Shown: piece after piece, positions 1 through 64,000 of the stretch
How the letters are laid out: every line of letters begins with the position of its first letter
How positions within the stretch are numbered: position 1 is the first letter of the stretch
From: a virus
DNA: 64,000 nt
Strand: one strand, 5' to 3'
IMG/VR virus record: IMGVR_UViG_3300045988_103986
Coordinates: 1-64,000 of that record
Translations under genes and position numbers: made by a program
The notes under the pieces: generated by a model
Database searches by the model: none
What the model saw: only the letters and a program-made list of their open reading frames with translations
Told to the model about the DNA's origin: nothing

Positions 1-38
1 TGGCAGGGGATGAGGGATTCGAACCCGCAGGCAGTCGG
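1..38 (-). other. 3' fragment of a tRNA gene (T-arm, acceptor 3' strand, CCA) lacking D and anticodon arms; candidate att-core copy
   Basis: Reverse complement reads ...CTGCGGGTTCGAATCCCTCATCCCCTGCCA. The sequence 5' of it (39-80) cannot form acceptor, D or anticodon stems, and the T-stem has one C-T mismatch. Confidence 0.5.
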
Positions 39-94
39 CTAAAATGGCTTTATTTTTTTAAATTTCCGTGGTGTGCCGATTTTCGTGCCGATTT

Positions 95-307
95 TTACAA
101 TTTCGGGAGCACAACATCGAAGTCCGTCAGAGCTTCACGCCGAACCGATTCTTCGTCCTGAAAAACACCCATCCCGACGAGCTGCCGCATGAGGTCTTGT
201 ATTGCTTCTGTGCGGATCACCCGTTTCTTCTCTGCATAGTAGAACTTTGGGATTTCGAAGTAGCTTTCGAAGAATGCTGTCACGCGTTGAAGGTAGTTAC
301 CGCCCAT
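95..307 (-). CDS. hypothetical protein, 70 aa (last gene of leftward operon)
   Basis: Same-strand ORF overlapping the upstream ORF by 11 nt; no recognisable motif. Confidence 0.4.
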   Translation of the reverse strand: MGGNYLQRVTAFFESYFEIPKFYYAEKKRVIRTEAIQDLMRQLVGMGVFQDEESVRREALTDFDVVLPKL

Positions 308-551
308 CCTTCCTCCCTCCGCGTATAGCGCAGATCAGCGACCACTCACCATTGGGGATAATCTGCATCGGATGTCCATACCCACCGTAGGATTTGGATC
401 GGTCGAGTTCATCCGGTGTTTGAGGTTCGAACACAGTTTGATACTCTGCAAATTCTTCATTCCATGCCTTCCCAAGCGCCTCGAAGAACAGTTTCCTAAG
501 TCGTTTGAACTGCCGGCTCCGTTCCAGGCCGTCCATCTCTTCCCATTTCAT
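297..551 (-). CDS. hypothetical protein, 84 aa
   Basis: ATGA start/stop overlap with the dUTPase gene; no motif. Confidence 0.5.
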   Translation of the reverse strand: MKWEEMDGLERSRQFKRLRKLFFEALGKAWNEEFAEYQTVFEPQTPDELDRSKSYGGYGHPMQIIPNGEWSLICAIRGGRKDGR

Positions 552-1156
552 CGACCGCTGCTCCCGAAGCCGTTGTCTCCACGTTCTGTCTTTTCAAGTG
601 ACTCCACTTCCAGCAGCTCGACGCGCTCATACGGAATGATTATCAGCTGTGCAATCTTGTCGCCTTCTGAAACGCAGTACATTTCGTCGCTGGTGTTGAC
701 CAGCGTCACCATGATTTCGCCCGTGTAGCCGACATCAATCGTCCCAGAGCAAAGGATGCCGTGGTTGCGGAGCAGGCCGCTCTTGGCTCTGATCGCTCCG
801 AAGTAACCCTTCGGGATCTCAATATGGATTCCAGTCGGGAACGTGCATCTTCCACCGGCCGGGATGTAGTTTCCTTTGGACGCATACAGGTCCATTCCTG
901 CATCGTCCTGATGTGCATATGTCGGTGTCTTCGCCCCCTTGTCTTTCACGTAACGCACACGGCTGTCCTCAAACTTTGCATTTTTGAGTATGCTCGCCGC
1001 AAGTTGCTCTTGTATGCCGTGCATGTCTTCGTGCTGCTGCATGAGGGCTCCCTGCAGAAACCCGCGCCAGTATGCGCAGGATGTTCCGTTTTGGTCTGGT
1101 TCTGCGTCTATGTGCCTCATAGCAGTGCCAACCACCGTTATCTTATCTTCGTACAT
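548..1156 (-). CDS. dut: dUTP diphosphatase with ~85-aa N-terminal extension
   Basis: C-terminal half carries dUTPase motifs AGMDLYA, IRAKSGL, GTIDVGYTGEI, IAQLII, RGDNGFGSSG. Confidence 0.85.
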   Translation of the reverse strand: MYEDKITVVGTAMRHIDAEPDQNGTSCAYWRGFLQGALMQQHEDMHGIQEQLAASILKNAKFEDSRVRYVKDKGAKTPTYAHQDDAGMDLYASKGNYIPAGGRCTFPTGIHIEIPKGYFGAIRAKSGLLRNHGILCSGTIDVGYTGEIMVTLVNTSDEMYCVSEGDKIAQLIIIPYERVELLEVESLEKTERGDNGFGSSGR

Positions 1157-1494
1157 TACCGTTTCCCCTTCCCTGCGTAGTTGAACTTCTTGATATACGG
1201 ATTCCGATCAAAGAACGGCGTGAAGTTCTTTCCGTATGCCTTTTTCAGAACCCGGTCGATTTGCTCCTGCTTGTAATCTGCTTCTGCGCGGCCTGTCCAC
1301 GCATCGCCATATTCCTCGTCGAGTTCCATCACTCGACGGGCGATCTTTTCCAGGCGCTTTTCACCGAAGCCTTCTTCGTATAGTGCAATGCCAAAGAAAT
1401 CAGCTGCCTTTTGGAATCCGGTGTCTACGCCAATCTGCAGTTCAGTATCTCTGGCAATTTGAAGTCGCTGCGCATAGGTAAGTCCATTAGCCAT
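1156..1494 (-). CDS. hypothetical protein, 112 aa
   Basis: Start moved to the ATG (MANGLTYAQ...) behind a GGGAGGA RBS; 8-nt overlap with the upstream ORF. Confidence 0.55.
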   Translation of the reverse strand: MANGLTYAQRLQIARDTELQIGVDTGFQKAADFFGIALYEEGFGEKRLEKIARRVMELDEEYGDAWTGRAEADYKQEQIDRVLKKAYGKNFTPFFDRNPYIKKFNYAGKGKR

Positions 1495-1687
1495 CGTTTC
1501 CTCCCTCTGTATAGCAGGAACGGATTTTTGCCCCGTTCCAAAATGTGAATTCAACCGTATAGAAGCGGCCCTTCGGATGCACGTATATGACTTTCCCGAA
1601 GAGCAGTTCTTTGTCCGTTGGTCTACCGATTGTTTTGTCCGGCGAGAAGTTAACCAGACGCTTTACGGTTTGTCCGACCTGTACCAC
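1487..1687 (-). CDS. hypothetical protein, 66 aa
   Basis: GTG start 7 nt after GGAGGA; coupled to neighbours. Confidence 0.5.
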   Translation of the reverse strand: MVQVGQTVKRLVNFSPDKTIGRPTDKELLFGKVIYVHPKGRFYTVEFTFWNGAKIRSCYTEGGNDG

Positions 1688-1850
1688 TTTTCTTTCCTCC
1701 GTCCTGCGGCCGATAGACGCGGCCGTCCTTGTAGGCTTTATATCCCGCTTTCATCATGCTTCGGATGGTGTCATCGTCGTAGATGCAGGACTCATGTTCT
1801 GTCATCATCATGCCTTTACCATCCAGTGCGCGGACAATTTCAAACTTCAT
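1650..1850 (-). CDS. hypothetical protein, ~66 aa
   Basis: ATG (MKFEIV...) behind a GGGAGGA RBS; overlaps both neighbours; start uncertain. Confidence 0.4.
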   Translation of the reverse strand: MKFEIVRALDGKGMMMTEHESCIYDDDTIRSMMKAGYKAYKDGRVYRPQDGGKKSGTGRTNRKASG

Positions 1851-2088
1851 CCTGTTCGTCCTCCCGCGCACTTTCAATGAGATCTCTCATCGTGGATTTC
1901 CGGTAGTTTTTCTTGATGAATGCCGCAATGGGGGCTTCTTCTGGCGAATCTTCGATTTCTTTCAGGCACTCATCGTGAACATACGTCGAGAATCCATCGA
2001 ACCATACAGTGTCGTTTAGATAGATCTCACCGGCGCACCAAGCGCAGCTGGCAGCAGGTGCTTCTTGCTGCACGTCAACATACATCAT
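1840..2088 (-). CDS. hypothetical Cys-containing protein, 82 aa
   Basis: ORF in the operon with a CAWCAGE...HDEC motif (possible zinc ribbon). Confidence 0.5.
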   Translation of the reverse strand: MMYVDVQQEAPAASCAWCAGEIYLNDTVWFDGFSTYVHDECLKEIEDSPEEAPIAAFIKKNYRKSTMRDLIESAREDEQDEV

Positions 2089-2332
2089 TGCTTTTCACCG
2101 AGTTCTCTTTCTGAGATGGATTGACGAGCATCATGTTTTCACGCATTTCATTCCTGAGTTTTGTATATCCTGGCATGTCTGGAGTATGTTCCTCTGCACA
2201 AGCCTGATGTACACAATATCCTGAGATGAAATAACTTCCATCGTCGAAGTAGAACGATTCTTCGTCTGATATTTCCTCGCCGCACAGTTGGCAGTGCGTG
2301 CTAAAAGCCTTATCCCGATATTCTTTTAACAT
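2075..2332 (-). CDS. hypothetical zinc-ribbon-like protein, 85 aa
   Basis: Start at MLKEYRD behind GAAGGAGAG; CQLCGEE...CVHQAC motif. The annotated 152-aa ORF overlaps the loader gene. Confidence 0.5.
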   Translation of the reverse strand: MLKEYRDKAFSTHCQLCGEEISDEESFYFDDGSYFISGYCVHQACAEEHTPDMPGYTKLRNEMRENMMLVNPSQKENSVKSNDVC

Positions 2333-2882
2333 CCGTCTCTCCTTCCAAATCTCCGACGGCTCCCATGCGAATCGATTGTAATAGTGCCTGGACTTCCTGC
2401 GGTAATTTTGCCTGTTCGCGTTCTCTCTGCTGAACCGTTCTAAATGACCTTTGAATATTTGATGCCACAACGCTTTGCAATGAATCTGCATCCAGTAATG
2501 CCCATTCACTAAGCTGTTGCGGACTTCCGACAATACGTTGAAGCGTAGGACTCAGTTTATCAAACTCTTCCTGCGCACCATATATGCCATTCCGGCACGC
2601 AGCAGATATTTTCGCCCACGCTTCCATCTCGGAAAGGTCATCATCTTGTATCAGTTTTCTCATCTGTTCCTTGATTGTGCCAATGTTAGGAGGGAACTCC
2701 CGATTGCTTGCCACTATGATAGATTTCACTGCTGCAGCAACGAGCCTCGGGTCATCATCCTCAAACATTGAAGTCCACAAGTTGATTGTGGCGGTGATAT
2801 CCGAGTCTGACACATTCCTGTAGAAGTTTGGATAGGCCGTTCGTAGCACAGCAAGGATTCTTCTTGTTTCGTCTCTTGTCAT
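2310..2882 (-). CDS. replicative helicase loader/inhibitor (SPP1 G39P-like)
   Basis: N-terminus MTRDETRRILAVLRTAYPNFY...FPPNIGTIKEQMRKL matches my recollection of the G39P family consensus; lies next to the replisome organizer. Confidence 0.75.
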   Translation of the reverse strand: MTRDETRRILAVLRTAYPNFYRNVSDSDITATINLWTSMFEDDDPRLVAAAVKSIIVASNREFPPNIGTIKEQMRKLIQDDDLSEMEAWAKISAACRNGIYGAQEEFDKLSPTLQRIVGSPQQLSEWALLDADSLQSVVASNIQRSFRTVQQREREQAKLPQEVQALLQSIRMGAVGDLEGETDVKRISG

Positions 2883-3715
2883 ACGTCCTCCCGCAAAAAT
2901 GGATTGCTACTAGATGCTTCGCGCAATGACTGGTTTGTGTTTCTTAAATTACACTGACTACCACCACGGTCCTGTGCCCTAGCCAACCACGAAGTTATGA
3001 ACGCGCGGACTCCGCGCCGGGTTTTTCGTTTCGTCGTGTTTGATTCGCACCAACCTGCCATCTTGCGAAGTTCTTGCATAACGTCAACGGCAGGGTAAAG
3101 TACACTCCACTTAGTCACATCTTCTTCCGTGATATCGAAGAAAGATTTGTCGTTCAGAATTAGAGAGATTACGGGCGGCGTGGAGTCGGACTTTTCCAGC
3201 TCCGCGCAAGAAGTATCGTTAGATACTTCTTCTATCTCTTTCTCTATCTCTATATCTATATCTTTCTCTATATCTACGCTGCAATTTTGTTGCAGTTTGT
3301 TGCACTTCTGCTGCGCTTGCGTTGCATTGTCGTTGCATTGCAACGCTTTTCGGCGTTCCCGGCATAACCTTGACCTTTGCGTACTAGCTGCTTCAGATTG
3401 TGTATTTTCTACAGCATATGGGATAAAAAAGTGAATATCGTCCGACGTCTCCAACAGTCCACACGACAGAAGATATTGGACAGTTACTGTTACGTTTTCC
3501 GGTGTTTCGTCGAGCTCCAATGCCAATTCATCGGCAAACGACTTTTCCAGTCCTGTAAACGTGATGATCCCATCGTGTTTCATGGCAACTAGCTGCATTT
3601 TGAGGTAGATTATCGTGTATGTATCTCCACCAGCCAGTTTTCGCAACTTTTTGATTCGTTTTGAACTGAAAAAATCGTCTTTCAGTTTCAGCCAGTGGTA
3701 TCTTTTCTCGCCCAT
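2879..3715 (-). CDS. phage replisome organizer (Phage_rep_org_N-type N-terminus)
   Basis: YHWLKLKDDFFSSKRIKKLRKLAGGDTYTIIYLKMQL... N-terminal signature; GAGGTG RBS at the chosen start; downstream of ssb. Confidence 0.7.
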   Translation of the reverse strand: MGEKRYHWLKLKDDFFSSKRIKKLRKLAGGDTYTIIYLKMQLVAMKHDGIITFTGLEKSFADELALELDETPENVTVTVQYLLSCGLLETSDDIHFFIPYAVENTQSEAASTQRSRLCRERRKALQCNDNATQAQQKCNKLQQNCSVDIEKDIDIEIEKEIEEVSNDTSCAELEKSDSTPPVISLILNDKSFFDITEEDVTKWSVLYPAVDVMQELRKMAGWCESNTTKRKTRRGVRAFITSWLARAQDRGGSQCNLRNTNQSLREASSSNPFLREDV

Positions 3716-3726
3716 TCCACTACACC

Positions 3727-4152
3727 TCAAAACGGAAGATCATCCGCATTCTCGTCGAGCATCGTGAATCCGTCCGGAACATCAGATGCCGGCGAAACTT
3801 CGGCTCCGCTGGTCTTCGCTGCTCCATCCGACTGTCTGCTTCCGCAGAAGTAAATCTGGTCCGCCAGTATCTCAGCGTTGCGGCGCTTGTTTCCTTCTTT
3901 GTCTGTCCATGTGCGGATCTGCAGGCGTCCGTCAACGACTGCCATGCTCCCCTTGTCGAGGTATTTCCCTGCGACCTCTGCTTTCTGATTCCATGCAACC
4001 ACGTCGAGGAAGTCGGTCTCCCTCTCCTGCCCTTGGGCGACGTAGTCGCGCTCAACCGCAAGCGTGAAACTTGCTACCGGCTTGCCACTCTGCGTCACTC
4101 GCATTTCCGGCTTTTTTACAACTCGTCCCTGTATGGTGATTCTGTTCAGCAT
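3727..4152 (-). CDS. ssb: single-stranded DNA-binding protein
   Basis: OB-fold N-terminus MLNRITIQGRVVKKPEMRVTQSGKPVASFTLAV and acidic tip ...DDLPF. Confidence 0.9.
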   Translation of the reverse strand: MLNRITIQGRVVKKPEMRVTQSGKPVASFTLAVERDYVAQGQERETDFLDVVAWNQKAEVAGKYLDKGSMAVVDGRLQIRTWTDKEGNKRRNAEILADQIYFCGSRQSDGAAKTSGAEVSPASDVPDGFTMLDENADDLPF

Positions 4153-4292
4153 CTATTTGCTTCTCCTTTGATTTGATCGTTTGCCTGCCTCGCGCCGCTT
4201 GTGGCCGTTTGAGGCGAGTTCTGGTTTTCTGTGTCTCATTTCACGTCAAGGTCATTTTCTTCCGCCATGTGGCCTCCAGCGGCCTCACAGCG

Positions 4293-4484
4293 CTAGTGTG
4301 TGACGGTCAAGGCCGTCAAAATCACACTGACCATGATTGCACACCCTCCGACGAGAGCATATCGTATGCGTTCGGTTGATGTGCTGCATCGTTTTGCCAC
4401 ACTGCAAAAGACGCATCCTCCGAAAAGGCAGAATACAGCTGCAAGGATGACCAGCACCCTGGAAAGTGAGTTCATTTCACGCAC
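4293..4484 (-). CDS. small membrane protein, 63 aa
   Basis: Two hydrophobic segments (VLVILAAVFCLFGGCVF; GGCAIMVSVILTAL). Confidence 0.45.
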   Translation of the reverse strand: MREMNSLSRVLVILAAVFCLFGGCVFCSVAKRCSTSTERIRYALVGGCAIMVSVILTALTVTH

Positions 4485-4681
4485 CTCTTTCCTTCTCGAA
4501 TGAGCTGTCGCTGACGTTTTGTAAAAGATGCCGTAGGTGAAAGCCTTTTTCGCTGCTGTGCGATTTGAGCTTTGATTGCGGCGTCTTTCTCTAAGAATTC
4601 AGCATAGTCTTTACATTTCCCGTGGCAGCCTGGTTGATGTTTCGGGCAATCTTTACACGGGGCGGATATGATTGCTGCCAT
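4472..4681 (-). CDS. Cys-rich small protein, 69 aa
   Basis: CKDCPKHQPGCHGKC motif; coupled ORF. Confidence 0.5.
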   Translation of the reverse strand: MAAIISAPCKDCPKHQPGCHGKCKDYAEFLEKDAAIKAQIAQQRKRLSPTASFTKRQRQLIREGKRCVK

Positions 4682-4696
4682 GCCAGTCCCTCCGTT

Positions 4697-5368
4697 TCAT
4701 CTGCAAAAGTACATTCCGTCCTGATAAACTACGATCTCAGTCCCCTGTATGTTTTCCGACTGGAAAATCACGTCATCAGGAAGGAGCTTTTCTCCGAGCA
4801 ATACACGTTCGGCGCAGCGATATGCGCGCTCAACGGCATCTTTTTCCTCCGGGTTCGATGCTCTGTCTTTCCAAACAACACCGGTTCTGTCGAACACGTT
4901 GTACTGAAGCGGCTGCGTCAGCACTTCTTCCATGGTGTTTGGATATCTGGGGTCATTCATGCGGTTCAAAATCACATTTCCGACCATGATACGAGTTTCG
5001 TCGCTGCAGTCGTCCCCGCCAGCTTCAGCGTAAATTGCTCGTGCCAAAAGCTCTAAGTCATATGGGTCATCTGTGATAAACCCGCCGTTTCCACCAACAC
5101 CATCTTTCGTATGAGGTGGATGGCAGAACTGCGAATCGTCAAAAGCTTCTTCGTCATCCGCTTCCTGCGGGGCCTCCTGAATCGTTTCCTCCGGTTCTTC
5201 CGGGTCTTCCGGTTCATTCAGCGATTCTTGACTTGCGGCAGCCCTCGTAGCGTCCACCTCGGATGCTGCCTGATTTGCAAGCGCTTGCTCAATGCCACTC
5301 TGAAAAATTAGAAGCGTAACCGATATGAGGACGAGGATCACGCAGACACAGAAAAGGAATTTTCTCAT
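4697..5368 (-). CDS. secreted cell-wall hydrolase, SleB/CwlJ (Hydrolase_2) family
   Basis: N-terminal signal anchor, acidic linker, then LLARAIYAEAGGD...VGNVILNRMNDPRYPNTMEEVLTQPLQY core. Confidence 0.75.
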   Translation of the reverse strand: MRKFLFCVCVILVLISVTLLIFQSGIEQALANQAASEVDATRAAASQESLNEPEDPEEPEETIQEAPQEADDEEAFDDSQFCHPPHTKDGVGGNGGFITDDPYDLELLARAIYAEAGGDDCSDETRIMVGNVILNRMNDPRYPNTMEEVLTQPLQYNVFDRTGVVWKDRASNPEEKDAVERAYRCAERVLLGEKLLPDDVIFQSENIQGTEIVVYQDGMYFCR

Positions 5369-5775
5369 GCTACCGGGCCTCCTTCTCTGGCTTCTGCAGT
5401 AAGAAGCTTTTGCTTCGCTCTGTAATATTGGCTATTTTGAGCGGACAGCCCTGGATGCGCTGCGTAGTATGCACGTTTCTTGGCTTTGATCTCTTCCGCG
5501 TGCTCTGCGTAGTAGCGAAGATTATACTCGCGTCGGTCCCGGTTCTTTTCACGTTCTGCACGACGTTCGGCAGCTTTCCCGTCGTACCAGCCAATGTGTT
5601 TGTAGCTCGCTTTGTAGCAGCTTTGACAGCAGTAGTAAGTAACCGCTTCCTTCTTTCCATCCCGTTCAATCATTCTCATAAACGGTGAACCTGCGCTCGT
5701 AACTACCATCTGGCCGCATGTTCCGCATGGACGGATGATCGTCAATCGACGGTCAGTCTTTTTTCTTACACTCAT
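5365..5775 (-). CDS. hypothetical zinc-finger/coiled basic protein, ~136 aa
   Basis: CGTCGQ...CCQSC motifs; start uncertain because the longer ORF overlaps the upstream gene. Confidence 0.45.
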   Translation of the reverse strand: MSVRKKTDRRLTIIRPCGTCGQMVVTSAGSPFMRMIERDGKKEAVTYYCCQSCYKASYKHIGWYDGKAAERRAEREKNRDRREYNLRYYAEHAEEIKAKKRAYYAAHPGLSAQNSQYYRAKQKLLTAEAREGGPVA

Positions 5776-6265
5776 ATTGCTGTACCAACCGTTCAAGGTA
5801 GAACTGTGCTTTTTTGAGGTCTTCCACCGGCTTTCCCTTGAACGGATGCCGCCAGATGTACTTGACTGTCTGCCACGCCAATACCGCCGATACCGGGTCG
5901 GACCATCCTTCAACCATCGCATTCAGGGCGTCGATGCACTCAATGGAGCCTTGGCAATAGTGCGTCGGATGATCTACGAAATTTTCAGCCGGTTTTTCGT
6001 CTGCGTCCTGATTCATAAATGCGTTGACCTGCGCCATTGGCTTTTTAGCTGGTGCAGGGAGAACCATTTCCTGATTCCAGCATTTCTCACAGAGTTCTGC
6101 ACTTGCTTTAGACGTTCCACTACACATTTCAAGCGGGAAACTACACATTTCAAGCGGAACAGGAAGAATATCTCTATATGCGTGTGGGCAATAACGTATT
6201 CCACCGTAGCAGCTTTTGTTTTCCGCGCCCGGTTCCATTTTCAGCACAAATTCTCTCTGTGTCAT
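5753..6265 (-). CDS. DUF3310-like phage protein
   Basis: DHPTHYCQGSIECIDAL...KYIWRHPFKGKPVEDLKKAQFYLERL signature; ATGA overlap at the start. Confidence 0.65.
   Translation of the reverse strand: MTQREFVLKMEPGAENKSCYGGIRYCPHAYRDILPVPLEMCSFPLEMCSGTSKASAELCEKCWNQEMVLPAPAKKPMAQVNAFMNQDADEKPAENFVDHPTHYCQGSIECIDALNAMVEGWSDPVSAVLAWQTVKYIWRHPFKGKPVEDLKKAQFYLERLVQQYECKKKD
6119..6157 (-). repeat. in-frame 21-bp tandem duplication inside the DUF3310-like gene
   Basis: ACTACACATTTCAAGCGG at 6119-6136 and 6140-6157, encoding PLEMCSF/PLEMCSG. Confidence 0.85.
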
Positions 6266-6444
6266 TCCTTCACGTCCTCCGTCCTGTAATATCTGCACCC
6301 GCAGTCAACTGCCCCGCCGAAGAACTGGCTCGACGCATTGCAGCAGGTGAAATCATCCCATGCGTCGCATCCCACACACGATCTCTGTGTAGTAGTCGGC
6401 TCTTCACGCGCAGTTAATGGCGCTGTTCCTTTTCGTTCTGGCAT
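6262..6444 (-). CDS. Cys-rich small protein (paralog of 6414-6575)
   Basis: CVGCDAWDDFTCCN...DCGCRYY parallels the neighbour's CEGCKWWESFNWACCN...NCGCKYF; start uncertain. Confidence 0.4.
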   Translation of the reverse strand: MPERKGTAPLTAREEPTTTQRSCVGCDAWDDFTCCNASSQFFGGAVDCGCRYYRTEDVKE

Positions 6445-6575
6445 TTTCCATTGTCCTTTCGTTCGAAATACTTACATCCGCAGTTGACGAAATCCGCACA
6501 ATGTGGGCTGTCTCCGTTACAGCAGGCCCAATTAAACGATTCCCACCACTTGCAGCCTTCGCAGGTATCGTTCAT
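6414..6575 (-). CDS. Cys-rich small protein, 53 aa (below ORF-track cutoff)
   Basis: My own translation: MNDTCEGCKWWESFNWACCNGDSPHCADFVNCGCKYFERKDNGKCQNEKEQRH; ATGA overlap with the upstream stop. Confidence 0.45.
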   Translation of the reverse strand: MNDTCEGCKWWESFNWACCNGDSPHCADFVNCGCKYFERKDNGKCQNEKEQRH

Positions 6576-6793
6576 TGTGCCTTCTCCTTGACGAAGTACC
6601 GCTTGTACCGCGTGGCATCTCCAAAGCGGTCTGTGGCCGTCTCCCAGACATCCTCAACCTCATAGCCAAGTCTGTGCTTCAAATCCCAAATCCGCGCGCC
6701 AAGACGTGTTGTGCCAAGTTCTCTGGTCGCTTCCAGCTGCGTGATAGATCCATGCTGTTTGCAGTAAGCGATAATTCTTTCGCAATCGTTCAT
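6572..6793 (-). CDS. winged-helix/HTH DNA-binding protein, 73 aa
   Basis: IIAYCKQHGSITQLEATRELGTTRLGARIWDLKHRLGYEV resembles the HTH_39-type family; AAGGAG RBS. Confidence 0.55.
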   Translation of the reverse strand: MNDCERIIAYCKQHGSITQLEATRELGTTRLGARIWDLKHRLGYEVEDVWETATDRFGDATRYKRYFVKEKAQ

Positions 6794-6806
6794 GCTGTTC
6801 TCCTTT

Positions 6807-6998
6807 CTAAACGTCGACCCAGTTCCGGCAGAGCATGGCGAGCGAAACATAAGCGATGGCTTCGTCTCCAACCTCTACCCAAAATTTCCCGTACATGCTG
6901 ACAATGCTGACTTCATATGCTTTTCTGTGCTTCAGGCCGTGATATCCTGTTTTTCCGATGTATCGCATTCGGATTTTGCTGTATTTTTCGTTCATCAT
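6807..6998 (-). CDS. hypothetical protein, 63 aa (first gene after module element 1)
   Basis: AGAGGGAG RBS embedded in the conserved element. Confidence 0.5.
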   Translation of the reverse strand: MMNEKYSKIRMRYIGKTGYHGLKHRKAYEVSIVSMYGKFWVEVGDEAIAYVSLAMLCRNWVDV

Positions 6999-7007
6999 TT
7001 ATCACTC

Positions 7008-7052
7008 CCTCTATTTTCAGCATACTCATGCCTCCAAATGATTTAGGTCATA
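7008..7052 (-). promoter_or_regulatory. module-start element, copy 1
   Basis: Reverse complement TATGACCTAAATCATTTGGAGGCATGAGTATGCTGAAAATAGAGG; 5 copies in the window, each at the head of a gene block. Confidence 0.55.
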
Positions 7053-7190
7053 TGAAAAAACACCCATATGTTCTGCACATACGGATGTTTAAGGAGTATT
7101 CATAACTTTTTCTCTATTTTCGTGTCACAGGTGTTGGCTCAACGCCAGAAAAAATTTTTTTGCATTGCATCCCATCGCACGTTTTTGGAA

Positions 7191-9661
7191 TCAGATTACA
7201 TCGAACAGGCACAGATTGTCGTTCTGCTGAGACTCGTCAAACTCCTTCAGGTAGCCGACCGCATCGCGGAAGTAGTCATTATTGAGCTCGATGGTGTAGC
7301 CACGTCTGCCGGCCTTGATGGCTTCCAGTGCAACGGTCCCGAGTCCGCCGAACGGGTCAAGCACCAAATCCCCAGGGTTGCTGTACCGGTTGATGAGCCT
7401 GTCGACGATATCTAGCTGAAGCGGGCAAACGTGGTTCTCTTTCCGTCTCTGGCTCTGCGTCGTGTTGAGCGTCCGCATTCGGTTGATATCGTCCCACACT
7501 TGGTCTGTCCAGCTTCCGGGCGCAACTACCATGAACGTGGCCGGCAGATGCCCGTCCTTGTCAAGCTCTTTCGCCAGTTTTACATGCTCGTCATAGCTGT
7601 AAACGGAATCACGGCTGTATTTCCGATAAATTGCTTGCAACTTTCCCGTGTCAGTATGCAGCAGTTCGTCTTTCGTAATCAGCCGATTTCCGGAACTGCG
7701 CCAGAACCCGTGTGCATCGATCTGCCATTGAGCGCGTGTGTATTCGTCCTTCGTCTTGGATACGCGCTCATCTGCATATGCTTTGGAGCGGTCGGTTGGA
7801 AGCTTCCGGAATAGCAAGATGTACTCCGGGCAGCCGACACCCATTTTTGTCCCGTCCTTGCACTGCTCAGACCATCCAAGCCGGTACGTCTGGTTGTTCT
7901 CTCGAACGACGTCCGTAACGACCGTAATCATGCCAAAGTACGCAAAACCGTGCTTCATGTAATGGCTGATACACATGGCATGAAACGGCTCCATCGTCGG
8001 CATACCGGTTCCGGTCGCGTTGCCGAAAAGAACGCGGTCTTTTACATGGCAGCAGAAGACACGTCCAGGTTTCAGCACGCGCAGAAGGTTCGGGGTCAGA
8101 TAGTCCATCTGCTCAAAGAACTTTTGCGTATCTTCGTTGTGACCGAAGTCGTTATAGCTTGGTGTGTACTCATAGTGATTTGAAAACGGAATCGATGTGA
8201 CAATCAGATCGACGCTGTTGTCCGCCATCTTTTCCGTTTCCTCGCAGCAGTCATTGTTGACCGCAATCCAGTTTTCGCCTTTGATCTCCACTCTCTCAAC
8301 TCCTATGCTTCTTTCCATTTCCTGTTTCATGCGTTCGCCTGAGAGACCATATTTCTTGACAATATCTCGCATCTGCTCCTGCATGTAGTCGTGTTGCTTC
8401 CATTTCTTTTGAAGCACGTCCCAGATTGGAATCTCCGCCTCCGTGTAGATGATGTCCACAATGACCTTCTCCGTCTGTAAAAAGCGGTAGCAACGGTGAA
8501 TGGCCTGAATGAAGTCGTTGAACTCATAGTCGATCCCAACGAAAATCATTCTGTGGCAATGCCTCTGGAAATTGCATCCCTGTCCGGACAGCTCCTTCTT
8601 CGTCGCAAAGAGCCGGATTTTGCCGTCCGAGAAGTCAATCACACGGCGTTCTCGCTCGTCATAGTCCATCGTTCCGTAAATCTCTACGGCCTCTGGCATA
8701 ACTCTGTGAATTTCGTGCCGCTCCGCTTCAAGATCGTGCCAGAGGATAAAGCTTGCGTTTGGGTCACTGTCGACGATTTCTTTTGCTAAACGGACTCTTG
8801 CAGCTATTGTCTCACGTTTTTCGCGTGATGCCTCCTGAAGGTTTGTGGCAGAATCGTTCATCATCTTCACTTGACCATCCCGGTCCGTGATCTTTCCGAA
8901 TTCGTCGTGAACAACATGCGTTCTGACTTCGAGTCCAGGAAGTTCATATCCCTCGTCAGAATATCCGAGGTCTGACGGTTTTCCAAGGAACAGCGCCCAT
9001 GAACTGACCCACAGCCAGAATTCTTCTTCACGGTGGGGATAGAGGGTCAGGTTGTTGGCCTTGGTGCTGTCCCGCTTGAAGAACCGTGTAAGGGCCTGTC
9101 CGGTGTCCATGACTTCGAGATATCCTGCATAGTGGATGATCTCTTTGTACTTGTTCGGTGCCGGAGTGGCCGTTGCTACCATCTTGTATTTGACACCCTT
9201 GAACTTTTGGAGGAACGTCTGATAGGTCTTGCTTCCAAACGAGCGCAGCACCGACGCTTCGTCAAGGCTCGTCGCCGCGAAGTACGCCGGGTCGATATCC
9301 CCGTCCCGGACGCGCTCATAGTTGGTAAGCATGATCTCCACCCCGGCATTCTCGCGTACCTCCTGCATCGTCCGTACATAGACCGGCTCTTCGTATCCCA
9401 GAATATTCACGGCGTCCCGCTTGAACTCCTGTCGAACGCCAAGCGGAAGCACAATCAACGCTGGCCTTCCTTCATGTTTCGCGGCATGATGGCAGAACTC
9501 CCGTTCCTGTACAGTTTTACCCCACCCCGCAGCGCCCAGCGCACTGCGTCTCTCTGGTGCGGTTTCAGCGCTTGATTGATATCTTCTTCCGGAACGGAAA
9601 AGCCGCTCACCGGAGCTGTCTCGATTTTTGATTTCAGAAATTCCAAGTATTTGCTGTTCAT
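7191..9661 (-). CDS. SNF2/DEAD-like helicase fused to a beta-class amino DNA methyltransferase; N-terminal 45 aa lie in another frame (frameshift near 9520-9545)
   Basis: Helicase motifs GWGKT and SLDEAS. Methylase motifs DLIVTSIPF (motif IV) and DPFGGLGT (motif I). The true start MNSKYLEFLKSK...LKPHQRDAVRWAL is in ORF 9455-9661. Confidence 0.8.
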
Positions 9662-9669
9662 CTTGTCTC

Positions 9670-10485
9670 CTATACAAACACAGTGTCATCCAAGACCTGC
9701 GCATTGTTTGTGATTTTAACTGTCATATCGTCTGTCAGCGTAATAATGACTTCCGCTTTAGATGCTGCAAATGGCAATAAGGCAGATTTATACTCTTTAC
9801 AGACCATCCGTTTCCCATCTTCCATTGTGAACTTGTTCCCGCTTGAATCCTTGTACACGCAATCTGGATTGCACGTTGCGAGTTTTGCGTATCTTCCGAT
9901 AAATGTCGGGGACATCTCTGCATACTTCGGGTACTCTTTCACGAAACGGTCATATTCCACTGGAAACAGTCTTTTGAATTGGTGCAGGAAATTCGGTACG
10001 GTTTCATCCGCATATTTCGTGACAATATCTCCGCACATATTTCGTGGGTTATAGCCAAGTACGTTGTCCAAATTGTCCGGTGTCAGCATTGGCCTGTCCA
10101 CTAGTAAATGTTGATTTGTGAATATCGCCGTTGATGCGTTCAGTCGTCTTCCGTCCAATTTGAGGTCAACGTAAGGAAGATTCAGATACGCCATATCTCC
10201 AATGCGAATTACATACCAATAGGATGGGTATCTGAGTTTACGATATTCTGGCGAATGCCGCGCTGCGTCTGTCACAGTGTCATAGCGTTTGCTCTGTTTT
10301 GTGCCTCCATCCACTTTTTCAACTCTGCCAAGTTCACACCGTCGGTTGAACGGTATGGTAACGTTCAGGCATTTTCCCTCGTGGTATGCGGAGCATTCCT
10401 GCGCGTGATCGCAGTAAATATATTCTGCCCGAAGCCGGTTATTTCGTTTTCCTTCGCCGTAGAGAGCAACGTTTATGAGCGCCAT
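9670..10485 (-). CDS. hypothetical protein, 271 aa
   Basis: Long ORF abutting its neighbours; Cys cluster CDHAQECSAYHEGKC near the N-terminus. Confidence 0.6.
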   Translation of the reverse strand: MALINVALYGEGKRNNRLRAEYIYCDHAQECSAYHEGKCLNVTIPFNRRCELGRVEKVDGGTKQSKRYDTVTDAARHSPEYRKLRYPSYWYVIRIGDMAYLNLPYVDLKLDGRRLNASTAIFTNQHLLVDRPMLTPDNLDNVLGYNPRNMCGDIVTKYADETVPNFLHQFKRLFPVEYDRFVKEYPKYAEMSPTFIGRYAKLATCNPDCVYKDSSGNKFTMEDGKRMVCKEYKSALLPFAASKAEVIITLTDDMTVKITNNAQVLDDTVFV

Positions 10486-10746
10486 TTATTGTCCTCCTTT
10501 TCCAAGGGAGCAGAACCCATCCTCCGGCATATTAAGGCCGGTCGCGTCACGGAAGCCGCACCTAACATATGTCCCACACCACGAAATTTCTGCCCGGCGG
10601 CCATCACAGTCCCTGCAGCGTGTAACCTGTACTGCGTCCACTGCCGGCAGTCGGCTGATCTCAGCAAATGCCGCAGCATAGTCCCCAGATGTCCGGCGCA
10701 CGATTTCGAGCGCGTCTTCCCTGTAAATCAGCTGCTTGTCCATCAT
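10486..10746 (-). CDS. hypothetical protein, 86 aa (paralog of 12219-12596 C-terminus)
   Basis: LPAVDAVQVTRCRDCD...EDGFCSLG parallels APTVDAVKVTRCKDCK...PDGFCNYG. Confidence 0.55.
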   Translation of the reverse strand: MMDKQLIYREDALEIVRRTSGDYAAAFAEISRLPAVDAVQVTRCRDCDGRRAEISWCGTYVRCGFRDATGLNMPEDGFCSLGKGGQ

Positions 10747-11114
10747 GCTTCACCGTCCTTGATTTCGGCCAGCCAAAAATCACGGCGACATTTTCTGCAT
10801 TCTTCCTCGTCTCTCACAAGGCAGCAGAGAGCATCGTCGTCTTTATTGTGACATCTTTTATCTACGACGATCGGACAAATAGGGGACATCCCGTCAATTT
10901 CAATTCTCGCATTCGGGAACATCTTCAAAAACTCGCTCTGCCTCGTTTTAACAGGATGTTCTTTTGACCATTGCTCAACGATAGGAACCAGATCAATAGC
11001 TTTTGCACATAATGTTGCGCAATATGCAACTTTGTTTCCAGGGCAGTTCATGCACCTACTCATATAAAAATTGCACATCCTAGTTCGTTCTTTTAAGAAT
11101 TCAACAGCATCCAT
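10743..11114 (-). CDS. hypothetical Cys-rich protein (tandem paralog A)
   Basis: MDAVEFLKER...KEHPVKTRQSEFLKMFP...CRRDFWLAEIKDGEA; GGAGGA RBS. Confidence 0.55.
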   Translation of the reverse strand: MDAVEFLKERTRMCNFYMSRCMNCPGNKVAYCATLCAKAIDLVPIVEQWSKEHPVKTRQSEFLKMFPNARIEIDGMSPICPIVVDKRCHNKDDDALCCLVRDEEECRKCRRDFWLAEIKDGEA

Positions 11115-11129
11115 ATCTCCGTCCTCCAA

Positions 11130-11516
11130 TTATGCTTCTTCGTCCTTGATTTCGGCCAGCCAAAAATCACGACGACAATCAGGGCAGAAACTAACAATTT
11201 TTGAGCATCGACCAGTCTCATCGCGAAACAACGAGCTAAGTTTGGCAGGGCAAATCTCAAGAACGCCTTCATAAAGCCTAGCATCCGGCCACTGCTTCAA
11301 AAACTCGCTCTGCCTCGTTTTGACCGGGTGTTCTTTTGCCCACTTCTCGACCGCAGCAACACATTCCTCTGCGTTGTTGGTGAGATCGTTCATATGGCAT
11401 CCGCGTCCAATATCGTCAAGTGGACAGCCTACACACGGTTTTCCCGTAATGTTGTGCTTAGAATCAAAAGAATCGCACATTCTCGCATATGCTTTGATAT
11501 ACGTCACAGCATCCAT
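11130..11516 (-). CDS. hypothetical Cys-rich protein (tandem paralog B)
   Basis: MDAVTYIKAY...KEHPVKTRQSEFLKQWP...CRRDFWLAEIKDEEA; AGGAGGA RBS. Confidence 0.55.
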   Translation of the reverse strand: MDAVTYIKAYARMCDSFDSKHNITGKPCVGCPLDDIGRGCHMNDLTNNAEECVAAVEKWAKEHPVKTRQSEFLKQWPDARLYEGVLEICPAKLSSLFRDETGRCSKIVSFCPDCRRDFWLAEIKDEEA

Positions 11517-11527
11517 TTTCCATCCTC

Positions 11528-11962
11528 CTACATCCAGACCATATCGCATTTGTTGTCCACGCAGTCCTGCAAGATTGCCTTGAAGTCTCGGAACATTGCG
11601 CAGTCGCTCCGGCCGGCATAGCCGTAGCAGATGTTGTCATCGTAGTCCCCGATGACCTTCAGAATTTCCTTGCAGGCTCCGTAACGCGTCGTAGCTTCGC
11701 TGTCAGGGGCAAGCAGGAACTTCACAACTTTTACGGGAAAGTGGTTTTCTGCAAGTATCCTGTCTGCTTCCGTGGCCCAATCTTTCCAAAACTTCTCTTC
11801 CACTTCCGGTTGCATGATGATCGGCGCGTTACAAAGCTTCTCGTAGTGACCGTAAAACGGTTCTCCCATGAGTTGTGCCACTTTCCGCCGCAGCTGCATG
11901 AATCCGCCGCATCCAAGGTCAATTTCCCGACCAGTTTTCTTGCATTTAATCGTTACGCCCAT
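11528..11962 (-). CDS. hypothetical protein, 144 aa
   Basis: ORF in the coupled gene train; no motif. Confidence 0.55.
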   Translation of the reverse strand: MGVTIKCKKTGREIDLGCGGFMQLRRKVAQLMGEPFYGHYEKLCNAPIIMQPEVEEKFWKDWATEADRILAENHFPVKVVKFLLAPDSEATTRYGACKEILKVIGDYDDNICYGYAGRSDCAMFRDFKAILQDCVDNKCDMVWM

Positions 11963-11968
11963 ATTCTG

Positions 11969-12229
11969 TCACCATCCATATCCATCCCCTCTGATTTCAA
12001 TTTTGCCATCAACAGTGAGGCGAGTGTTGCTGTCATCCCACGTCACATGGCACGAATTGCATTGGGCATTTATAACTCCAACGGCTTCTTCTCCGCACTT
12101 TTTCCCATGCTTCGACGGTCTCCCGTTTTTCAAAATCGGGGAGTCGCGCGAGTAGGAGTAAAAGTCCACAAGAGTCATCCGTCCGCCGCAGTGCGGGCAT
12201 TTATTTGCCAAGACCCATTCACCGTTCAT
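11969..12229 (-). CDS. zinc-ribbon protein, 86 aa
   Basis: Start at MNGEWVLANKCPHCGG behind AAGGAGG; second pair CNSCH. Confidence 0.5.
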   Translation of the reverse strand: MNGEWVLANKCPHCGGRMTLVDFYSYSRDSPILKNGRPSKHGKKCGEEAVGVINAQCNSCHVTWDDSNTRLTVDGKIEIRGDGYGW

Positions 12230-12596
12230 CGCTTGCCTCCTTTGGCTCCCCGTAGTTGCAGAACCCGTCTGGTACTGGATCGTCCAGCCCGCGCCTGTTC
12301 GCGCAGTATGGGTCATTCTCGTTGTTCTGACGGAAATCTTTGCAGTCTTTGCACCGCGTTACCTTGACGGCATCAACGGTCGGAGCATTCTCCAAGATAC
12401 CCCGTAGCCCGTGATAGAACTGCTTTGCACGGGAGAACAGTTCCATGCAGTGGATATAGACGGACAAATCATCATCTATGCTCATGTGTTTCTTCAACTC
12501 TGGGATTGTCGAGCAGTACATTTTCTCCATGATTTCTCGCTGTTCTTTGATAATCGCATCAGCGTCGGTCAATCGCATTTGTTGTCCTCCTTTCAT
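12219..12596 (-). CDS. hypothetical protein, 125 aa
   Basis: See the paralog note at 10486-10746. Confidence 0.55.
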   Translation of the reverse strand: MKGGQQMRLTDADAIIKEQREIMEKMYCSTIPELKKHMSIDDDLSVYIHCMELFSRAKQFYHGLRGILENAPTVDAVKVTRCKDCKDFRQNNENDPYCANRRGLDDPVPDGFCNYGEPKEASDER

Positions 12597-12775
12597 GCTT
12601 CCGCGTATTTCTTATCAAGGATGCTCATGGCCTTCTTCCACGCGCGATCTCCGATGTGCAGTTCGGCGGGGAAGTAGACTCTCTCAAGTCTGTTGATTTT
12701 TGCGGCAGTCAGTATCGATCTGCCGTTCTCGTCAAGAAGGTCTAGCAGGTCCTGATCTTTGATGTAATACACCAT
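12593..12775 (-). CDS. hypothetical protein, 60 aa
   Basis: Start MVYYIKDQ behind GAGGGGGA; ATGA overlap at the stop. Confidence 0.45.
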   Translation of the reverse strand: MVYYIKDQDLLDLLDENGRSILTAAKINRLERVYFPAELHIGDRAWKKAMSILDKKYAEA

Positions 12776-12776
12776 T

Positions 12777-13046
12777 TCAAAGTTCCCCCTCTGGCACACC
12801 GAACATCTCTATGATTTTTTTCATGACCTCACCGATTTCCGGTTTTCCATCATACAAGTAACCTTCAATGGAATAATCGGACGGTTCTTGGAGGTTCCAG
12901 TTGTTCTTTACTGCATAGTCGATCATGTCCTTGAACAGCTTGCTCAAGTCTTCCATTGTGGATCGATATACGGCATATGATTTGCGCGCCGTTTCCAGTT
13001 TGCGCTCGACCGCTTCGAAAAGAACTTCATTTACAGATTTAGACAT
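12777..13046 (-). CDS. hypothetical protein, 89 aa
   Basis: Start MSKSVNEV behind GGAGGA. Confidence 0.5.
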   Translation of the reverse strand: MSKSVNEVLFEAVERKLETARKSYAVYRSTMEDLSKLFKDMIDYAVKNNWNLQEPSDYSIEGYLYDGKPEIGEVMKKIIEMFGVPEGEL

Positions 13047-13239
13047 ATGGTGTTCCTCCATTTGCAAGTATTTCTTTCATTCCATCTGGGAGAGCGAATG
13101 CCCCCGGCATCAGATCGAGGATTTTTCTTCGCAGCAGCACTTCTGCCTCCCGCTTGGTCAACTGCTTCTCGCGCTGCTTAGGTGGCAGTTCCCCGTTCTT
13201 GGCCGCAATGGCTGTCGGGTTATGTTTGTGCTGACCCAT
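13039..13239 (-). CDS. hypothetical basic protein, 66 aa
   Basis: Coupled ORF. Confidence 0.45.
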   Translation of the reverse strand: MGQHKHNPTAIAAKNGELPPKQREKQLTKREAEVLLRRKILDLMPGAFALPDGMKEILANGGTPYV

Positions 13240-13254
13240 TCTATTTCTCCTTCA

Positions 13255-13497
13255 TCAGTGGTGCGTCCTCAAATTCCATTTTTCGAGTGCGGCCGGCCGT
13301 TCGTCTTTCACGACTTTCACTTCTCCATAGTCTGAAAATTCAACTTCTACCGTGTAATCGTTCTTTGGAGTTCCGACGCCGCACTTTGTGCAATGGATTC
13401 CAAACTGCCAGCCGCGCCGTGTTCCGAACTCAAAACTTGCTTTTCTGAAGAATTTTGCTTCACCTCCGCAGAACGGGCAAGGTTTAAGGTTCGTCAT
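13255..13497 (-). CDS. Lar-family (restriction alleviation) zinc-ribbon protein
   Basis: MTNLKPCPFCGGEAKF...HCTKCG, the typical Lar-type signature. Confidence 0.6.
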   Translation of the reverse strand: MTNLKPCPFCGGEAKFFRKASFEFGTRRGWQFGIHCTKCGVGTPKNDYTVEVEFSDYGEVKVVKDERPAALEKWNLRTHH

Positions 13498-13993
13498 TTC
13501 CATTCACTTCCTTTCTCGCTTTTACAATTTCCCGCCGGGAGCTGCGCCACATCATCAGGAGCATTTCCTGGAGCGGCCTTTTTCTGTCGATGCGGCGAAC
13601 ACGCTGCACCACTTTCAGAATGTACGGCAGGAATTTATAACTCAGCTTTTCCGGGCACAGAACGCCAACGCTGTATGGCAGTTCGTCCCGAACCTTTTCG
13701 TAGACTTCCAGCGGCATGACGTAGTAGTTGAAATCCCCGATCAGATTGTGACCGTTCTTCGAGTGGAAGTCTTCGACGGAGGACTTGATCTCGTAGCAGT
13801 ACACATCGCCCTTCTCGATGCCGGACACGCTATTGTTGACCGGCTTGAACTGCATATAGTCCACGCGAATGGGAGAAACGCTGCCGTAGTCGAACGTGAC
13901 TTCCTTGGCCCAATAGACGCGCGGGTCGTTCTTCGGGTCAATATGTTCTTCCAGCAGTTTCGAAAGCCACTTCGTCGTTTCTGGTCTGTTCAT
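13484..13993 (-). CDS. hypothetical protein, possible PD-(D/E)xK nuclease fold
   Basis: VDYMQF ... YCYEIKSS resembles a D...E-x-K motif; weak. Confidence 0.4.
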   Translation of the reverse strand: MNRPETTKWLSKLLEEHIDPKNDPRVYWAKEVTFDYGSVSPIRVDYMQFKPVNNSVSGIEKGDVYCYEIKSSVEDFHSKNGHNLIGDFNYYVMPLEVYEKVRDELPYSVGVLCPEKLSYKFLPYILKVVQRVRRIDRKRPLQEMLLMMWRSSRREIVKARKEVNGNDEP

Positions 13994-14174
13994 TGTTTGT
14001 CGGTGTCACCGGCCTTTCTTGCATTTCTTTTCGCCACGGCTCATATTTGGGCTGCGTAGTGTTTGAGGTATATGTCGATGCCGCAGCTTCGCAATGAGAA
14101 CACTCCCCGTCGCAATATTCATATCCCGCGCCGCACGGGTGGAGCGCGTAATCACTTCTGAGATATGTCCGCAT
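13938..14174 (-). CDS. hypothetical Cys-rich protein, 78 aa
   Basis: HPCGAGYEYCDGECSHC motif; overlaps neighbours. Confidence 0.4.
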   Translation of the reverse strand: MRTYLRSDYALHPCGAGYEYCDGECSHCEAAASTYTSNTTQPKYEPWRKEMQERPVTPTNNEQTRNDEVAFETAGRTY

Positions 14175-14397
14175 TTGCTGCCTCTCTTTCTATCCTTTCG
14201 CAGAGTTCATCTGCGATGTTAAGCCCGTACATCAGCTCTTCGAATCCGCATCCGGAACCATCACTGAGCACGTCGACATCAACTCCGTGACGTTCCAGCC
14301 ACTCAGCCACCTTCCGGTTGAGTTCTGCAGCTTTGTAGGAATAGTGTGCAGTAAGCACCATCCACTCGTAGATATACTTTGGTATTTTCAATGCCAT
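14152..14397 (-). CDS. hypothetical protein, 81 aa
   Basis: Coupled ORF. Confidence 0.5.
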   Translation of the reverse strand: MALKIPKYIYEWMVLTAHYSYKAAELNRKVAEWLERHGVDVDVLSDGSGCGFEELMYGLNIADELCERIEREAANADISQK

Positions 14398-14403
14398 TAA
14401 GAT

Positions 14404-14613
14404 CTACCATCCTTTTACTCGTTTCAGCTCGTGGTCTGCTTCCTCTCTTGTGAGGAATACAGTTTTGCCGATATTAAAAACGTCTTGCAGCAGGAAGGCG
14501 TCCGGCTCAATGTATGGCTCGCTTTTATCCGGATATGTTTCAAATGTCCACTTTATTCTCCACACTGTATCGCCCACCTTGCGCGGCAGGATGATGCACC
14601 GGCCTTCCTTCAC
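14404..14613 (-). CDS. hypothetical protein, 69 aa
   Basis: VGDTVW...VFLTREEA motif, shared with the C-terminus of the next gene (IGDTVW...VFLSQEEA). Confidence 0.5.
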   Translation of the reverse strand: MKEGRCIILPRKVGDTVWRIKWTFETYPDKSEPYIEPDAFLLQDVFNIGKTVFLTREEADHELKRVKGW

Positions 14614-14628
14614 AGAACGGACACCGTT

Positions 14629-15057
14629 TCACTTCATCCAATGTGACGCCGCCTCCTTTGCTTCCTCCTGACTAAGAAAAACAACGCTCCCGAAGTTGCT
14701 TAGTCTCTCATAGTCTCCGCCATGTCTTCCCTCCAGATAAACTGCATCCGCCATAACATGTAGCGGAATTACGGGCTCCGTGTCCGCAGCCCACACCGTA
14801 TCGCCGATTTTGCACGGTCGGATGACAATTTGATGGTTTCTGTCTGCCTCAGCCAGCTCGCGGAGGCGATTTGGGATTTTTCCTTTGGCTCCATCCAGTG
14901 TCCCGACATAATACGCCATACTGCTTTTAATCGTCTCGTAGCACTCACAGCCAGTGGCGCTACTCTGCGCCATCGGCTCCCCCCCGCATTGTCTGGAGCA
15001 CGCCCAATAATGGATGCACTCTTCACAGGCTCTTTCAAGATTTTCTTTAGGTGGCAT
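14629..15057 (-). CDS. hypothetical protein, 142 aa
   Basis: N-terminal Cys cluster CEECIHYWAC; C-terminal domain paralogous to 14404-14613. Confidence 0.5.
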   Translation of the reverse strand: MPPKENLERACEECIHYWACSRQCGGEPMAQSSATGCECYETIKSSMAYYVGTLDGAKGKIPNRLRELAEADRNHQIVIRPCKIGDTVWAADTEPVIPLHVMADAVYLEGRHGGDYERLSNFGSVVFLSQEEAKEAASHWMK

Positions 15058-15060
15058 GTT

Positions 15061-15927
15061 TTATTCCTCCATTCCTTCAAGAACCATTTGTCCCGGCAGC
15101 ACGCCGTCCTCCAGACTCCAGTGCAGGACGTCTTCGCCGGTCTGCCAATCGCACGGCAGGCCGCGGCTGCGGCGCTCCTCGATCATCCGGCCATAAGCCC
15201 GGATGTAGGCATCCCGGTATCCGGGGTAGCGCGCGAGCTGCACCTTCCGGTGCTTGCCCGCCATCGGGCAATTGATGCAGCCCACGCGATCTTCGCCGCA
15301 GGCGTAAAGCGGATTCATACAGATCTTTTCTGCTGCGCAGTAATCCCAGATGGATTCGGTCGGCCAATCGATAATCGGATTGACCGTTCGGGTCCCCTTG
15401 AGCTGGCAGTTTTCCATCAACATGCGGCTTTCGTCATTGTCGTTCATCAGCGTCAGCCGCTTTTCCTTATTCTTATGAAGCGCTTCCATAACGCCGCGGG
15501 ATTTGCGCTTTTGCGACTCGGCCCACCGGACGCCGGTCGCGATCCACCTGCCACGTCCGCTGGTCTCTTTGAGCGCCGCGCAGCAGTAGCGCATAATGCG
15601 TGTCGGCGGCACCAGCTTCAGCGGGATTAGTCGCCACATGGTCATGTACGTCCCATCCGGCTGCTTGTGCTTATCGATATCGCACGGTACGCCCGCCAGC
15701 TCCAGCCTTCGGAATGTTTCCCGCACATGCCAGACGGTCTCCGGCGCATCAGCTGTCGTCAGCGAGTGCAGCACCTCATACGGGATTCCTGCCGCGCCCG
15801 CCAGATGCAGAAGAACGTCTGAATCCTTGCCTCCGGAATAAGTGATAACAAGCGGCTGCTTGTACAAGCGCAGGCTCATTTCTGACGCCATTCGTAGCCG
15901 CTCCATCGCTGTTTTCTCTAAGTCCAT
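15061..15927 (-). CDS. PAPS-reductase-family PP-loop ATP pyrophosphatase
   Basis: PP-loop VITYSGGKDSDV, plus a C-terminal Cys pair GCINCP. Confidence 0.8.
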   Translation of the reverse strand: MDLEKTAMERLRMASEMSLRLYKQPLVITYSGGKDSDVLLHLAGAAGIPYEVLHSLTTADAPETVWHVRETFRRLELAGVPCDIDKHKQPDGTYMTMWRLIPLKLVPPTRIMRYCCAALKETSGRGRWIATGVRWAESQKRKSRGVMEALHKNKEKRLTLMNDNDESRMLMENCQLKGTRTVNPIIDWPTESIWDYCAAEKICMNPLYACGEDRVGCINCPMAGKHRKVQLARYPGYRDAYIRAYGRMIEERRSRGLPCDWQTGEDVLHWSLEDGVLPGQMVLEGMEE

Positions 15928-15942
15928 CAGTATCCCTCCAAT

Positions 15943-16197
15943 TCAATCCGTATCATTGCGCTTCCGGAAACAGATCTGCTTCCCAATCTCGAAAATGTCG
16001 GCTTCGGCCACTTCATCCGACCAGCAGAATGGCAGGCCGAGTTCGTATGCCTTCATCGTTCCGAAGAAAGCACACTCCCGGCAATCTGCCCCAGGTACTT
16101 GCTTCAGCAATTCCGGGACCCTGTAGATCTCGACATCCCGGATTTCTCCATCAATTATCAGTTTCTGCGTCTCATAGCTCTTTTTTATTCCATTCAT
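15943..16197 (-). CDS. hypothetical protein, 84 aa
   Basis: Start MNGIKKSY with ATGA overlap. Confidence 0.5.
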   Translation of the reverse strand: MNGIKKSYETQKLIIDGEIRDVEIYRVPELLKQVPGADCRECAFFGTMKAYELGLPFCWSDEVAEADIFEIGKQICFRKRNDTD

Positions 16198-16613
16198 GTT
16201 CCCTCTCCGATTGAAAGCTGGTTCTGCCGGTAGCATTGGAATAGCGTCTGACCCTTATCGTTGAGCATATACGGAAGGAAGATTTCGTCCAGCTGTACCA
16301 TCTCGGATTCCAGAATCGCCATCTGCGCAGCTACCCAGTCCTTCACGATGCGCCAAGCGACACGCTCGGCCTGATCTCGGTCGCATTTGACTTTCTGCTT
16401 TGTAAGTACATTCCACACTGCGTCGACGTTTGCTGGCAATTTGACTCCGCGCGGGCCATTCGGTGTATCAATCAGGAAGGACAGTGCTGTGATATGCCCG
16501 TCATTGTCGTAATCCTGCATGATTTTCTTCGCACCATGTTTGACGAGCTGCCCCTGAATCTCACCAAGCGTCGCAAACACATCGACCTTCGTCGTGTAAT
16601 TCATGATGGGCAT
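16194..16613 (-). CDS. hypothetical protein, 139 aa
   Basis: Coupled ORF. Confidence 0.55.
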   Translation of the reverse strand: MPIMNYTTKVDVFATLGEIQGQLVKHGAKKIMQDYDNDGHITALSFLIDTPNGPRGVKLPANVDAVWNVLTKQKVKCDRDQAERVAWRIVKDWVAAQMAILESEMVQLDEIFLPYMLNDKGQTLFQCYRQNQLSIGEGT

Positions 16614-16616
16614 GGT

Positions 16617-17069
16617 TTAATCCTCCCCGGCCGCAATAGGAAGTGGCATCCAGTGGGTGACATAATATCCGGTGAGTGGAGCATCTTCGATTCCCAGAAG
16701 AGCATTGGCAAGGACTTCACTTTCTTTATCTCTTCCGATGTGCCATATCTTTTGTTCGGTGTCAAAAACTGCGGGCGAAACGAACTTCCTGTCATACGGT
16801 TCATCTGTGAATGGATTACTTACTGACTCAATGACAGTAACAGTGCAGCGCACCCACCCATATGCAGCTTTAGCCTTCGGAAGGTCGTCTTTGACACTGA
16901 TCCACGCCGGCATGTGGTTCAGCAACTCGTTATATGCCGTTGTTAAGGCACCTAACGATTTGTCTAGTTCCGCATTATTAGCCGCAAGCCTCCCAATTTC
17001 ATTGGCTGCAGCTACTGCCAGCGAGCCGCCATGCCGCCTAAGTTCCTGCAAAATCTTTTGTTGTGTCAT
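16617..17069 (-). CDS. DUF551-like protein
   Basis: C-terminal WISVKDDLP...VTHWMPLP pattern. Confidence 0.5.
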   Translation of the reverse strand: MTQQKILQELRRHGGSLAVAAANEIGRLAANNAELDKSLGALTTAYNELLNHMPAWISVKDDLPKAKAAYGWVRCTVTVIESVSNPFTDEPYDRKFVSPAVFDTEQKIWHIGRDKESEVLANALLGIEDAPLTGYYVTHWMPLPIAAGED

Positions 17070-17072
17070 TTT

Positions 17073-17960
17073 TCAGTTCCTTTCATCAATTTCGTTCACG
17101 ATGATATAGTTGACAATGGCATCTACGCACTCCAACACCACCCTCGATGCCGGCGTACTGTTCCATGTTTTTGCTGGAAACCATGTAGGGTTCAGCCCCG
17201 CATATTGAAAAATCTGTTTACTCAACGTTTCTGCCTCATCTGCGCTCAACTTCTCCACTTCATATTGAAGTGGGAACCGGCGAACCAGCGCCGGGTCAAG
17301 TTTGTCAAACCGATTTGTGGTTCCGATGACAATAACGTTGTTTGGCAGCCGGTCCATCTCCTGCATAAGTGCAATGACGACTCTATTCATTTCTCCGACA
17401 TCTTGATCTTGCCCACGTGCCAAACCTATGGCGTCGATTTCGTCGAAGCAAAGGACACACGGAGCAGATTTCGCATAATCAAATACCTTCGCGACGTTAG
17501 ATTGCGTAGATCCCAAATGGGAATCTACCAAAGATGAAAATCGTACATAAACAAACGGCAGTTTTGCCTTATGTGCAATATATCGAGCCAGCTCCGTTTT
17601 TCCGCATCCGCTCTTTCCGTGAAGGATAAGAGCAGGCAAATAAGATAAACCCATTCGAGAGAGTTTGTCCGCTGCCCGATATACATTCAGCAGTTTCTCG
17701 GTGATTACTTTTTCACCGTCTCGCAGAAAATATTTCCGTTCGGGGAAGATTTCTGAGTCTTCTGCTTCCAGAAGTCCTTTCAGATTGGGCGGCAGTTCTA
17801 AAAAGTTTTTCTGCGCCTCTAATCTGCGTAACATTTCCGCCCGGAATCGCTCGTCTTTTTGAGTTTTCGTTTCTTCCAGAATGATTTTTGCCTGTTGCCT
17901 TGCGTGTTTGATATCACCATCGCAAACGTAACGTAGCAGGATTTTTTCACGATCTGTCAT
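17073..17960 (-). CDS. AAA+ ATPase
   Basis: Walker A GKSGCGKT, Walker B VLCFDEID, sensor region IGTTNR. Confidence 0.8.
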   Translation of the reverse strand: MTDREKILLRYVCDGDIKHARQQAKIILEETKTQKDERFRAEMLRRLEAQKNFLELPPNLKGLLEAEDSEIFPERKYFLRDGEKVITEKLLNVYRAADKLSRMGLSYLPALILHGKSGCGKTELARYIAHKAKLPFVYVRFSSLVDSHLGSTQSNVAKVFDYAKSAPCVLCFDEIDAIGLARGQDQDVGEMNRVVIALMQEMDRLPNNVIVIGTTNRFDKLDPALVRRFPLQYEVEKLSADEAETLSKQIFQYAGLNPTWFPAKTWNSTPASRVVLECVDAIVNYIIVNEIDERN

Positions 17961-18223
17961 TTATACCTCTTCTCCCATTCCAATCCTCCAAACATAGTCA
18001 TTTGCTCCATGTCCGGTTTCTTTTTCTGCGCCGCCCTCCGTTTCTCAACCGGCCTGTATTCCCGTTCTGGGTTAAGAACGTCTATCGAGCAAAATTCGAA
18101 GTGCGGGCAGCGGTTCATCCGCGTTATCTGACGGTCAGTTCGAATTTCGTCTTTTGGCTCGCACCAAATCATGTCATCACCTTGAAGATAAGCATTTACG
18201 CAGTAGCGACAGTATTGCTTCAT
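17957..18223 (-). CDS. hypothetical Cys-rich protein, 88 aa
   Basis: CRYCVN...WCEP...CPHFEFC. Confidence 0.5.
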   Translation of the reverse strand: MKQYCRYCVNAYLQGDDMIWCEPKDEIRTDRQITRMNRCPHFEFCSIDVLNPEREYRPVEKRRAAQKKKPDMEQMTMFGGLEWEKRYK

Positions 18224-18822
18224 GGATTCTCCTCTCGCATTTTAGGTCTCTCTAACGGTTTAAAAATTGTAGGTTGGTGCGATTTACGCCCGTTTTCTGC
18301 ACTCCACACACACCACATCACGTCCATAAGTGGTGCGCCTCCGTGTTCTTCCTTGAAGTAGAAGTTCGGCCTCCATGTAAGCGGCAGCACATAATCCGGT
18401 CGTACCTCTCGGAACAATCTCAGCCTTTTTGATGCGTGCCAATATTGTGATTTCAACAGCATGGCGAACGGATGAACAAGCTCGTTTGCGTGGCGAATAA
18501 ACTGCTCCGAAAGCGCAAACGGCGGATTTGTAATAATCCAGTCACACGGCAGCCATAGATCTGCGTTAGGTGGACCATCGACTGCTAAGAAATCTGTACC
18601 TGTCATAATGTCAGATTCATAAACCGTATGCCCATGCGTCGAAATTTGCCTCGCCATATCACCTTCACCAGCTGCAGGGTCCCAAACACGGAAAAATGAC
18701 GGAATATCTAGGAACCGTAAAAGTGCTTCTGTGACATCTGGTGGGGTAGGATAAAGATCTGTCGGGCGGCGATCTCGTTCACCATTCCCACCGATCATCT
18801 GCGTCGCTCGTAAGCTCTCCAT
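18220..18822 (-). CDS. N6-adenine DNA methyltransferase (small, NPPF type)
   Basis: WDPAAGEGDM (motif I) and IITNPPF (motif IV). Confidence 0.7.
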   Translation of the reverse strand: MESLRATQMIGGNGERDRRPTDLYPTPPDVTEALLRFLDIPSFFRVWDPAAGEGDMARQISTHGHTVYESDIMTGTDFLAVDGPPNADLWLPCDWIITNPPFALSEQFIRHANELVHPFAMLLKSQYWHASKRLRLFREVRPDYVLPLTWRPNFYFKEEHGGAPLMDVMWCVWSAENGRKSHQPTIFKPLERPKMREENP

Positions 18823-18834
18823 AGCTGCACCCCG

Positions 18835-19005
18835 TCACTTGAAAATGACCATTGCGGAGAAGAATTGTGACCAGCCGTATCCAGTTTTTGTAGCGCAGTG
18901 CTGATATTGGATTTCGACTTCCTCATTGTTGTAGCCCTCAAGCACTGCATTTAACTCACTTGTAAGTTCCCTCTCATCGCTTGCAGCAAAAATTTCAACT
19001 CTCAT
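18835..19005 (-). CDS. Cse60-like small protein, 56 aa (below ORF-track cutoff)
   Basis: My own translation: MRVEIFAASDERELTSELNAVLEGYNNEEVEIQYQHCATKTGYGWSQFFSAMVIFK; GGAG RBS. The pattern resembles sporulation protein Cse60 (from memory). Confidence 0.45.
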   Translation of the reverse strand: MRVEIFAASDERELTSELNAVLEGYNNEEVEIQYQHCATKTGYGWSQFFSAMVIFK

Positions 19006-19474
19006 TTTTTCTCCTTTTTGTTCAGCAGGTAGTCGGCGCGAAGCGCCCGCGCAAATCCGGTATCCAGGGACTTCCCGTTGTGTGTCGGTGTCTTATCCAG
19101 CGCCGAGCGGCAGAGCTCCAGACATTGCTCGCAGACTGCGTAACCGTATGCAGGAGGATTTTTGCCGCACTTCTTACAGAGTGAGACACCATCCATAAGG
19201 ATTCTTGGTGTCGTGCCGTTGCGGTAGTGGGAAGCATTCGCGGCCCGGCGCTGCCTCGCTGCGCATTCTGAGCAGGTCCTATAACCTGGGCGCGGCTTTC
19301 GCTTTCCGCAAAGCGTACACAAACCAGCAGCAGCACGTTTCTTTGCCGTCTCGGCCGCTTTGGCAGACTGTTTTGCAAGCCTTTCCTTCGACGGCCGGTA
19401 GTGGCTGGGGGGAATGAGTCGTTAATGCAGTCCGGATATGGACATGTGAAGCAGTCGCTCCGTTTACATTTCAT
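19002..19474 (-). CDS. Cys-rich zinc-ribbon repeat protein encoded by two ORFs joined across a C6/G6 homopolymer
   Basis: MKCKRSDCFTCPYPDCINDSFPP (frame 1) continues as SHYRPSKERLAKQ...CTLCGKRKPRPGYRTCSECAARQ...SHYRNG (frame 2). The switch is at GGGGGG, 19405-19410. Confidence 0.5.
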
Positions 19475-19880
19475 CTATTTTCACCCTTGGTATCACGGCG
19501 ACGCACTTCCCTAACGGGATGCCAACAGGTTCTTTACTCCATACAGGGAATCGCATAACGGTAAGTCCTCGGCAGATGGGTTCTGGCACCGCACATACAT
19601 ATGCCTGAATTTCGAGCCGTACTGTACCGTCTTCATTTTTGGACGTAGATACCCAGTCATTTGGAATGTCCCTATTCAGTTCAAATTCACACGTCGCTCC
19701 GGTCATGCGTCCGTTGAGCAAAGTCGCATCGGTGTTGGACTTTGAAAAGACAAGCTCCATGAATCGGGAAGCAGCATAGCGCTGCGGAAGAGTATCGCGC
19801 TGCGGAAGAATATCGCGGCAGTTTTGGACATCTGACCATGCGAAAATTCCAGTTTTGTCCGCAAATGCTATCCTGTTCAT
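19464..19880 (-). CDS. hypothetical protein, 138 aa
   Basis: Start MNRIAFADK behind GGAGGGG. Confidence 0.5.
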   Translation of the reverse strand: MNRIAFADKTGIFAWSDVQNCRDILPQRDTLPQRYAASRFMELVFSKSNTDATLLNGRMTGATCEFELNRDIPNDWVSTSKNEDGTVRLEIQAYVCAVPEPICRGLTVMRFPVWSKEPVGIPLGKCVAVIPRVKIDEM

Positions 19881-20188
19881 TTCGTTGCCCCTCCATCCCA
19901 CAGGAGCGGTTTCCCTTCAGCATCGAACATCACGCAAGCGCCACCGTAATTGCTAATCAGATACATCACGTTTGTTTCGGTATCTACGTACACGGTAAGA
20001 GGGGACTTGTCGGCTTTGACGACCCGTTGAAATCGTTGCTGACTGTGCTCCACTACGGTTTCTGTTTTGGTGGCGTTCTTATCACATTCACCTGCCACCG
20101 CAAACGCAACCGAGACCACTAGCATTGCTATAATCAATATCACAAGCAGAGCGACTGTCCTTACGTAAATCTTCTCACTGAGTTTCAT
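19877..20188 (-). CDS. membrane-anchored/secreted protein, 103 aa
   Basis: MKLSEKIYVRTVALLVILIIAMLVVSVAFA signal anchor; AGGAGGA RBS; ATGA overlap. Confidence 0.5.
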   Translation of the reverse strand: MKLSEKIYVRTVALLVILIIAMLVVSVAFAVAGECDKNATKTETVVEHSQQRFQRVVKADKSPLTVYVDTETNVMYLISNYGGACVMFDAEGKPLLWDGGATK

Positions 20189-20580
20189 GCGGATTCCTCC
20201 TGATCGTAGATCGTGCCACACCGATGAAGCTCATTCTGGTCGTCCACCGTAAGATTCGTGGCGTACCGTCTGTCTTTGCAGTCCCGGACTGCAAATGAGG
20301 CATCTGCCGTGGTAAACTCAACGGAGTACAGATGATTTGGAACGCCTTCGACGCTCAAGATGTCACCCTCGAAGATTTTCTCGCCATTTCTGTCAACAAG
20401 CCCGATGTACTGTCCGACAGTTTCCGGAATGACCTCTACCGCCGTATTGAACGGTTCCCCGTTATCGATGAAGAATTTCCCCTGGCACGGACGGCCACTA
20501 TTCTCTGCGCGCCCAATCAGATATCCATACACCCACTCGCCGCTTCCTACGGCTTTTCCACGAAACAGAATTTTTCTCAA
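20185..20580 (-). CDS. YopX-family protein
   Basis: MRKILFRGKAVGSGEWVYGYL...ETVGQYIGLVDRNGEKIFEGDIL. Confidence 0.7.
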   Translation of the reverse strand: MRKILFRGKAVGSGEWVYGYLIGRAENSGRPCQGKFFIDNGEPFNTAVEVIPETVGQYIGLVDRNGEKIFEGDILSVEGVPNHLYSVEFTTADASFAVRDCKDRRYATNLTVDDQNELHRCGTIYDQEESA

Positions 20581-20602
20581 CTATGAATCCCCTCCTGTTA
20601 AA

Positions 20603-20962
20603 TCATCCGACCTCTTCGCATTCGTCCATCCGGACGTTGACGCGCTTTCCATTTACGTTGATTACGTACCCAATCCTGTCTGGATTGCCCTGCCCTTTGT
20701 ATCTCTCCGCCCGGTACTGCTTCCCAACAACCGGCCGGCACACCGGAAACAGGTCAATCACTTCCGTCACTTTTATGTCAACCATGTCATGAGGCAGTTT
20801 TCCGCGATTGTTCATGTCGTAGCTCTGACGCACGCGCCCATTCGCAATCCGCCATTTGGCCGCGCATGTATAAGAGCAGAAACTATGCGCCGCAGCTTTC
20901 TTACCCCGTTTCCTCGTAACAACCGTTCCGCAGTAGTCGCACGCAAAGGTGATCTTAGCCAT
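20603..20962 (-). CDS. zinc-ribbon protein, 119 aa
   Basis: Start MAKITFACDYCG behind AAGGAG; second pair CSYTC. Confidence 0.5.
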   Translation of the reverse strand: MAKITFACDYCGTVVTRKRGKKAAAHSFCSYTCAAKWRIANGRVRQSYDMNNRGKLPHDMVDIKVTEVIDLFPVCRPVVGKQYRAERYKGQGNPDRIGYVINVNGKRVNVRMDECEEVG

Positions 20963-21161
20963 CTGTCTTGGCTCCTTTCTCAAGCCTGTCAATCATCTCG
21001 GCCGTACAATCGACGCCGCACATCAGAGTTCCGATCTCCCCTGTTGCCTCCAGCCCGCGCTCTTCAAACCAATCTTCCAGTTCCCATCTCAACTCATTCG
21101 CCCGCGCAGCCATGTCCGCAAGCTTATGCAGTTTATATCTGATTCCCAGTGGAATTTTCAT
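20955..21161 (-). CDS. hypothetical protein, 68 aa
   Basis: Coupled ORF. Confidence 0.45.
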   Translation of the reverse strand: MKIPLGIRYKLHKLADMAARANELRWELEDWFEERGLEATGEIGTLMCGVDCTAEMIDRLEKGAKTDG

Positions 21162-21556
21162 CTACCCAGTTTCCTTTCCTGTGAAAAGATCTCAAACGAC
21201 GTTCCCGTCTCGCCCACTTTGATTCGCCCCTTGCAGAAGATCCGCAGATATCCGCACGGCAAACAATCAATCGACCACGCCGGCAGCGCCATCTTCCGAT
21301 AATCGCACGGCCCGAACCATTCTCCATGGCCTCCAATTCCCTCCAGCTCCAGCGTCTCCGAGCACCCGGACAACCGCACGACCGGTTCATCCCCAATGCA
21401 CCCCACAAAGTCCATCACGCCCCACCGGCTGAAGCAGTTATCGTCTCCATCGACCGGAATGATGACCAGACTATCGAACGCCGGACTCTTACTATTGAAT
21501 CTCTCCCTGCGAGGGACCGCCTCGAAGTCTTCCTTCTTCATTTCTCGAATATCCAT
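21158..21556 (-). CDS. hypothetical protein, 132 aa (first gene after module element 2)
   Basis: AGAGGGAGG RBS inside the conserved element. Confidence 0.55.
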   Translation of the reverse strand: MDIREMKKEDFEAVPRRERFNSKSPAFDSLVIIPVDGDDNCFSRWGVMDFVGCIGDEPVVRLSGCSETLELEGIGGHGEWFGPCDYRKMALPAWSIDCLPCGYLRIFCKGRIKVGETGTSFEIFSQERKLGR

Positions 21557-21571
21557 GCTATATTTCGCCTC

Positions 21572-21616
21572 CCTCTATTTTCAGCATACTCACCCCTCCA
21601 AACGATTTATGTCATA
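21572..21616 (-). promoter_or_regulatory. module-start element, copy 2
   Basis: Reverse complement TATGACATAAATCGTTTGGAGGGGTGAGTATGCTGAAAATAGAGG. Confidence 0.55.
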
Positions 21617-22139
21617 CGGTTTTACTTCGAATAGTTTTAAAAACTCCACGTTTCACACGAAACGCCGAACTTATAGTGCAGCTTCGCCGAACCGCAGCCG
21701 CTACCCACCTGCTACCTATCTCAAATATTTTTTCTTACCGTCCGTAGGACACCTGCTTCGTTGCCGTAAGGCAACCGCGCAAATTTTTATTTTTGGGGTA
21801 TGCCCCTATTCGATTCCAATTTTTTGCCCCAGGTTTGGAAAATACCCCCCTCCCCCTATGCTGCATATAAAAAGAAAGCGCCGGCCGAAGCCGACGTCGT
21901 ATGTTCTTCATTATGTGTCCGTGCAGGAGCCATCTCCCTTCGGGGTTTTGAGCCAAGGCAGGGATTGCAGGGGCTTTTTCTATTGATGAGCGGTTTTTCT
22001 TGGCTTGGGGTGTCGAGGTGTGGAACGCCTGGGCGGGAGGAAGTGCTATACCCTGTTCTGAAAATTGGGGCGCTCCTGGACTTGTAAAATGGGGGGTATC
22101 CTGCAAACCGTGGCGGGAATCCTGCATTTCTCGCCGGGT

Positions 22140-22172
22140 GTCGTTTCCTTTACTACCTGTAAAGGAAACGAC
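22140..22172. other. perfect 14-bp-stem hairpin / inverted repeat in an ORF-free tract
   Basis: GTCGTTTCCTTTAC tacct GTAAAGGAAACGAC. Confidence 0.8.
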
Positions 22173-22713
22173 AACGGGGTTATTTTGCAAGATTTCCGTC
22201 ATAACTTGCAAGAATGCGCACTTTGGGCGGTCGTTTGTGTGACACGTCCGGCCCGGCGGGCTTGGCTGTCGGTCAGGGGCTGACGCGAGAACCGGCAGGG
22301 GCTGGGGCTTTGCCCGGAAGTTGCCGCCTGAACAGACGGACGCCGGGGACACTTTCCCCGTCCCCGTTGTGCTGGGTCCTTGCGTTGGTGAAGATGATCT
22401 GTTTGATGGGGTGCGGCTGTGTTGGTTGGTGTCCTGTGGTGCCGGGCTGGTAGGTGGTGCAGGTGGTGGAGCTGGCTGGGATGAAGCTATGCTATAGTGT
22501 ACTATAGAACGCCTGGGCAAACAACGCACGCGCACGCATGACGCGCGGGCACGCATACGCGACGCGGGCGCACGCGCGCGCGTATATAATATAGAGTGGC
22601 GGTGGGAGCATGTGCGGGGCGTGGTGAGGCTGTGCGGGGCTGTGGCGGGGTGATGGATAGGGCTGCGGGGCTCTGGTGACGTGCTAGGGGCTGCGCGTGC
22701 CCTGCGTAGGCGG

Positions 22714-23436
22714 TTAAGCCTGCGCAAGGTAGCGGGCGCGGATCTTATCGATTCGGCGCTGTATTGTGCTCTTGCTGGTGCCAAGGGCTGCAGCAATGGT
22801 GCGGACGGTGTGCCCGTCTGCCAGTGCGCGGACGATCCGCCGGTCGAGCTCGTCGACGGCTGCGGCCTCGATCGCGGCGCGGGTGATGGCTGAATCTTCG
22901 GGGCTGGTGATGGGGGCGGCGGTGACGCTGGGCAGCATATCAACTATACTCTGTGCGTTGTCGTCGCCGTCGTTGTTGTATCTGTTGTCTGGGATTTGGC
23001 AGCAATTCGACGTGTGGCGGTACTCGCTGCGGGCGATGACGTGCGCGGCCTGGGTGCAAGCGGCGTACAGGATATGGGACAACGGGCGCGGCTCGCCGCT
23101 CTGCTCGTTGCGGGTGAGGGCAGGGGCAACGCGGGGCCATGCGTCAGCGGCGACGGTCTGCGCGTCGTCCGGGCATTTGATCCACGCGGTATCTGCTGCG
23201 CGTCCGGTGGCCTCGGCGCGGTGCTTGACGGTCCACGACATGCGGATCAGTGCGGTAAACTGGGCTTCTCCGTCCATGTTGTCCCACTCGCGGCGGGCTG
23301 CTGTGGCGGCTTGGGCGGCTCTGTGCGCCTCTTTCAGGCAGATGGCAAACTGTGCGCGGCTGCGCGTCTCTGGGAACTCTGCGACGGTGGCGCGGTACAG
23401 GCTCCACGCCTGCCGCATGATCTGTGCTTTACTCAT
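22714..23436 (-). CDS. HTH DNA-binding protein with a sigma-70 region-4/LuxR-like C-terminus
   Basis: C-terminus DELDRRIVRALADGHTVRTIAAALGTSKSTIQRRIDKIRARYL; GC-rich codon usage unlike the flanks. Confidence 0.55.
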   Translation of the reverse strand: MSKAQIMRQAWSLYRATVAEFPETRSRAQFAICLKEAHRAAQAATAARREWDNMDGEAQFTALIRMSWTVKHRAEATGRAADTAWIKCPDDAQTVAADAWPRVAPALTRNEQSGEPRPLSHILYAACTQAAHVIARSEYRHTSNCCQIPDNRYNNDGDDNAQSIVDMLPSVTAAPITSPEDSAITRAAIEAAAVDELDRRIVRALADGHTVRTIAAALGTSKSTIQRRIDKIRARYLAQA

Positions 23437-23485
23437 GGGTACGATCTCCTTTATTCGTTTTATTTGATGGGGCGGCTGGTGTGCG

Positions 23486-23761
23486 TCAGCCTGCCGGGGT
23501 TGCGTCGATGACTGCGGGGCCGGAAAACGTCAGCTGCACGCGGTCGCCTCTGCGGTAGTCTCCGGTATCGGTGTACCATGTCCAGCACTCGCCGCGCGTG
23601 TCCTCGCCGGTTACGGCGTCCGTGTCGGCGCTGACGCGCTCCACTGCTACGATCTGGGCCGGTGCGGTGTCCGTTGCCTGTTGTCCCTGCTTGGGGCTTG
23701 TGCAGGCGGTCAGGGCGGCCAGAAGGGCCGCCGCGCCTGTGATGATCTGTATCCGCTTCAT
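23486..23761 (-). CDS. lipoprotein, 91 aa
   Basis: Start MKRIQIITGAAALLAALTAC (lipobox LTAC) behind GGAGAGGAG. The longer 155-aa ORF is Arg-rich nonsense. Confidence 0.6.
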   Translation of the reverse strand: MKRIQIITGAAALLAALTACTSPKQGQQATDTAPAQIVAVERVSADTDAVTGEDTRGECWTWYTDTGDYRRGDRVQLTFSGPAVIDATPAG

Positions 23762-23991
23762 GTTTTGCTCTCCTCTCCGACGGTGAACTCTCCGGCCCAT
23801 GCGCGGATGATTGATCCGGCCTCGGTCACGGCGGTGATCCAGCCGCTGACGTTCGCGGCCTTGCGGCAGCGGATGACGTGCCCGCGTCCGGCGTTGTAGT
23901 CGATTCGCAGGCCCTCGGCGGCTGCGGCGCGGATCTCGGCGGGCGTGTGCCATTGCGGGCGGTCCGTGGGACTAATGTTGATTGGTAGCAT
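23758..23991 (-). CDS. hypothetical protein, 77 aa
   Basis: ATGA overlap with the lipoprotein gene. Confidence 0.45.
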   Translation of the reverse strand: MLPINISPTDRPQWHTPAEIRAAAAEGLRIDYNAGRGHVIRCRKAANVSGWITAVTEAGSIIRAWAGEFTVGEESKT

Positions 23992-24003
23992 GATATTCTC
24001 CTT

Positions 24004-24234
24004 TCAGTTCTCGGTGAAGTACCGGCGCAAGGTGGAATCTTCCGGGCTTTCTGAATCCAGCCACGCATTAAACGCGCTGGGGTTGCGCTTTTCGAGTTCA
24101 TCCATGATCCAGCCGCGCGTGATCGTGGTTTCCGGTGATGTGCTGAGGAATTCCGTTGTTTCCCACGCTTTCAAAAGCTGTTCGTTTGTCAGTTTGGCGA
24201 TGATTGCCGGGGCTGGTGCGGTTTCGTGTTTCAC
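24004..24234 (-). CDS. hypothetical protein, 76 aa
   Basis: GC-rich island ORF. Confidence 0.5.
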   Translation of the reverse strand: MKHETAPAPAIIAKLTNEQLLKAWETTEFLSTSPETTITRGWIMDELEKRNPSAFNAWLDSESPEDSTLRRYFTEN

Positions 24235-24290
24235 TGTTCAAACTCCTTTCAGGTTGTCCCGGCGGCGTGTGCCGCCGGGGTGGTTGGTGA

Positions 24291-25049
24291 TTAAATGATG
24301 TACAGGGTGCCGTTGATCTCGGCGCTCACTGCTTCCTGCTGCATTTCTGCTTTGATCTGCTGGGCCAGCGTCAGCACGTCCGGCAGGCGTTCGCGGAGCT
24401 GGTCGGCGGTGCAGGCCGCGTAAACGATGGTCACGGCCTCGCGGATCAACCCGGCGGAATCGCTCAGCCAGTAGCCCGCGCTCGGTTGGGCGGTTGCGCC
24501 GCCGAACCAGCCGCAAAACTCGCGGGCGACGCGTTCAACCTGCGCGGCGTTGTCGGTGGCGTGGTTGATGTCCTGCGTGCCGGGGACGTAGAGCGCGACG
24601 CGCTGCGGGAGCTCCAGCGCGCCCGCCTGCTTCATGATCTCGGCGGTGTCCTGCGCTTCCTGCGCGGGTGCTTCCTGCTCCTGCGGCGCGGGCGGCGCGT
24701 ACTTGCTCATAGCCTGCGCAAGCTGGTTGATGTGCGCGGGGTGGATTTCTGCGGGCTGGTAGATGTTCTTTGCTTCCAGCTCGTCACGGGTCGCGGCGGT
24801 CTCGATGGTGGCGGCCCACTCGCGGGAGCTGGGCCATATTCTGCCGTCCCACTCGCCGACGGTGTTCACGATTTCAGCGATTGCTTCGCGGGCGGTATCG
24901 TATCCGATCTGCTCCACGATAGCGGCGACGGTCTCGGCGGGGGTCCGGTCGCTGGTTTCGCTGTAGATGTTTACCACGGTTTTGATGTTCGCGCGGGTGG
25001 TCTTGATCTGCTCGCGGCGGGCGGTGATCTCGGTTGCATTCATTTTCAT
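24291..25049 (-). CDS. hypothetical protein, 252 aa
   Basis: First gene of the leftward island operon, divergent from the RHH gene. Confidence 0.6.
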   Translation of the reverse strand: MKMNATEITARREQIKTTRANIKTVVNIYSETSDRTPAETVAAIVEQIGYDTAREAIAEIVNTVGEWDGRIWPSSREWAATIETAATRDELEAKNIYQPAEIHPAHINQLAQAMSKYAPPAPQEQEAPAQEAQDTAEIMKQAGALELPQRVALYVPGTQDINHATDNAAQVERVAREFCGWFGGATAQPSAGYWLSDSAGLIREAVTIVYAACTADQLRERLPDVLTLAQQIKAEMQQEAVSAEINGTLYII

Positions 25050-25114
25050 ATTGGTTTCTCCTTTCCCTTGCGGGGCGTTCGTTGTTTCATTTGATGGCTT
25101 GATTATAGTATAGG

Positions 25115-25274
25115 TTCAACCGTATGTCAAATTGGTTAAAAAGTTATGTTTAACCGTATCATTGTATAAGTTTAGCCGTATTCATGTGTGAAATGTTAGG
25201 ATTTCTCCGTTTTTTGGTCAACCGTATGTAAAAGTCACGATTTTATGAAAAAATCGCTAAAAATTAACCGTATA
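25115..25274 (+). repeat. five same-orientation WARCCGTAT boxes in a divergent intergenic region (iteron/operator-like)
   Basis: AACCGTAT at 25118, 25152, 25220, 25266 and AGCCGTAT at 25174. Confidence 0.7.
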
Positions 25275-25357
25275 TTTTGTGCATTCTGCCGATGGTACAA
25301 AACAGCCCGCGCCGGTAGAATAAAAGGCAAGAAGCAAACGAAAGCGAGGTACATTAA

Positions 25358-25879
25358 ATGCCGATTGCAAAGAATCCTAACGGGGCCCGGACCGACGCCG
25401 AGCGCCGCGCTCAAAACAAGTGGGATCAGGCGAACCGCGTGACGCTGGGCGTGCGCGTGGGCAAGGCGGACGGCGAGGCGTTCCGGGCGTGGTGCGCGGC
25501 GCGTGGTATCACAGTTAACGCGGCGCTCTCGGCCTATGTTGCGGAGTGCCTGCGGGGCGACGCAGACGGCGGCGCAGCTCCTGCGGCCGAGATTTTCCAG
25601 GCGGCGCAGCCTGGGCAGGCGGCAGGCGGTGAGGGTCTGACGCTTCCGGCAGACGTGGCGCGCCTTGCAAGTTTGGCGTCAAATCTTGCGGGAGATCCGG
25701 ACGCGCTCACCTGGGCGCGCCGGGCGCTGGAAACTGCGGCGGCAGCCGAGTCCGACGCATTCGAGCGCAAGCAGGCCGCTTTATCTTCGTTTGAAAAATT
25801 CAAGCCTGAACAGACGGCTCCCGGAAATTCTGGGGACCTACCATCTGAACAGGAAGGCCCGAAAACTCTGGGAGACTGA
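25358..25879 (+). CDS. ribbon-helix-helix (CopG/Arc-like) protein with an Ala-rich tail
   Basis: RRAQNKWDQANRVTLGVRVGKADGEAFRAWCAARGITVNAALSAYV fits a beta-alpha-alpha RHH pattern. Confidence 0.5.
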   Translation: MPIAKNPNGARTDAERRAQNKWDQANRVTLGVRVGKADGEAFRAWCAARGITVNAALSAYVAECLRGDADGGAAPAAEIFQAAQPGQAAGGEGLTLPADVARLASLASNLAGDPDALTWARRALETAAAAESDAFERKQAALSSFEKFKPEQTAPGNSGDLPSEQEGPKTLGD

Positions 25880-25975
25880 CGGCCTGAACAGGGACACCGG
25901 GAAACTCCGGGGCTGATGGACGGACACCGAAAAACTGAACAGAACGTCCGGAAAACTTCGGGGTATAGCAGCGCT
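25806..25975 (+). repeat. 4-5 degenerate direct repeats CTGAACAG-N5-7-CCGGAAAACTCYGGGG spanning the 3' end of the RHH gene
   Basis: CTGAACAG at 25806, 25845, 25884, 25935 plus a degenerate unit at ~25912. Confidence 0.65.
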
Positions 25976-26010
25976 TGGCGAAAGCCGGGCGCTGCTTTTT
26001 GCGTGTTGGC

Positions 26011-26040
26011 GGGACAAATAGTAAATCTGCGTAGATATAA
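26011..26040 (+). promoter_or_regulatory. cassette promoter-like box pair P1
   Basis: GGGACAAAT agtaaatctgc GTAGATATAA. Confidence 0.55.
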
Positions 26041-26077
26041 AGATGAAAGCAAAACTCACTGAATGGAGGGTCATACA

Positions 26078-26569
26078 ATGACGAACAAAGAGATTGGAAA
26101 CGCAATCCGCGCGACGCTGAAGGCGGAAGGATATGCGCCGCGAGATTTTTCCGTGCGCGTCCGTGACTGCGGCTACAGCACGAGCGCGGACGTGACGATC
26201 AAGAATCCGGAAATCCGCCGCGCAAATGTGGAGCGGCTTCTATCCAAATTTGAGCGCGTCGACCGCGACTATGCGACCGGCGAGATTTTGGCGGGCGGTA
26301 ACTGCTACCTTTTTGTGGACTACGAGCGAGGAATCTTCGACGCGCCAGCGCAGGAGATGGCCACGACGGCGGTGGGGATTCTCCGTGAGGATAGCGAGTG
26401 CATCCGCATCTTCGATGGCCTGTATCTCTGCAATCGCAACGGACGCACGGAGCTTCGCCAGCAGAACGACGCAGGGAACTGCGCGTGGCTGATTGGCGGT
26501 TTCTCGCTTCTGAACGAGCTGTGCGTTGCCATGTACAAATACGCAAAATTCGGGACTATCGCGCCGTAA
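26078..26569 (+). CDS. hypothetical protein, 163 aa
   Basis: Start MTNKEIGNAIRATLKAEGY behind GGAGGG; family seen on mobile elements (from memory), function unknown. Confidence 0.6.
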   Translation: MTNKEIGNAIRATLKAEGYAPRDFSVRVRDCGYSTSADVTIKNPEIRRANVERLLSKFERVDRDYATGEILAGGNCYLFVDYERGIFDAPAQEMATTAVGILREDSECIRIFDGLYLCNRNGRTELRQQNDAGNCAWLIGGFSLLNELCVAMYKYAKFGTIAP

Positions 26570-26591
26570 TGGCGCAGTAGCCCCGAACGGA

Positions 26592-26735
26592 ACAAACCAA
26601 GGAAACCAAGAAAACCAGAAAAACCAAGGGAAATATTGAACCGGACAAAACCAAGAAAACTGATGGAATCAGGAATCGGGAAAAACCAAAAAAAACTAGC
26701 TGAATACCGAAACCAACTAAACCGAGAAAACTAGT
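26592..26735 (+). repeat. cluster of ~8 AAACCAAGAAAAC-like words in non-coding DNA
   Basis: aaaccaaggaaaccaagaaaaccagaaaaaccaaggg...aaaaccaagaaaactg...aaaaaccaaaaaaaactag...aaaccgagaaaactag. Confidence 0.7.
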
Positions 26736-26769
26736 GGCTTCCGGAGTTGAAAATTTTTCTTAAAGTTCT

Positions 26770-26799
26770 GGGACAAATCAGAAAACGTTGTAGAACTAA
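26770..26799 (+). promoter_or_regulatory. cassette box pair P2
   Basis: GGGACAAAT cagaaaacgtt GTAGAACTAA. Confidence 0.5.
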
Positions 26800-26837
26800 A
26801 GGTAGAACATCAAAACTACTTTTTGGAGGTACGGAAA

Positions 26838-27161
26838 ATGAGCAAGCTTTACTTTATCGAGACAAACGGCGGCTGGTTGACAGTTGCAACAGACGAAGAC
26901 GGCCGCGCCTGCTATATGCGCGAGGATGGCCGTGAAGATGGATACCCAGACGCTGATCCGCGCTGGGCCGAATCAGACGCGCAGGAGCGCGAGACGATCG
27001 CCGAGAAGTGGCTGCGCTCCATTGCAGACTGGAACAGCTTTGATGACCTGTATGCGAACTGCGACGTACAGAGCGGTTTCTGCGGCGTTTACACCGTCGA
27101 GGACTTCAACGCAGATCTGGAAAACGGCAGCGACGAAATCATTGCAAGCATTGATTTCTGA
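26838..27161 (+). CDS. hypothetical acidic protein, 107 aa
   Basis: Start MSKLYFIETNGG behind GGAGG. Confidence 0.6.
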   Translation: MSKLYFIETNGGWLTVATDEDGRACYMREDGREDGYPDADPRWAESDAQERETIAEKWLRSIADWNSFDDLYANCDVQSGFCGVYTVEDFNADLENGSDEIIASIDF

Positions 27162-27175
27162 CATGCTGAAAAATT

Positions 27176-27206
27176 GGGGGCGAGAAATCGTCCCCATTAT
27201 TTTTTT
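27176..27206 (+). terminator. rho-independent terminator
   Basis: GGGGCGA gaaa TCGTCCCC followed by ATTATTTTTTT. Confidence 0.6.
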
Positions 27207-27216
27207 GCTATCGTTC

Positions 27217-27248
27217 GGGACAAGCGCTGATTTTCGGTAGAAATAAAG
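27217..27248 (+). promoter_or_regulatory. cassette box pair P3
   Basis: GGGACAAGC gctgattttcg GTAGAAATAAAG. Confidence 0.5.
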
Positions 27249-27281
27249 ATAGAAAGACAAAACAAATGGAGGTACTTACTC

Positions 27282-27623
27282 ATGACAAACGCTGCAATTA
27301 TTCTGGACGAATCCATCCGGTTAATGAACGACGGCATTCTCAAAGGCACGGGCCGTTTCCTCGACGTGGTGAACGAAGACGGCAGCACATCGAAGCTTGA
27401 GATTCCCGAAGAGATCCATACCTTCAACGCCTGGAAGCAGCGCGGTTTTATCGTCCGCAAGGGTGAGCACGCCGTCGCGTCCTTCCCCATTTGGAAGTAC
27501 ATTAACGGCAAGCGCAAAGAAGCCGAAGAACCGCTGGATGGCGACGACGAGGTGCGCGGCTACTGCCGACTGAAGCTTTCCCATTTCTTCACGGCGGAGC
27601 AGGTGCAGCCGCTGACCGCATGA
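27282..27623 (+). CDS. hypothetical protein, possibly ArdC-N-like ssDNA-binding fold
   Basis: HTFNAWKQRGFIVRKGEHAVASFPIWKY resembles the W-x3-G-x2-V-K-K-GEKG motif of ArdC N-domains (from memory; weak). Confidence 0.55.
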   Translation: MTNAAIILDESIRLMNDGILKGTGRFLDVVNEDGSTSKLEIPEEIHTFNAWKQRGFIVRKGEHAVASFPIWKYINGKRKEAEEPLDGDDEVRGYCRLKLSHFFTAEQVQPLTA

Positions 27624-27732
27624 GTCGATCTGCTGAAACGCTGGGCGAAATTCGCCCGTCGTTTTTCTGTTTTTCGCCTCTGCTGAATCAATTTGTTGCC
27701 TACCATAAAAGCAGAAAATTTCTTGATTTTCT

Positions 27733-27765
27733 GGGACAAATCCGTTTTTCCGGTAGAAGTATAAG
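27733..27765 (+). promoter_or_regulatory. cassette box pair P4
   Basis: GGGACAAAT ccgtttttccg GTAGAAGTATAAGTGTAAAG. Confidence 0.55.
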
Positions 27766-27798
27766 TGTAAAGAAAAAACAAAAAACGGAGGCGCAAAA

Positions 27799-27912
27799 AT
27801 GAAACACTATTACAAATCCAGCGGCCTGCAGATGTTCTTCACCGGCGCGGCCATCGCAGTCATGTTCATAATTATCCTGTGCGCGGACTCGCTCATCGAG
27901 TTCATTCTGTGA
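27799..27912 (+). CDS. small membrane peptide, 37 aa (below ORF-track cutoff)
   Basis: My own translation: MKHYYKSSGLQMFFTGAAIAVMFIIILCADSLIEFIL; GGAGG RBS. Confidence 0.45.
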   Translation: MKHYYKSSGLQMFFTGAAIAVMFIIILCADSLIEFIL

Positions 27913-27924
27913 GGGGGCGGCATC

Positions 27925-28278
27925 ATGCAATTCATTGCGAACTACGACGCAAAAAACGTCTTCGGCTGTTTTGAGAACGTCGAGCAGCACGCCCTTGCAT
28001 TTTCCGAAGAAACCGCCGCGAAACTGTTTGATTCAGGCATGAAGATCTTCCGGGGCGACGCGAGCACATTGAACGCCCTAAAGATCTGTTTCACTGGTAG
28101 CGTGACGGTCTGTATATACCGCGAAATCGCGGATATTGACAACGGCGTTTTTCGCGTCCGCGTCTGGGACAGGCCGAACAGCTACGACGAAAAAACCATG
28201 AGCAGGCAAGCGCTCAAAAAAATGGTGCTTTTCAAAATTTCGCAGGAATTTGCAGAGCCTGCCGAGCAGTCGGCGTAA
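27925..28278 (+). CDS. hypothetical protein, 117 aa
   Basis: GAGGGGG RBS. Confidence 0.6.
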   Translation: MQFIANYDAKNVFGCFENVEQHALAFSEETAAKLFDSGMKIFRGDASTLNALKICFTGSVTVCIYREIADIDNGVFRVRVWDRPNSYDEKTMSRQALKKMVLFKISQEFAEPAEQSA

Positions 28279-28297
28279 CCAGAACAGGAGGAAAACC

Positions 28298-28450
28298 ATG
28301 TTATACAGCGAGATTATCCGTAGCATCGACGAAATTTTAAGTTATTTCAAATTCCACAACAAGAACCTGACAAATACGCAAATTGAAAAACTGTATGAAC
28401 TGCAAGATCTGATTCACGAACTTCGCATCACGCAGGAGAGAAATAAATGA
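28298..28450 (+). CDS. hypothetical protein, 50 aa
   Basis: Start MLYSEIIRS behind AGGAGGA. Confidence 0.5.
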   Translation: MLYSEIIRSIDEILSYFKFHNKNLTNTQIEKLYELQDLIHELRITQERNK

Positions 28451-28578
28451 AACGAAACCAGTACCGCAAAACCTTTGAATTTTTCAGCACAGAACAGCAA
28501 GCCGCCGTATTTGTGGCGGGGCCGTGGCGGTCCGCCGACGGCAGAGAAAACAAGTTTATCGTCTGGTATTACATCTGA
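28447..28578 (+). CDS. hypothetical protein, 43 aa (below ORF-track cutoff)
   Basis: ATGA overlap; MKRNQYRKTFEFFSTEQQAAVFVAGPWRSADGRENKFIVWYYI. Confidence 0.4.
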   Translation: MKRNQYRKTFEFFSTEQQAAVFVAGPWRSADGRENKFIVWYYI

Positions 28579-28591
28579 GGGGGGGCAAATC

Positions 28592-28858
28592 ATGAAGGTA
28601 TTCGTAGTGGTTCATCATTGGGACACGCCCGACAATGAGGGCGTGGAAGTCCTGGGCGTTTCCTCAACGGTAGAGAAAGCCCGTGCGCAGATCGTGGCAG
28701 GTGCAGGCGAAACCAGAGCAGAATACGACGAAGATTTCTGGGACGAGGATATGTCGTGGGACGAACCCATGAGCATTCACCTCGGCCGGTGTGGACGCGA
28801 CTATCTGGAACAGTCCACGGTCTACAGTTGGGAAATCTCCGAGCAGGAAGTTGAATGA
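28592..28858 (+). CDS. hypothetical acidic protein, 88 aa
   Basis: Start MKVFVVVHHWD behind GAGGGGGGG. Confidence 0.6.
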   Translation: MKVFVVVHHWDTPDNEGVEVLGVSSTVEKARAQIVAGAGETRAEYDEDFWDEDMSWDEPMSIHLGRCGRDYLEQSTVYSWEISEQEVE

Positions 28859-28875
28859 AAAAGTACCGGCGCAGC

Positions 28876-28910
28876 GGGACAAATGCCACTGCGCCGGTAG
28901 ATATATAGGT
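28876..28910 (+). promoter_or_regulatory. cassette box pair P5 (embedded in an 11-bp-stem hairpin, 28864-28899)
   Basis: TACCGGCGCAG cGGGACAAATgcca CTGCGCCGGTA GATATATAGGTGTAAAG. Confidence 0.55.
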
Positions 28911-28946
28911 GTAAAGAAAACCAAGAAAAACAGGAGGTTTCATACA

Positions 28947-29609
28947 ATGACGCAACTCGAAATTTTCCAGGAAATCGCCGACGCTGTGAACGCAGCAGCC
29001 GGTTCCAAGAATCCCAAAATGACCATCGTAACCGAAAGTGAGTTCGGCGGTGTGTACTTTTTGCACATCAACGCACATTCCGCAGATATAAAGCCTTATG
29101 CGCAGTACAAAGACGCGCTGACGATCTACTTCAAAAAGCGCGGTGGCCGCTCAGTCTATGGAATGCGCTTCTATGGTACAAAGCCCGTAGCAATCTTCTC
29201 CGGGTGGAAGGAGACAACATGGGAGCAGCCCAGAAGCTTCCTTTGCTTTGACAAGAATATGTTCTACGGTCTGGTTGATGGCTTCCCGAAGGAACAGAAG
29301 ATTTCCGAAGAATCCGAGCGCGTTCACCTGTCCGAGATTCAGCAGAAGGGTAAGGTCTACAAGGTTGTTAGCATGAACCCGGATGACCCGCAGCCACGCA
29401 TGATTGTCGAAACGTATGAAACTGCCGAACACTTAAAAAAAGCATTTGAGACTTCCGGTGAGTTCCGCAGCGTATCGTGCCGGGCAGAATTGCAGGGCGC
29501 GCCGAAGCTCAAGAACTTCTGCGGGCCGATGTACGATGGGGAGGACGATCAGGGCCGCGCTGTTATCCGGTACGAGTCGCAGGAAGTCTACGATATTTTG
29601 AGCCTCTAG
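28947..29609 (+). CDS. hypothetical protein, 220 aa
   Basis: Start MTQLEIFQE behind CAGGAGG. Confidence 0.65.
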   Translation: MTQLEIFQEIADAVNAAAGSKNPKMTIVTESEFGGVYFLHINAHSADIKPYAQYKDALTIYFKKRGGRSVYGMRFYGTKPVAIFSGWKETTWEQPRSFLCFDKNMFYGLVDGFPKEQKISEESERVHLSEIQQKGKVYKVVSMNPDDPQPRMIVETYETAEHLKKAFETSGEFRSVSCRAELQGAPKLKNFCGPMYDGEDDQGRAVIRYESQEVYDILSL

Positions 29610-29625
29610 GTTTTTTACGTAGGCT

Positions 29626-29660
29626 GGGACAAAACCGCTTTCCCCTGTAGATACATAAGT
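29626..29660 (+). promoter_or_regulatory. cassette box pair P6
   Basis: GGGACAAAA ccgctttcccct GTAGATACATAAGTGTAAG. Confidence 0.55.
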
Positions 29661-29712
29661 GTAAGCGAACGGCATTCCCGCCCCGGAGGTTACGAGGGCA
29701 AAGGAGAATATC

Positions 29713-29913
29713 ATGCACATCATCGGATTTACCATCAAGCAAGCCGGGCAGGCAATCGGCAATACCCCTATCCGAGAGCAGGCAACAGGGGCAGCCAAAG
29801 CCCGCGCCCAGCAGACGCGATTCCCCGTTTCCGTCATTGCCCACTGTGACACTGGCAAGGAGATAGAGGTCATCTTCCATCCTGATGGCACCAGCGAACG
29901 GATCAGAAAATAA
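29713..29913 (+). CDS. hypothetical protein, 66 aa
   Basis: AAGGAG RBS. Confidence 0.55.
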   Translation: MHIIGFTIKQAGQAIGNTPIREQATGAAKARAQQTRFPVSVIAHCDTGKEIEVIFHPDGTSERIRK

Positions 29914-29959
29914 TCGACGCCGCCTGACCTACCGGGCATACGGGGAGAAAGGTTTTACC

Positions 29960-30313
29960 ATGAAAAAAATTATCGCTTTGTTTCTTGCCGTTATTACTGC
30001 CGCTGCTGTCCTCTGTGCAGCACATAAGCCGATCACCACATACGCGCACACTGCGCTTATCACGGCACTGGACTATGATACCGATACCGCAACAGTCACC
30101 GGCTACTCTGGTCTAACGTGGACGTTCTCCGGCTGCGAGGACTACTGCGTCGACGATCTGGTTTCCCTCACCATGTCAGACAACGGAACCAAGGAAACTG
30201 TACTGGACGATGAAATCCTGTCCGCCACCTATGCAGGGTATCTCCCCTATTGGTACATTTATGGCGGCGACGGATATGCTGCGTTCAATGGAATTGAGAA
30301 GGCGGGAAAGTGA
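29960..30313 (+). CDS. secreted protein, 117 aa
   Basis: Start MKKIIALFLAVITAAAVLCAA (signal peptide). Confidence 0.6.
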   Translation: MKKIIALFLAVITAAAVLCAAHKPITTYAHTALITALDYDTDTATVTGYSGLTWTFSGCEDYCVDDLVSLTMSDNGTKETVLDDEILSATYAGYLPYWYIYGGDGYAAFNGIEKAGK

Positions 30314-30389
30314 TGGAGATATAGATATTCCGGACGGCATAGAGAAAATCGCAGGGAATCAAACGCTTCCCTGTTTTTTCTTTTTCTGC

Positions 30390-30425
30390 GGGACATTTTC
30401 TTTTCTCACAGTAGATATATAAGTG
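30390..30425 (+). promoter_or_regulatory. cassette box pair P7
   Basis: GGGACATTT tcttttctcaca GTAGATATATAAGTGTAAAT. Confidence 0.5.
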
Positions 30426-30471
30426 TAAATAAAAAGCCGCCCAGAGGTCACGAGGGCAGAAAGGACATAAC

Positions 30472-30744
30472 ATGGAAAGTCGCATCAGGATTAAGGCAAC
30501 AATGCCGGAGATGTACACTTTTTTCAAGGAAGAAACAGGTGTGCGATTTATGGAAATCCACGATATGCGGTATTCGTCAGATGAAATCGACCACATGCAG
30601 GCAGCCGAACGCAGCAAAACCGTATTCGAATGGCGTGTAATTCTTCGGCATCCCGGAGAAAAAACGGCACTCCGTGGTACATTTACGATTCCCGGCATAA
30701 AGAAGAAGCTGGGAAAGTTGAAAGCGGAGTGCAAAGTTTTTTGA
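30472..30744 (+). CDS. hypothetical protein, 90 aa
   Basis: AAAGGA RBS. Confidence 0.6.
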   Translation: MESRIRIKATMPEMYTFFKEETGVRFMEIHDMRYSSDEIDHMQAAERSKTVFEWRVILRHPGEKTALRGTFTIPGIKKKLGKLKAECKVF

Positions 30745-30803
30745 TACTGCATCCGATGAACGATTGCGGAGAACTACTCGCTCTTTTCTTTTTTATATTT
30801 CTC

Positions 30804-30836
30804 GGGACAAATTGAGATTTTCAGTAGATATAAAAC
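30804..30836 (+). promoter_or_regulatory. cassette box pair P8
   Basis: GGGACAAAT tgagattttca GTAGATATAAAACCAAG. Confidence 0.55.
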
Positions 30837-30875
30837 CAAGAGGACAAAACACTACAGAACATGGAGGAAATCAAA

Positions 30876-32075
30876 ATGTATTACATTATCAACCGTGAAA
30901 CAGACAAACTCGAACTTTACTTTTCGAAGGAAGAGTATCAGGCCATGCCGGACGAAACGAAGTCCACGATCAGAAGCAACTTCCTTTTCTCCCGTCGTGG
31001 CGGCTGCTGGGTAAGCCGTGCAAAGCGTCCACACCTTTCCTATGTTGAGCGCATAGCAAAAGACCTTGGTGCGGAGTATCAGGGCAAGACCGGCGAAGAA
31101 CTGACCTTCGAAGAAAAGATGGAACGGCAGGCAGACCGCGCAGCGGCCAGAGCGGAGCGCATGGACGCACGATCTGACGCAGCTGCGCAGCGCGGCGAAG
31201 CCCTGCAGAAGCCCGTCGAGAATATGCGCGGCGATATCGCGTTCTTCACGCAGCCGAACATCAACACGTCCGCAGGCCGCGCGTTCACCCGGCAGCGCGA
31301 GCGCATGTTTGCGGCGTTCGACCGTGGATTCGAAGAGTTCAAAAAATCAGAGTATTACGCCCAGCGGGCGGAAATTGCCCGCAGAACAGCAAATCTGGAA
31401 AATTCCAAGGATAAGGCATTCTGCGACCGTCGAGTGAAAGACGCGCAGAAGAACATCAAGGCCATCCAGAAAAATCTCGACCACTACCATGCCATGCTGG
31501 AATGTGACGGAATGGGAGAACAGCAGAAGCGCTTCGATGGTACGCCTATCGAGCGTGCAGAGATCGAGCGCTGGATTGAAGACACAGAAGAACGTCTGGA
31601 ATCCGAGATTTCCCGCCTCTGCTATTATCAGTCCTGCATCGACGATCTGGGCGGCGTGCAGTTCAGCAAAGAGAACATCAAGCCGGGCTACGTCGTGAAA
31701 ATCAAACATTACAACGACTGCACCGTCCTGCGAACCGGCCCGAAAAACATTATCTATCGCACCCCGAACGGATTCAATCTGACTGCCGCCTACGCCGAGA
31801 TTCTGGAAATCGTCAAAGCAGAGGAAACGATAAAGCCGACGCACCCGTTCAAGGTCGGCGAGGAATTCACCGTCAGCACCCTTCAGGCCGGTGCATGGGT
31901 TCCGGACACGTGGGAGGTCATCAAAGCCACGGTTGCAACCGTCACGTTGAAAAACCAGGCTACCGGTAAGACCGTCAACAAAAAGCCGCGAATCGGTTGG
32001 ACGAGCAGCGGAGAGAAATGGAAGATTTCAGTCGGTGAATACTCCACAGACATCTGCAAGGACCTTGAAAAGTAA
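30876..32075 (+). CDS. hypothetical protein, 399 aa, DUF3560-like central region
   Basis: ERQADRAAARAERMDARSDAAAQRGEAL...EYYAQRAEIARRTA resembles the DUF3560 helical core (from memory, weak); start MYYIINRE behind GGAGGA. Confidence 0.65.
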   Translation: MYYIINRETDKLELYFSKEEYQAMPDETKSTIRSNFLFSRRGGCWVSRAKRPHLSYVERIAKDLGAEYQGKTGEELTFEEKMERQADRAAARAERMDARSDAAAQRGEALQKPVENMRGDIAFFTQPNINTSAGRAFTRQRERMFAAFDRGFEEFKKSEYYAQRAEIARRTANLENSKDKAFCDRRVKDAQKNIKAIQKNLDHYHAMLECDGMGEQQKRFDGTPIERAEIERWIEDTEERLESEISRLCYYQSCIDDLGGVQFSKENIKPGYVVKIKHYNDCTVLRTGPKNIIYRTPNGFNLTAAYAEILEIVKAEETIKPTHPFKVGEEFTVSTLQAGAWVPDTWEVIKATVATVTLKNQATGKTVNKKPRIGWTSSGEKWKISVGEYSTDICKDLEK

Positions 32076-32092
32076 AAATATCTACCGGAGGC

Positions 32093-32126
32093 GGGACAAA
32101 GTTCCCGCTTCCGGTAGATACAAAAG
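32093..32126 (+). promoter_or_regulatory. cassette box pair P9 (sequestered in a 16-bp interrupted hairpin, 32080-32119)
   Basis: ATCTACCGGA g GCGGGA caaagt TCCCGC t TCCGGTAGAT. Confidence 0.55.
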
Positions 32127-32164
32127 CAGAACAGGAAAACCAAGAAAACTGGGAGGTACATAAA

Positions 32165-32755
32165 ATGGGTTGGACTTGGCAGTGTGCGAAATTTTACGAT
32201 AGGAAGGGTAACATCGACCGCAAAGCAGAGTGCGACGATCTGTACACATGGAACAATGAAGAAACCGGAGACAAATGCCGCGTTTTGAAGTCCGCAATGG
32301 TGGGCGCGACGTGGTACGGTGCTTGTGAGAGAACCAGACCCGGCCAGAATCCATACGTTTTCGCTGGCGTGTGCCTGACGAGCGTAGACAGCCGCGAATA
32401 CTACAACTTTGGTTACAAGGACATGGATGAATCTATGGGGCCGTGTGAACGTGAGTGCCCGGTCTCCATCCTGAAACTGCTTTCCGCACGCGATGACAAA
32501 TGGGCGATTGAGTGGCGTGCAGCCTGCCGGGAGAACGCAGCGAAAAAGTCTGCTGCCAAGAAAGACCCGAACAGCCTGCAAAATCTCCCGCTCGGTGCAA
32601 AAATCACAGTGCAGAAACGTGGCCAGGGCATCGTGCTCGAAAAAGGAAGAATCAGCAACCGTAAGAATCCGGTATGGATTTCGCGGGCTGAGAATGTGTA
32701 CTATCCTCTGTCCCACATCAAGCGGTACGGCTACACACTCTGCAATCCAGCCTAA
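32165..32755 (+). CDS. hypothetical protein, 196 aa
   Basis: GGGAGG RBS; conserved-looking core YYNFGYKDMDESMGPCERECPVSILKLL. Confidence 0.65.
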   Translation: MGWTWQCAKFYDRKGNIDRKAECDDLYTWNNEETGDKCRVLKSAMVGATWYGACERTRPGQNPYVFAGVCLTSVDSREYYNFGYKDMDESMGPCERECPVSILKLLSARDDKWAIEWRAACRENAAKKSAAKKDPNSLQNLPLGAKITVQKRGQGIVLEKGRISNRKNPVWISRAENVYYPLSHIKRYGYTLCNPA

Positions 32756-32821
32756 ATTTCCAAGTCATGTAGAAATTTCAGAATCCACATGTTAGAATGG
32801 GATGAGATTGGGGGGTTGCCG

Positions 32822-33052
32822 ATGTTCTACAAAGCCGGCGAGTACCGGATAAACCAAGAAAACGAATTTATTTCCGCCTCGACTGGATTGCCGCTGAAAC
32901 CAGGCGATCTGGTGGCGCTGGAGGCTTTCTGTGACGCGAATGATATTTCGCCGATAAAATCCTATGGGAGGAAAATCGTTTCACAGAACCGCGAGGTAGT
33001 CGTTGTGAACGGTGTGAAGAAGCTGTACAAATCTGCCGTTGTTCAGATTTGA
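32822..33052 (+). CDS. hypothetical protein, 76 aa
   Basis: Start MFYKAGEY after the G-rich tract; start uncertain (alternative at 32789). Confidence 0.45.
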   Translation: MFYKAGEYRINQENEFISASTGLPLKPGDLVALEAFCDANDISPIKSYGRKIVSQNREVVVVNGVKKLYKSAVVQI

Positions 33053-33060
33053 ATCATCTT

Positions 33061-33221
33061 CGTGAGGTCACGAAATAGATTGCAAGCAGGTTGCAAGTTG
33101 GTTGCAACATTCCAAGCGGTAATAGGAAAATAGCACGCGAAACGCACGGAAAACACACGAAAAACGCACGCAAGTTGTAAGCAAGTTGTAAGCAAGTTAC
33201 CATTTCCGCGAGGTCACGAAA
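33061..33221 (+). repeat. repeat-dense intergenic block
   Basis: Flanking copies of GAGGTCACGAAA (33064, 33210; the first lies within palindrome CGTGAggTCACG). Internal repeats: TTGCAAG x3, CGCACG(G)AAAA x4, GTTGTAAGCAA x2-3. Confidence 0.75.
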
Positions 33222-33236
33222 ATGGTTGAGAACCAA

Positions 33237-33278
33237 GAAAACCAGAGCCATCCACGTTCGGACGGTTCTGGTTTTTTG
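33237..33278 (+). terminator. rho-independent terminator
   Basis: AAACCAGA ...20 nt... TCTGGTTTTTT. Confidence 0.5.
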
Positions 33279-33289
33279 TTTGGAAATGC

Positions 33290-33322
33290 GGGACAAATGC
33301 GGATCTTGCGTAGAAATACAAG
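33290..33322 (+). promoter_or_regulatory. cassette box pair P10 (orphan: faces the 3' end of an opposite-strand gene)
   Basis: GGGACAAAT gcggatcttgc GTAGAAATACAAG. The next + strand start is >1.6 kb away. Confidence 0.5.
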
Positions 33323-33333
33323 CAGGCAAAACA

Positions 33334-34857
33334 TTAAGTGCCCCGCATTTTCATGCTCTCACGATATTGCTCGGCATCCGGCAAATACTTAAAGTCCACT
33401 GTTTTGTCATAGTTTTCTCGGACGACTTGCTCGATTTCCTTTAGGCTTACATGAAAAAATTCTTTTCTCCCATTCACCATATTGACCCGTTTGTCCGCAA
33501 AGGCATTGTGAAGCGCTGTTTCCAGTTTCGGAGCATCATCTGAGAAAATCAGCGCATGAATATCGAATCTAAACGGAACCGATGCGCCTCCGAGTTCGTC
33601 AATTCGGTCTTTCGGTTCTAAGCGTCTGGTCATACCTATTTTGTAGACACCTTCACCGAATGCCCCGATGTTCGATATCACATAGACGTACCCGGCTCTC
33701 TCATTTGCAGCGCGATAATCCACATCCTTTAGCGCCTTCTCCAAATCAGAAATCTCTCCATTGACGGCCTCAATTTTTTCTTGGATAAGCTTCTTCCGCT
33801 CGTCATTCGATTCGCTTTCCATTTGCTCATTCAGGCGCTGCATAAGGTTCTCGTAGTGAATATGTTCTTTTTCGATTCGTCTACGTTCTTCTTCGATTTC
33901 CTTTTGTACTTTGAGATTTTCACGTTCAATTTCTCGTTGCTCGCGCGCACGTTCTTTTTCTTCCTGCTTCTTGCGTGCGTATTCATACGCAAGGGCAAGC
34001 TCCTTGTGTTTAAGCTCCAAAAACTCAAAGGATATTTGAATGGCATTCACAGCATTTATCCCGTTGATTTTTTTGTAAATCTGGTCTATCCGTTTTTTCA
34101 TGCTATCAAAATTGTTGAATTTCACTTTGTCGATAGCATTTTCACACTCTGTATTAAAGGACAAAAGCGCAGATTTTATGTTGTCTTCAATCATCTTTCT
34201 GCCCTGTGACAGACTTCCATTTACCTTCCACTGCGTGGAACAATTTGCCGCGACGCCTAACCGTATCATTCGCTTTTGATTCTCACGGCAGTTTTGCAGC
34301 TCTGCTTTGTATTCCTCTGACGACGCAAAGTCGTACATCGGCTTATAGAGGCCAAATTCCTGCATCAGTTTTTCATCTTCAAGTTCTACGACCGCCTCTC
34401 GCAGTTCTGCCCCTTTGCCAGCAAGTTTTTCGATTTCTTTCTGTCTTTGCAAAATGTCGTGTTCAAGTCGAGATTCTTCATTTTTGAGAATTGCAATGTG
34501 TTCTTTCGCAGCAATGATCTGGCCGTGTTCATCGGTAAAAGCATTTTCATAAAACGCCTTGTCTTGTTGTAAGGACGCGACACTACTCTGCAGTGCCGAT
34601 ATTTCCGAACTCTGGGAATCTGAACGTTCCTGTAGTTTTTTGCGCTCCATCTCAGATTTCTTTAAAGCCAACGTCAAATCAGCGCACTCTTTGGCTTGTC
34701 TGGAAACTTCTTGTAACAAGTGTTTTTTCTGCTGGGACGCCTGATTGAGTGATTCAGATAACTCCGCGACTTTTCTTCTTAACTCGTCAGCTTCTTTCTG
34801 TTTCGCTGCAAGGTTGTCCTTTAACTCTTGTACTCTGAATAAATCCGTAACTCCCAT
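33334..34857 (-). CDS. coiled-coil DUF4041 protein with a C-terminal T5orf172/GIY-YIG-like nuclease domain
   Basis: N-terminal heptad-rich 160 aa. DUF4041-like core GLYKPMYDFASSEEYKAELQNCRENQKRMI. C-terminus GYVYVISNIGAFGEGVYKIGMTRRLEPKDRIDELG...FRFDIHALIFSDDAPKLETALHNAF. AT-rich relative to neighbours. Confidence 0.8.
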   Translation of the reverse strand: MGVTDLFRVQELKDNLAAKQKEADELRRKVAELSESLNQASQQKKHLLQEVSRQAKECADLTLALKKSEMERKKLQERSDSQSSEISALQSSVASLQQDKAFYENAFTDEHGQIIAAKEHIAILKNEESRLEHDILQRQKEIEKLAGKGAELREAVVELEDEKLMQEFGLYKPMYDFASSEEYKAELQNCRENQKRMIRLGVAANCSTQWKVNGSLSQGRKMIEDNIKSALLSFNTECENAIDKVKFNNFDSMKKRIDQIYKKINGINAVNAIQISFEFLELKHKELALAYEYARKKQEEKERAREQREIERENLKVQKEIEEERRRIEKEHIHYENLMQRLNEQMESESNDERKKLIQEKIEAVNGEISDLEKALKDVDYRAANERAGYVYVISNIGAFGEGVYKIGMTRRLEPKDRIDELGGASVPFRFDIHALIFSDDAPKLETALHNAFADKRVNMVNGRKEFFHVSLKEIEQVVRENYDKTVDFKYLPDAEQYRESMKMRGT

Positions 34858-34894
34858 TTCACATCAGCCTCATCAAATTATAATAAAAGTATAT

Positions 34895-34923
34895 TGACAG
34901 CATCATTTTATTATGCTATTATT
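34895..34923 (+). promoter_or_regulatory. canonical sigma-A promoter
   Basis: TTGACA - 17 nt - TATTAT, 22 nt upstream of the RHH start. Confidence 0.7.
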
Positions 34924-34945
34924 ATGCTTGAAAGGAGGATATTGC

Positions 34946-35104
34946 ATGGCACGACCGAAAGAGAACACTGAGCGGATAACCGTTTTCTTCCCGGCGGATG
35001 CACTTGAAAAAATGAAGGAAGAAGCTAAACGCCGTGGAATGACCGTAAGCGGATACGTTCGTTTTGCAGTTCTTGAATATCTCCGTGAAAGCCGAGATAA
35101 ATAA
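34946..35104 (+). CDS. ribbon-helix-helix (CopG-like) protein, 52 aa
   Basis: MARPKENTERITVFFPADALEKMKEEAKRRGMTVSGYVRFAVLEYL; AAGGAGGA RBS. Confidence 0.7.
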   Translation: MARPKENTERITVFFPADALEKMKEEAKRRGMTVSGYVRFAVLEYLRESRDK

Positions 35105-35199
35105 AAAATCGAGCAACCGTAGCTAAGTTTGGCGACCCACTACGATTGCTCTTGTGCCAAAACCGCAGGGGTTTTGTCTATTCAAGTATAGACGAAGCG

Positions 35200-35228
35200 C
35201 CCTGTAAAAGTCAAGCACTTTTACAGGG
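35200..35228 (+). terminator. 12-bp-stem hairpin, terminator-like
   Basis: CCCTGTAAAAGT caagc ACTTTTACAGGG followed by a T-rich stretch. Confidence 0.5.
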
Positions 35229-35315
35229 ATTTCTATACCCTTTTTCAGGAATTTCAGAATAGTTTTAAAAGCATCCGCAGCCCCTACAAATTTCGAACAT
35301 TTCGCCTATAAACGG

Positions 35316-35361
35316 TATGACCTAATTCATTTGGAGGCCGAACTATACTGAAATTAGATGG
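35316..35361 (+). promoter_or_regulatory. module-start element, copy 3
   Basis: TATGACCTAATTCATTTGGAGGCCGAACTATACTGAAATTAGATGG. Confidence 0.55.
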
Positions 35362-35395
35362 GTATTGCCACCAAACACGATTAAAGGAGAAAAAT

Positions 35396-36223
35396 ATGAG
35401 CTATTTAGAAACGATCAACAACACCAATATCGCAATCAAAGAGTATCAGGGGCAGCGCGTCGTCACGTTCAAGGATGTTGACACAGTGCATGGAAGACCG
35501 GATGGAACCGCGCGGAAGCGTTTCAATGACAACCGTGAACACTTCATCGAAGGCGAAGATTTCTTCAAAGTTAAGTGTTCTGAGGTGCGTCCGTTTTTCG
35601 GACAGACCCCGCCGAACGGTTTTAACCCCGATGCAGACATTGTTCTCGTGACTGAATCTGGCTACCTCATGCTTTCGAAGTCCTTTACAGACGATAAAGC
35701 TTGGCAGGTACAGCGGCAGCTTGTGAAGGGTTACTTCCGGGCAAAAGAAGCCGTGCAGCTCTCCCCTGCCGAACAGCTGCTTGCGCAGGCGCAGCTCATG
35801 GTCGAGCAGGAGCGTCGGATCAAGGCTCTGGAAGCCAGTAACGCCGAAAACGCACGGGCAATGGAGACGGTCAAAGACGCCATCGACATCATGGTAGCGC
35901 CGCCCGTAACGGCTGGCAACTGGCAGAGCCAGATGAACCGGAACGTCCGCGCATTCTGTATGCAGACGGGCCTCGACTTCCACGAAACGTTCAGACAGCT
36001 TTATGCGGAACTGGAAGTATCGGCCGGTGTCAAGCTTGGTGTCCGCGTTAAGTTCGCACGCCAGCGTCTGCAGGTCAACGGCGCAACACAGACCGAGATC
36101 GCGGCCGTCTCAAAACTCAGCATTGTCGCGCAGGACAAGAAACTGCGAGAGATTTTCAACAGCCTGTACAACCGTATGGTTGCCAGATACACAATCAATA
36201 CGGACAGAACACAGAATCGTTAA
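35396..36223 (+). CDS. ORF6N-domain antirepressor-like protein
   Basis: IKEYQGQRVVTFKDVDTVHGRPDGTARKRFNDNREHFIEGEDFFKV. Confidence 0.75.
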   Translation: MSYLETINNTNIAIKEYQGQRVVTFKDVDTVHGRPDGTARKRFNDNREHFIEGEDFFKVKCSEVRPFFGQTPPNGFNPDADIVLVTESGYLMLSKSFTDDKAWQVQRQLVKGYFRAKEAVQLSPAEQLLAQAQLMVEQERRIKALEASNAENARAMETVKDAIDIMVAPPVTAGNWQSQMNRNVRAFCMQTGLDFHETFRQLYAELEVSAGVKLGVRVKFARQRLQVNGATQTEIAAVSKLSIVAQDKKLREIFNSLYNRMVARYTINTDRTQNR

Positions 36224-36236
36224 AGGAGGTAAAAAC

Positions 36237-36800
36237 ATGGCAGAAAGACGCATGTTTGCAAAATGCGTTGTTCAATCCGCACAGTTTCTGAAAATGCCGG
36301 TCGCGGCCCGGCTTTTGTATTACGACCTTGGCATGGCCGCTGATGACGATGGCGTCGTCGAAGCATTCACCGTACTTCGTACAACGGGCGCGTCCAAAGA
36401 CGATTTGATGACCCTCGCAAGCAAGAAATTCGTTCAGGTCATAAACGATGATCTAGTTACGGTCATCCTTGACTGGAAACGAAACAACCAAATCCGTAAA
36501 GATCGATACCGCCCTAGCATTTACCGAGACCTGCTTTCTTCGCTTGGAGCGGTCGTAGAGGAGTCAGTTGTAACAGAGGAAAACGAAGAACGAGAGAAAA
36601 CAGAAAAATGCCCATTCTGCGGTGGTGACGCATATTTGCATTTTGCGCAAAGCCGTTATCTCTTCGTCAAATGCGACGTCTGTGGCGCAACCGGAAAATC
36701 GTATTATCAGAACCTGACAACAGAAGAAATGGACACCGGCGAATGGGTGAAGACAACAGCCGCTGTCAGTGCAGTTCGCGCTTGGAATCGGAGGAACTGA
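36237..36800 (+). CDS. second replisome-organizer N-domain protein fused to a Lar-like zinc ribbon
   Basis: MAERRMFAKCVVQSAQFLKMPVAARLLYYDLGMAADDDGVV...DWKRNNQIRKDRY, then CPFCGGDAYL...CDVCG. Confidence 0.75.
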   Translation: MAERRMFAKCVVQSAQFLKMPVAARLLYYDLGMAADDDGVVEAFTVLRTTGASKDDLMTLASKKFVQVINDDLVTVILDWKRNNQIRKDRYRPSIYRDLLSSLGAVVEESVVTEENEEREKTEKCPFCGGDAYLHFAQSRYLFVKCDVCGATGKSYYQNLTTEEMDTGEWVKTTAAVSAVRAWNRRN

Positions 36801-36801
36801 A

Positions 36802-37746
36802 ATGGAAGAAGAGAAGAAAGCATTTTTGCTTTACCATGAGGGTATCGACGATATCCTCACCCTTCCAAGGGAAAGCGCCGGTGCAGTCATTCAGGCGATT
36901 TACGTCTACGTGAACACCGGCGCACTGCCGAAAGACTTTACCCCGCTTGAAGAAATGGTTTTCCGGCATATGCGTCAAGGGATAGACCGCAATGCGGAGA
37001 AGTGGGAGCGCGAACGAAAGAAGCGGCAGGACAGAGCCAGAAACGCGGCCAACGCCAAGTGGAAGAAGTTCGCAGAGGAACACGGGACAACCACTGACGA
37101 ACTGCAGCGCCTTATGGACACAGCTGCTAAAGCATGCAATAGCATGCAACCGCAGAATGAACCATGCTATAGCATACCAGAGCATAACAATGAATGCGCA
37201 AGCACGCCAAAGCAGGATATTTTATGCCAAAGCATGCACGAGCAGATTAAGCATAACACAGAAAAAAATAATTCTGCTAATAAAGTAAATGTAAGTGTAA
37301 ATGTACCTGTAAGTGTAAGTGGTAATGGTAGTGTACCTGTTAGTGGTAGTGTACCTGTAAGTGTAAGTGCCAATGATCCTGTACCTGTTAAAGAAGAAGT
37401 GGGAGTGGAAAAGGGAAAGGAAGAGGGTGCAGGGGGAAACCATTGGGAAGAACCGCGTCCTTCGCGTGCTGCGCCGATGTTGCGTATGAACGCCGTGATC
37501 GTACCTGACGAACCGCCGAAGTCGAAGGACGGGTTGGTTTTTGGAAGCGAAGATTATATCCGGATATTTAACGAAGAGTCCGACCGGTTTGCTCTGCCGG
37601 GAGAGAAGCCGCGCTATTTTGCCGACTTGACCGGTCCAATGCTGGTCAACCTCGAACGCTGCGAGCAATCCAGGCTGCAGAGTGGCCGTCCGAAGGAACG
37701 GTCTTCCCTTGTGAGAGATGAACTGATCGCACATGGTTTTTGGTGA
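36802..37746 (+). CDS. DUF6291-like protein with a low-complexity V/S/P/N repeat
   Basis: FLLYHEGIDDILTLPRESAGAVIQAIYVYV...RNAEKWERERKKRQDRARNAANAKW. A GTAAGTGTA/GTACCTGT DNA repeat at 37290-37390 encodes VNVSVNVPVSVSGNGSVPVSGSVPVSVS. Confidence 0.6.
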   Translation: MEEEKKAFLLYHEGIDDILTLPRESAGAVIQAIYVYVNTGALPKDFTPLEEMVFRHMRQGIDRNAEKWERERKKRQDRARNAANAKWKKFAEEHGTTTDELQRLMDTAAKACNSMQPQNEPCYSIPEHNNECASTPKQDILCQSMHEQIKHNTEKNNSANKVNVSVNVPVSVSGNGSVPVSGSVPVSVSANDPVPVKEEVGVEKGKEEGAGGNHWEEPRPSRAAPMLRMNAVIVPDEPPKSKDGLVFGSEDYIRIFNEESDRFALPGEKPRYFADLTGPMLVNLERCEQSRLQSGRPKERSSLVRDELIAHGFW

Positions 37747-37763
37747 GAAGGAGGTTTTGCGCC

Positions 37764-38135
37764 ATGAACAACAATGAAATTCAGAAGGAGTTGTCCCGTC
37801 TGACGAAGCGCTATGCAGATGTCGGGGCCACAGAAGAAAAAGTCCTTGAACTGTTCGAGGCAATGAAAATCCGTTTCGCTGGTCGAGGCGACGAAGCTGC
37901 CGTGCTGGGTGTCCGTATGTCGCTGGGCGAGTATTTCCACCGGGAGGAAATTTTCTCCCTCGATGATGTCTGCTGCATGGTCGCACGACCGAAAGAGGAA
38001 GTCATTGCACACATAATCGCGATGGGGCCAGAGGTCATGCGCAGGCACATTGTCACCGTAGAGCCGTCGCCATATTTGGTCGAATACCTCAAGCGAAAGC
38101 ACGAACGCGAAAACCGGCAGGACGGCCAGCAATGA
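37764..38135 (+). CDS. hypothetical protein, 123 aa
   Basis: Start MNNNEIQKE behind AAGGAGG. Confidence 0.6.
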   Translation: MNNNEIQKELSRLTKRYADVGATEEKVLELFEAMKIRFAGRGDEAAVLGVRMSLGEYFHREEIFSLDDVCCMVARPKEEVIAHIIAMGPEVMRRHIVTVEPSPYLVEYLKRKHERENRQDGQQ

Positions 38136-38160
38136 TGTTTCCAAAAAGTGCAGAACCCGT

Positions 38161-38193
38161 GGGACAAATTTGGATTTTGTGTAGAAACACAAA
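38161..38193 (+). promoter_or_regulatory. cassette box pair P11 (no gene directly downstream; followed by hairpin GCCAC..GTGGC)
   Basis: GGGACAAAT ttggattttgt GTAGAAACACAAATAGG. Confidence 0.45.
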
Positions 38194-38251
38194 TAGGGGC
38201 CACACCGCCAAGTGGCTTTGAAAAAACTCTCCCAGACCTTAATCTTCCCTA

Positions 38252-38280
38252 TTGACTTTTGGGGCTACATGAATTATATT
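38252..38280 (+). promoter_or_regulatory. canonical sigma-A promoter overlapping an inverted repeat (operator-like)
   Basis: TTGACT - 17 nt - TATATT; CATGAAT tatattgt ATTCATG spans the -10. Confidence 0.65.
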
Positions 38281-38313
38281 GTATTCATGGGCTACAAGAA
38301 GTGAGGTGAAAAC

Positions 38314-38481
38314 ATGAGTCCACGCACTGGACGCCCGAAATCAGAGAATCCCAAATCAAACCCGCTTCACGTCCGTTTGGACGATAAGACGCTGAAAGTT
38401 CTTGACGATTACTGCGAAAGAACCGGCAAGAAGCGCACAGAAGCCATTCGGGACGGGATTCTCTTATTGGAAGGTAAATAA
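38314..38481 (+). CDS. ribbon-helix-helix (CopG-like) protein, 55 aa (below ORF-track cutoff)
   Basis: My own translation: MSPRTGRPKSENPKSNPLHVRLDDKTLKVLDDYCERTGKKRTEAIRDGILLLEGK; GAGGTG RBS. Confidence 0.65.
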   Translation: MSPRTGRPKSENPKSNPLHVRLDDKTLKVLDDYCERTGKKRTEAIRDGILLLEGK

Positions 38482-38656
38482 GAATCCCCCACGCTGTTCG
38501 ATCTTGGCGGACTGACAGCATGAGGGATGGTGTCCACATCTTGCGGAAGATGGGGAGCGTAAATATATTACTACGCTCCCCGGAAAAGGTCAACCTTTTT
38601 GCGGGGATTTTTCTGTACATATGGAGAAATCCAGGAAAAGTAAAAGGAGAAATTTT

Positions 38657-39382
38657 ATGAATGAATTGGCGAAAATTATTCCCATCAACACCGAAAACCC
38701 CGAACGAATCACGGTCTTTGCCCGTGACCTGCACGCATTCTTGGAAGTCGATACGCGCTTCAATGACTGGTTTCCCAGAATGTGCGAATTTGGTTTTGAA
38801 GAGGGAAAAGACTTTTACTCATTTTTGAGTAAAACCCAAAACGGCGGTAGACCGTCCAGAGACGCAGAACTCACTATTGATATGGCAAAAGAAATCTGCA
38901 TGTTGCAGCGCAACGAAAAGGGCAAAATCGCGCGCCGCTATTTCGTCGAACTTGAAAAGGCGTGGAACAGTCCGGAGAAGGTCATGGCGCGGGCTTTGCA
39001 GATTGCAAACAATCAGGTAAAGCAGTTACAGGCGAAAATCGAAGCCGACGCGCCCGCCGTGTTCTTCGCCGAAGCCGTAACTGGCGCGGACACAAACATC
39101 CTCATCCGTGATATGGCGAAACTGCTTGCGCAAAACGGCGCAGACATTGGTGGGAACCGTCTGTTCGAGGTTTTGCGCCGGGATGGATATCTCATCAAGT
39201 CGGGCAGCGATTACAACATGCCCACGCAAAAGGCCATGGAACTCGGCCTGTTCTTCGTAAAGGAAACGCCGCGCATTGCCAAGGAAGGAGCCGTCATTGA
39301 TCGGACGACCAAGGTAACACCGAAAGGCCAGAAATATTTTATCAACAGATACGCGCCGAAGAAAGCGCTATTGGAAAATTGA
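38657..39382 (+). CDS. AntA/KilAC-type phage antirepressor
   Basis: VFARDLHAFLEVDTRFNDWFPRMCEFGFEEGKDF...TIDMAKEICMLQRNEKGKIARRYF (AntA), then IRDMAKLLAQNGADIGGNRLFEVLR...MELGLF (KilAC). Confidence 0.85.
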   Translation: MNELAKIIPINTENPERITVFARDLHAFLEVDTRFNDWFPRMCEFGFEEGKDFYSFLSKTQNGGRPSRDAELTIDMAKEICMLQRNEKGKIARRYFVELEKAWNSPEKVMARALQIANNQVKQLQAKIEADAPAVFFAEAVTGADTNILIRDMAKLLAQNGADIGGNRLFEVLRRDGYLIKSGSDYNMPTQKAMELGLFFVKETPRIAKEGAVIDRTTKVTPKGQKYFINRYAPKKALLEN

Positions 39383-39404
39383 AAAACGAAAAGGAGAAGC
39401 AAGA

Positions 39405-39611
39405 ATGAATATCAAAGAAATCTATGAGCACACACAGAATGTCGACGGCTGGATTCTCGGCATTGATGGCAGCGCAAGCCCGGTGGATCTGAGCAATCCG
39501 GCAATCATGGCCGGTGTCGGGAAATTCCATGTGAAGACGATCTATCCGGAATTCGACGACGGCAAAATCATCGTCGAGCTGGACGTTGCCACCACGGTTG
39601 AGACCGATTAA
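39405..39611 (+). CDS. hypothetical protein, 68 aa
   Basis: AAGGAG RBS. Confidence 0.55.
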   Translation: MNIKEIYEHTQNVDGWILGIDGSASPVDLSNPAIMAGVGKFHVKTIYPEFDDGKIIVELDVATTVETD

Positions 39612-39728
39612 AAAATATTTTTTCGGCTTCCTCGCGGCACTTCGGCTGCGACAACTCCAAATATTCTTCGACAAGTTCCGAATTTTCCTTCTCTTTTGGA
39701 GATATCTGAACTTCTTCGACAGTTTTTA

Positions 39729-39773
39729 TATGACCTAAATCATTTGGAGGCATGAGTATGCTGAAAATAGAGG
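39729..39773 (+). promoter_or_regulatory. module-start element, copy 4
   Basis: TATGACCTAAATCATTTGGAGGCATGAGTATGCTGAAAATAGAGG followed by a CAA-rich leader. Confidence 0.55.
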
Positions 39774-39831
39774 CAGGTAACAAACGAAGCCAAGCAAACA
39801 AGCAAACAAACAACAACAGGAGGAAAAAGCA

Positions 39832-40191
39832 ATGACAAAAACCGAATGCGCAGTCTATGATCTGCTCAAGGAAATCGGCGTACCGACTCACAAAAAAGGC
39901 TACGCCTACATTCAGGAGGCAGTCACCAACAAGTACGATGGCAAGTACGAAGACTTCTCCATCACCGGGCCGAAAGGCATCTATTGCGACGTCGCAAAGA
40001 AGTTCAGGACTGAGGCCAGCCGGGTGGAACGTGACATTAGATCGGCTATCGATTACGCGTTCAACTACGGAGATCCCAAAGTGCTGTACGGCATCTTCGG
40101 AAACTCCATCGCTCCCGGAAAGGGAAAGCCAACAAACGCCATGTTTATCTTCCAGTGCGCAAAGGAACTTGAGCGGCGAAAGTCGGCTTGA
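39832..40191 (+). CDS. stand-alone Spo0A C-terminal (DNA-binding) domain homologue
   Basis: LLKEIGVPTHKKGYAYIQEAV / IYCDVAKKFRTEASRVERDIRSAIDYAF / KPTNAMFIFQCAKEL align with B. subtilis Spo0A [21 protein letters not shown] / [28 protein letters not shown] / KPTNSEFIAMVADKL (from memory). Confidence 0.85.
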   Translation: MTKTECAVYDLLKEIGVPTHKKGYAYIQEAVTNKYDGKYEDFSITGPKGIYCDVAKKFRTEASRVERDIRSAIDYAFNYGDPKVLYGIFGNSIAPGKGKPTNAMFIFQCAKELERRKSA

Positions 40192-40212
40192 CAGAAAATC
40201 CCCGCAGGCAGC

Positions 40213-40245
40213 GGGACAAATGCAAAAACTCGGTAGAACAAAAAG
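40213..40245 (+). promoter_or_regulatory. cassette box pair P12
   Basis: GGGACAAAT gcaaaaactcg GTAGAACAAAAAGTGCAAAG. Confidence 0.5.
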
Positions 40246-40291
40246 TGCAAAGCAAATGCAAAATCAAAATCAGAAAAGGAGATCAGCCACA

Positions 40292-40528
40292 ATGAAGAAA
40301 GAAAAATGCGCCGCTCTGGTCTATGTCCCGGAGCTCACCCCGGAAGATGTTTTCAGCCACCTTGTGTGTCACCACGCAGACGTTGTACGCGCCAGAAACG
40401 CGCAGCGGGCCTACAAGCGCCAGGTTGAACGCAAACACCGCTGTATTGCCTCTATTGTGATCGTCGTGTCCTCGCTCGCTACGGCCGCCACGCTGCTCAT
40501 CACGAGTGGTGCCATTCACTTCCTGTGA
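40292..40528 (+). CDS. C-terminally membrane-anchored protein, 78 aa
   Basis: MKKEKCAALVYVPE...IASIVIVVSSLATAATLLITSGAIHFL; AAGGAG RBS. Confidence 0.5.
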   Translation: MKKEKCAALVYVPELTPEDVFSHLVCHHADVVRARNAQRAYKRQVERKHRCIASIVIVVSSLATAATLLITSGAIHFL

Positions 40529-40541
40529 TTGGAGGCCGCGC

Positions 40542-40709
40542 GTGTACAAGTTGTATGACAGTTATCCGGACTTCCCTGCCCTCGTCGGCACGTTTGAAAG
40601 CGTCGACGAGGCGCGGGAAGCCGCACGGAAGCTAGACGAAGCAACGGGCGGGAAATTCTTCCCGAGACTCGTCAAGGATGGAAAGGTCATTCAAGATTGG
40701 GGGTATTGA
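40542..40709 (+). CDS. hypothetical protein, 55 aa (GTG start)
   Basis: GGAGG 6 nt upstream of the GTG; start uncertain. Confidence 0.4.
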   Translation: MYKLYDSYPDFPALVGTFESVDEAREAARKLDEATGGKFFPRLVKDGKVIQDWGY

Positions 40710-40712
40710 GGA

Positions 40713-40958
40713 ATGACGTATGCGACACTGGAAATCATCGCCTCTCTTCTTGAGAAGGAGAAGAACATCCGGGAAAAGGAATGCGAGCTCCTGCGCGAGA
40801 AGCTGAATTCTGCGCGCGGCAAAGCGGAAGACGCGCCAGAAGATGACGAACTCTCTCATGTAGCAGAGTTCGCCCGAGCATTGTACGAAAAGGCCAGAAA
40901 GAGGCTTCTCAACCATGAACGCGCTTATGAGGACTTCCTTGAGCATGATTTTCGATAG
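40713..40958 (+). CDS. hypothetical helical protein, 81 aa
   Basis: ORF abutting the previous stop. Confidence 0.5.
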   Translation: MTYATLEIIASLLEKEKNIREKECELLREKLNSARGKAEDAPEDDELSHVAEFARALYEKARKRLLNHERAYEDFLEHDFR

Positions 40959-40974
40959 GAAATTTATTTGGAAG

Positions 40975-41008
40975 TGGGACAAATCCATTTTTTCGGTAGA
41001 AACATAGG
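40975..41008 (+). promoter_or_regulatory. cassette box pair P13
   Basis: GGGACAAAT ccattttttcg GTAGAAACATAGGTGTAAG. Confidence 0.55.
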
Positions 41009-41043
41009 TGTAAGACAAAACACCATACAGGAGGCCAAAAACA

Positions 41044-41223
41044 ATGAAGAAAGTTGAGGAATTATGGAACGAGTTCGGCGATGTGCCGATGAACCCGGAA
41101 ACAGAGTGCATTGAGGAAACATGGAACGGGTTCCCAGCCGGAACAAATCGGGAGGAAATTTGGCACTGGTTCGAGGAAACATTCGACGTTCGCGTCGCTG
41201 ATCTGATGTACGGAGGTATCTGA
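41044..41223 (+). CDS. hypothetical acidic protein, 59 aa (below ORF-track cutoff)
   Basis: My own translation: MKKVEELWNEFGDVPMNPETECIEETWNGFPAGTNREEIWHWFEETFDVRVADLMYGGI; CAGGAGG RBS. Confidence 0.5.
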   Translation: MKKVEELWNEFGDVPMNPETECIEETWNGFPAGTNREEIWHWFEETFDVRVADLMYGGI

Positions 41224-41224
41224 A

Positions 41225-41815
41225 ATGGGACAGCGTTCACAGATCTATGTCCGCGCGTCCGGGCAGCTCATCGTTGCAAACTACTATCAATGTAACTATG
41301 CCGAGCGAATGATTTCGCGTGCTAGATACGGCATTGAGTGCATCGATTCGGTCAAGGACTACAGCCACTGGATTTTTCTCCGCGACGTGAACGTCGAACA
41401 TTTGCGCCGTATTCTGGACGTAAACTTCGACCTCAAGGACCACCAGACTTCGAGCAAGATCATCGAAGAATGGAAGGACGTTTTTCCAGACAAGCCTTTC
41501 AACGATGTCGTGTTCAACTGGCAAGACAATAACGACGGTCAGCTGTTCATCGACTTCACGAAAGACGGGAAGATCTCTTATGCGTTCCGGAAGACGGAAG
41601 ACATGACGTGCGAAAGCCCGATGTCTGCTGCCGAATACATGGAATGGGATCGTCGGAACTGGCTGGATTGCGAGTCCATGACGAAGGCTGAAAAAGCCAC
41701 CTGCCGCCGTAACATTGCAGCTATCGATAAGATGGCAAGACTTATGACCGCAGAGGAATTGAAAGAGTTCGTCCATCATGACTACGGGTACAAATCCGTT
41801 CAGGAGGCAGACTGA
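41225..41815 (+). CDS. hypothetical protein, 196 aa
   Basis: GGAGG RBS; coupled. Confidence 0.65.
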   Translation: MGQRSQIYVRASGQLIVANYYQCNYAERMISRARYGIECIDSVKDYSHWIFLRDVNVEHLRRILDVNFDLKDHQTSSKIIEEWKDVFPDKPFNDVVFNWQDNNDGQLFIDFTKDGKISYAFRKTEDMTCESPMSAAEYMEWDRRNWLDCESMTKAEKATCRRNIAAIDKMARLMTAEELKEFVHHDYGYKSVQEAD

Positions 41816-41816
41816 C

Positions 41817-42089
41817 ATGACCTTTAGAGATTTCTGTACAGGCTTCCGCGATTACTGGCCGAACTTCGTTGCAAAGCACTGGAACTTCTCACAGTGCAGA
41901 AACGGATACAGTGCCGGGTACACGCCGAAATATCCAGAAAAGACAGCAGCGGATTTCGACGTATTTTATAACACTTGCGACGGCTCATGGACACTCTACG
42001 CTGGAACAGCGTGCGTCCCGATTATAAGAAGGTTTGAATCCTTCGACAAACTTGCGAAGCAGGCTTGTGAACCCGCAAAATGCCCGTAA
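41817..42089 (+). CDS. hypothetical protein, 90 aa
   Basis: Start MTFRDFCTG 1 nt after the previous stop. Confidence 0.5.
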   Translation: MTFRDFCTGFRDYWPNFVAKHWNFSQCRNGYSAGYTPKYPEKTAADFDVFYNTCDGSWTLYAGTACVPIIRRFESFDKLAKQACEPAKCP

Positions 42090-42126
42090 GTTCCCGCAAG
42101 ATACCCGCAAAAAACGTAGATTTTCC

Positions 42127-42160
42127 GGGACAAATCCGGAATCCAGGTAGAACAGTAAAT
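42127..42160 (+). promoter_or_regulatory. cassette box pair P14
   Basis: TTCCGG GACAAA TCCGGAA tccag GTAGAACAGTAAATGTAAG (box 1 forms a hairpin loop). Confidence 0.5.
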
Positions 42161-42204
42161 GTAAGCAATCACACAACAACAATTATTTTATGGAGGTAAA
42201 AACA

Positions 42205-42909
42205 ATGGCAAAGGAAACCAAGGAAACCAAGGAAATCAGACGGTACATCAAGCTCACGTTTATCGAGCCGGTGCTGGGTACCTGGCCGAGCAACGAGAAT
42301 GTTGCGCGTGACTTTATCGCGTCCAAGGCCCCGGACGCAAGCACGATTGAGGATGAGGTCGCAGCGGTCGGCGTAGATGCCGTCGCAGACAAGGCAATGA
42401 CGATCTTCCCGCGTGTCGATGGTAAGCCCGTGTTCTATGATTATCAGATCAAGGGATTTTTCAAGGACACCTGCAGTGCCCTGGCTCGTGCGAAGTACAC
42501 GAAGTCCAGCACACTGAAAGCGTATAAGAAGGTCATCGACGGTATGATTTTCCCATTCCCTCGCGCGATTCCCATTGATGTCCATGGCGAAATTGGAGAG
42601 TGTCAGCGTCCGCTTCGTGCGCAGACCGCACAGGGCGAGCGTGTGAGCCTCGCAAACTCCGAGGAAATCCCGGCCAAAAGCACGATCAAGTTCGGCGTGA
42701 CACTCGCAGATCCTGCGCACGAGGCGTTGCTGAAAGAATGGCTGGACAACGGATTCTTCCGTGGCCTCGGTCAGTGGCGGAATTCTGGCAAGGGTCGCTT
42801 CGTCTACAAGATGCTCGATGAGGAAGGCAACAACCTCGGCGGAACGGAAGAAAAATTTGGTCGCATGACGGAGGAAGCGAACTTCTTCCCGGAGGAAAAG
42901 GCGGGCTGA
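42205..42909 (+). CDS. hypothetical protein, 234 aa, with RAMP-like motifs (speculative)
   Basis: GGAGG RBS. YDYQIKGFFKDTCSAL and the glycine loop GLGQWRNSGKGRF (G-h-G-x5-G-x-G) recall Cas7/Cas6 RAMPs. Acidic/aromatic tail. Confidence 0.7.
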   Translation: MAKETKETKEIRRYIKLTFIEPVLGTWPSNENVARDFIASKAPDASTIEDEVAAVGVDAVADKAMTIFPRVDGKPVFYDYQIKGFFKDTCSALARAKYTKSSTLKAYKKVIDGMIFPFPRAIPIDVHGEIGECQRPLRAQTAQGERVSLANSEEIPAKSTIKFGVTLADPAHEALLKEWLDNGFFRGLGQWRNSGKGRFVYKMLDEEGNNLGGTEEKFGRMTEEANFFPEEKAG

Positions 42910-42919
42910 TAGGCCCGCC

Positions 42920-44395
42920 GAACGGGGCAATGGAAATGCGTCGCCCGGCCCAGCCTGGATTGGCATCGCAAAGGAGCAGCACTGCTCAGCGAAGCTCAGC
43001 GCAGCAAAGGAAAAGCGAGGTAGCGCAAGGCGTAGCAACGGAGAGGTGGAGCGCCGCACAGTCAAGAACTGCATAGGCCCGGCTGAATTCTGTTTTGGGA
43101 CGTGAAGATCAGCGAAGGCTTCGCGGGGCGATGCGTATCTCAGCAACGCAAAGGAAAAGCGGAGACTGGCGTAGCGCTGAAATGGAGCGGCTGGGAGATG
43201 TTTCGCATAGTGAAGGCGAAGTATTGAGAAGCAGTGACCAGGAAACAGCCCACAAGCCCCTGCCTTTAGGCATGGTGATAGTCTAAACATACGGTAGGGC
43301 GGGACACGCCCGAACCTATACGCTCGGGGAGACTATGTAAGACGCCACTACGGTGCAACGGTCGCTGAACTGAGAATCCCTCGGCTTTAGCCGTGGGGAG
43401 TGTCAAACGCGATGGCTGGGCATCGAAATGAGTCGCCTTGATGCGCCCGGAAAAGCAACGGCATTGCAGGGTGAAGCAACGCGTAGCGGAGGCAAGGCAG
43501 AGTGCAGTCGTGCTTGGTATAGCAAAGGAATGGCAAAGCAGTGCACAGAAATGCAAGGGTGAAGGACTGAGCTGCAAAGCATTGTTTGGCAATGGCATTG
43601 AGATGAATCGAAGCGCGATGGACTTGCTCGGTACTGCGCAGCAAAGGCTCTGTGAGGGTTAGCTTTGAGACGCGAAGCAATGGCGATGCACCGAGAAGCC
43701 GGGAGAGGCCAAGGAACGCAATGGTTCTGCACTGCTTTGAATCGCAACGGCGTCACATAGCATGGAAACGCATGGCGAAGCAAAGGCAAGGCGGAGAGTA
43801 GCTACCTACTGCTGAGGAATGCAAAGGATTAGTTGAGAAGCGAGTAGCCACGCAAAGGTAAGGCTAGGAAGGGCTAAGCGTAGCGACGCATCGGCACAGT
43901 GTATAGTGTGGCCGGGCGCTGCAATGGCAGAGCGAGGCGTGGCCTTGCGGAGAAAAGCAGTGGCGAAGCAACGCGAGGAAAAGCAAAGATTAGCAACGGC
44001 ATAGTACAGTATCGAATGGTCGGGTTATGCAAGGGAATGGCGACGAGTCGCACGGACCGGCACAGCGCGGCAGGGCATAGCAGAGGCATGGAACTGCGAG
44101 GCGATGCACGGGTTTGCGAAGGGAAAGCGGTGCAAATCGAAGTGCGGAGCGGCAACGAAAACGTAAAGGAATGCCACGCAGTGTGATGGATAAGGATTGC
44201 ATGGGAACGCTCTGAAACGCGAAGGTGAGGCGTGGCTTGGTAAGGAGATGAGCCGCGCCGATATGCAAAGGCAGGGAAGGGTAATGCAAAGAAATGCAAC
44301 GGATGAGCAAGGATAGGCACAGGGCAGCGATGTCTGGCAATGGGAAGGCGACGTCCGGTAACGTGACGCGAGGGCTTTCAACTGTCTGCGAAAAA
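42920..44395 (+). repeat. ORF-free purine-rich tract with 22 same-strand GCAANGG motifs
   Basis: Stops in all frames. Motif starts include 42927, 42968, 43004, 43035, 43148, 43455, 43522, 43553, 43589, 43641, 43677, 43718, 43744, 43780, 43821, 43852, 43921, 43993, 44029, 44265, 44296, 44337. I found none on the - strand. Confidence 0.8.
43234..43406 (+). mobile_element. miniature tnpB-less derivative (LE joined to RE/omega-RNA scaffold) of the IS at 48152-49471
   Basis: 43234-43275 is nearly identical to 48152-48193. 43285-43406 is ~90% identical to 49350-49471, ending GGGGAGTGTCAA. Confidence 0.8.
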
Positions 44396-44507
44396 ATTTT
44401 TTGATGTCTATTGGGTGCTAAAAACGCTCAAGGAGACGTTCGCTCTGCATAATGTTCTGATACCGCATATATTTCCGAACTTACCAGAACATTTTAGCTA
44501 AAAACAA

Positions 44508-44548
44508 TATGACCTAAATCATTTGGAGGTCCGAGTAAAATAAAAAGT
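44508..44548 (+). promoter_or_regulatory. module-start element, copy 5 (upstream of integrase)
   Basis: TATGACCTAAATCATTTGGAGGTCCGAGTAAAATAAAAAGT. Confidence 0.5.
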
Positions 44549-44564
44549 GTAAGGGGGATTTCAA

Positions 44565-45653
44565 GTGGCGTTCCCAAATGGATATGAAAAGTTCCGCGAA
44601 GCGATGATTGCTTACGAAGACAACCTGAGAGCGATCGGGCGCGCAGAAACAACAATCGAAAACGAAGAGCGGATTTTCAAATACTTCTCCGGCTTCATGC
44701 TGGAAAATGGCCGGTGGGACAAGCGCGAAGAGAGTTTCATAGACATTCAGGCGTGGCGAGACCAGCTGCGGCGTGACGGGAAAAAGCCGTCGACAATTAA
44801 GCAGTATCTGAAAGTTCTGAGCAGCTTCTACAAGTTCGCCTCTTCCGCGCAGCTCGGAGACAAGCGCTGGTACGATCAGAATCCCGTTGGTGCCCTACTT
44901 TTGCCGGACACCAAAAAGCGGGACAAGCGCCCATATGACGAACTTCTCACAGACGAGCAAGTTCTTCTCCTGTGGCGGAACAATCCTCCGCAAAAGCTCA
45001 GACGGCCAGAATATTGGGAGCGGAATTACGCCATCGTCGTTCTGCTGCTGACTACAGAGATCCGCAACAGGGAGCTTCTGGCGCTCACGCCGAGCGACCT
45101 GGACTGGGAAAACTCAGAGCTGATCGTCGATCATGGCAAGGGTGATAAATACAGGTCCGTGGACTTCCCTCTCCTCGCGCAAACCGCCATGCGGATTTAT
45201 CTGAATAGTGGAATCCGACCAGAGACTGCAGGAGACCATGACCCGCTCTTTGGGACAGAGGCAACCAGAGACTTTCAGGGAGCCAACAAAGGCGCGGAGT
45301 GGCACGCAGGGACGCGACAGTGGCTCTCAAACGTGGTCCGGCGTCATGTGAAATCCGTAACCGGTGTAGATGATATCCGATCTCACGACCTGCGGCACAT
45401 CGGTGCGCGGCTTGACCTGAACAGCGGGATGAGCATTGAGGAACTGCAGTCAAAACTTGGGCATGAGTCAGTTTCAACAACACAGATCTATTCCGGCAAA
45501 CTCACCAGCCGCAAGAAGCGACGCATGACAAAGATAGTGCTGGAAGAAAAAGACCGTCAAGCTCAAAGAAATATCGAACGTTTGGAGGTTAACGGAGATA
45601 ATTTTTTCGGGCAGCTCCGGTTGAAGCAATTCCAGCAGCCGGAGACAGCGTAG
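44565..45653 (+). CDS. int: tyrosine recombinase/phage integrase (GTG start)
   Basis: N-terminal SAM-like domain; catalytic region NRELLAL...HGKGDKYR...IRSHDLRHIGA...LGHESVSTTQIY. Confidence 0.9.
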   Translation: MAFPNGYEKFREAMIAYEDNLRAIGRAETTIENEERIFKYFSGFMLENGRWDKREESFIDIQAWRDQLRRDGKKPSTIKQYLKVLSSFYKFASSAQLGDKRWYDQNPVGALLLPDTKKRDKRPYDELLTDEQVLLLWRNNPPQKLRRPEYWERNYAIVVLLLTTEIRNRELLALTPSDLDWENSELIVDHGKGDKYRSVDFPLLAQTAMRIYLNSGIRPETAGDHDPLFGTEATRDFQGANKGAEWHAGTRQWLSNVVRRHVKSVTGVDDIRSHDLRHIGARLDLNSGMSIEELQSKLGHESVSTTQIYSGKLTSRKKRRMTKIVLEEKDRQAQRNIERLEVNGDNFFGQLRLKQFQQPETA

Positions 45654-45749
45654 GCAAAACCAAGAGAACCAAGAAAACGAACAGTCAGAAGGCCAGCGGT
45701 AAAAACCAAGAAAACTAAAACTCTCCGGGTTCCGTTCAACCCGGTACAC

Positions 45750-45817
45750 GATGGGAGCAGGTGCGCGGGATAGCTCACGACCATACCGTATCGGTTCGAA
45801 TCCGATTCCCACCACCA
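45750..45817 (+). other. truncated tRNA-like element (68 nt, good T-arm/acceptor/CCA, no canonical D/anticodon arms); attP-core candidate
   Basis: GATGGGA...GCGGGATAGCTCA...ATCGGTTCGAATCCGATTCCCACCACCA, ~100 nt downstream of int. Confidence 0.45.
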
Positions 45818-46007
45818 GCCGCAGTTTTTTCATTTGTTTTCCTGCGGCACGGCATATGGCCTCCTTTCTGATAAAGAAAAGCGTCACCCACGTAAGCGCA
45901 GACGCTCGCTGGAACATGTTAGAGATTCCGGTGCTCTGATTTGAGAAGATCAGCTGTGGGTTTCGGTCAAGAGCGCACCCGAAGCCGTGTAAAACGGGGT
46001 GCAGCAC

Positions 46008-46081
46008 CCAGCATTGGTGTAGCGGTAGCACATCAGTCTTCCAAACTGAGAGCGCGAGTTCGAGTCTCGTATGCTGGTCCA
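46008..46081 (+). tRNA. tRNA-Gly (anticodon UCC)
   Basis: Hand-folded cloverleaf: acceptor CCAGCAT/ATGCTGG, D-arm GTGT-AGCGGTA-GCAC, anticodon arm TCAGT-CTTCCAA-ACTGA, T-arm GCGAG-TTCGAGT-CTCGT, encoded CCA. Confidence 0.65.
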
Positions 46082-46082
46082 T

Positions 46083-46567
46083 GCGGTAGAGTGTAGCGCA
46101 AAGAAATTTCACAAGAAGTAGCGAGGATAGGCCGTCCACCGGATTTGCAACCGGTGTGCCAGAAAACTTGCACACGCTGAAGGTAGCTATGGACTGTATC
46201 ATTTCTTCGGTCATGCGCGGCCGAGCACTCTATCGCAACCACATGGGCATTACGGCGGGCCCAGGGAAAGTTTTGAAGTTCCAAAGGCTTGGTGAAATGA
46301 TATATCCGGCCATCCGCTCAATCTGTAGGTAGTGCAAGTACGACAGATTGCGAATTTAATTAGCTGGCTCCGGCTTAATGTGTGAAAAAACGGATGCGAC
46401 CGATGCACCGGCGCAGGGCTGAAAAGTTCCGTGGTCAATTCCTCTTGGCTTCCAGACGGCTCGCTGTGAGGCGTGAAAGATGGAAGAAAAACCGGTGTGG
46501 CGACGCAGACCAACGGCGCAATGCCGCGTCTAGGCGTTGAGTAATGGCGGCTCTGGGGGCCAAGAGT
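46083..46567 (+). ncRNA. candidate structured RNA (unclassified)
   Basis: ORF-free. Long-range helices 46083-93/46226-36 and 46442-49/46559-66. Local hairpins at 46137-56, 46154-75 and 46321-48. Strand inferred from the flanking genes. Confidence 0.3.
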
Positions 46568-46596
46568 GATTGGCTGTGACAAAATGGAGGAAACTT

Positions 46597-47055
46597 ATGA
46601 ACGGAGAAATAATTCCTGTTGTTCTTCTTGGAAGTCTCTTCTTTGTACTTCCACTTGTCCTTTATGTGGAATGCGAAATCAATTGTGATGTTTTCGGTGA
46701 CGAGCACGACGGCCATGCACACCTGACTTTTGAAGAATTCTACGCTTACTATCTCATTTCCCCAAACAAATGGGATATCGATCTGGATTCGCTGTATTAC
46801 AACAGAGGGGAAGATTTCATCCGGAAAAAGGTCACGTTTCTTCGTGTCAGAGACGTCATTCGATACAGAAGGTTTGCAAAAAAACGCCACGATCAATGTC
46901 TTTGTGAATACTCTGATATTTCAAAACTTGCCATCATAAAGGGCATGAGTGAAGATGCCGGAAAACTGCAAGAGTCCGCATTGAAAGATATCGAACGAGC
47001 AACCAAAAGGTACATAGAAATCGTTCGTAGATGTGTAGAGGTGGACCAAAGATGA
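46597..47055 (+). CDS. membrane-anchored protein, 152 aa
   Basis: Start MNGEIIPVVLLGSLFFVLPLVLY behind GGAGGA. Confidence 0.6.
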   Translation: MNGEIIPVVLLGSLFFVLPLVLYVECEINCDVFGDEHDGHAHLTFEEFYAYYLISPNKWDIDLDSLYYNRGEDFIRKKVTFLRVRDVIRYRRFAKKRHDQCLCEYSDISKLAIIKGMSEDAGKLQESALKDIERATKRYIEIVRRCVEVDQR

Positions 47056-47309
47056 GTGATAATGGCACAGCGTACTGCATCAGGTGCGGTAAGAAGACAG
47101 AGTATTCGATAAAGCTTCAGCGCGTGAGGGTGAATGTTTGTGGGGTGCGTTTCAGTTATATTGAGAAGGACCCCTGTTGCACGAACTGTGGAGAAAGCGT
47201 CTACATCTCGGAAGTCGAAGATCAGAATGTTGATGCCAGAACGCTCGAATTCAACAAAGCGAGGGAAAAGCTCAGACACAAGATAGATTCAAACGGAGGT
47301 AAATCATGA
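47052..47309 (+). CDS. zinc-ribbon protein, 85 aa
   Basis: ATGA overlap; CIRCGKK...CTNCGE. Confidence 0.55.
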   Translation: MSDNGTAYCIRCGKKTEYSIKLQRVRVNVCGVRFSYIEKDPCCTNCGESVYISEVEDQNVDARTLEFNKAREKLRHKIDSNGGKS

Positions 47310-47623
47310 GTCTTAATATTCGTTACTTAACCAACGGCACAAAAAACGTCTACGTTGTTATCGACAGTCGCCCGATTACTGTCAACTGCTACGAAACGCG
47401 GGATGAGATTCCGGTTCAGATCCGGCACTATGCGCCCGAAGGAGAGCCGATGTTTGTCGGTCCTGACGGAGCGCGGCTTCTTTTCGCAATGAAGGCGCTG
47501 TATCCAGAGCTGATGTGCGAATACTGCGGAAAGCCCGGATATTCAGGTGCTGTTTGCATATTTGAATCGTGCGTCGAGCCGTGGAAAACGTGCAAGTACA
47601 GGTACACGGGGTCAGGAGCATGA
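47306..47623 (+). CDS. hypothetical protein, 105 aa
   Basis: GGAGG RBS; ATGA overlap. Confidence 0.55.
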   Translation: MSLNIRYLTNGTKNVYVVIDSRPITVNCYETRDEIPVQIRHYAPEGEPMFVGPDGARLLFAMKALYPELMCEYCGKPGYSGAVCIFESCVEPWKTCKYRYTGSGA

Positions 47624-47943
47624 ACGATATCAGGTCGGTTGATTTCAGCGACGCGCAGCTTAAATCGTTCCTGTTTGAGGTGTACAGTGCAGGATTTGAA
47701 GCCGGATATTCCCGATGTACAGACATACACACTGGTTTCAGCACATGGTATCGTAATGTAATTCAGAAAGACAATCTGCCGGTCTATGCGGCACTTGACA
47801 GTACCAACAAGGACGTGCAGAATGCGATGGATAGCGTCCTCTGTATCAATCAGATTCTGTATTCGGGCCGCTATGAGTCCATCCGGCCGCAGATTGGATT
47901 TGCAGAAAAAGTATTGAAAGATTTCATCGCCGAAAGGTGTTGA
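47620..47943 (+). CDS. hypothetical protein, 107 aa
   Basis: Start MNDIRSVDF with ATGA overlap. Confidence 0.5.
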   Translation: MNDIRSVDFSDAQLKSFLFEVYSAGFEAGYSRCTDIHTGFSTWYRNVIQKDNLPVYAALDSTNKDVQNAMDSVLCINQILYSGRYESIRPQIGFAEKVLKDFIAERC

Positions 47944-48233
47944 GATACCATCCGAGTTTGGCTAGTTCGCACAAGCGTTCCGCTGTGTAGAAAATCGGAA
48001 CCCATGAAAGTCCTCGTTGCGCTGGTACGCCAAACACAACAGCGCGGGCAAAAATCGTTGGTGAATATCGCGCGTAACACGCAACGTTGACTGCTGTTCA
48101 ATAATTCGGGAAACAGACAAAGAGCAGGCTTGGTTAAAGGCTCATAGTGCGGTGACCAGGAAACAGCCCACAAGCCCCTGCCTTTAGGCATGGGGTAAAG
48201 GGCTGCAAGTCTACTTATTGTTGGAGATGAAAC

Positions 48234-49346
48234 ATGGGATATTCCTACAAATTTAGGCTGTACCCAAATACGGAGCAGGAGAACTTAATACAGCGTACTT
48301 TCGGCTGTGCTCGATTTGTGTATAACCACTTTCTCTCTGAACGCATCACGCAGTATCGAGAAACCGGGAAATCTCCTACACGTTTTCAACAGGACAAAGA
48401 ATTGACGCAGCTGAAGAAATCGGTTGAGTGGCTGAAAGAGGTTGATGCAACCGCACTGCAATCTTCTTTGCAGAGCCTTGATGCCGCCTATCAGAACTTC
48501 TTCCGTCGAGTGAAATCCGGTGAAAAGCCAGGATTCCCACGGTTCAAGAGCAAGCATGACCACCGCAAAAGCTACAAGAGCAAAGCCGTTGGAACAAACA
48601 TCAAAGTATTGGACGGTGCGGTCCAACTGCCGAAACTCGGCAAAGTCAAATGCCGTATCAGCCGAAAGGTTGAGGGCAGAATCCTGTCTGCTACGGTATC
48701 ACAAAATCCGAGCGGCAAATACTTTGTATCGCTCTGCTGCACTGATGTGGAGATTGAGCCGCTTCCAAAGACAGGCTGTGTTATCGGCGTTGACATGGGG
48801 CTGAAAGCATTCGCAATCACGTCCGATGGAACGGAATATCCAAACCCGCGTTATTTAGCCAAGAACCAGAAGAAACTTGCCAGATTACAACGGCAACTCT
48901 CCCGAAAATCAAAGGGGAGCAACCGACGCGAGAAAGCGAGGATTCAGGTGGCGCGGTTACATGAGCACATCGCAAGCCAGCGCAGCGACATGATGCACAA
49001 GCTGTCAACGCAGCTCATCCGGGAGAACGATGTAGTCTGCATCGAAGACTTAGCACCGAAGAACATGGTCAAGAATCATCGCCTTGCGAAGTCCATCAGC
49101 GACGCATCGTGGGGCGAGTTCAGGCGGCGGCTAGAGTACAAGGCCGCGTGGTATGGAAAGAAAGTCATAGCGATAGACCGGTTCTTCCCATCCAGTCAGC
49201 TATGTTCCTGCTGCGGGTATCGGAATACCGGAACAAAGAATCTAGCGGTGCGGGAGTGGACGTGCCCCAAATGCGAAACACACCACGACAGGGACATCAA
49301 CGCCGCGAAAAACATTTTAAGTGAGGGCTTGCGCCTGTTGGCCTAG
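48234..49346 (+). CDS. tnpB: RNA-guided endonuclease TnpB
   Basis: [12 protein letters not shown]-terminus; RuvC triad contexts [23 protein letters not shown]; zinc finger CSCCG...CPKCE. Confidence 0.9.
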
Positions 49347-49471
49347 CCAAAACACACGGTAGGGCGGGACACGCCCGAACCTATACGCTCGTGGAGACTA
49401 TGTAAGACGCAACTACGGCGCAACGGTCAGCGAACCGAGAATCCCCCGGCTTTAGCCGTGGGGAGTGTCAA
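49347..49471 (+). ncRNA. omega-RNA scaffold / right end of IS copy B
   Basis: Conserved in all three copies: TAGGGCGGGACACGCCCGAA ... GAGAATCCCCCGGCTTTAGCCGTGGGGAGTGTCAA, with hairpins GGGCG/CGCCC and CCGGCT/AGCCG. The 5' limit inside tnpB is not determinable. Confidence 0.6.
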
Positions 49472-49511
49472 AGGTTGGTTCGGCGGGACGCCGCTGCATG
49501 AGCCTGCATAC

Positions 49512-49588
49512 AGGGGTATCGCCAAGCGGTCTAAGGCATGGGACTTTGACTCCCATATGCGCAGGTTCAAATCCTGCTACCCCTGCCA
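49512..49588 (+). tRNA. tRNA-Gln (anticodon UUG)
   Basis: AGGGGTA-TC-GCC..GGC-A-TGGGA-CTTTGAC-TCCCA-TATGC-GCAGG-TTCAAAT-CCTGC-TACCCCT-G-CCA. Confidence 0.8.
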
Positions 49589-50244
49589 GCCGCCCGTTGG
49601 GGTTCTCCGCGCGACTACATTTAACATGGGGAAAAATACGGCTATCCATTCACGCACGCAATAGAGTGATCGTGAATCGTAGCGGCCCCGGCTAAAGGCG
49701 CTGTACCCGCGGCGTCCAAGGAGAACGAGGCAAAAATGCAGCTATATGGGCCAGAAAACGGGATAGTAGCCACGCTGCAATATATGATGGTGCTACGAAG
49801 CTGTAGACGATGAACGCCTGGTAATACAGGACGGCTCAGCCGATAATGAATGAGTAAGATAGCGTCTACGGAAATAGGAGCTGTAGTAAATGGAGTGAAA
49901 TTAACAGCCATCATATCCCCTGCGCTTGATGCGTGGGCTGCCGAAACCAATGCGTGTTTCGGCCAAAAAGGTAAAGGTCAAGCGGATATAGACCTTCGTA
50001 GAGACGGCACAAGTCCATTTTGGAACGTCCCGTTCAGCTTGCCGGGAAAGACTCACTAGTGGTCGAACTGGATGAATCCGCACTTGTTCGTAATGCTTGG
50101 GGCGAACTGAAATCCGCCAAGCTAGGCAGCACCTTTGGGAACGCTTTCAGGACTGCTGATACATAAGCGCCGGTGCGCAACCACCTAATTTGCCGTTGGT
50201 TTGCGCGCAAAACCTCACGTCCGGTACGTTAAGCCGGGATTGAT
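49589..50244 (+). ncRNA. candidate large structured ncRNA (GOLLD/ROOL-class hypothesis)
   Basis: 655-nt ORF-poor spacer between two tRNAs with at least 7 helices, e.g. 49602-08/49720-26, 49648-54/49671-77, 49803-09/49863-69, 49941-47/49956-62, 50095-100/50117-22. Confidence 0.35.
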
Positions 50245-50319
50245 GGGCCGTTAGCTCAACGGTAGAGCAAGCCGCTCATAACGGCTCGGTCGTAGGCTCG
50301 ACACCTACACGGCCCACCA
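50245..50319 (+). tRNA. tRNA-Met/Ile2 (anticodon CAU) with an atypical T-loop
   Basis: GGGCCGT-TA-GCTC-AACGGTA-GAGC-A-AGCCG-CTCATAA-CGGCT-CGGTC-GTAGG-CTCGACA-CCTAC-ACGGCCC-A-CCA. The T-loop is CTCGACA instead of TTCRAWY. Confidence 0.7.
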
Positions 50320-50346
50320 TTCATTCTTGAGAAAGGAGGATTACAC

Positions 50347-50622
50347 ATGAACAAGGAAGAACTCGTTCAGGCAGTTGCCAGCAAGACCAACATGCCGAAG
50401 ACCGCCAGTTTGGAGGCCATCGATGCCGTTTTCGCAGCAATCGAAGAATCTCTCATTGCGCACGAAGATGTCACTATCGCTGGTTTCGGCAAGTTCACTG
50501 CGAAGTACCAGAAGGCCAGAACCGCGAGAAACCCGGTCACGGGTGGACCGGTCGACGTTCCGGCAAAATTCTCGGTCAAGTTCTCGGCAAGCAGCGTGCT
50601 GAAAAAAGCAGTTGCAAAGTGA
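50347..50622 (+). CDS. hup: HU-family DNA-binding protein
   Basis: MNKEELVQAVASKT...IAGFGKFTAKYQKARTARNPVTGGPVDVPAK. Confidence 0.9.
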   Translation: MNKEELVQAVASKTNMPKTASLEAIDAVFAAIEESLIAHEDVTIAGFGKFTAKYQKARTARNPVTGGPVDVPAKFSVKFSASSVLKKAVAK

Positions 50623-50678
50623 ATCATGGGGCTATTTTGCCCCTCTACATAGTAAAATCACAGAAAGGATGCAATTTC

Positions 50679-51224
50679 ATGTTAGATATCAAGATCCATC
50701 GCGGCGATATTTTCTGGATTCGTCAGGACTATAGTGCCGTTGGCTCCGAGCAAAAAAAGAATCGTCCGGCGATCATTGTCAGCAACGACAAAAATAATAC
50801 ATATTCCGAAACTGTAGAGATTGTTTATCTCACAACCGCTGAGAAAAAGCCCATGCCAACACACGTTGCTATCGAAACGATGGGCAAGCAGTCTACTGCA
50901 CTTTGCGAGGCCATCTACACAATCGATAAGGAACGCTTGGAGAACTACTACTGTACATTAACGACCGAGGAAATGAAACTCGTTGACCAGGCTGTTCTCG
51001 TCTCCTTGGGGCTTACGGCCCCCCCTATTTGTACCGTAGCCGCATCACAAGAGCCAGAACCCGAAAAGGTCTGTGTTCCGATCAACCCGCCATTTGGTTT
51101 GGAAGATGCACTCCGCGCAGTGCAGAAGGAACGCGATACACTGCTTGCGCAGAAGGAGATCTACGAGAAAATCTGTGCCGCCGCACTGCCGCGTTGGCCG
51201 AAGGAGGTTGAGTTGGGCGCATGA
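50679..51224 (+). CDS. PemK/MazF-family toxin domain with a ~70-aa C-terminal extension
   Basis: IHRGDIFWIRQDYSAVGSEQKKNRPAIIVSNDKNN...VEIVYLTTAEKKPMPTHVAI. Confidence 0.7.
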   Translation: MLDIKIHRGDIFWIRQDYSAVGSEQKKNRPAIIVSNDKNNTYSETVEIVYLTTAEKKPMPTHVAIETMGKQSTALCEAIYTIDKERLENYYCTLTTEEMKLVDQAVLVSLGLTAPPICTVAASQEPEPEKVCVPINPPFGLEDALRAVQKERDTLLAQKEIYEKICAAALPRWPKEVELGA

Positions 51225-52306
51225 TTTATCTTGACCACGCAGCTACTTCTCCTGCGCTTCAATGCGCGAAGGTCGCCTTCAACGCGGTTTCAGCAACAAT
51301 ATGGGGAAATCCGAACTCTCTGCATTCCTTCGGGCAGGACGCCAGAAAGATGCTGGAATCCTCCAGAGAGAGTGTGGCGCGGTGCTTGGGGTGTGAGCCG
51401 GAACAGGTGTTCTTCGTTTCCTCTGCAACAGAAGCTTGCAGGATTGCAATCACGAGAATGACGGAATCATGCAAAAAGGTCCATGTAACGAAAGTAGAAC
51501 ATGCAGCCGTAACCAGCATGACAGACCGCAAGGTATATAGTGACCGCCGGAACGATAATCGTGGTTTTGTGCATATCCACACTAACAACGAAACTGGCGA
51601 AATATACGATTTGAAAAGTGCTTTTTCAGGGTATGATTTGACGTTCTCCGACTGTACCGCAGCCATGGGGAAGCAAAAAATCAACTTCCGTGAAAGCGGC
51701 ATAAACTTCATATGTGGATCAGGGCATAAGATCGGCGCTCCGGTTGGAATTGGTGTTCTGATTGCAAAGAACCCAGCGGACATCACTGAACGTTTCCATT
51801 TTGGCACACCATCTGTTCCCCTTGCTGCCGCATTTGCATCGGCATTGGAGTTCCGCACCAAAGAGATAGATTTGTTTGCTGGCGTAACAGAATTCTTGCA
51901 TGACCGCCTGATTGATGGTATCATGAATGAAATACCAGACGCGCAGTTCAACGGTTGTCCGTGCTTCAGGCATCAGATGAAGCAATCTCCGTACATTGCA
52001 AACATCTCTTTCCCAGGCATCGAAAACCACGCGCTTGTCCTGCGGCTTGCCGCTGATGGCCTGATGGTTTCTTCCGGCGCGGCGTGTTCCAGCGGTGACA
52101 ATGAGCCATCTCGCGTGCTTCTTGCTTCCGGGTATTCTGAGGAACGTGCACGGTCAGCTATCCGTTTCAGTTTCGATTACAAGCTTGATTTCGATGCAAA
52201 CGATATGGGCAACAACTACGGGTTGAACCTTGAACGCGATGCAAGAATCATCGACGAGGCCGTGAAGATCGTGGCTCAGAACGTGCGGGAAATGAGGGGT
52301 ATATAA
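51221..52306 (+). CDS. class-V aminotransferase / cysteine desulfurase (NifS/IscS-like)
   Basis: MIYLDHAATSP...GNPNSLHSFG; PLP lysine in CGSGHKIGAPVGIGVL; active-site loop SSGAACSSG. Confidence 0.85.
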   Translation: MIYLDHAATSPALQCAKVAFNAVSATIWGNPNSLHSFGQDARKMLESSRESVARCLGCEPEQVFFVSSATEACRIAITRMTESCKKVHVTKVEHAAVTSMTDRKVYSDRRNDNRGFVHIHTNNETGEIYDLKSAFSGYDLTFSDCTAAMGKQKINFRESGINFICGSGHKIGAPVGIGVLIAKNPADITERFHFGTPSVPLAAAFASALEFRTKEIDLFAGVTEFLHDRLIDGIMNEIPDAQFNGCPCFRHQMKQSPYIANISFPGIENHALVLRLAADGLMVSSGAACSSGDNEPSRVLLASGYSEERARSAIRFSFDYKLDFDANDMGNNYGLNLERDARIIDEAVKIVAQNVREMRGI

Positions 52307-52307
52307 T

Positions 52308-52811
52308 ATGCCGCGCAAAAAGCTCAATTACACAGACAACTATTACAAGCCATTCCCCACTCGTCTTCGTAGGCTCATGCGTGGGGACGCAGGGAAAATC
52401 AACAGAACTGTATCGCAGCAAGAATTAGCGGATTATCTCGGCCTGAAGGCAAGACAGTCTGTATCTGCATACTGTGACGGTTCTGGACAGCCCAGTTGGG
52501 AGAATATCGCCAAAATCGCAGAATACTTCAGCGTATCTACGGACTGGCTGCTAGGTGTAACAAACATTGAAAGTGTTGAGCGAAACATTCAAGTTGCAGC
52601 TTCTACACTCGGCATTTCTGGGAAAGCTGCTGAGAATCTCGCAAGGATTTCAACTGAAACCGAAGATGATAACATATTTATTTCCCTCAAGAAATCAGCG
52701 GCACATGATGCACTAAATAGGATTCTGGAATCAGAAGATGTGCTTTGGGTTGCGGAAGCTACAGATCATTTGTTGGACATAGAAAAAGCACGTCCGCGAA
52801 ATATACTTTAA
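52308..52811 (+). CDS. XRE-family HTH regulator
   Basis: TVSQQELADYLGLKARQSVSAYCDGSGQPSWENIAKIAEYFSVSTDWLLG. Confidence 0.7.
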   Translation: MPRKKLNYTDNYYKPFPTRLRRLMRGDAGKINRTVSQQELADYLGLKARQSVSAYCDGSGQPSWENIAKIAEYFSVSTDWLLGVTNIESVERNIQVAASTLGISGKAAENLARISTETEDDNIFISLKKSAAHDALNRILESEDVLWVAEATDHLLDIEKARPRNIL

Positions 52812-52818
52812 TCCACGC

Positions 52819-52852
52819 GGGACAAATCTGATTTCCCGGTAGAATCATAACT
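52819..52852 (+). promoter_or_regulatory. cassette box pair P15
   Basis: GGGACAAAT ctgatttcccg GTAGAATCATAACTGTAAG. Confidence 0.5.
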
Positions 52853-52896
52853 GTAAGCCCTCACGGGCACATCAAAAAATATAGGAGGAAAAACAA

Positions 52897-53241
52897 ATGG
52901 CAATGGATATTCAGGATATGGTGGCTGCAATGCTGGCCAAGGATGAGGCTTTCCACGGAAACGAGCTGGTTCCCGCGAAAGTTGAGGTCTACAACAAACT
53001 CAAGGAACACGGAGCTGCGATTGCGAAGGCGCTGCGTACTCCGTGGCACGCGGACGATCTGGAGGTACGGGATCGGAACACGTTCGTCTACGTCGACTTC
53101 CCTCTCCCAGTCAACATCCTCAATGACAGCATCCGCAACCGCATTTCTGAAATGTACAAGCTGGCTGATATGGTAACGCTCGCAGATGTCAACTGTCGGC
53201 TGCGTATGACCTTCACGGTCGCAAACGTCTGGAAAGAGTGA
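52897..53241 (+). CDS. hypothetical protein, 114 aa
   Basis: TAGGAGGA RBS. Confidence 0.6.
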   Translation: MAMDIQDMVAAMLAKDEAFHGNELVPAKVEVYNKLKEHGAAIAKALRTPWHADDLEVRDRNTFVYVDFPLPVNILNDSIRNRISEMYKLADMVTLADVNCRLRMTFTVANVWKE

Positions 53242-53250
53242 GTGGATATT

Positions 53251-53445
53251 ATGACGAAACAGGAACGCCTTATCGTATCGGCTTATACTGGCGTGTTGAT
53301 GTGTGGCTTTTGGGAGTTTCACAACTATGTGGAACAGCTTTTGCAGCGTCCAGTTTTCACGCACGAGTTTGCAACGGAAGATGTGCAAAAAGAGATTAAG
53401 GAAAAGGCGCGGCCGGCATTTTTGATGTTATGCCAGGAGGATTAA
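53251..53445 (+). CDS. hypothetical protein, 64 aa
   Basis: ATG start MTKQERL (alternative GTG at 53242). Confidence 0.5.
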   Translation: MTKQERLIVSAYTGVLMCGFWEFHNYVEQLLQRPVFTHEFATEDVQKEIKEKARPAFLMLCQED

Positions 53446-53476
53446 GAGAGATTTAAATAGAGAATTGGAGGCAGCC

Positions 53477-54019
53477 ATGAAGAAACTTTCAGAGATCATC
53501 CCCGGAAAAACTTTTGAGTTCGCAGGTGAGAGATTCGTTGTTTTGCTTCAGGGTGATGGCGCTACGCTTGTACTGCTGGCGCAGAGCGCGGAAAAGCTTC
53601 CCTTCAATGACAGAGCGGACATAGAAAAACTCAGCGATTATACCTGCTCTGATTTGAAGGAGCACATTGACAAATGGGTAGAAAAACTGCCGCGTACTCC
53701 CGAGGAAGCTGCAGCCATTCTCCCGTTTGAAGTTGACCTGAGTTGCCTCGACCGCGGTATGACTTATGGAAATATCACGGTCAAAGCAGCGCCCCTTACG
53801 CTTTGGCAGCACCGACAATTCGAAGACATAATTCCCGAAAACAAGGATGACTGGTGGCTCGTCACGCCGGCGGTCAGCACGCGGGTTCCCATTACGAACC
53901 CCGATGTATTCTGCCTTGTGTGGCGTGTCTGGAAAAGCGGAGACAGGGGCATTGGAGTTGCGTATATGCCGCAGGGCGTCCGCCCCGCCTTGCTGCTCAA
54001 ATCTGATATCAACGTATAG
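53477..54019 (+). CDS. DUF6273-like domain protein, 180 aa
   Basis: C-terminus DWWLVTPAVS...GVRPALLLKSD resembles the domain repeated in tail proteins 58716-60518 and 60535-62808. Confidence 0.55.
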   Translation: MKKLSEIIPGKTFEFAGERFVVLLQGDGATLVLLAQSAEKLPFNDRADIEKLSDYTCSDLKEHIDKWVEKLPRTPEEAAAILPFEVDLSCLDRGMTYGNITVKAAPLTLWQHRQFEDIIPENKDDWWLVTPAVSTRVPITNPDVFCLVWRVWKSGDRGIGVAYMPQGVRPALLLKSDINV

Positions 54020-54030
54020 GGAGTGAATGT

Positions 54031-54228
54031 ATGGGAGGTAAACTCCACACGAACGTTGTCAAGAACCGCTACACATTCCTTGTTGTGTACGATGACAAAG
54101 ATAATGAAGAACTCACGGTCGAGGCCGAAAGTGTAGGTGCAGCAGCGTTAATGTTGCCGCATCATCGGAGAGGCGCAGTGCTTTTGAACAGCACGCCATT
54201 GGAAGTAGAGGGCAATAAACATGGATGA
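54031..54228 (+). CDS. hypothetical protein, 65 aa
   Basis: AGGGAG RBS. Confidence 0.5.
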   Translation: MGGKLHTNVVKNRYTFLVVYDDKDNEELTVEAESVGAAALMLPHHRRGAVLLNSTPLEVEGNKHG

Positions 54229-54511
54229 AAATCAGGAAATGAAGCGGTTCGCCGACCGGCTCTGGGACTACTTCAAACCGAAAATTGAAGAACTGACAAG
54301 ATCGAACATTTGGTATTTCCGGGCGCAGGTCACACGAGTGGCTGCAAACGGCAAGATCACCATTCAGCGAGCATTCGATAAAGAAATCGCTCTCCCCTAC
54401 GTCTCCAGCATGGAGAATGCAGCTGTCGGCACGCAGGTCACTGTCTTCGTTCTCGGAAGCAGCATGACAAACGCTGTTATCGTCGGGGACGGGACGTTGA
54501 GCAATCTTTAA
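54221..54511 (+). CDS. hypothetical protein, 96 aa
   Basis: Coupled ORF; last + strand gene before the convergent terminator. Confidence 0.55.
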   Translation: MDENQEMKRFADRLWDYFKPKIEELTRSNIWYFRAQVTRVAANGKITIQRAFDKEIALPYVSSMENAAVGTQVTVFVLGSSMTNAVIVGDGTLSNL

Positions 54512-54551
54512 AGATTGGAGCGTGAAGACGATTTCTGCAGTTGTGGCGAAG

Positions 54552-54585
54552 AAAAAACCGGGAGGAATTAACCTCCCGGTTTTTT
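54552..54585. terminator. bidirectional rho-independent terminator between convergent blocks
   Basis: AAAAAA CCGGGAGG aattaa CCTCCCGG TTTTTT. Confidence 0.8.
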
Positions 54586-56102
54586 CATACCTTTTTCACG
54601 TATGCTTTGTAGACATAGCCTTCCTTGCCGGACACGGTTCTGACGTAGTACCAGCTCTTCGTCTGATATCCGTACCATGTGACCGTTTCTCCGTATTTCA
54701 GGACAAATCGGACTTCACTGCTGGTAGATGCGGATGCACGAAGATTCAATTCACTGGCCGTGACCTTCATCTTTACGCCGTTCGCTGCGGATTTATCCGT
54801 CTCAATCCAGTTTTCCGACTTCACGGGCTTCGGCTGAACGGCATGATTGCCATATTGCCGTTTGCTAAGATAGTTGCCCTTACCGCTTTTTAGCCAGATC
54901 GCGACAAATCCACGAAGCTTGTTGGGGCGTGCCCACGCAGCAGTTGGTGTGACGTAGCTGCTGGAAGCTCCGCCGTCAAGGTTGATTGCGAATTCGTACT
55001 TCTCAGCGACGAACTTGTTTGCAACAACGTCCATCGGGACCTGTTTCTCTGTGACGATGATGCCGAGCACCTTACCCTTCAGCCCCATGGCCGTCCGGTA
55101 CTTGTTGCCTTCAAGGCCCTTGGGAACCGTGAATCCCTTCACACCGTTCTGGACTATAGCGGGGTAGCCCCCGACTGCATCGGGCGACGTGACGGCTCCA
55201 CGGGCCTCCTGAATGGGCATCTTATAGTCCTTGAAGCCGATGAACGGCTGCCACCCTTGATATTCCATTGTTCCCTTGTGCTTTACGCCGGATGCCGGCG
55301 TGTACTTGCCGTAGTTGAAGAGTTCCGCATTGATGACGATATCGGGGAATCTGTCATTCCATGTAGCGCGAATTGCAACACTGCCGGTTGTTTCCCCTCT
55401 CGCGTCTGCCATTTTGATATGCTCAATTCGGTCAATACGGGAAAACGGGATCTCGGCGAAGATGCCACCTTGGAACTCAGAATACTTCACTGTCGTTGGG
55501 GTTGAAGAAGTTGACGTAGTGGGCTTAGAATCTTCGCTGCCAAGCACGTCCCACTTGGGACGGCCAATTCCACCGATGGAGGCAGAATTTCTGTAGTACC
55601 ACTTTTTAAAAACGCCGCCGCCATTCGCAATCACAGTGTTGCTGCCGGAACTGGTGTTCCCCTCAATGGTATAGATCCGCGCATTATCGACCTTATACAC
55701 GATGCCAGTGTGCGTCATGCTTCCAGGCTTGCCAAAGAAGATCTGGTCGCCTTCCTGCACTTCTGCGACAGGAACGGCCTTCCCTGCGGCTTTGTAGTAG
55801 TTATACGATTCCGTACAGCCAGCACCATAGCCGCCCTTCGGTTGACAGGTTGCTTTCATGCCGAGTGCAAGACCGAATGCCTTGATAAAGCACCAGTCCA
55901 CAAACATATCACACCAAGGGAGTCCCTGCTTGGGGGCATGGTAGGTCCCCCATTTGGCATGGTCACGAGCGTACTTCGTGTAGTTGTTTCTGCCGGCATT
56001 CGCAGTCTTGCTGTCGAGCTCTGCGTTCGTCGCTTTTTCCAGATAACCCTCTTCAGTTGCCGCAATGTCGAGCAGCTTTTTCTTTGCTTCCTGAATGGTC
56101 AT
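54585..56102 (-). CDS. three-domain endolysin: CHAP/NlpC-P60-like peptidase + phosphodiester-glycosidase (NAGPA-like) + SH3b
   Basis: PWCDMFVDWCF and GDQIFFGKPGSMTHTGIVYKV...YTIEGNTS; AINLDGGASSSYV; C-terminal LNLRASASTSSEV...GYVYKAYV. Start at MTIQEAKK behind AAGGAGG. Confidence 0.8.
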   Translation of the reverse strand: MTIQEAKKKLLDIAATEEGYLEKATNAELDSKTANAGRNNYTKYARDHAKWGTYHAPKQGLPWCDMFVDWCFIKAFGLALGMKATCQPKGGYGAGCTESYNYYKAAGKAVPVAEVQEGDQIFFGKPGSMTHTGIVYKVDNARIYTIEGNTSSGSNTVIANGGGVFKKWYYRNSASIGGIGRPKWDVLGSEDSKPTTSTSSTPTTVKYSEFQGGIFAEIPFSRIDRIEHIKMADARGETTGSVAIRATWNDRFPDIVINAELFNYGKYTPASGVKHKGTMEYQGWQPFIGFKDYKMPIQEARGAVTSPDAVGGYPAIVQNGVKGFTVPKGLEGNKYRTAMGLKGKVLGIIVTEKQVPMDVVANKFVAEKYEFAINLDGGASSSYVTPTAAWARPNKLRGFVAIWLKSGKGNYLSKRQYGNHAVQPKPVKSENWIETDKSAANGVKMKVTASELNLRASASTSSEVRFVLKYGETVTWYGYQTKSWYYVRTVSGKEGYVYKAYVKKV

Positions 56103-56133
56103 TTGATATTCCTCCTTTTGCGAGGCCAAAGCC

Positions 56134-56355
56134 CTATTCCTGACTACCGTTCGGTGTGCTGTTCTTATCTTCGCTCTTGGCGCTCTGATAGCCGAAGTAG
56201 AACGTCAGAACCATCACTATGATGGAATAAAAGTCCTTCGGTTCTACCTTGTCACGAAGTGCCATTGCAACAAACGCACCCGTGAGTACAATCGTTACGA
56301 GTGACTTGACCTTAAAAAGGTTCTCGATGATGACTTGCCACCAGCTGTTTTTCAT
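56134..56355 (-). CDS. holin candidate, 73 aa
   Basis: Two TM segments; immediately upstream of the endolysin; polar C-terminal tail. Confidence 0.6.
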   Translation of the reverse strand: MKNSWWQVIIENLFKVKSLVTIVLTGAFVAMALRDKVEPKDFYSIIVMVLTFYFGYQSAKSEDKNSTPNGSQE

Positions 56356-56369
56356 AATAGTTTCCCTTC

Positions 56370-56660
56370 TCAGTCTTTAAGGACTGCTTCAATGATTCGT
56401 GCGGTTGCATCCAAGCCATGCTTTTCCGCCAGTTCCCGTACAAATATGAGTGCGTACTTGCTTCTATTTTCGTTCTTTGCTTTCCAGAAATAAAATCCGG
56501 TAGCTGCAGAAACCTCTACGATCCACCCGCAGAGTACCGTTGCAGCAGCTGCTTTATCGTCAGCAGCCAGGAAAATGACGATAAACACAACAAGCATCAG
56601 ATACGAGAAAATGAGAATGCGTTTGCTCCATTCCATTCCTTTTAAGACACCACTTCCCAT
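56370..56660 (-). CDS. membrane protein, 96 aa (second holin/antiholin candidate)
   Basis: Two TM segments ILIFSYLMLVVFIVIFL and VLCGWIVEVSAATGFYF. Confidence 0.5.
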   Translation of the reverse strand: MGSGVLKGMEWSKRILIFSYLMLVVFIVIFLAADDKAAAATVLCGWIVEVSAATGFYFWKAKNENRSKYALIFVRELAEKHGLDATARIIEAVLKD

Positions 56661-56947
56661 TCGTCCACTTCCTTCTTGATTTTTTCGATGAAAGAATTGC
56701 CCTTGAGTGCCTTGTATGCCTTGTACGAATATTCGAAATTTTCGGCTTCGTACTGGCGGATCTTTTGTGTGTCCTTATTCTTGTAATAGGTGTGCAGCAT
56801 GTCAGAACGAAGTTGACACTTCATTCCGGCCTTGATCGCGCTATCCCCCATGACCCACTCACGGATTGGCTTAACCAGAACCACCAGTACAGCGCCAATC
56901 GTAGTAATCCCACCAAAGATGGTCACGATATCTTTGAAAGTTTCCAT
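56642..56947 (-). CDS. N-terminally anchored membrane protein, 101 aa
   Basis: TM segment IVTIFGGITTIGAVLVVLV. Confidence 0.5.
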   Translation of the reverse strand: METFKDIVTIFGGITTIGAVLVVLVKPIREWVMGDSAIKAGMKCQLRSDMLHTYYKNKDTQKIRQYEAENFEYSYKAYKALKGNSFIEKIKKEVDEWEVVS

Positions 56948-56974
56948 TGCTTTTCTCCAATCATTCGATATTGA

Positions 56975-57016
56975 CGAAGCAAAAGAGAGCCGCGAACGCA
57001 GCCATCTTTTGCTTCG
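56975..57016 (-). other. 12-bp-stem hairpin in a late-operon intergenic region
   Basis: CGAAGCAAAAGA ...18 nt... TCTTTTGCTTCG; no U-tract. Confidence 0.5.
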
Positions 57017-57074
57017 CTCGCGGCCCTCTTCGGCCCTTCTGCGCCGCCCTTTCAGCGCAGGACACTATGGTTTT

Positions 57075-57209
57075 TTATTTCACAGCGGGAGGTGGAATCC
57101 ACTTGCCGCAGAAGAAATGAATACAGGCACTGATTCCGTATGCTGTGTCGGTGAATGATCTGCACAGTTTTGCTCCATGGTTGTTGAGCACGGGACCAAT
57201 CTCACTCAT
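57075..57209 (-). CDS. hypothetical small protein, 44 aa (below ORF-track cutoff)
   Basis: My own translation: MSEIGPVLNNHGAKLCRSFTDTAYGISACIHFFCGKWIPPPAVK; overlaps the upstream stop. Confidence 0.35.
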   Translation of the reverse strand: MSEIGPVLNNHGAKLCRSFTDTAYGISACIHFFCGKWIPPPAVK

Positions 57210-57373
57210 CGTTTGCGCCCTTTCTGGCTTTTCGCCGTGTCACACGTTCAATCTGCCTGCTTGTCTTCTTGAACTGGGTTCCTTTGCAGACCCAGTACAA
57301 ATTCGTTTCCTCAATTACGTCGAAGGTCTCTCCGGATTTGAGTTTGAGAATGTATTGCGCAGTTTTCCTTTCA
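57202..57373 (-). pseudogene. 3' part of a ~57-codon ORF split by IS copy C (its 5' end ATGGCTGAAAGGA lies at 58687-58699)
   Basis: Joining 58699-58687 to 57365 downward restores MAERKTAQYILKLKSGETFDVIEETNLYWVCKGTQFKK... behind RBS GGAAGGGGG. Confidence 0.55.
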
Positions 57374-57510
57374 TTGACACTCCCCACGGCTAAAGCCGGG
57401 GGATTCTCGTTTCTACGACCGCTGCCTGCACCTGCGAGGTCTACGCAATCTCCACGAGCGTTAATTCGGGCGTGTCCCGCCCTATTGTTGATTTCCATAA
57501 TGATTCCTTT
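57374..57510 (-). ncRNA. omega-RNA scaffold / right end of IS copy C
   Basis: Shares TAGGGCGGGACACGCCCGAA and GAGAATCCCCCGGCTTTAGCCGTGGGGAGTGTCAA with copies A and B. Confidence 0.55.
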
Positions 57511-58614
57511 CTACGCCATTAGGCGCATTCCTTCGTGCAAAATGTTCTTCGCGGCGTTGATGTCCCGATCATGACGCGTCCCACATTTGGGGCACGTCCA
57601 CTCCCGCACCGCCAGATTCTTTGTGCCGATGTTCCGATATCCGCAACAGGAGCATAGCTGGCTGGAAGGGAAGAAACGGTCTATCTGTATGACCTTTTTC
57701 CCATACCACGCGGCTTTGTATTCTAACTGCCGTCGGAACTCGCCCCATGATGCGTCGCTGATGGACTTCGCAAGGCGATGGTTCTTGACCATGTTCTGCG
57801 GTGCTAAGTCTTCGATGCAGACTACATCGTTCTCCCGGATGAGTTGCGTTGACAGTTTGTGCATCATGTCGCTGCGCTGGTTTGTGATATGCTCATGCAG
57901 CCGTGCCACCTGAAGCCTCGCTTTCTCGTGCCGGTTGCTCCCCTTTGGTTTTCGGGAGAGCAGCCGTTGTAGTCTGGCAAGTTTCTTCTGGCTCTTGGCT
58001 AAATAACGCGGGTTTGGATATTCCGTTCCATCTGACGTAATTGCGAATGCTTTCAGCCCCATATCAACGCCGATAACACAGCCTGTCTTTGGAAGCGGCT
58101 CAATCTCCACATCAGTGCAGCAGAGCGATACGAAGTATTTCCCGCTGGGATTCTGAGATATCGTGGCCGATAAAATGCGCCCTTTGACTTCCTTTGAAAC
58201 CCGACACTTGACATGTCCCAACTTTGGAAGCTGGACTGCATTTTCAAAAATCTTGATGTTGCAATTCGTCGTGTAACTCTGTCTATGGTCGCGCTTGCTT
58301 TTGAACTTTGGAAAACCGGGCTTCTCACCGTTCTTTACTCGGCGAAAAAAGTTCTTATATGCAGCGTCCAAGTATTTCAGCGCATTTTTTAAAGCGCACT
58401 TATCTGGTTCTTGTAGCCATTCGAGTTCCTTTTTTAGTGCAGTGAGTTCCTTGTCCTGCTGAAAACGTGTAGGAGATTTCCCAGTTTCTCTATACTGCGC
58501 GATACGCTCAGCGAGAAAGTAGTTATACACAAACCGGACACATCCGAAAGTGTGCTGTATTAAGTTTCTCTGAGCCGAATTTGGGTACAGCCTAAATTGA
58601 TAGGAATATTCCAT
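57511..58614 (-). CDS. tnpB: RNA-guided endonuclease TnpB (diverged paralog of 48234-49346)
   Basis: [11 protein letters not shown]; [23 protein letters not shown]; by eye very similar at the protein level to copy B. Confidence 0.9.
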
Positions 58615-58715
58615 ACTTTCACTGCTCCTCGCATTCAGTGGACTTGCAGCCCTTTACCCCATGTCTAAAGGCAGGGGCTTGCGGGCTCCTTTCAGCCATT
58701 TCAGCACCCCCTTCC

Positions 58716-60518
58716 TCACTTCGGCCAGCTCGTGATCGTCGCAATCGGGAAGTCAGCAACCGATACGGCGTTGATTGTCATTGTCCCGTTGCTGGTAAGT
58801 GGACGTGTGAATCCTTGAATCAGATGCCGTTCTACCGGTGAAGACGGTTTGTCCGTCCTAACGATTTCAACAAGACTGTTTTCAAATATATGCATCATCT
58901 GTATGCACTGAATTGATACTGCTTTCTGCAGAACTGTCGTTCTTTTCAGTTTCCACTCAGCGAGATCTCTGCACTGCGTCGTGGTATAGTATCCGGACGC
59001 AGTTTCCCGATAGGTTTTTCTACCTATGAGGTTGATGTTTGTATCGCTGCTCGGGTCAAGATTCTGCGCTCTTCCGGACGCCTGCGGATAGTTATCAGTC
59101 TGCTCGCCAAGGACGATATAGTCATTGAAAACCTCCGTGTTTTTGACCGTGTAAGTCGCACCAAGAAGCTGTGCCTCATCCATTGAGAACTGCCAGAGAA
59201 TCGGCTTGTCCGTATCAACGATGTCATCCTGCGACGGTTCCATTCTGAATGTTCCCGTTTGGTCGTACCCTACCCATGCGTTTACCATCTCCGCCATGCC
59301 GAGTGCAACATCCGCGATTGTTCCGTCGTCGCTGTCTACACGCAGCGTGTATGGCGAGTCTGTCAGCGCAGCTGTCGTGCCATCCGGAAGCGCCTGCGTC
59401 TTCCCATTGTAGTAGTTCGTGAAAACCGGCGTCACATGGTCAATGGGGTATCCGTTGCCCTTGTCGAGCTTCAGGAGCGCCGCCACGGGTTCAAAGATAT
59501 TCGTCCCTACCGGAACCTCATATGTTGCTTCAAGCCGCCCAAACAGGCTTCCATCAATGTATGCCCACTTGTCTACAAGCGGGTACGTCATGGTTCGAAG
59601 ATTTGGGTTCATCGTCTCCTGCGGCTCTTGGATGTAAAAGACGCCCTGCTGGATGTAGTATTCCGAACCATCCGAGAGAATGAGTCCTTCATCGATTGCC
59701 ACCTGCTGACCGAACCAGATATTGTTGACATTATAGTCATACTCGGCATCTACGTTCGAAAGCGTTATGCTCGCTGTCCTTCTCTGGCCGTTTTGCAGAT
59801 TGCAGGTGATGCTTCCCTCTTGAATAAACGTGCCATTTCTCCGTCCGAGCGGATTATTATCGAGCGCAAAGGCTGTACTTCCGTCCGGTTGCAGGAAACG
59901 AATCCGACAGAGCTTTGTAAATGGCGTGCGCAGCTGCGCAAGATAGTCTCTGACTCGTTCTGCGTGCTCGCCAGCATAAACATATCCGGGTGTCGGATCA
60001 GGCGTAGGAGGCTGCGGCGCATTCTTTTGCCAAACCGGATAAAACGTAGCAACTGAGTCTGTCATGTATGTGCCGCCAAGGTCATATGCTTTCTCCCCGC
60101 CGTCCGTTGTGGCCCAACCGACTTGGGTGTAGCCATCACGGCCGAAGATGGCTCCGGCAAGTGTAAGCGGTTCACCTTGGTTTTTGGTCACAGATTGCGC
60201 CGTTCCCGTGCCGTTCATTCCGGGGAGGTAGGTTATGACATACGTTGTGGCTATCGAGTAGCTTCCATCATCGTTCTTGATGACCTTTGTATCTGATTTA
60301 ACGACGAACGCAGGCCGGATGCCTTTGGATTCCGTCTGCGCGGCCCATCCGCCGCTACCGGCCGTATCCTGATACCAGACTGTCGTTGCTCCGGTATCGG
60401 GCTGCGTTCGTGTCCACCAGTTCGCCGCCGCCCCGTTCAGATAGGCAATGAGCGCTTCTTTGCTGCTGTTTTGTTCGAAATATTCAAGCTTTGCACCGTC
60501 GATTGCTTTTGCACACAT
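58716..60518 (-). CDS. tail/baseplate protein with N-terminal DUF6273-like and Listeria-Bacteroides (Flg_new) repeat modules
   Basis: NWWTRTQ...GIRPAFVV; YVITYLPGMNGTGTAQSVTKNQGEPLTLAGAIFGRDGYTQVGWATTDGGEKAY; large C-terminal structural domain; AGGAGGTGG RBS. Confidence 0.6.
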   Translation of the reverse strand: MCAKAIDGAKLEYFEQNSSKEALIAYLNGAAANWWTRTQPDTGATTVWYQDTAGSGGWAAQTESKGIRPAFVVKSDTKVIKNDDGSYSIATTYVITYLPGMNGTGTAQSVTKNQGEPLTLAGAIFGRDGYTQVGWATTDGGEKAYDLGGTYMTDSVATFYPVWQKNAPQPPTPDPTPGYVYAGEHAERVRDYLAQLRTPFTKLCRIRFLQPDGSTAFALDNNPLGRRNGTFIQEGSITCNLQNGQRRTASITLSNVDAEYDYNVNNIWFGQQVAIDEGLILSDGSEYYIQQGVFYIQEPQETMNPNLRTMTYPLVDKWAYIDGSLFGRLEATYEVPVGTNIFEPVAALLKLDKGNGYPIDHVTPVFTNYYNGKTQALPDGTTAALTDSPYTLRVDSDDGTIADVALGMAEMVNAWVGYDQTGTFRMEPSQDDIVDTDKPILWQFSMDEAQLLGATYTVKNTEVFNDYIVLGEQTDNYPQASGRAQNLDPSSDTNINLIGRKTYRETASGYYTTTQCRDLAEWKLKRTTVLQKAVSIQCIQMMHIFENSLVEIVRTDKPSSPVERHLIQGFTRPLTSNGTMTINAVSVADFPIATITSWPK

Positions 60519-60534
60519 ATGGTATCACCACCTC

Positions 60535-62808
60535 CTAGAAACACCATGCCGCTGTGATGCCGTCCACCTCGGACGCGACGCTCCAGTCCGCTTCACCGCT
60601 CCATCCAGTTCTGTCAAAGCAGGTGGTGCTGTTGAGTCTCGGCGAGCGCAAATACCATGCGCGGTTTTTCTTCCGGTTCGCGGCCGTCTTGTAATACTCG
60701 TACTGCGTGCCCTCGCCTGGATAGGAGAATGTCCGTGTGCCCTGCACCTCGATCTCCGACAACAGGAACAGCGTGTCCTCCGTCGTGTCGATGGTCGAGC
60801 TGGCGCTGCCTGCCGAGGTTTTCTTCGTCACGGCTTTCATCGCAGCCACGACCTCTGCCGGCATCACCTGTCTCAGCTTCGGGAATGCATTGTACGTTCG
60901 CACCAGACAGTTCACCCAACCACAGCTATTGCTCTCTGCACCGTTCATCTTATACTGCGTCGCGTAGGTCGTGTGCATCTGGAATGTCAGCGGAGCCTTG
61001 CCCGAGCCGTCGGCATAATCGTCGTGGTTCTTGCCGATGATGTCGATTGCGTAGGTCGTGTTGTTGATCGTCATGTTGCAGCTGTCGCCGACGTTCCATG
61101 TGTCAGGAACCGTTTTTGTCTGACAAGCAAGGATAATGTCTGCCCAGCTATTCTCTCCAAAGTTCTCGCTGAGTCCGTTCTGCAAGCCAAGTTCCAGCGC
61201 AGAGAGCAGGAAAACCTTTGATTCAACTCCGCTTGTCCCTGCTGAAACTGATGTTCCGCTCGCATATGGAATCTTGGCTGTTTGCAGAGCATTCCGAAGG
61301 TTCGCACTGAGAAGATTGTAGAAATCTCCGTTCAGATAAGAAGCAATCTGACTTCCAGAATAGATGCTTGTGCTGCCGCTTCCATTCCAGACCTGTTGAT
61401 TGTAGAGCTGCTTCAGCATCAGCCACGTTCCGTTGCAGCTGCTGTCATACAGGCTGCTTTGCTGCGGGACACCTTGGTTGACCACGATGAACTCAAACTC
61501 AGCTCCATCTATCGTGTCTTTGACGATGGTGCCGGCTGGAAGATTGTCAATCGTCGTTACGTCTGCAGCTTCCTTCTGCCAATACGGATAGAGCGTCACG
61601 CTGGCATCCTGCGTGTATTGGGCTCCAAGACTATAGGCTTTCGCTCCGCCGTCAGTCAGGCTCCACCCGGTCTGTACATAGCCATCACGCGTGAATGTAA
61701 CCCCACGAAGCGTGATAGCCGTCCCCTCCGTTTTTGTCTGCGTCTGCGTGCTGCCGACACCGTTTGCTCCGGGTGCATATGTAACGGTATAGGTGGCAAG
61801 TACAGTGGCCGTTGCTTTGGCTGTCAACGCCAAATTCGAGCTAATACCGGAAACCGTGTACCTTTGAGCGGAGGACACCTTCACGTCAGAGGCGTTGTAC
61901 CATCCATCAAACGTTACCTGATAGCCAGACTGTGAACTCAGCGTGCAGTCCACCCAGCAAGATGTTTGGGTGTTCCCGTTGTAATCGATAAACGGGATGC
62001 CCTGATACTGCCTGGATACGTTTGCAATGTAGTCCCCCGCTATCACGTCGACCGAATACTGATACCACTCGGCCGTCAGCTCAATATCTTCCGGCGTGGT
62101 GCCTAACGTCTGTCCTGGGCTAACAGACATTGTGTATCCGCTGGTAAGACCTACGGCGACCCAATTTGCGAAGGTATAGCCCGGCCGGCTCGGAATCGTT
62201 GTTGAGATTTGAACGTTTGTGTCTTCTCGCACGGTTTGCGAAGAAGGTGCGCCATATCCCCCGTTTGCGTTGTAGGAAATCGTGTGCGTCGGTACAGTGA
62301 TCTCCTGCCAGACGCAGTAGAATACGCGGTCTACATATACCGTTGTTGTCTGCCCCGGCTGCCATTGGGCTGAGGTTGCACTGGCTGTGCCAGCATATCC
62401 GGCGAAGGTTTTTCCGGGCGGAGCGGAGAACGGACAATCCGGGATGGTGATGGTGGTGCCAAACGGGAACGTATTGCTCACGGATTGGCCGGTCCCATCA
62501 TTGGCATAAATCGTGACTGTTTTATCCCCCTGCAATGTGGTAACAGGAGTTCCATTTCCTTCGATCTTCCCGCCATTTGCATCATAGAGCGTGCCAGTCA
62601 GATAATAACTCTTATTCGCTGTCAGTCCGGTAAACGTGACGGCATAATTATTCGACTTGTCAGAAGTCCTTTGACTTCTGGTCGATTCCCCGTCTGCATT
62701 CAGCACCCATTGCAGGTATGCAGCATCTGACGATGATCCGTCCGAAATGCTTTCGTAGTATTCCGCACTGATGGAGTTAGCAGTTGTTTCTAAGATTTTA
62801 ATGCCCAT
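60535..62808 (-). CDS. tail fibre / receptor-binding protein candidate (Flg_new repeats + DUF6273-like C-terminus)
   Basis: Repeats HTISYNANGGYGAPSSQT... and YTVTYAPGANGVGSTQTQTKTEGTAITLRGVTFTRDGYVQTGWSLTDGGAKAY; C-terminus NRAWYLRSPR. Confidence 0.6.
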   Translation of the reverse strand: MGIKILETTANSISAEYYESISDGSSSDAAYLQWVLNADGESTRSQRTSDKSNNYAVTFTGLTANKSYYLTGTLYDANGGKIEGNGTPVTTLQGDKTVTIYANDGTGQSVSNTFPFGTTITIPDCPFSAPPGKTFAGYAGTASATSAQWQPGQTTTVYVDRVFYCVWQEITVPTHTISYNANGGYGAPSSQTVREDTNVQISTTIPSRPGYTFANWVAVGLTSGYTMSVSPGQTLGTTPEDIELTAEWYQYSVDVIAGDYIANVSRQYQGIPFIDYNGNTQTSCWVDCTLSSQSGYQVTFDGWYNASDVKVSSAQRYTVSGISSNLALTAKATATVLATYTVTYAPGANGVGSTQTQTKTEGTAITLRGVTFTRDGYVQTGWSLTDGGAKAYSLGAQYTQDASVTLYPYWQKEAADVTTIDNLPAGTIVKDTIDGAEFEFIVVNQGVPQQSSLYDSSCNGTWLMLKQLYNQQVWNGSGSTSIYSGSQIASYLNGDFYNLLSANLRNALQTAKIPYASGTSVSAGTSGVESKVFLLSALELGLQNGLSENFGENSWADIILACQTKTVPDTWNVGDSCNMTINNTTYAIDIIGKNHDDYADGSGKAPLTFQMHTTYATQYKMNGAESNSCGWVNCLVRTYNAFPKLRQVMPAEVVAAMKAVTKKTSAGSASSTIDTTEDTLFLLSEIEVQGTRTFSYPGEGTQYEYYKTAANRKKNRAWYLRSPRLNSTTCFDRTGWSGEADWSVASEVDGITAAWCF

Positions 62809-62825
62809 CTCAATTCACCCTCCCA

Positions 62826-64000
62826 TCAGTACGGCCATGCTCCGTCAGACTTTGTGATGACGATTCTCGCGTCATCCGTACCTCCAACTTCGACCCAGGA
62901 AATTTTGGCTGTTTGTGCTTGCGTTGGAGAGTTGTCCATTGTGCTGACCTCAATAGCAGCACTTATCCGGATTCTCAGCAGATCACCCTTCCGGCTCTTC
63001 AGAAACAGCGTATTCCTCGTTGTTGACAGCTCCATTATCTCGTTCCGCAGGTTTACAGTGTCAGAATATTTTCCGTCGGAGATCGTTCCAATCAAACTCG
63101 TCAGCGTACCGCTCTTGTAGTTGAACGGTGCCGTCTGGACCGTCGGGTACTGTGTGAAGTTCTGCAAGATCTGAGGCGTGTTGTTGTTGCTGATATCCCC
63201 ACTGGACAGATTCTTTCCGAAGAAGAAAATCTTTTGCGGGTGGAAAACCCCGTTTGCGTCCTTCGTGCATGACAGAACAGACCAATTCCAAATACAGGTT
63301 GTGATTTGATTGCTGATAAGAGCAGCCGAGGACGCCGAGTCATTGATTCCGAACGCATAGTACGTATATGCCTCTGCGTTTTTGCTTCCACAGTCAATCA
63401 CGACGTTGCCGTCCTCCGGACTTGTGTCAAAGACATGCGTAAGGGTCAGACTTCCGGCCAGATAGCGATAAATCGCAAATTTGGTAAACCCGGTGTTTCC
63501 AAATCCTCCGCCATTCAGATCTGTGTCAAAGTCTGCGAAGAACTGCCCCGAAACGTCCGTCGGGTGGTATCTCGGTTCTGCCAAGATGTTATTCCGCACT
63601 GTGCTGGTCAGCTCGTTTTTACTTACCAATACATAGTCACACGTCTGCGAGCCCTCCATCTGCAGAGAAGTGAGTGAATCAAATGAGAAATCGAGAGGAA
63701 TTTCTGTTTTACTCACGAAGCCGGAAGACGTATATGCATTGGTGTTATCCACCCAAACAAAGCTTCCGCCGAACGCCAGTTTCACCATCGTTGGGTTGAC
63801 TGACGAAGATGCCGGGATTGGGCTATCGCACGCAGTCCAGTTGATCCCGTCTTTGCTCTTACCTGCGCTTCCAGCGTAGACCGACAGGAACCAACCTTGT
63901 GCGAATATGATGTTTGGCCCAGAGTGCTCATTGCTGTAAACGTCCCATGTGATTCCGTCATAGCTGCACAACGTTATCCGTGTGTTGTTGTCGCCGACGA
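62826..64000 (-). CDS. virion structural (tail) protein, 5'-truncated by the window edge
   Basis: The frame stays open from 63971 to 64000 (..VGDNNTRITLCSYDG..); lies in the tail gene block. Confidence 0.6.
   Translation of the reverse strand, partial: VGDNNTRITLCSYDGITWDVYSNEHSGPNIIFAQGWFLSVYAGSAGKSKDGINWTACDSPIPASSSVNPTMVKLAFGGSFVWVDNTNAYTSSGFVSKTEIPLDFSFDSLTSLQMEGSQTCDYVLVSKNELTSTVRNNILAEPRYHPTDVSGQFFADFDTDLNGGGFGNTGFTKFAIYRYLAGSLTLTHVFDTSPEDGNVVIDCGSKNAEAYTYYAFGINDSASSAALISNQITTCIWNWSVLSCTKDANGVFHPQKIFFFGKNLSSGDISNNNTPQILQNFTQYPTVQTAPFNYKSGTLTSLIGTISDGKYSDTVNLRNEIMELSTTRNTLFLKSRKGDLLRIRISAAIEVSTMDNSPTQAQTAKISWVEVGGTDDARIVITKSDGAWPY

Follow-up and report, generated by a model that had tools for sequence, protein, structure and literature searches.

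Two tRNA genes and the spacer between them

The window, the whole stretch of 64,000 nucleotides (nt) analyzed here, encodes helicase/methyltransferase, tail, Hoc-like, and endolysin proteins and is clearly of phage origin. Within it, a spacer of 656 nt (49589-50244) is bracketed by the genes for tRNA-Gln (UUG anticodon; 49512-49588) and tRNA-Met (CAU anticodon; 50245-50319), both on the + strand, and holds no credible gene. Both tRNAs were identified by ARAGORN and by the tRNA model of Rfam (scores of 64.8 and 62.6 bits, respectively), at the coordinates assigned to them in an initial annotation of this DNA. That annotation had placed the interval correctly between the tRNAs but gave its length as 655 nt. 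It was also right in finding no credible ORF; a 69-aa frame is, however, not the only one present, and four more are listed (102, 60, and 58 aa on the minus strand and 48 aa on the plus strand).

Coding potential of the spacer was rejected on several grounds. A Pfam search with the spacer ORFs gave no match. The antisense ORFs lack a ribosome-binding site; from one homologue to another their start shifts and their size ranges over 57-152 aa. The 69-aa frame is interrupted in many homologues by a 68-nt indel at 49950/49951. Moreover, 17 distinct DNA versions of the central domain described below yield 13-15 distinct peptides in all six frames, and therefore show no synonymous bias. An apparent Shine-Dalgarno sequence followed by an AUG (49718-49738) was dismissed as not conserved, the AUG being replaced by GCG in L011, L021, and L022.

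The neighbouring genes all lie on the + strand. Upstream of tRNA-Gln, an IS605-type element ends at about 49471. A TnpB guide RNA (omega RNA) of this element was considered and rejected because the spacer lies outside it, and relatives without the element (L004, L005, L009, and others) retain the full RNA. Downstream, an HU gene with its own ribosome-binding site begins 27 nt past tRNA-Met. A scan of 49300-50350 found no promoter-like or terminator-like site on the + strand.

Homologous spacers and their conservation

Homologous spacers were compared in 38 distinct versions of 359-981 nt, all from contigs of ~100 kb that form a single clade of human-gut phages. Five additional divergent versions, from other gut phages, were recovered with the hairpin next to tRNA-Met (50221-50237) as bait. 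In INPHARED cultured phages, blastn down to about 65-70% identity matched the tRNAs alone. Among relatives of the HU protein, identity drops from 80% to 45% with nothing between, and the 44 unrelated loci reached through this protein contain no match to a covariance model built on the central domain.

A motif from the 5' region and a 20-mer from the central domain were also used in exact-match scans of 185,579 species genomes, which detect a motif as written; no true bacterial copy of either was found. Three matches to the 20-mer in Streptomyces and Sphingomonas were confined to the 20-mer itself and were attributed to chance, as was a match in L085. The endolysin in the window is closest to those of human faecal phages, a Blautia phage, and a Monoglobales phage. 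The earlier assignment to a prophage of Firmicutes is supported only in part: the phage origin is clear from the proteins, and the exact scans gave no bacterial copy.

The core blocks of the spacer have a mean pairwise identity of 0.93-0.99, and 85% of the columns in the central block are invariant. For comparison, the two tRNAs reach 0.96-0.98, and the flanking HU and MazF genes 0.92-0.945 at codon positions 1 and 2 and 0.79-0.81 at position 3. Conserved like the tRNAs and above the flanking coding positions, the core blocks are under selection at the nucleotide level.

Predicted fold of the spacer RNA

Folding of the single sequence gives a minimum free energy of -214.1 kcal/mol on the + strand, where shuffles give -211.6 ± 7.7 (z -0.33); results for the minus strand (z -0.95) and the minimal 359-nt version (z 0.13) are similar. 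As the single-sequence fold is no better than that of shuffles, the structural evidence rests on comparison. Across the region (49589-50244, + strand), the RNAalifold consensus has 138 pairs, which are 98.4% paired and include 15 with compensatory changes. Its covariation score of 0.118 was reached by 0 of 500 shuffles, with slid controls at or below 0.024; shuffle controls overstate significance where sequences are related, and part of the structures was derived from the same alignments used to test them. Main-clade sequences are 79-99% identical, so that many covariation events are shared by descent, and most of the covariation comes from few lineages. An unbiased all-against-all test of column covariation in the main clade was dominated by noise, its members being too alike.

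In the predicted fold, a 7-bp helix closes the 5' domain and a 10-bp helix closes the middle domain, which contains a freely exchangeable arm; a loop-to-tail pseudoknot locks the central domain, and a 3' domain follows. The 5' domain (49602-49726), supported by consensus folding (z -3.9 against column shuffles on the + strand), is closed by GUUCUCC/GGAGAAC (49602-08/49720-26), invariant in 21 of 21 sequences. It carries a variable arm, V1 (49615-49690; mean pairwise identity 0.71), of which two unrelated sequence types exist, each predicted as an extended stem-loop. Next to it lies the hairpin GGCGCUG/CGGCGUC (49697-49716), which is 100% paired; a G-C pair is replaced by U-A in two sequences, G·U alternates with G-C in nine, and an additional A-U to G-C change was seen by eye in the L164 type. 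A hairpin domain at 49738-49778, found by comparison, follows with an invariant outer helix (GCAGC/GCUGC) and an inner helix (GGC/GCC) that shows G·U alternation.

The middle domain (49782-49916; consensus folding z -5.8 on the + strand) is closed by the 10-bp helix AUAUGAUGGU/GCCAUCAUAU. Inside it, the hypervariable arm V2 (about 49792-49890) has at least nine unrelated variants of 53-436 nt. Both variable arms are exchanged for unrelated sequences, and complementary ends still close the arm in most variants; for V2 these ends are GCUAC/GUAG, GCCG/CGGC, and GCUGUA/UACAGC from the alignment and CAG/CUG from folding. Two hairpins follow. CCUGCGC/GCGUGGG (49919-49937) is 100% paired, with one-sided compatible changes in two pairs, and is found also in the divergent locus L160. 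CCGAAAC/GUUUCGG (49941-49962) alternates between A-U and G·U (10 versus 9 sequences); many relatives have a structured expansion of 68 nt at its tip and fold as a three-way extension.

The central domain (49971-50081) was modelled from 15 sequences, including five divergent lineages. It comprises 30 pairs, which are 98.7% paired and of which 10 have compensatory changes; its covariation score of 0.303, against 0.186 for shuffles, was reached by 0 of 500. It has four helices (49974-79/49991-96, 49998-50007/50030-38, 50042-45/50068-71, and 50050-53/50061-64). The pseudoknot, between 49982-87 and 50076-81, is 100% paired in three covarying versions (GCGGAU/AUCCGC, GUGUCU/GGACAC, and GUGACU/AGUCAC). 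Within the main clade alone, consensus folding of this domain gives a z of only -0.8, so that its support comes solely from the divergent homologues; an RNAalifold model from the main clade alone was replaced by the model that these homologues back. The covariance model R1 finds a single copy in the window (49965-50075, 129 bits). In three lineages, the same columns of the loop at 50054-60 hold ACUAGU, GCGCGC, or ACGCGU, each of them self-complementary; in three main-clade variants the ACUAGU palindrome is broken (ACUAAU).

The 3' domain is 94.9% paired with five compensatory pairs, and fits two more pseudoknots before ending in two conserved hairpins. In the first proposed pseudoknot (50086-50122), GUUCG/CGAAC (50086-90/50103-07) is 78.9% paired in MAFFT columns, with a U-A to C-G swap seen by eye in a GCUCG/CGAG variant, and GCUUGG/CCAAGC (50095-100/50117-22) is 97.7% paired. 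In the second (50125-50171), an outer helix of GGCAG/CUGCU and CCU/AGG (50125-34/50149-57), 99.1% paired with two compensatory pairs (GGAAG/CUUCC and GGAGG/CCUCC), would be crossed by GG..CGCUU/AAGCGCC (50138-46/50165-71), 97.4% paired with one compensatory pair. The first terminal hairpin, GGUUU[GCGCGCA]AAACC (50198-50214), has three of five stem pairs covarying; in L167 the stem is GGCCA/UGGCC and the loop is unchanged. Its self-complementary loop (50203-08) reads GCGCGC or GUGCAC; in the L160 type, the loop retains only CCGG. The GC-rich loop could alternatively form intramolecular pairs, with either 49608-13 or 50173-80; the local hairpin, whose stem covaries, was preferred to a pairing of 50173-80 with 50201-08. 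The last hairpin, CCGG[UACGUUAAG]CCGG (50221-50237), lies 7 nt upstream of tRNA-Met and is invariant in 10 of 10 lineage representatives, divergent ones included. A predicted long-range helix (49727-30/50213-16), which would link the 5' and 3' halves, is also invariant.

Six complementary segments had been noted before the comparison, and all exist and fit this picture. Besides the 7-bp closing helix, the 49941-49962 hairpin, and the 50095-100/50117-22 stem, they are 49648-54/49671-77 and 49803-09/49863-69, both within lineage-specific variable arms, and 49976-79/49991-94, which belongs to a 6-bp helix in which three pairs are compensatory.

The G·U patterns favour an RNA read from the + strand. 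In the alignments 379 cells hold G·U against 4 with A·C, and 30 pairs alternate between Watson-Crick and G·U against 4 for A·C. Consensus folding favours the same strand in the 5' domain (z -1.3 on the minus strand) and the middle domain; in the 3' domain it favours the minus strand (z -4.3 versus -3.0).

These results bear on a group of readings in which no functional RNA is made: a non-functional spacer (for example, decayed tRNA genes), a DNA-level element (for example, palindromic protein sites), or a hidden small protein gene. The single-sequence folding energy would suit the first, but no tRNA-like match lies in the spacer. The loop palindromes ACTAGT, GCGCGC, GTGCAC, and ACGCGT could be DNA sites of a dimeric protein. 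Against both a spacer and a DNA element stand conservation above neighbouring coding positions, helices kept by compensatory changes, and a G·U asymmetry that points to + strand RNA. On the minus strand, one frame stays open through the central domain, but the protein gene it might represent has no synonymous-substitution pattern, ribosome-binding site, or Pfam match. As a group, these readings are considered highly improbable. Testing homologous spacers for conservation and covariation, as had been suggested, thus gave conserved core blocks and compensatory pairs, and the structured non-coding RNA gene originally proposed for this phage tRNA cluster is supported as conserved, compensated, and non-coding.

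Known large RNAs and the proposed explanation

To our knowledge, very few bacterial or phage RNAs longer than 500 nt have elaborate conserved folds; they include rRNAs, group II introns, GOLLD, ROOL, and OLE. The Rfam 15 covariance models gave no match in the spacer when the 64-kb window was searched at gathering thresholds. Searches at E<=10 of 1.9 kb and of 671 nt, the latter with lax filters, gave no match to ROOL or GOLLD, and 11 homologous loci at E<=5 had no match to ROOL, GOLLD, or another large RNA family. No match was obtained with the models for OLE, HEARO, raiA, group I and II introns, RNase P, tmRNA, 6S, or T-box, and ARAGORN found no tmRNA. The sole sub-threshold match in the spacer was to s2m (14 bits, minus strand, E=6.5, in the 671-nt search). 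Literature searches found no description of the spacer RNA.

ROOL (RF03087) has an average length of 581 nt and occurs in phages and prophages, often beside tRNA genes (Weinberg et al., 2017, PMC5737381). The spacer RNA, at 656 nt and between tRNA-Gln and tRNA-Met, resembles it in size and in its phage-encoded tRNA neighbours. ROOL has several pseudoknots, and the spacer RNA one that covaries and two proposed; both have an internal region poorly conserved among homologues, and neither has a known protein partner. However, the consensus sequences and helices of the spacer have no alignable counterpart in ROOL, and entire domains are optional in the spacer RNA. With GOLLD (RF01998) it shares the phage tRNA island, one studied GOLLD lying downstream of a tRNA-Met. 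In both, conservation is higher in one part than in the rest, and extra genes may sit in a variable linker: tRNAs in the case of GOLLD and, for the spacer RNA, a small insert with an ORF in L009. The spacer RNA is shorter, many GOLLD members exceeding 800 nt, and its best-conserved parts are the central domain and the 3' terminal hairpin.

The initial annotation had suggested that the spacer encodes ROOL or GOLLD, a suggestion that no Rfam covariance-model match, at any threshold tried, bears out. A very divergent member of either family could share the niche, the length close to the ROOL average, the several pseudoknots, and the hypervariable internal region, and still have been missed by the Rfam models; given the lack of matches even at E<=10 (671 nt, lax filters) and at E<=5 in the 11 homologues, this is scarcely credible. 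The other outcome foreseen, a new phage-borne structured RNA, agrees with the absence of any model match. As judged from sequence comparison, the candidate RNA is, relative to Rfam, a new family of the kind formed by large structured RNAs in phage tRNA islands. A survey of IMG/VR described 8,495 candidate structured RNAs of 29-151 nt (average 67 nt; Fremin et al., 2023, PMC10690425). It shares source data with the present work (IMG/VR viral contigs, human-gut phages); compared by description only, none of its candidates is a multi-domain RNA of 0.6 kb; the survey could include single hairpins of the spacer or its central domain of ~110 nt.

The observations as one are probably best explained by a large, modular, pseudoknotted non-coding RNA gene outside Rfam, whose product would be processed with the tRNAs and serve as a self-associating scaffold. 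Since no promoter-like or terminator-like site was found on the + strand and all neighbours lie on that strand, co-transcription of the RNA with tRNA-Gln and tRNA-Met, within the tRNA operon of the phage, is probable. The RNA would then be excised by ordinary tRNA processing, its 5' end arising from 3' maturation of tRNA-Gln and its 3' end from the RNase P cut at the 5' end of tRNA-Met.

It had also been called a giant RNA, a term to be used with caution, as the element is modular. Some relatives retain only 359 or 441 nt, and these versions lack the central domain; it is absent from L008 and L011. L076 is without the central and 3' domains; its 5' half is joined to a different 3' part and then to other tRNAs. 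L159, L160, L165, L167, and L168 lack the 5' domain, and the remainder of the 3' domain is substituted in L160, L165, L167, and L168. In divergent phages, the central domain and the terminal hairpin are retained and combined with other upstream modules. Among all versions located before tRNA-Met, only the 3' terminal hairpin is common to every one. Naturally occurring deletions and domain swaps of this kind, in versions of 359 to 981 nt, show which parts can be dispensed with.

Domains are thus gained, lost, and swapped between phages, and none is universal, which fits several separate units as well as one large RNA. The spacer might accordingly be a tandem array of structured RNAs of about 110-200 nt each (5', middle, central, and 3'), co-transcribed with the tRNAs, cut apart, and acting independently of one another. 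Besides the independent losses and exchanges, this reading could account for the right-hand boundary at ~50085/50086 shared by both deletion variants, and for the closing helix or pseudoknot that every domain has of its own. However, no tRNA-like element within the spacer marks internal processing points, and the scan revealed no + strand promoter-like or terminator-like site there. Domain order is constant wherever domains co-occur in the main clade, and in GOLLD and ROOL, too, a single RNA includes parts that vary or are dispensable (PMC12286853, PMC5737381). A tandem array is therefore possible but unlikely. A further reading takes the hairpins as cis-acting processing or regulatory signals (such as RNase entry sites or stabilisers) for the tRNA-Met/HU/MazF unit, with no free RNA. 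The terminal hairpin, a few bases 5' of tRNA-Met in every lineage, and the closely following HU gene with its own ribosome-binding site would fit; about 600 nt with a covarying pseudoknot and two proposed ones exceed what processing signals need, and the blocks are conserved above codon positions 1 and 2. This reading is given little chance.

Under the preferred reading of one large RNA, the least certain step is what the molecule would do. In two hairpin loops, self-complementary hexamers persist from lineage to lineage, a hint of self-association through these palindromes; in the mechanism judged most likely, the scaffold would bind its own copies through them. The HIV-1 dimerisation initiation site is a self-complementary kissing-loop hairpin with GCGCGC or GUGCAC in its loop. 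The hairpin at 50198-50214 offers the same hexamers in a loop of 7 nt above a stem that covaries, and the loop at 50054-60 has other 6-nt palindromes; the resemblance is one of form only, and any dimerisation of the spacer RNA is hypothetical. ROOL forms an RNA-only homo-oligomeric nanocage, and ROOL, GOLLD, and OLE assemblies are held by kissing loops (PMC12286853); by analogy, a self-associating scaffold would resemble these RNA-only assemblies. A more specific proposal is a third independent family of large tRNA-island RNAs, forming, as ROOL and GOLLD do, a protein-free symmetric multimer through two kissing loops per monomer (50054-60 and 50203-08), with the hypervariable arm at 49792-49890 as the counterpart of the disordered internal linker in ROOL and GOLLD; it is put forward as rather doubtful. 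If it were true, RNA-only assemblies would be a recurrent phage invention rather than two oddities.

An unrelated further family in the tRNA-island niche would in itself provide a third case for comparison, and long "empty" spacers in phage tRNA clusters merit inspection. In related phages, a second ORF-poor spacer of 0.85-1.2 kb lies between tRNA-Pro and tRNA-Gln.

A conserved non-coding spacer in a phage tRNA operon

The interval 49589-50244 (656 nt) lies between genes for tRNA-Gln(UUG) (49512-49588, +) and tRNA-Met(CAU) (50245-50319, +), both called by ARAGORN and the Rfam tRNA model. Comparison among related phages argues strongly that this spacer of the tRNA operon encodes a conserved + strand RNA with a predicted pseudoknotted fold. 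Relatives were recovered through the neighbouring HU protein and exact DNA motifs. The same interval was found in about 30 contigs from IMG/VR and in 35 from human-gut metagenomes in ENA or JGI, mostly 50-120 kb. These yielded 38 distinct versions of 359-981 nt, with 79-99% identity to the window in shared columns, except for the chimeric locus L076 (70%). None of the INPHARED cultured phages carries the spacer, and two exact-motif scans of bacterial species genomes gave no meaningful match. Baits from the 3' end retrieved five more distant versions (L159, L160, L165, L167, and L168) from other gut phage contigs in which the HU gene is different. These have the central domain (49971-50081) and a terminal hairpin (50221-50237) immediately upstream of tRNA-Met; their upstream modules differ, as does the 3' domain in four of the five.

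The initial annotation had described a single ORF in the spacer. This was inexact, as mechanical ORFs of 102, 60, and 58 aa (minus strand) and 69 and 48 aa (plus strand) are present; none has a Pfam match. Protein coding is excluded: in each of six frames, 17 distinct central-domain DNAs translate into 13-15 different peptides, the antisense ORFs differ in start and length among phages and have no ribosome-binding site, and indel lengths are not multiples of three.

Mean pairwise identity across 23 aligned loci is 0.98 for tRNA-Gln and 0.96 for tRNA-Met. Within the spacer it reaches 0.99 (49589-49614), 0.93 (49691-49783), 0.96 (49968-50084, with 85% invariant columns), and 0.93 (50166-50244), and falls to 0.71, 0.76, and 0.82 in the variable arms 49615-49690, 49784-49916, and 50085-50165. 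For codon positions 1/2/3 the values are 0.92/0.945/0.81 in the HU gene (50347-50622, +), downstream of tRNA-Met, and 0.92/0.93/0.785 in MazF. Since the identity of the core blocks exceeds that of HU and MazF codon positions 1 and 2, constraint on them is stronger than on the amino-acid-determining positions of neighbouring genes. Conserved blocks with hypervariable arms between them form the kind of mosaic that structured RNAs show.

Searches with Rfam 15 (4,227 covariance models) returned tRNAs only in the whole window at gathering thresholds, in 1.9 kb (E<=10), and in 11 homologous loci (E<=5). With the laxest filters (671 nt, E<=10), the one further match was to s2m, at 14 bits and on the wrong strand. 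The earlier proposal of ROOL or GOLLD thus found no covariance-model match in any of these searches. Within the reach of covariance models, this rules out both families as well as OLE, HEARO, raiA, group I/II introns, RNase P, and tmRNA. The spacer RNA resembles ROOL and GOLLD in setting, size class, pseudoknot content, and its hypervariable internal region, but it lacks a match to either family's covariance model, their one testable defining feature. No description of it was found in the literature; pieces of it may be listed among the 29-151-nt candidates that a 2023 study predicted from IMG/VR (PMC10690425). Compared with Rfam 15 models, it would represent a new family among the large phage tRNA-island RNAs, a type of element already known. 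Such RNAs are very few, and this one offers naturally occurring deletions and swaps as well as a direct test by experiment.

Covariation and predicted pseudoknots

All six complementary segment pairs listed in the initial annotation were found in the spacer. The lone window sequence folds no better than chance (-214.1 kcal/mol versus -211.6 ± 7.7 for dinucleotide shuffles, z -0.33; minus strand z -0.95). RNAalifold on 21 versions gave 138 consensus pairs, with 98.4% of cells paired. Fifteen pairs are compensatory, whereas shuffles average 9.4 and none of 500 attains 15, and the covariation score is 0.118 versus 0.079 for shuffles and <=0.024 for slid controls, in a lenient test whose structure was derived from the alignment it was tested on. 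Against column shuffles, consensus folding gave z -3.9 (+) versus -1.3 (-) for the 5' domain (49602-49726) and -5.8 versus -3.2 for the middle domain (49782-49916); the 3' domain (-3.0 versus -4.3) does not discriminate the strands. In this folding test the central domain by itself, within the main clade, is not significant (z -0.8).

The strongest structural evidence comes from the central domain aligned with its divergent homologues (15 sequences), where 10 of 30 predicted pairs have compensatory changes and 98.7% of cells are paired. Its covariation score is 0.303 versus 0.186 for shuffles (0/500), with slid controls at <=0.136. Three pairs change in hairpin 49974-79/49991-96 and two in hairpin 50050-53/50061-64. 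Moreover, loop 49982-87 of the former pairs with tail 50076-81 in every cell, as GCGGAU/AUCCGC, GUGUCU/GGACAC, or GUGACU/AGUCAC; the domain is thus closed by a predicted pseudoknot that covaries. A covariance model built from this domain matched the window exactly once, at 49965-50075 (129 bits), and had no match in 44 unrelated phage loci.

The 3' domain (22 sequences) fits two H-type pseudoknots (50086-50122 and 50125-50171) and three hairpins. Here 94.9% of cells are paired, five pairs are compensatory, and the covariation score was reached by 0/500 shuffles; MAFFT misaligned some variant columns, so the count for two helices is too low. Consensus helices contain 379 G·U cells versus 4 A·C, and G·U/Watson-Crick alternation occurs at 30 pairs versus 4 for A·C. 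This asymmetry is supportive of a + strand RNA, though not independent, as the structure was predicted on that strand.

Modularity and possible self-association

No domain is universal among the versions. L008 (359 nt) has the 5' and 3' domains only, L011 (441 nt) has these plus the middle domain, and the divergent group lacks the 5' domain. Both deletion variants, L008 and L011, share a right-hand boundary at ~50085/50086. In L076 (437-920, on a 1.2-kb metagenome contig) the 5' half runs into an unrelated 3' segment, and the next genes are tRNA-Leu and tRNA-Thr where other versions have tRNA-Met; either a natural domain swap or chimeric assembly may account for this. For the arm at 49792-49890 there are at least nine versions without mutual similarity (53-436 nt), most of them closed by complementary ends (GCUAC/GUAG, GCCG/CGGC, and GCUGUA/UACAGC by alignment; CAG/CUG by fold). 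In L009 (about 4918-5898; also in L040) the arm carries a 365-nt insert with its own 73-aa ORF, RBS, and AT-rich upstream region; the match of this ORF to an MqsA-like zinc ribbon is weak and below threshold (E 1.6e-5, 25.5 bits versus a cut-off of 30). In about half of the phages, the tip of hairpin 49941-62 is enlarged by a structured expansion of 68 nt. Variable or dispensable regions are also found in GOLLD and ROOL (PMC12286853, PMC5737381).

Such modularity fits a multi-domain RNA that gains and loses accessory domains just as well as a series of separate RNAs cut from a common transcript. The single RNA is favoured as the probable reading and the separate RNAs are the less likely one, as ARAGORN and Rfam scans found no tRNA-like elements inside the spacer, a consensus scan of 49300-50350 found no + strand promoter-like or terminator-like sites, and domain order is fixed. 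Helix 49727-30/50213-16, the only predicted tie between the halves, is invariant.

From standard tRNA biology, the RNA would be co-transcribed with tRNA-Gln and tRNA-Met, then freed when RNase P cuts at tRNA-Met and the 3' end of tRNA-Gln matures. Two of its hairpin loops contain self-complementary hexamers. At loop 50054-60 most of the main clade has ACUAGU, four divergent lineages have GCGCGC, and L167 has ACGCGU, three distinct palindromes at the same columns above a covarying stem. Loop 50203-08 reads GCGCGC or GUGCAC; in L167 the loop, GCGCGCA, is unchanged although the stem is wholly different (GGCCA/UGGCC). Self-complementary loops are a classical route to RNA kissing dimers. Kissing loops hold together the ROOL, GOLLD, and OLE assemblies (PMC12286853). 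Because of these two precedents, self-association into a multimeric scaffold is proposed, as a doubtful possibility by analogy. Counting against it, three main-clade variants have ACUAAU, and in the L160 type the 3' loop retains no more than CCGG; intramolecular pairing of the GC-rich loop is also conceivable, or the palindromes could be DNA sites.

Phage surroundings

The gene content of the window is that of a phage (helicase/methyltransferase, tail protein, Hoc-like proteins, endolysin). The nearest relatives of the endolysin are from human faecal phages and a Blautia and a Monoglobales phage, which fits, and leaves unproven, a Gram-positive gut host. A tyrosine recombinase (phage integrase family) at 44565-46081 is followed ~350 nt on by tRNA-Gly(UCC); no bacterial-genome copies of the two scanned RNA motifs were found, so integration is unconfirmed. 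After HU, all on the + strand, come genes for a MazF/PemK-like protein, a class-V aminotransferase, and an HTH protein. The first (50619-51224) encodes 201 aa with the toxin domain at residues 28-128 and an additional C-terminal region; its start overlaps the HU gene end, and no obvious antitoxin gene adjoins it.

Upstream of the spacer, a TnpB gene (48234-49346, +) encodes OrfB_IS605, Cas12f-like TNB, and HTH domains within a mobile element that spans ~48157-49471 by comparison with relatives. A TnpB guide RNA was rejected as an identity for the spacer, because several relatives without the element retain the spacer. The element, missing from several related phages, ends ~40 nt before tRNA-Gln, and beside this right end the window lacks a ~1.1-kb stretch that bears tRNA-Pro in relatives. 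A second IS605-type TnpB copy lies at 57511-58614 (-), and the two proteins are 84% identical.

A G+C-rich island at 22000-25000 (0.62-0.66 versus ~0.50 elsewhere) coincides with a GC and AT skew switch, which is probably a change of gene orientation. Overlapping ORFs lie on both of its strands, one of them with an HTH at the C terminus, and it contains CGCG-rich short tandem repeats (22524-22582).

Between tRNA-Pro and tRNA-Gln, related phages carry another long spacer (~0.85-1.2 kb; L090 740-1596), with no window counterpart. Its ORFs are only short and overlapping, and it may hold another non-coding RNA. Upstream of tRNA-Pro in two relatives, sub-threshold tRNA-Sec-like matches (cut-off 47) occur at L097 1243-1325 (44 bits) and L111 552-634 (39 bits), and may be long-arm tRNAs or tRNA-like elements uncalled by ARAGORN.
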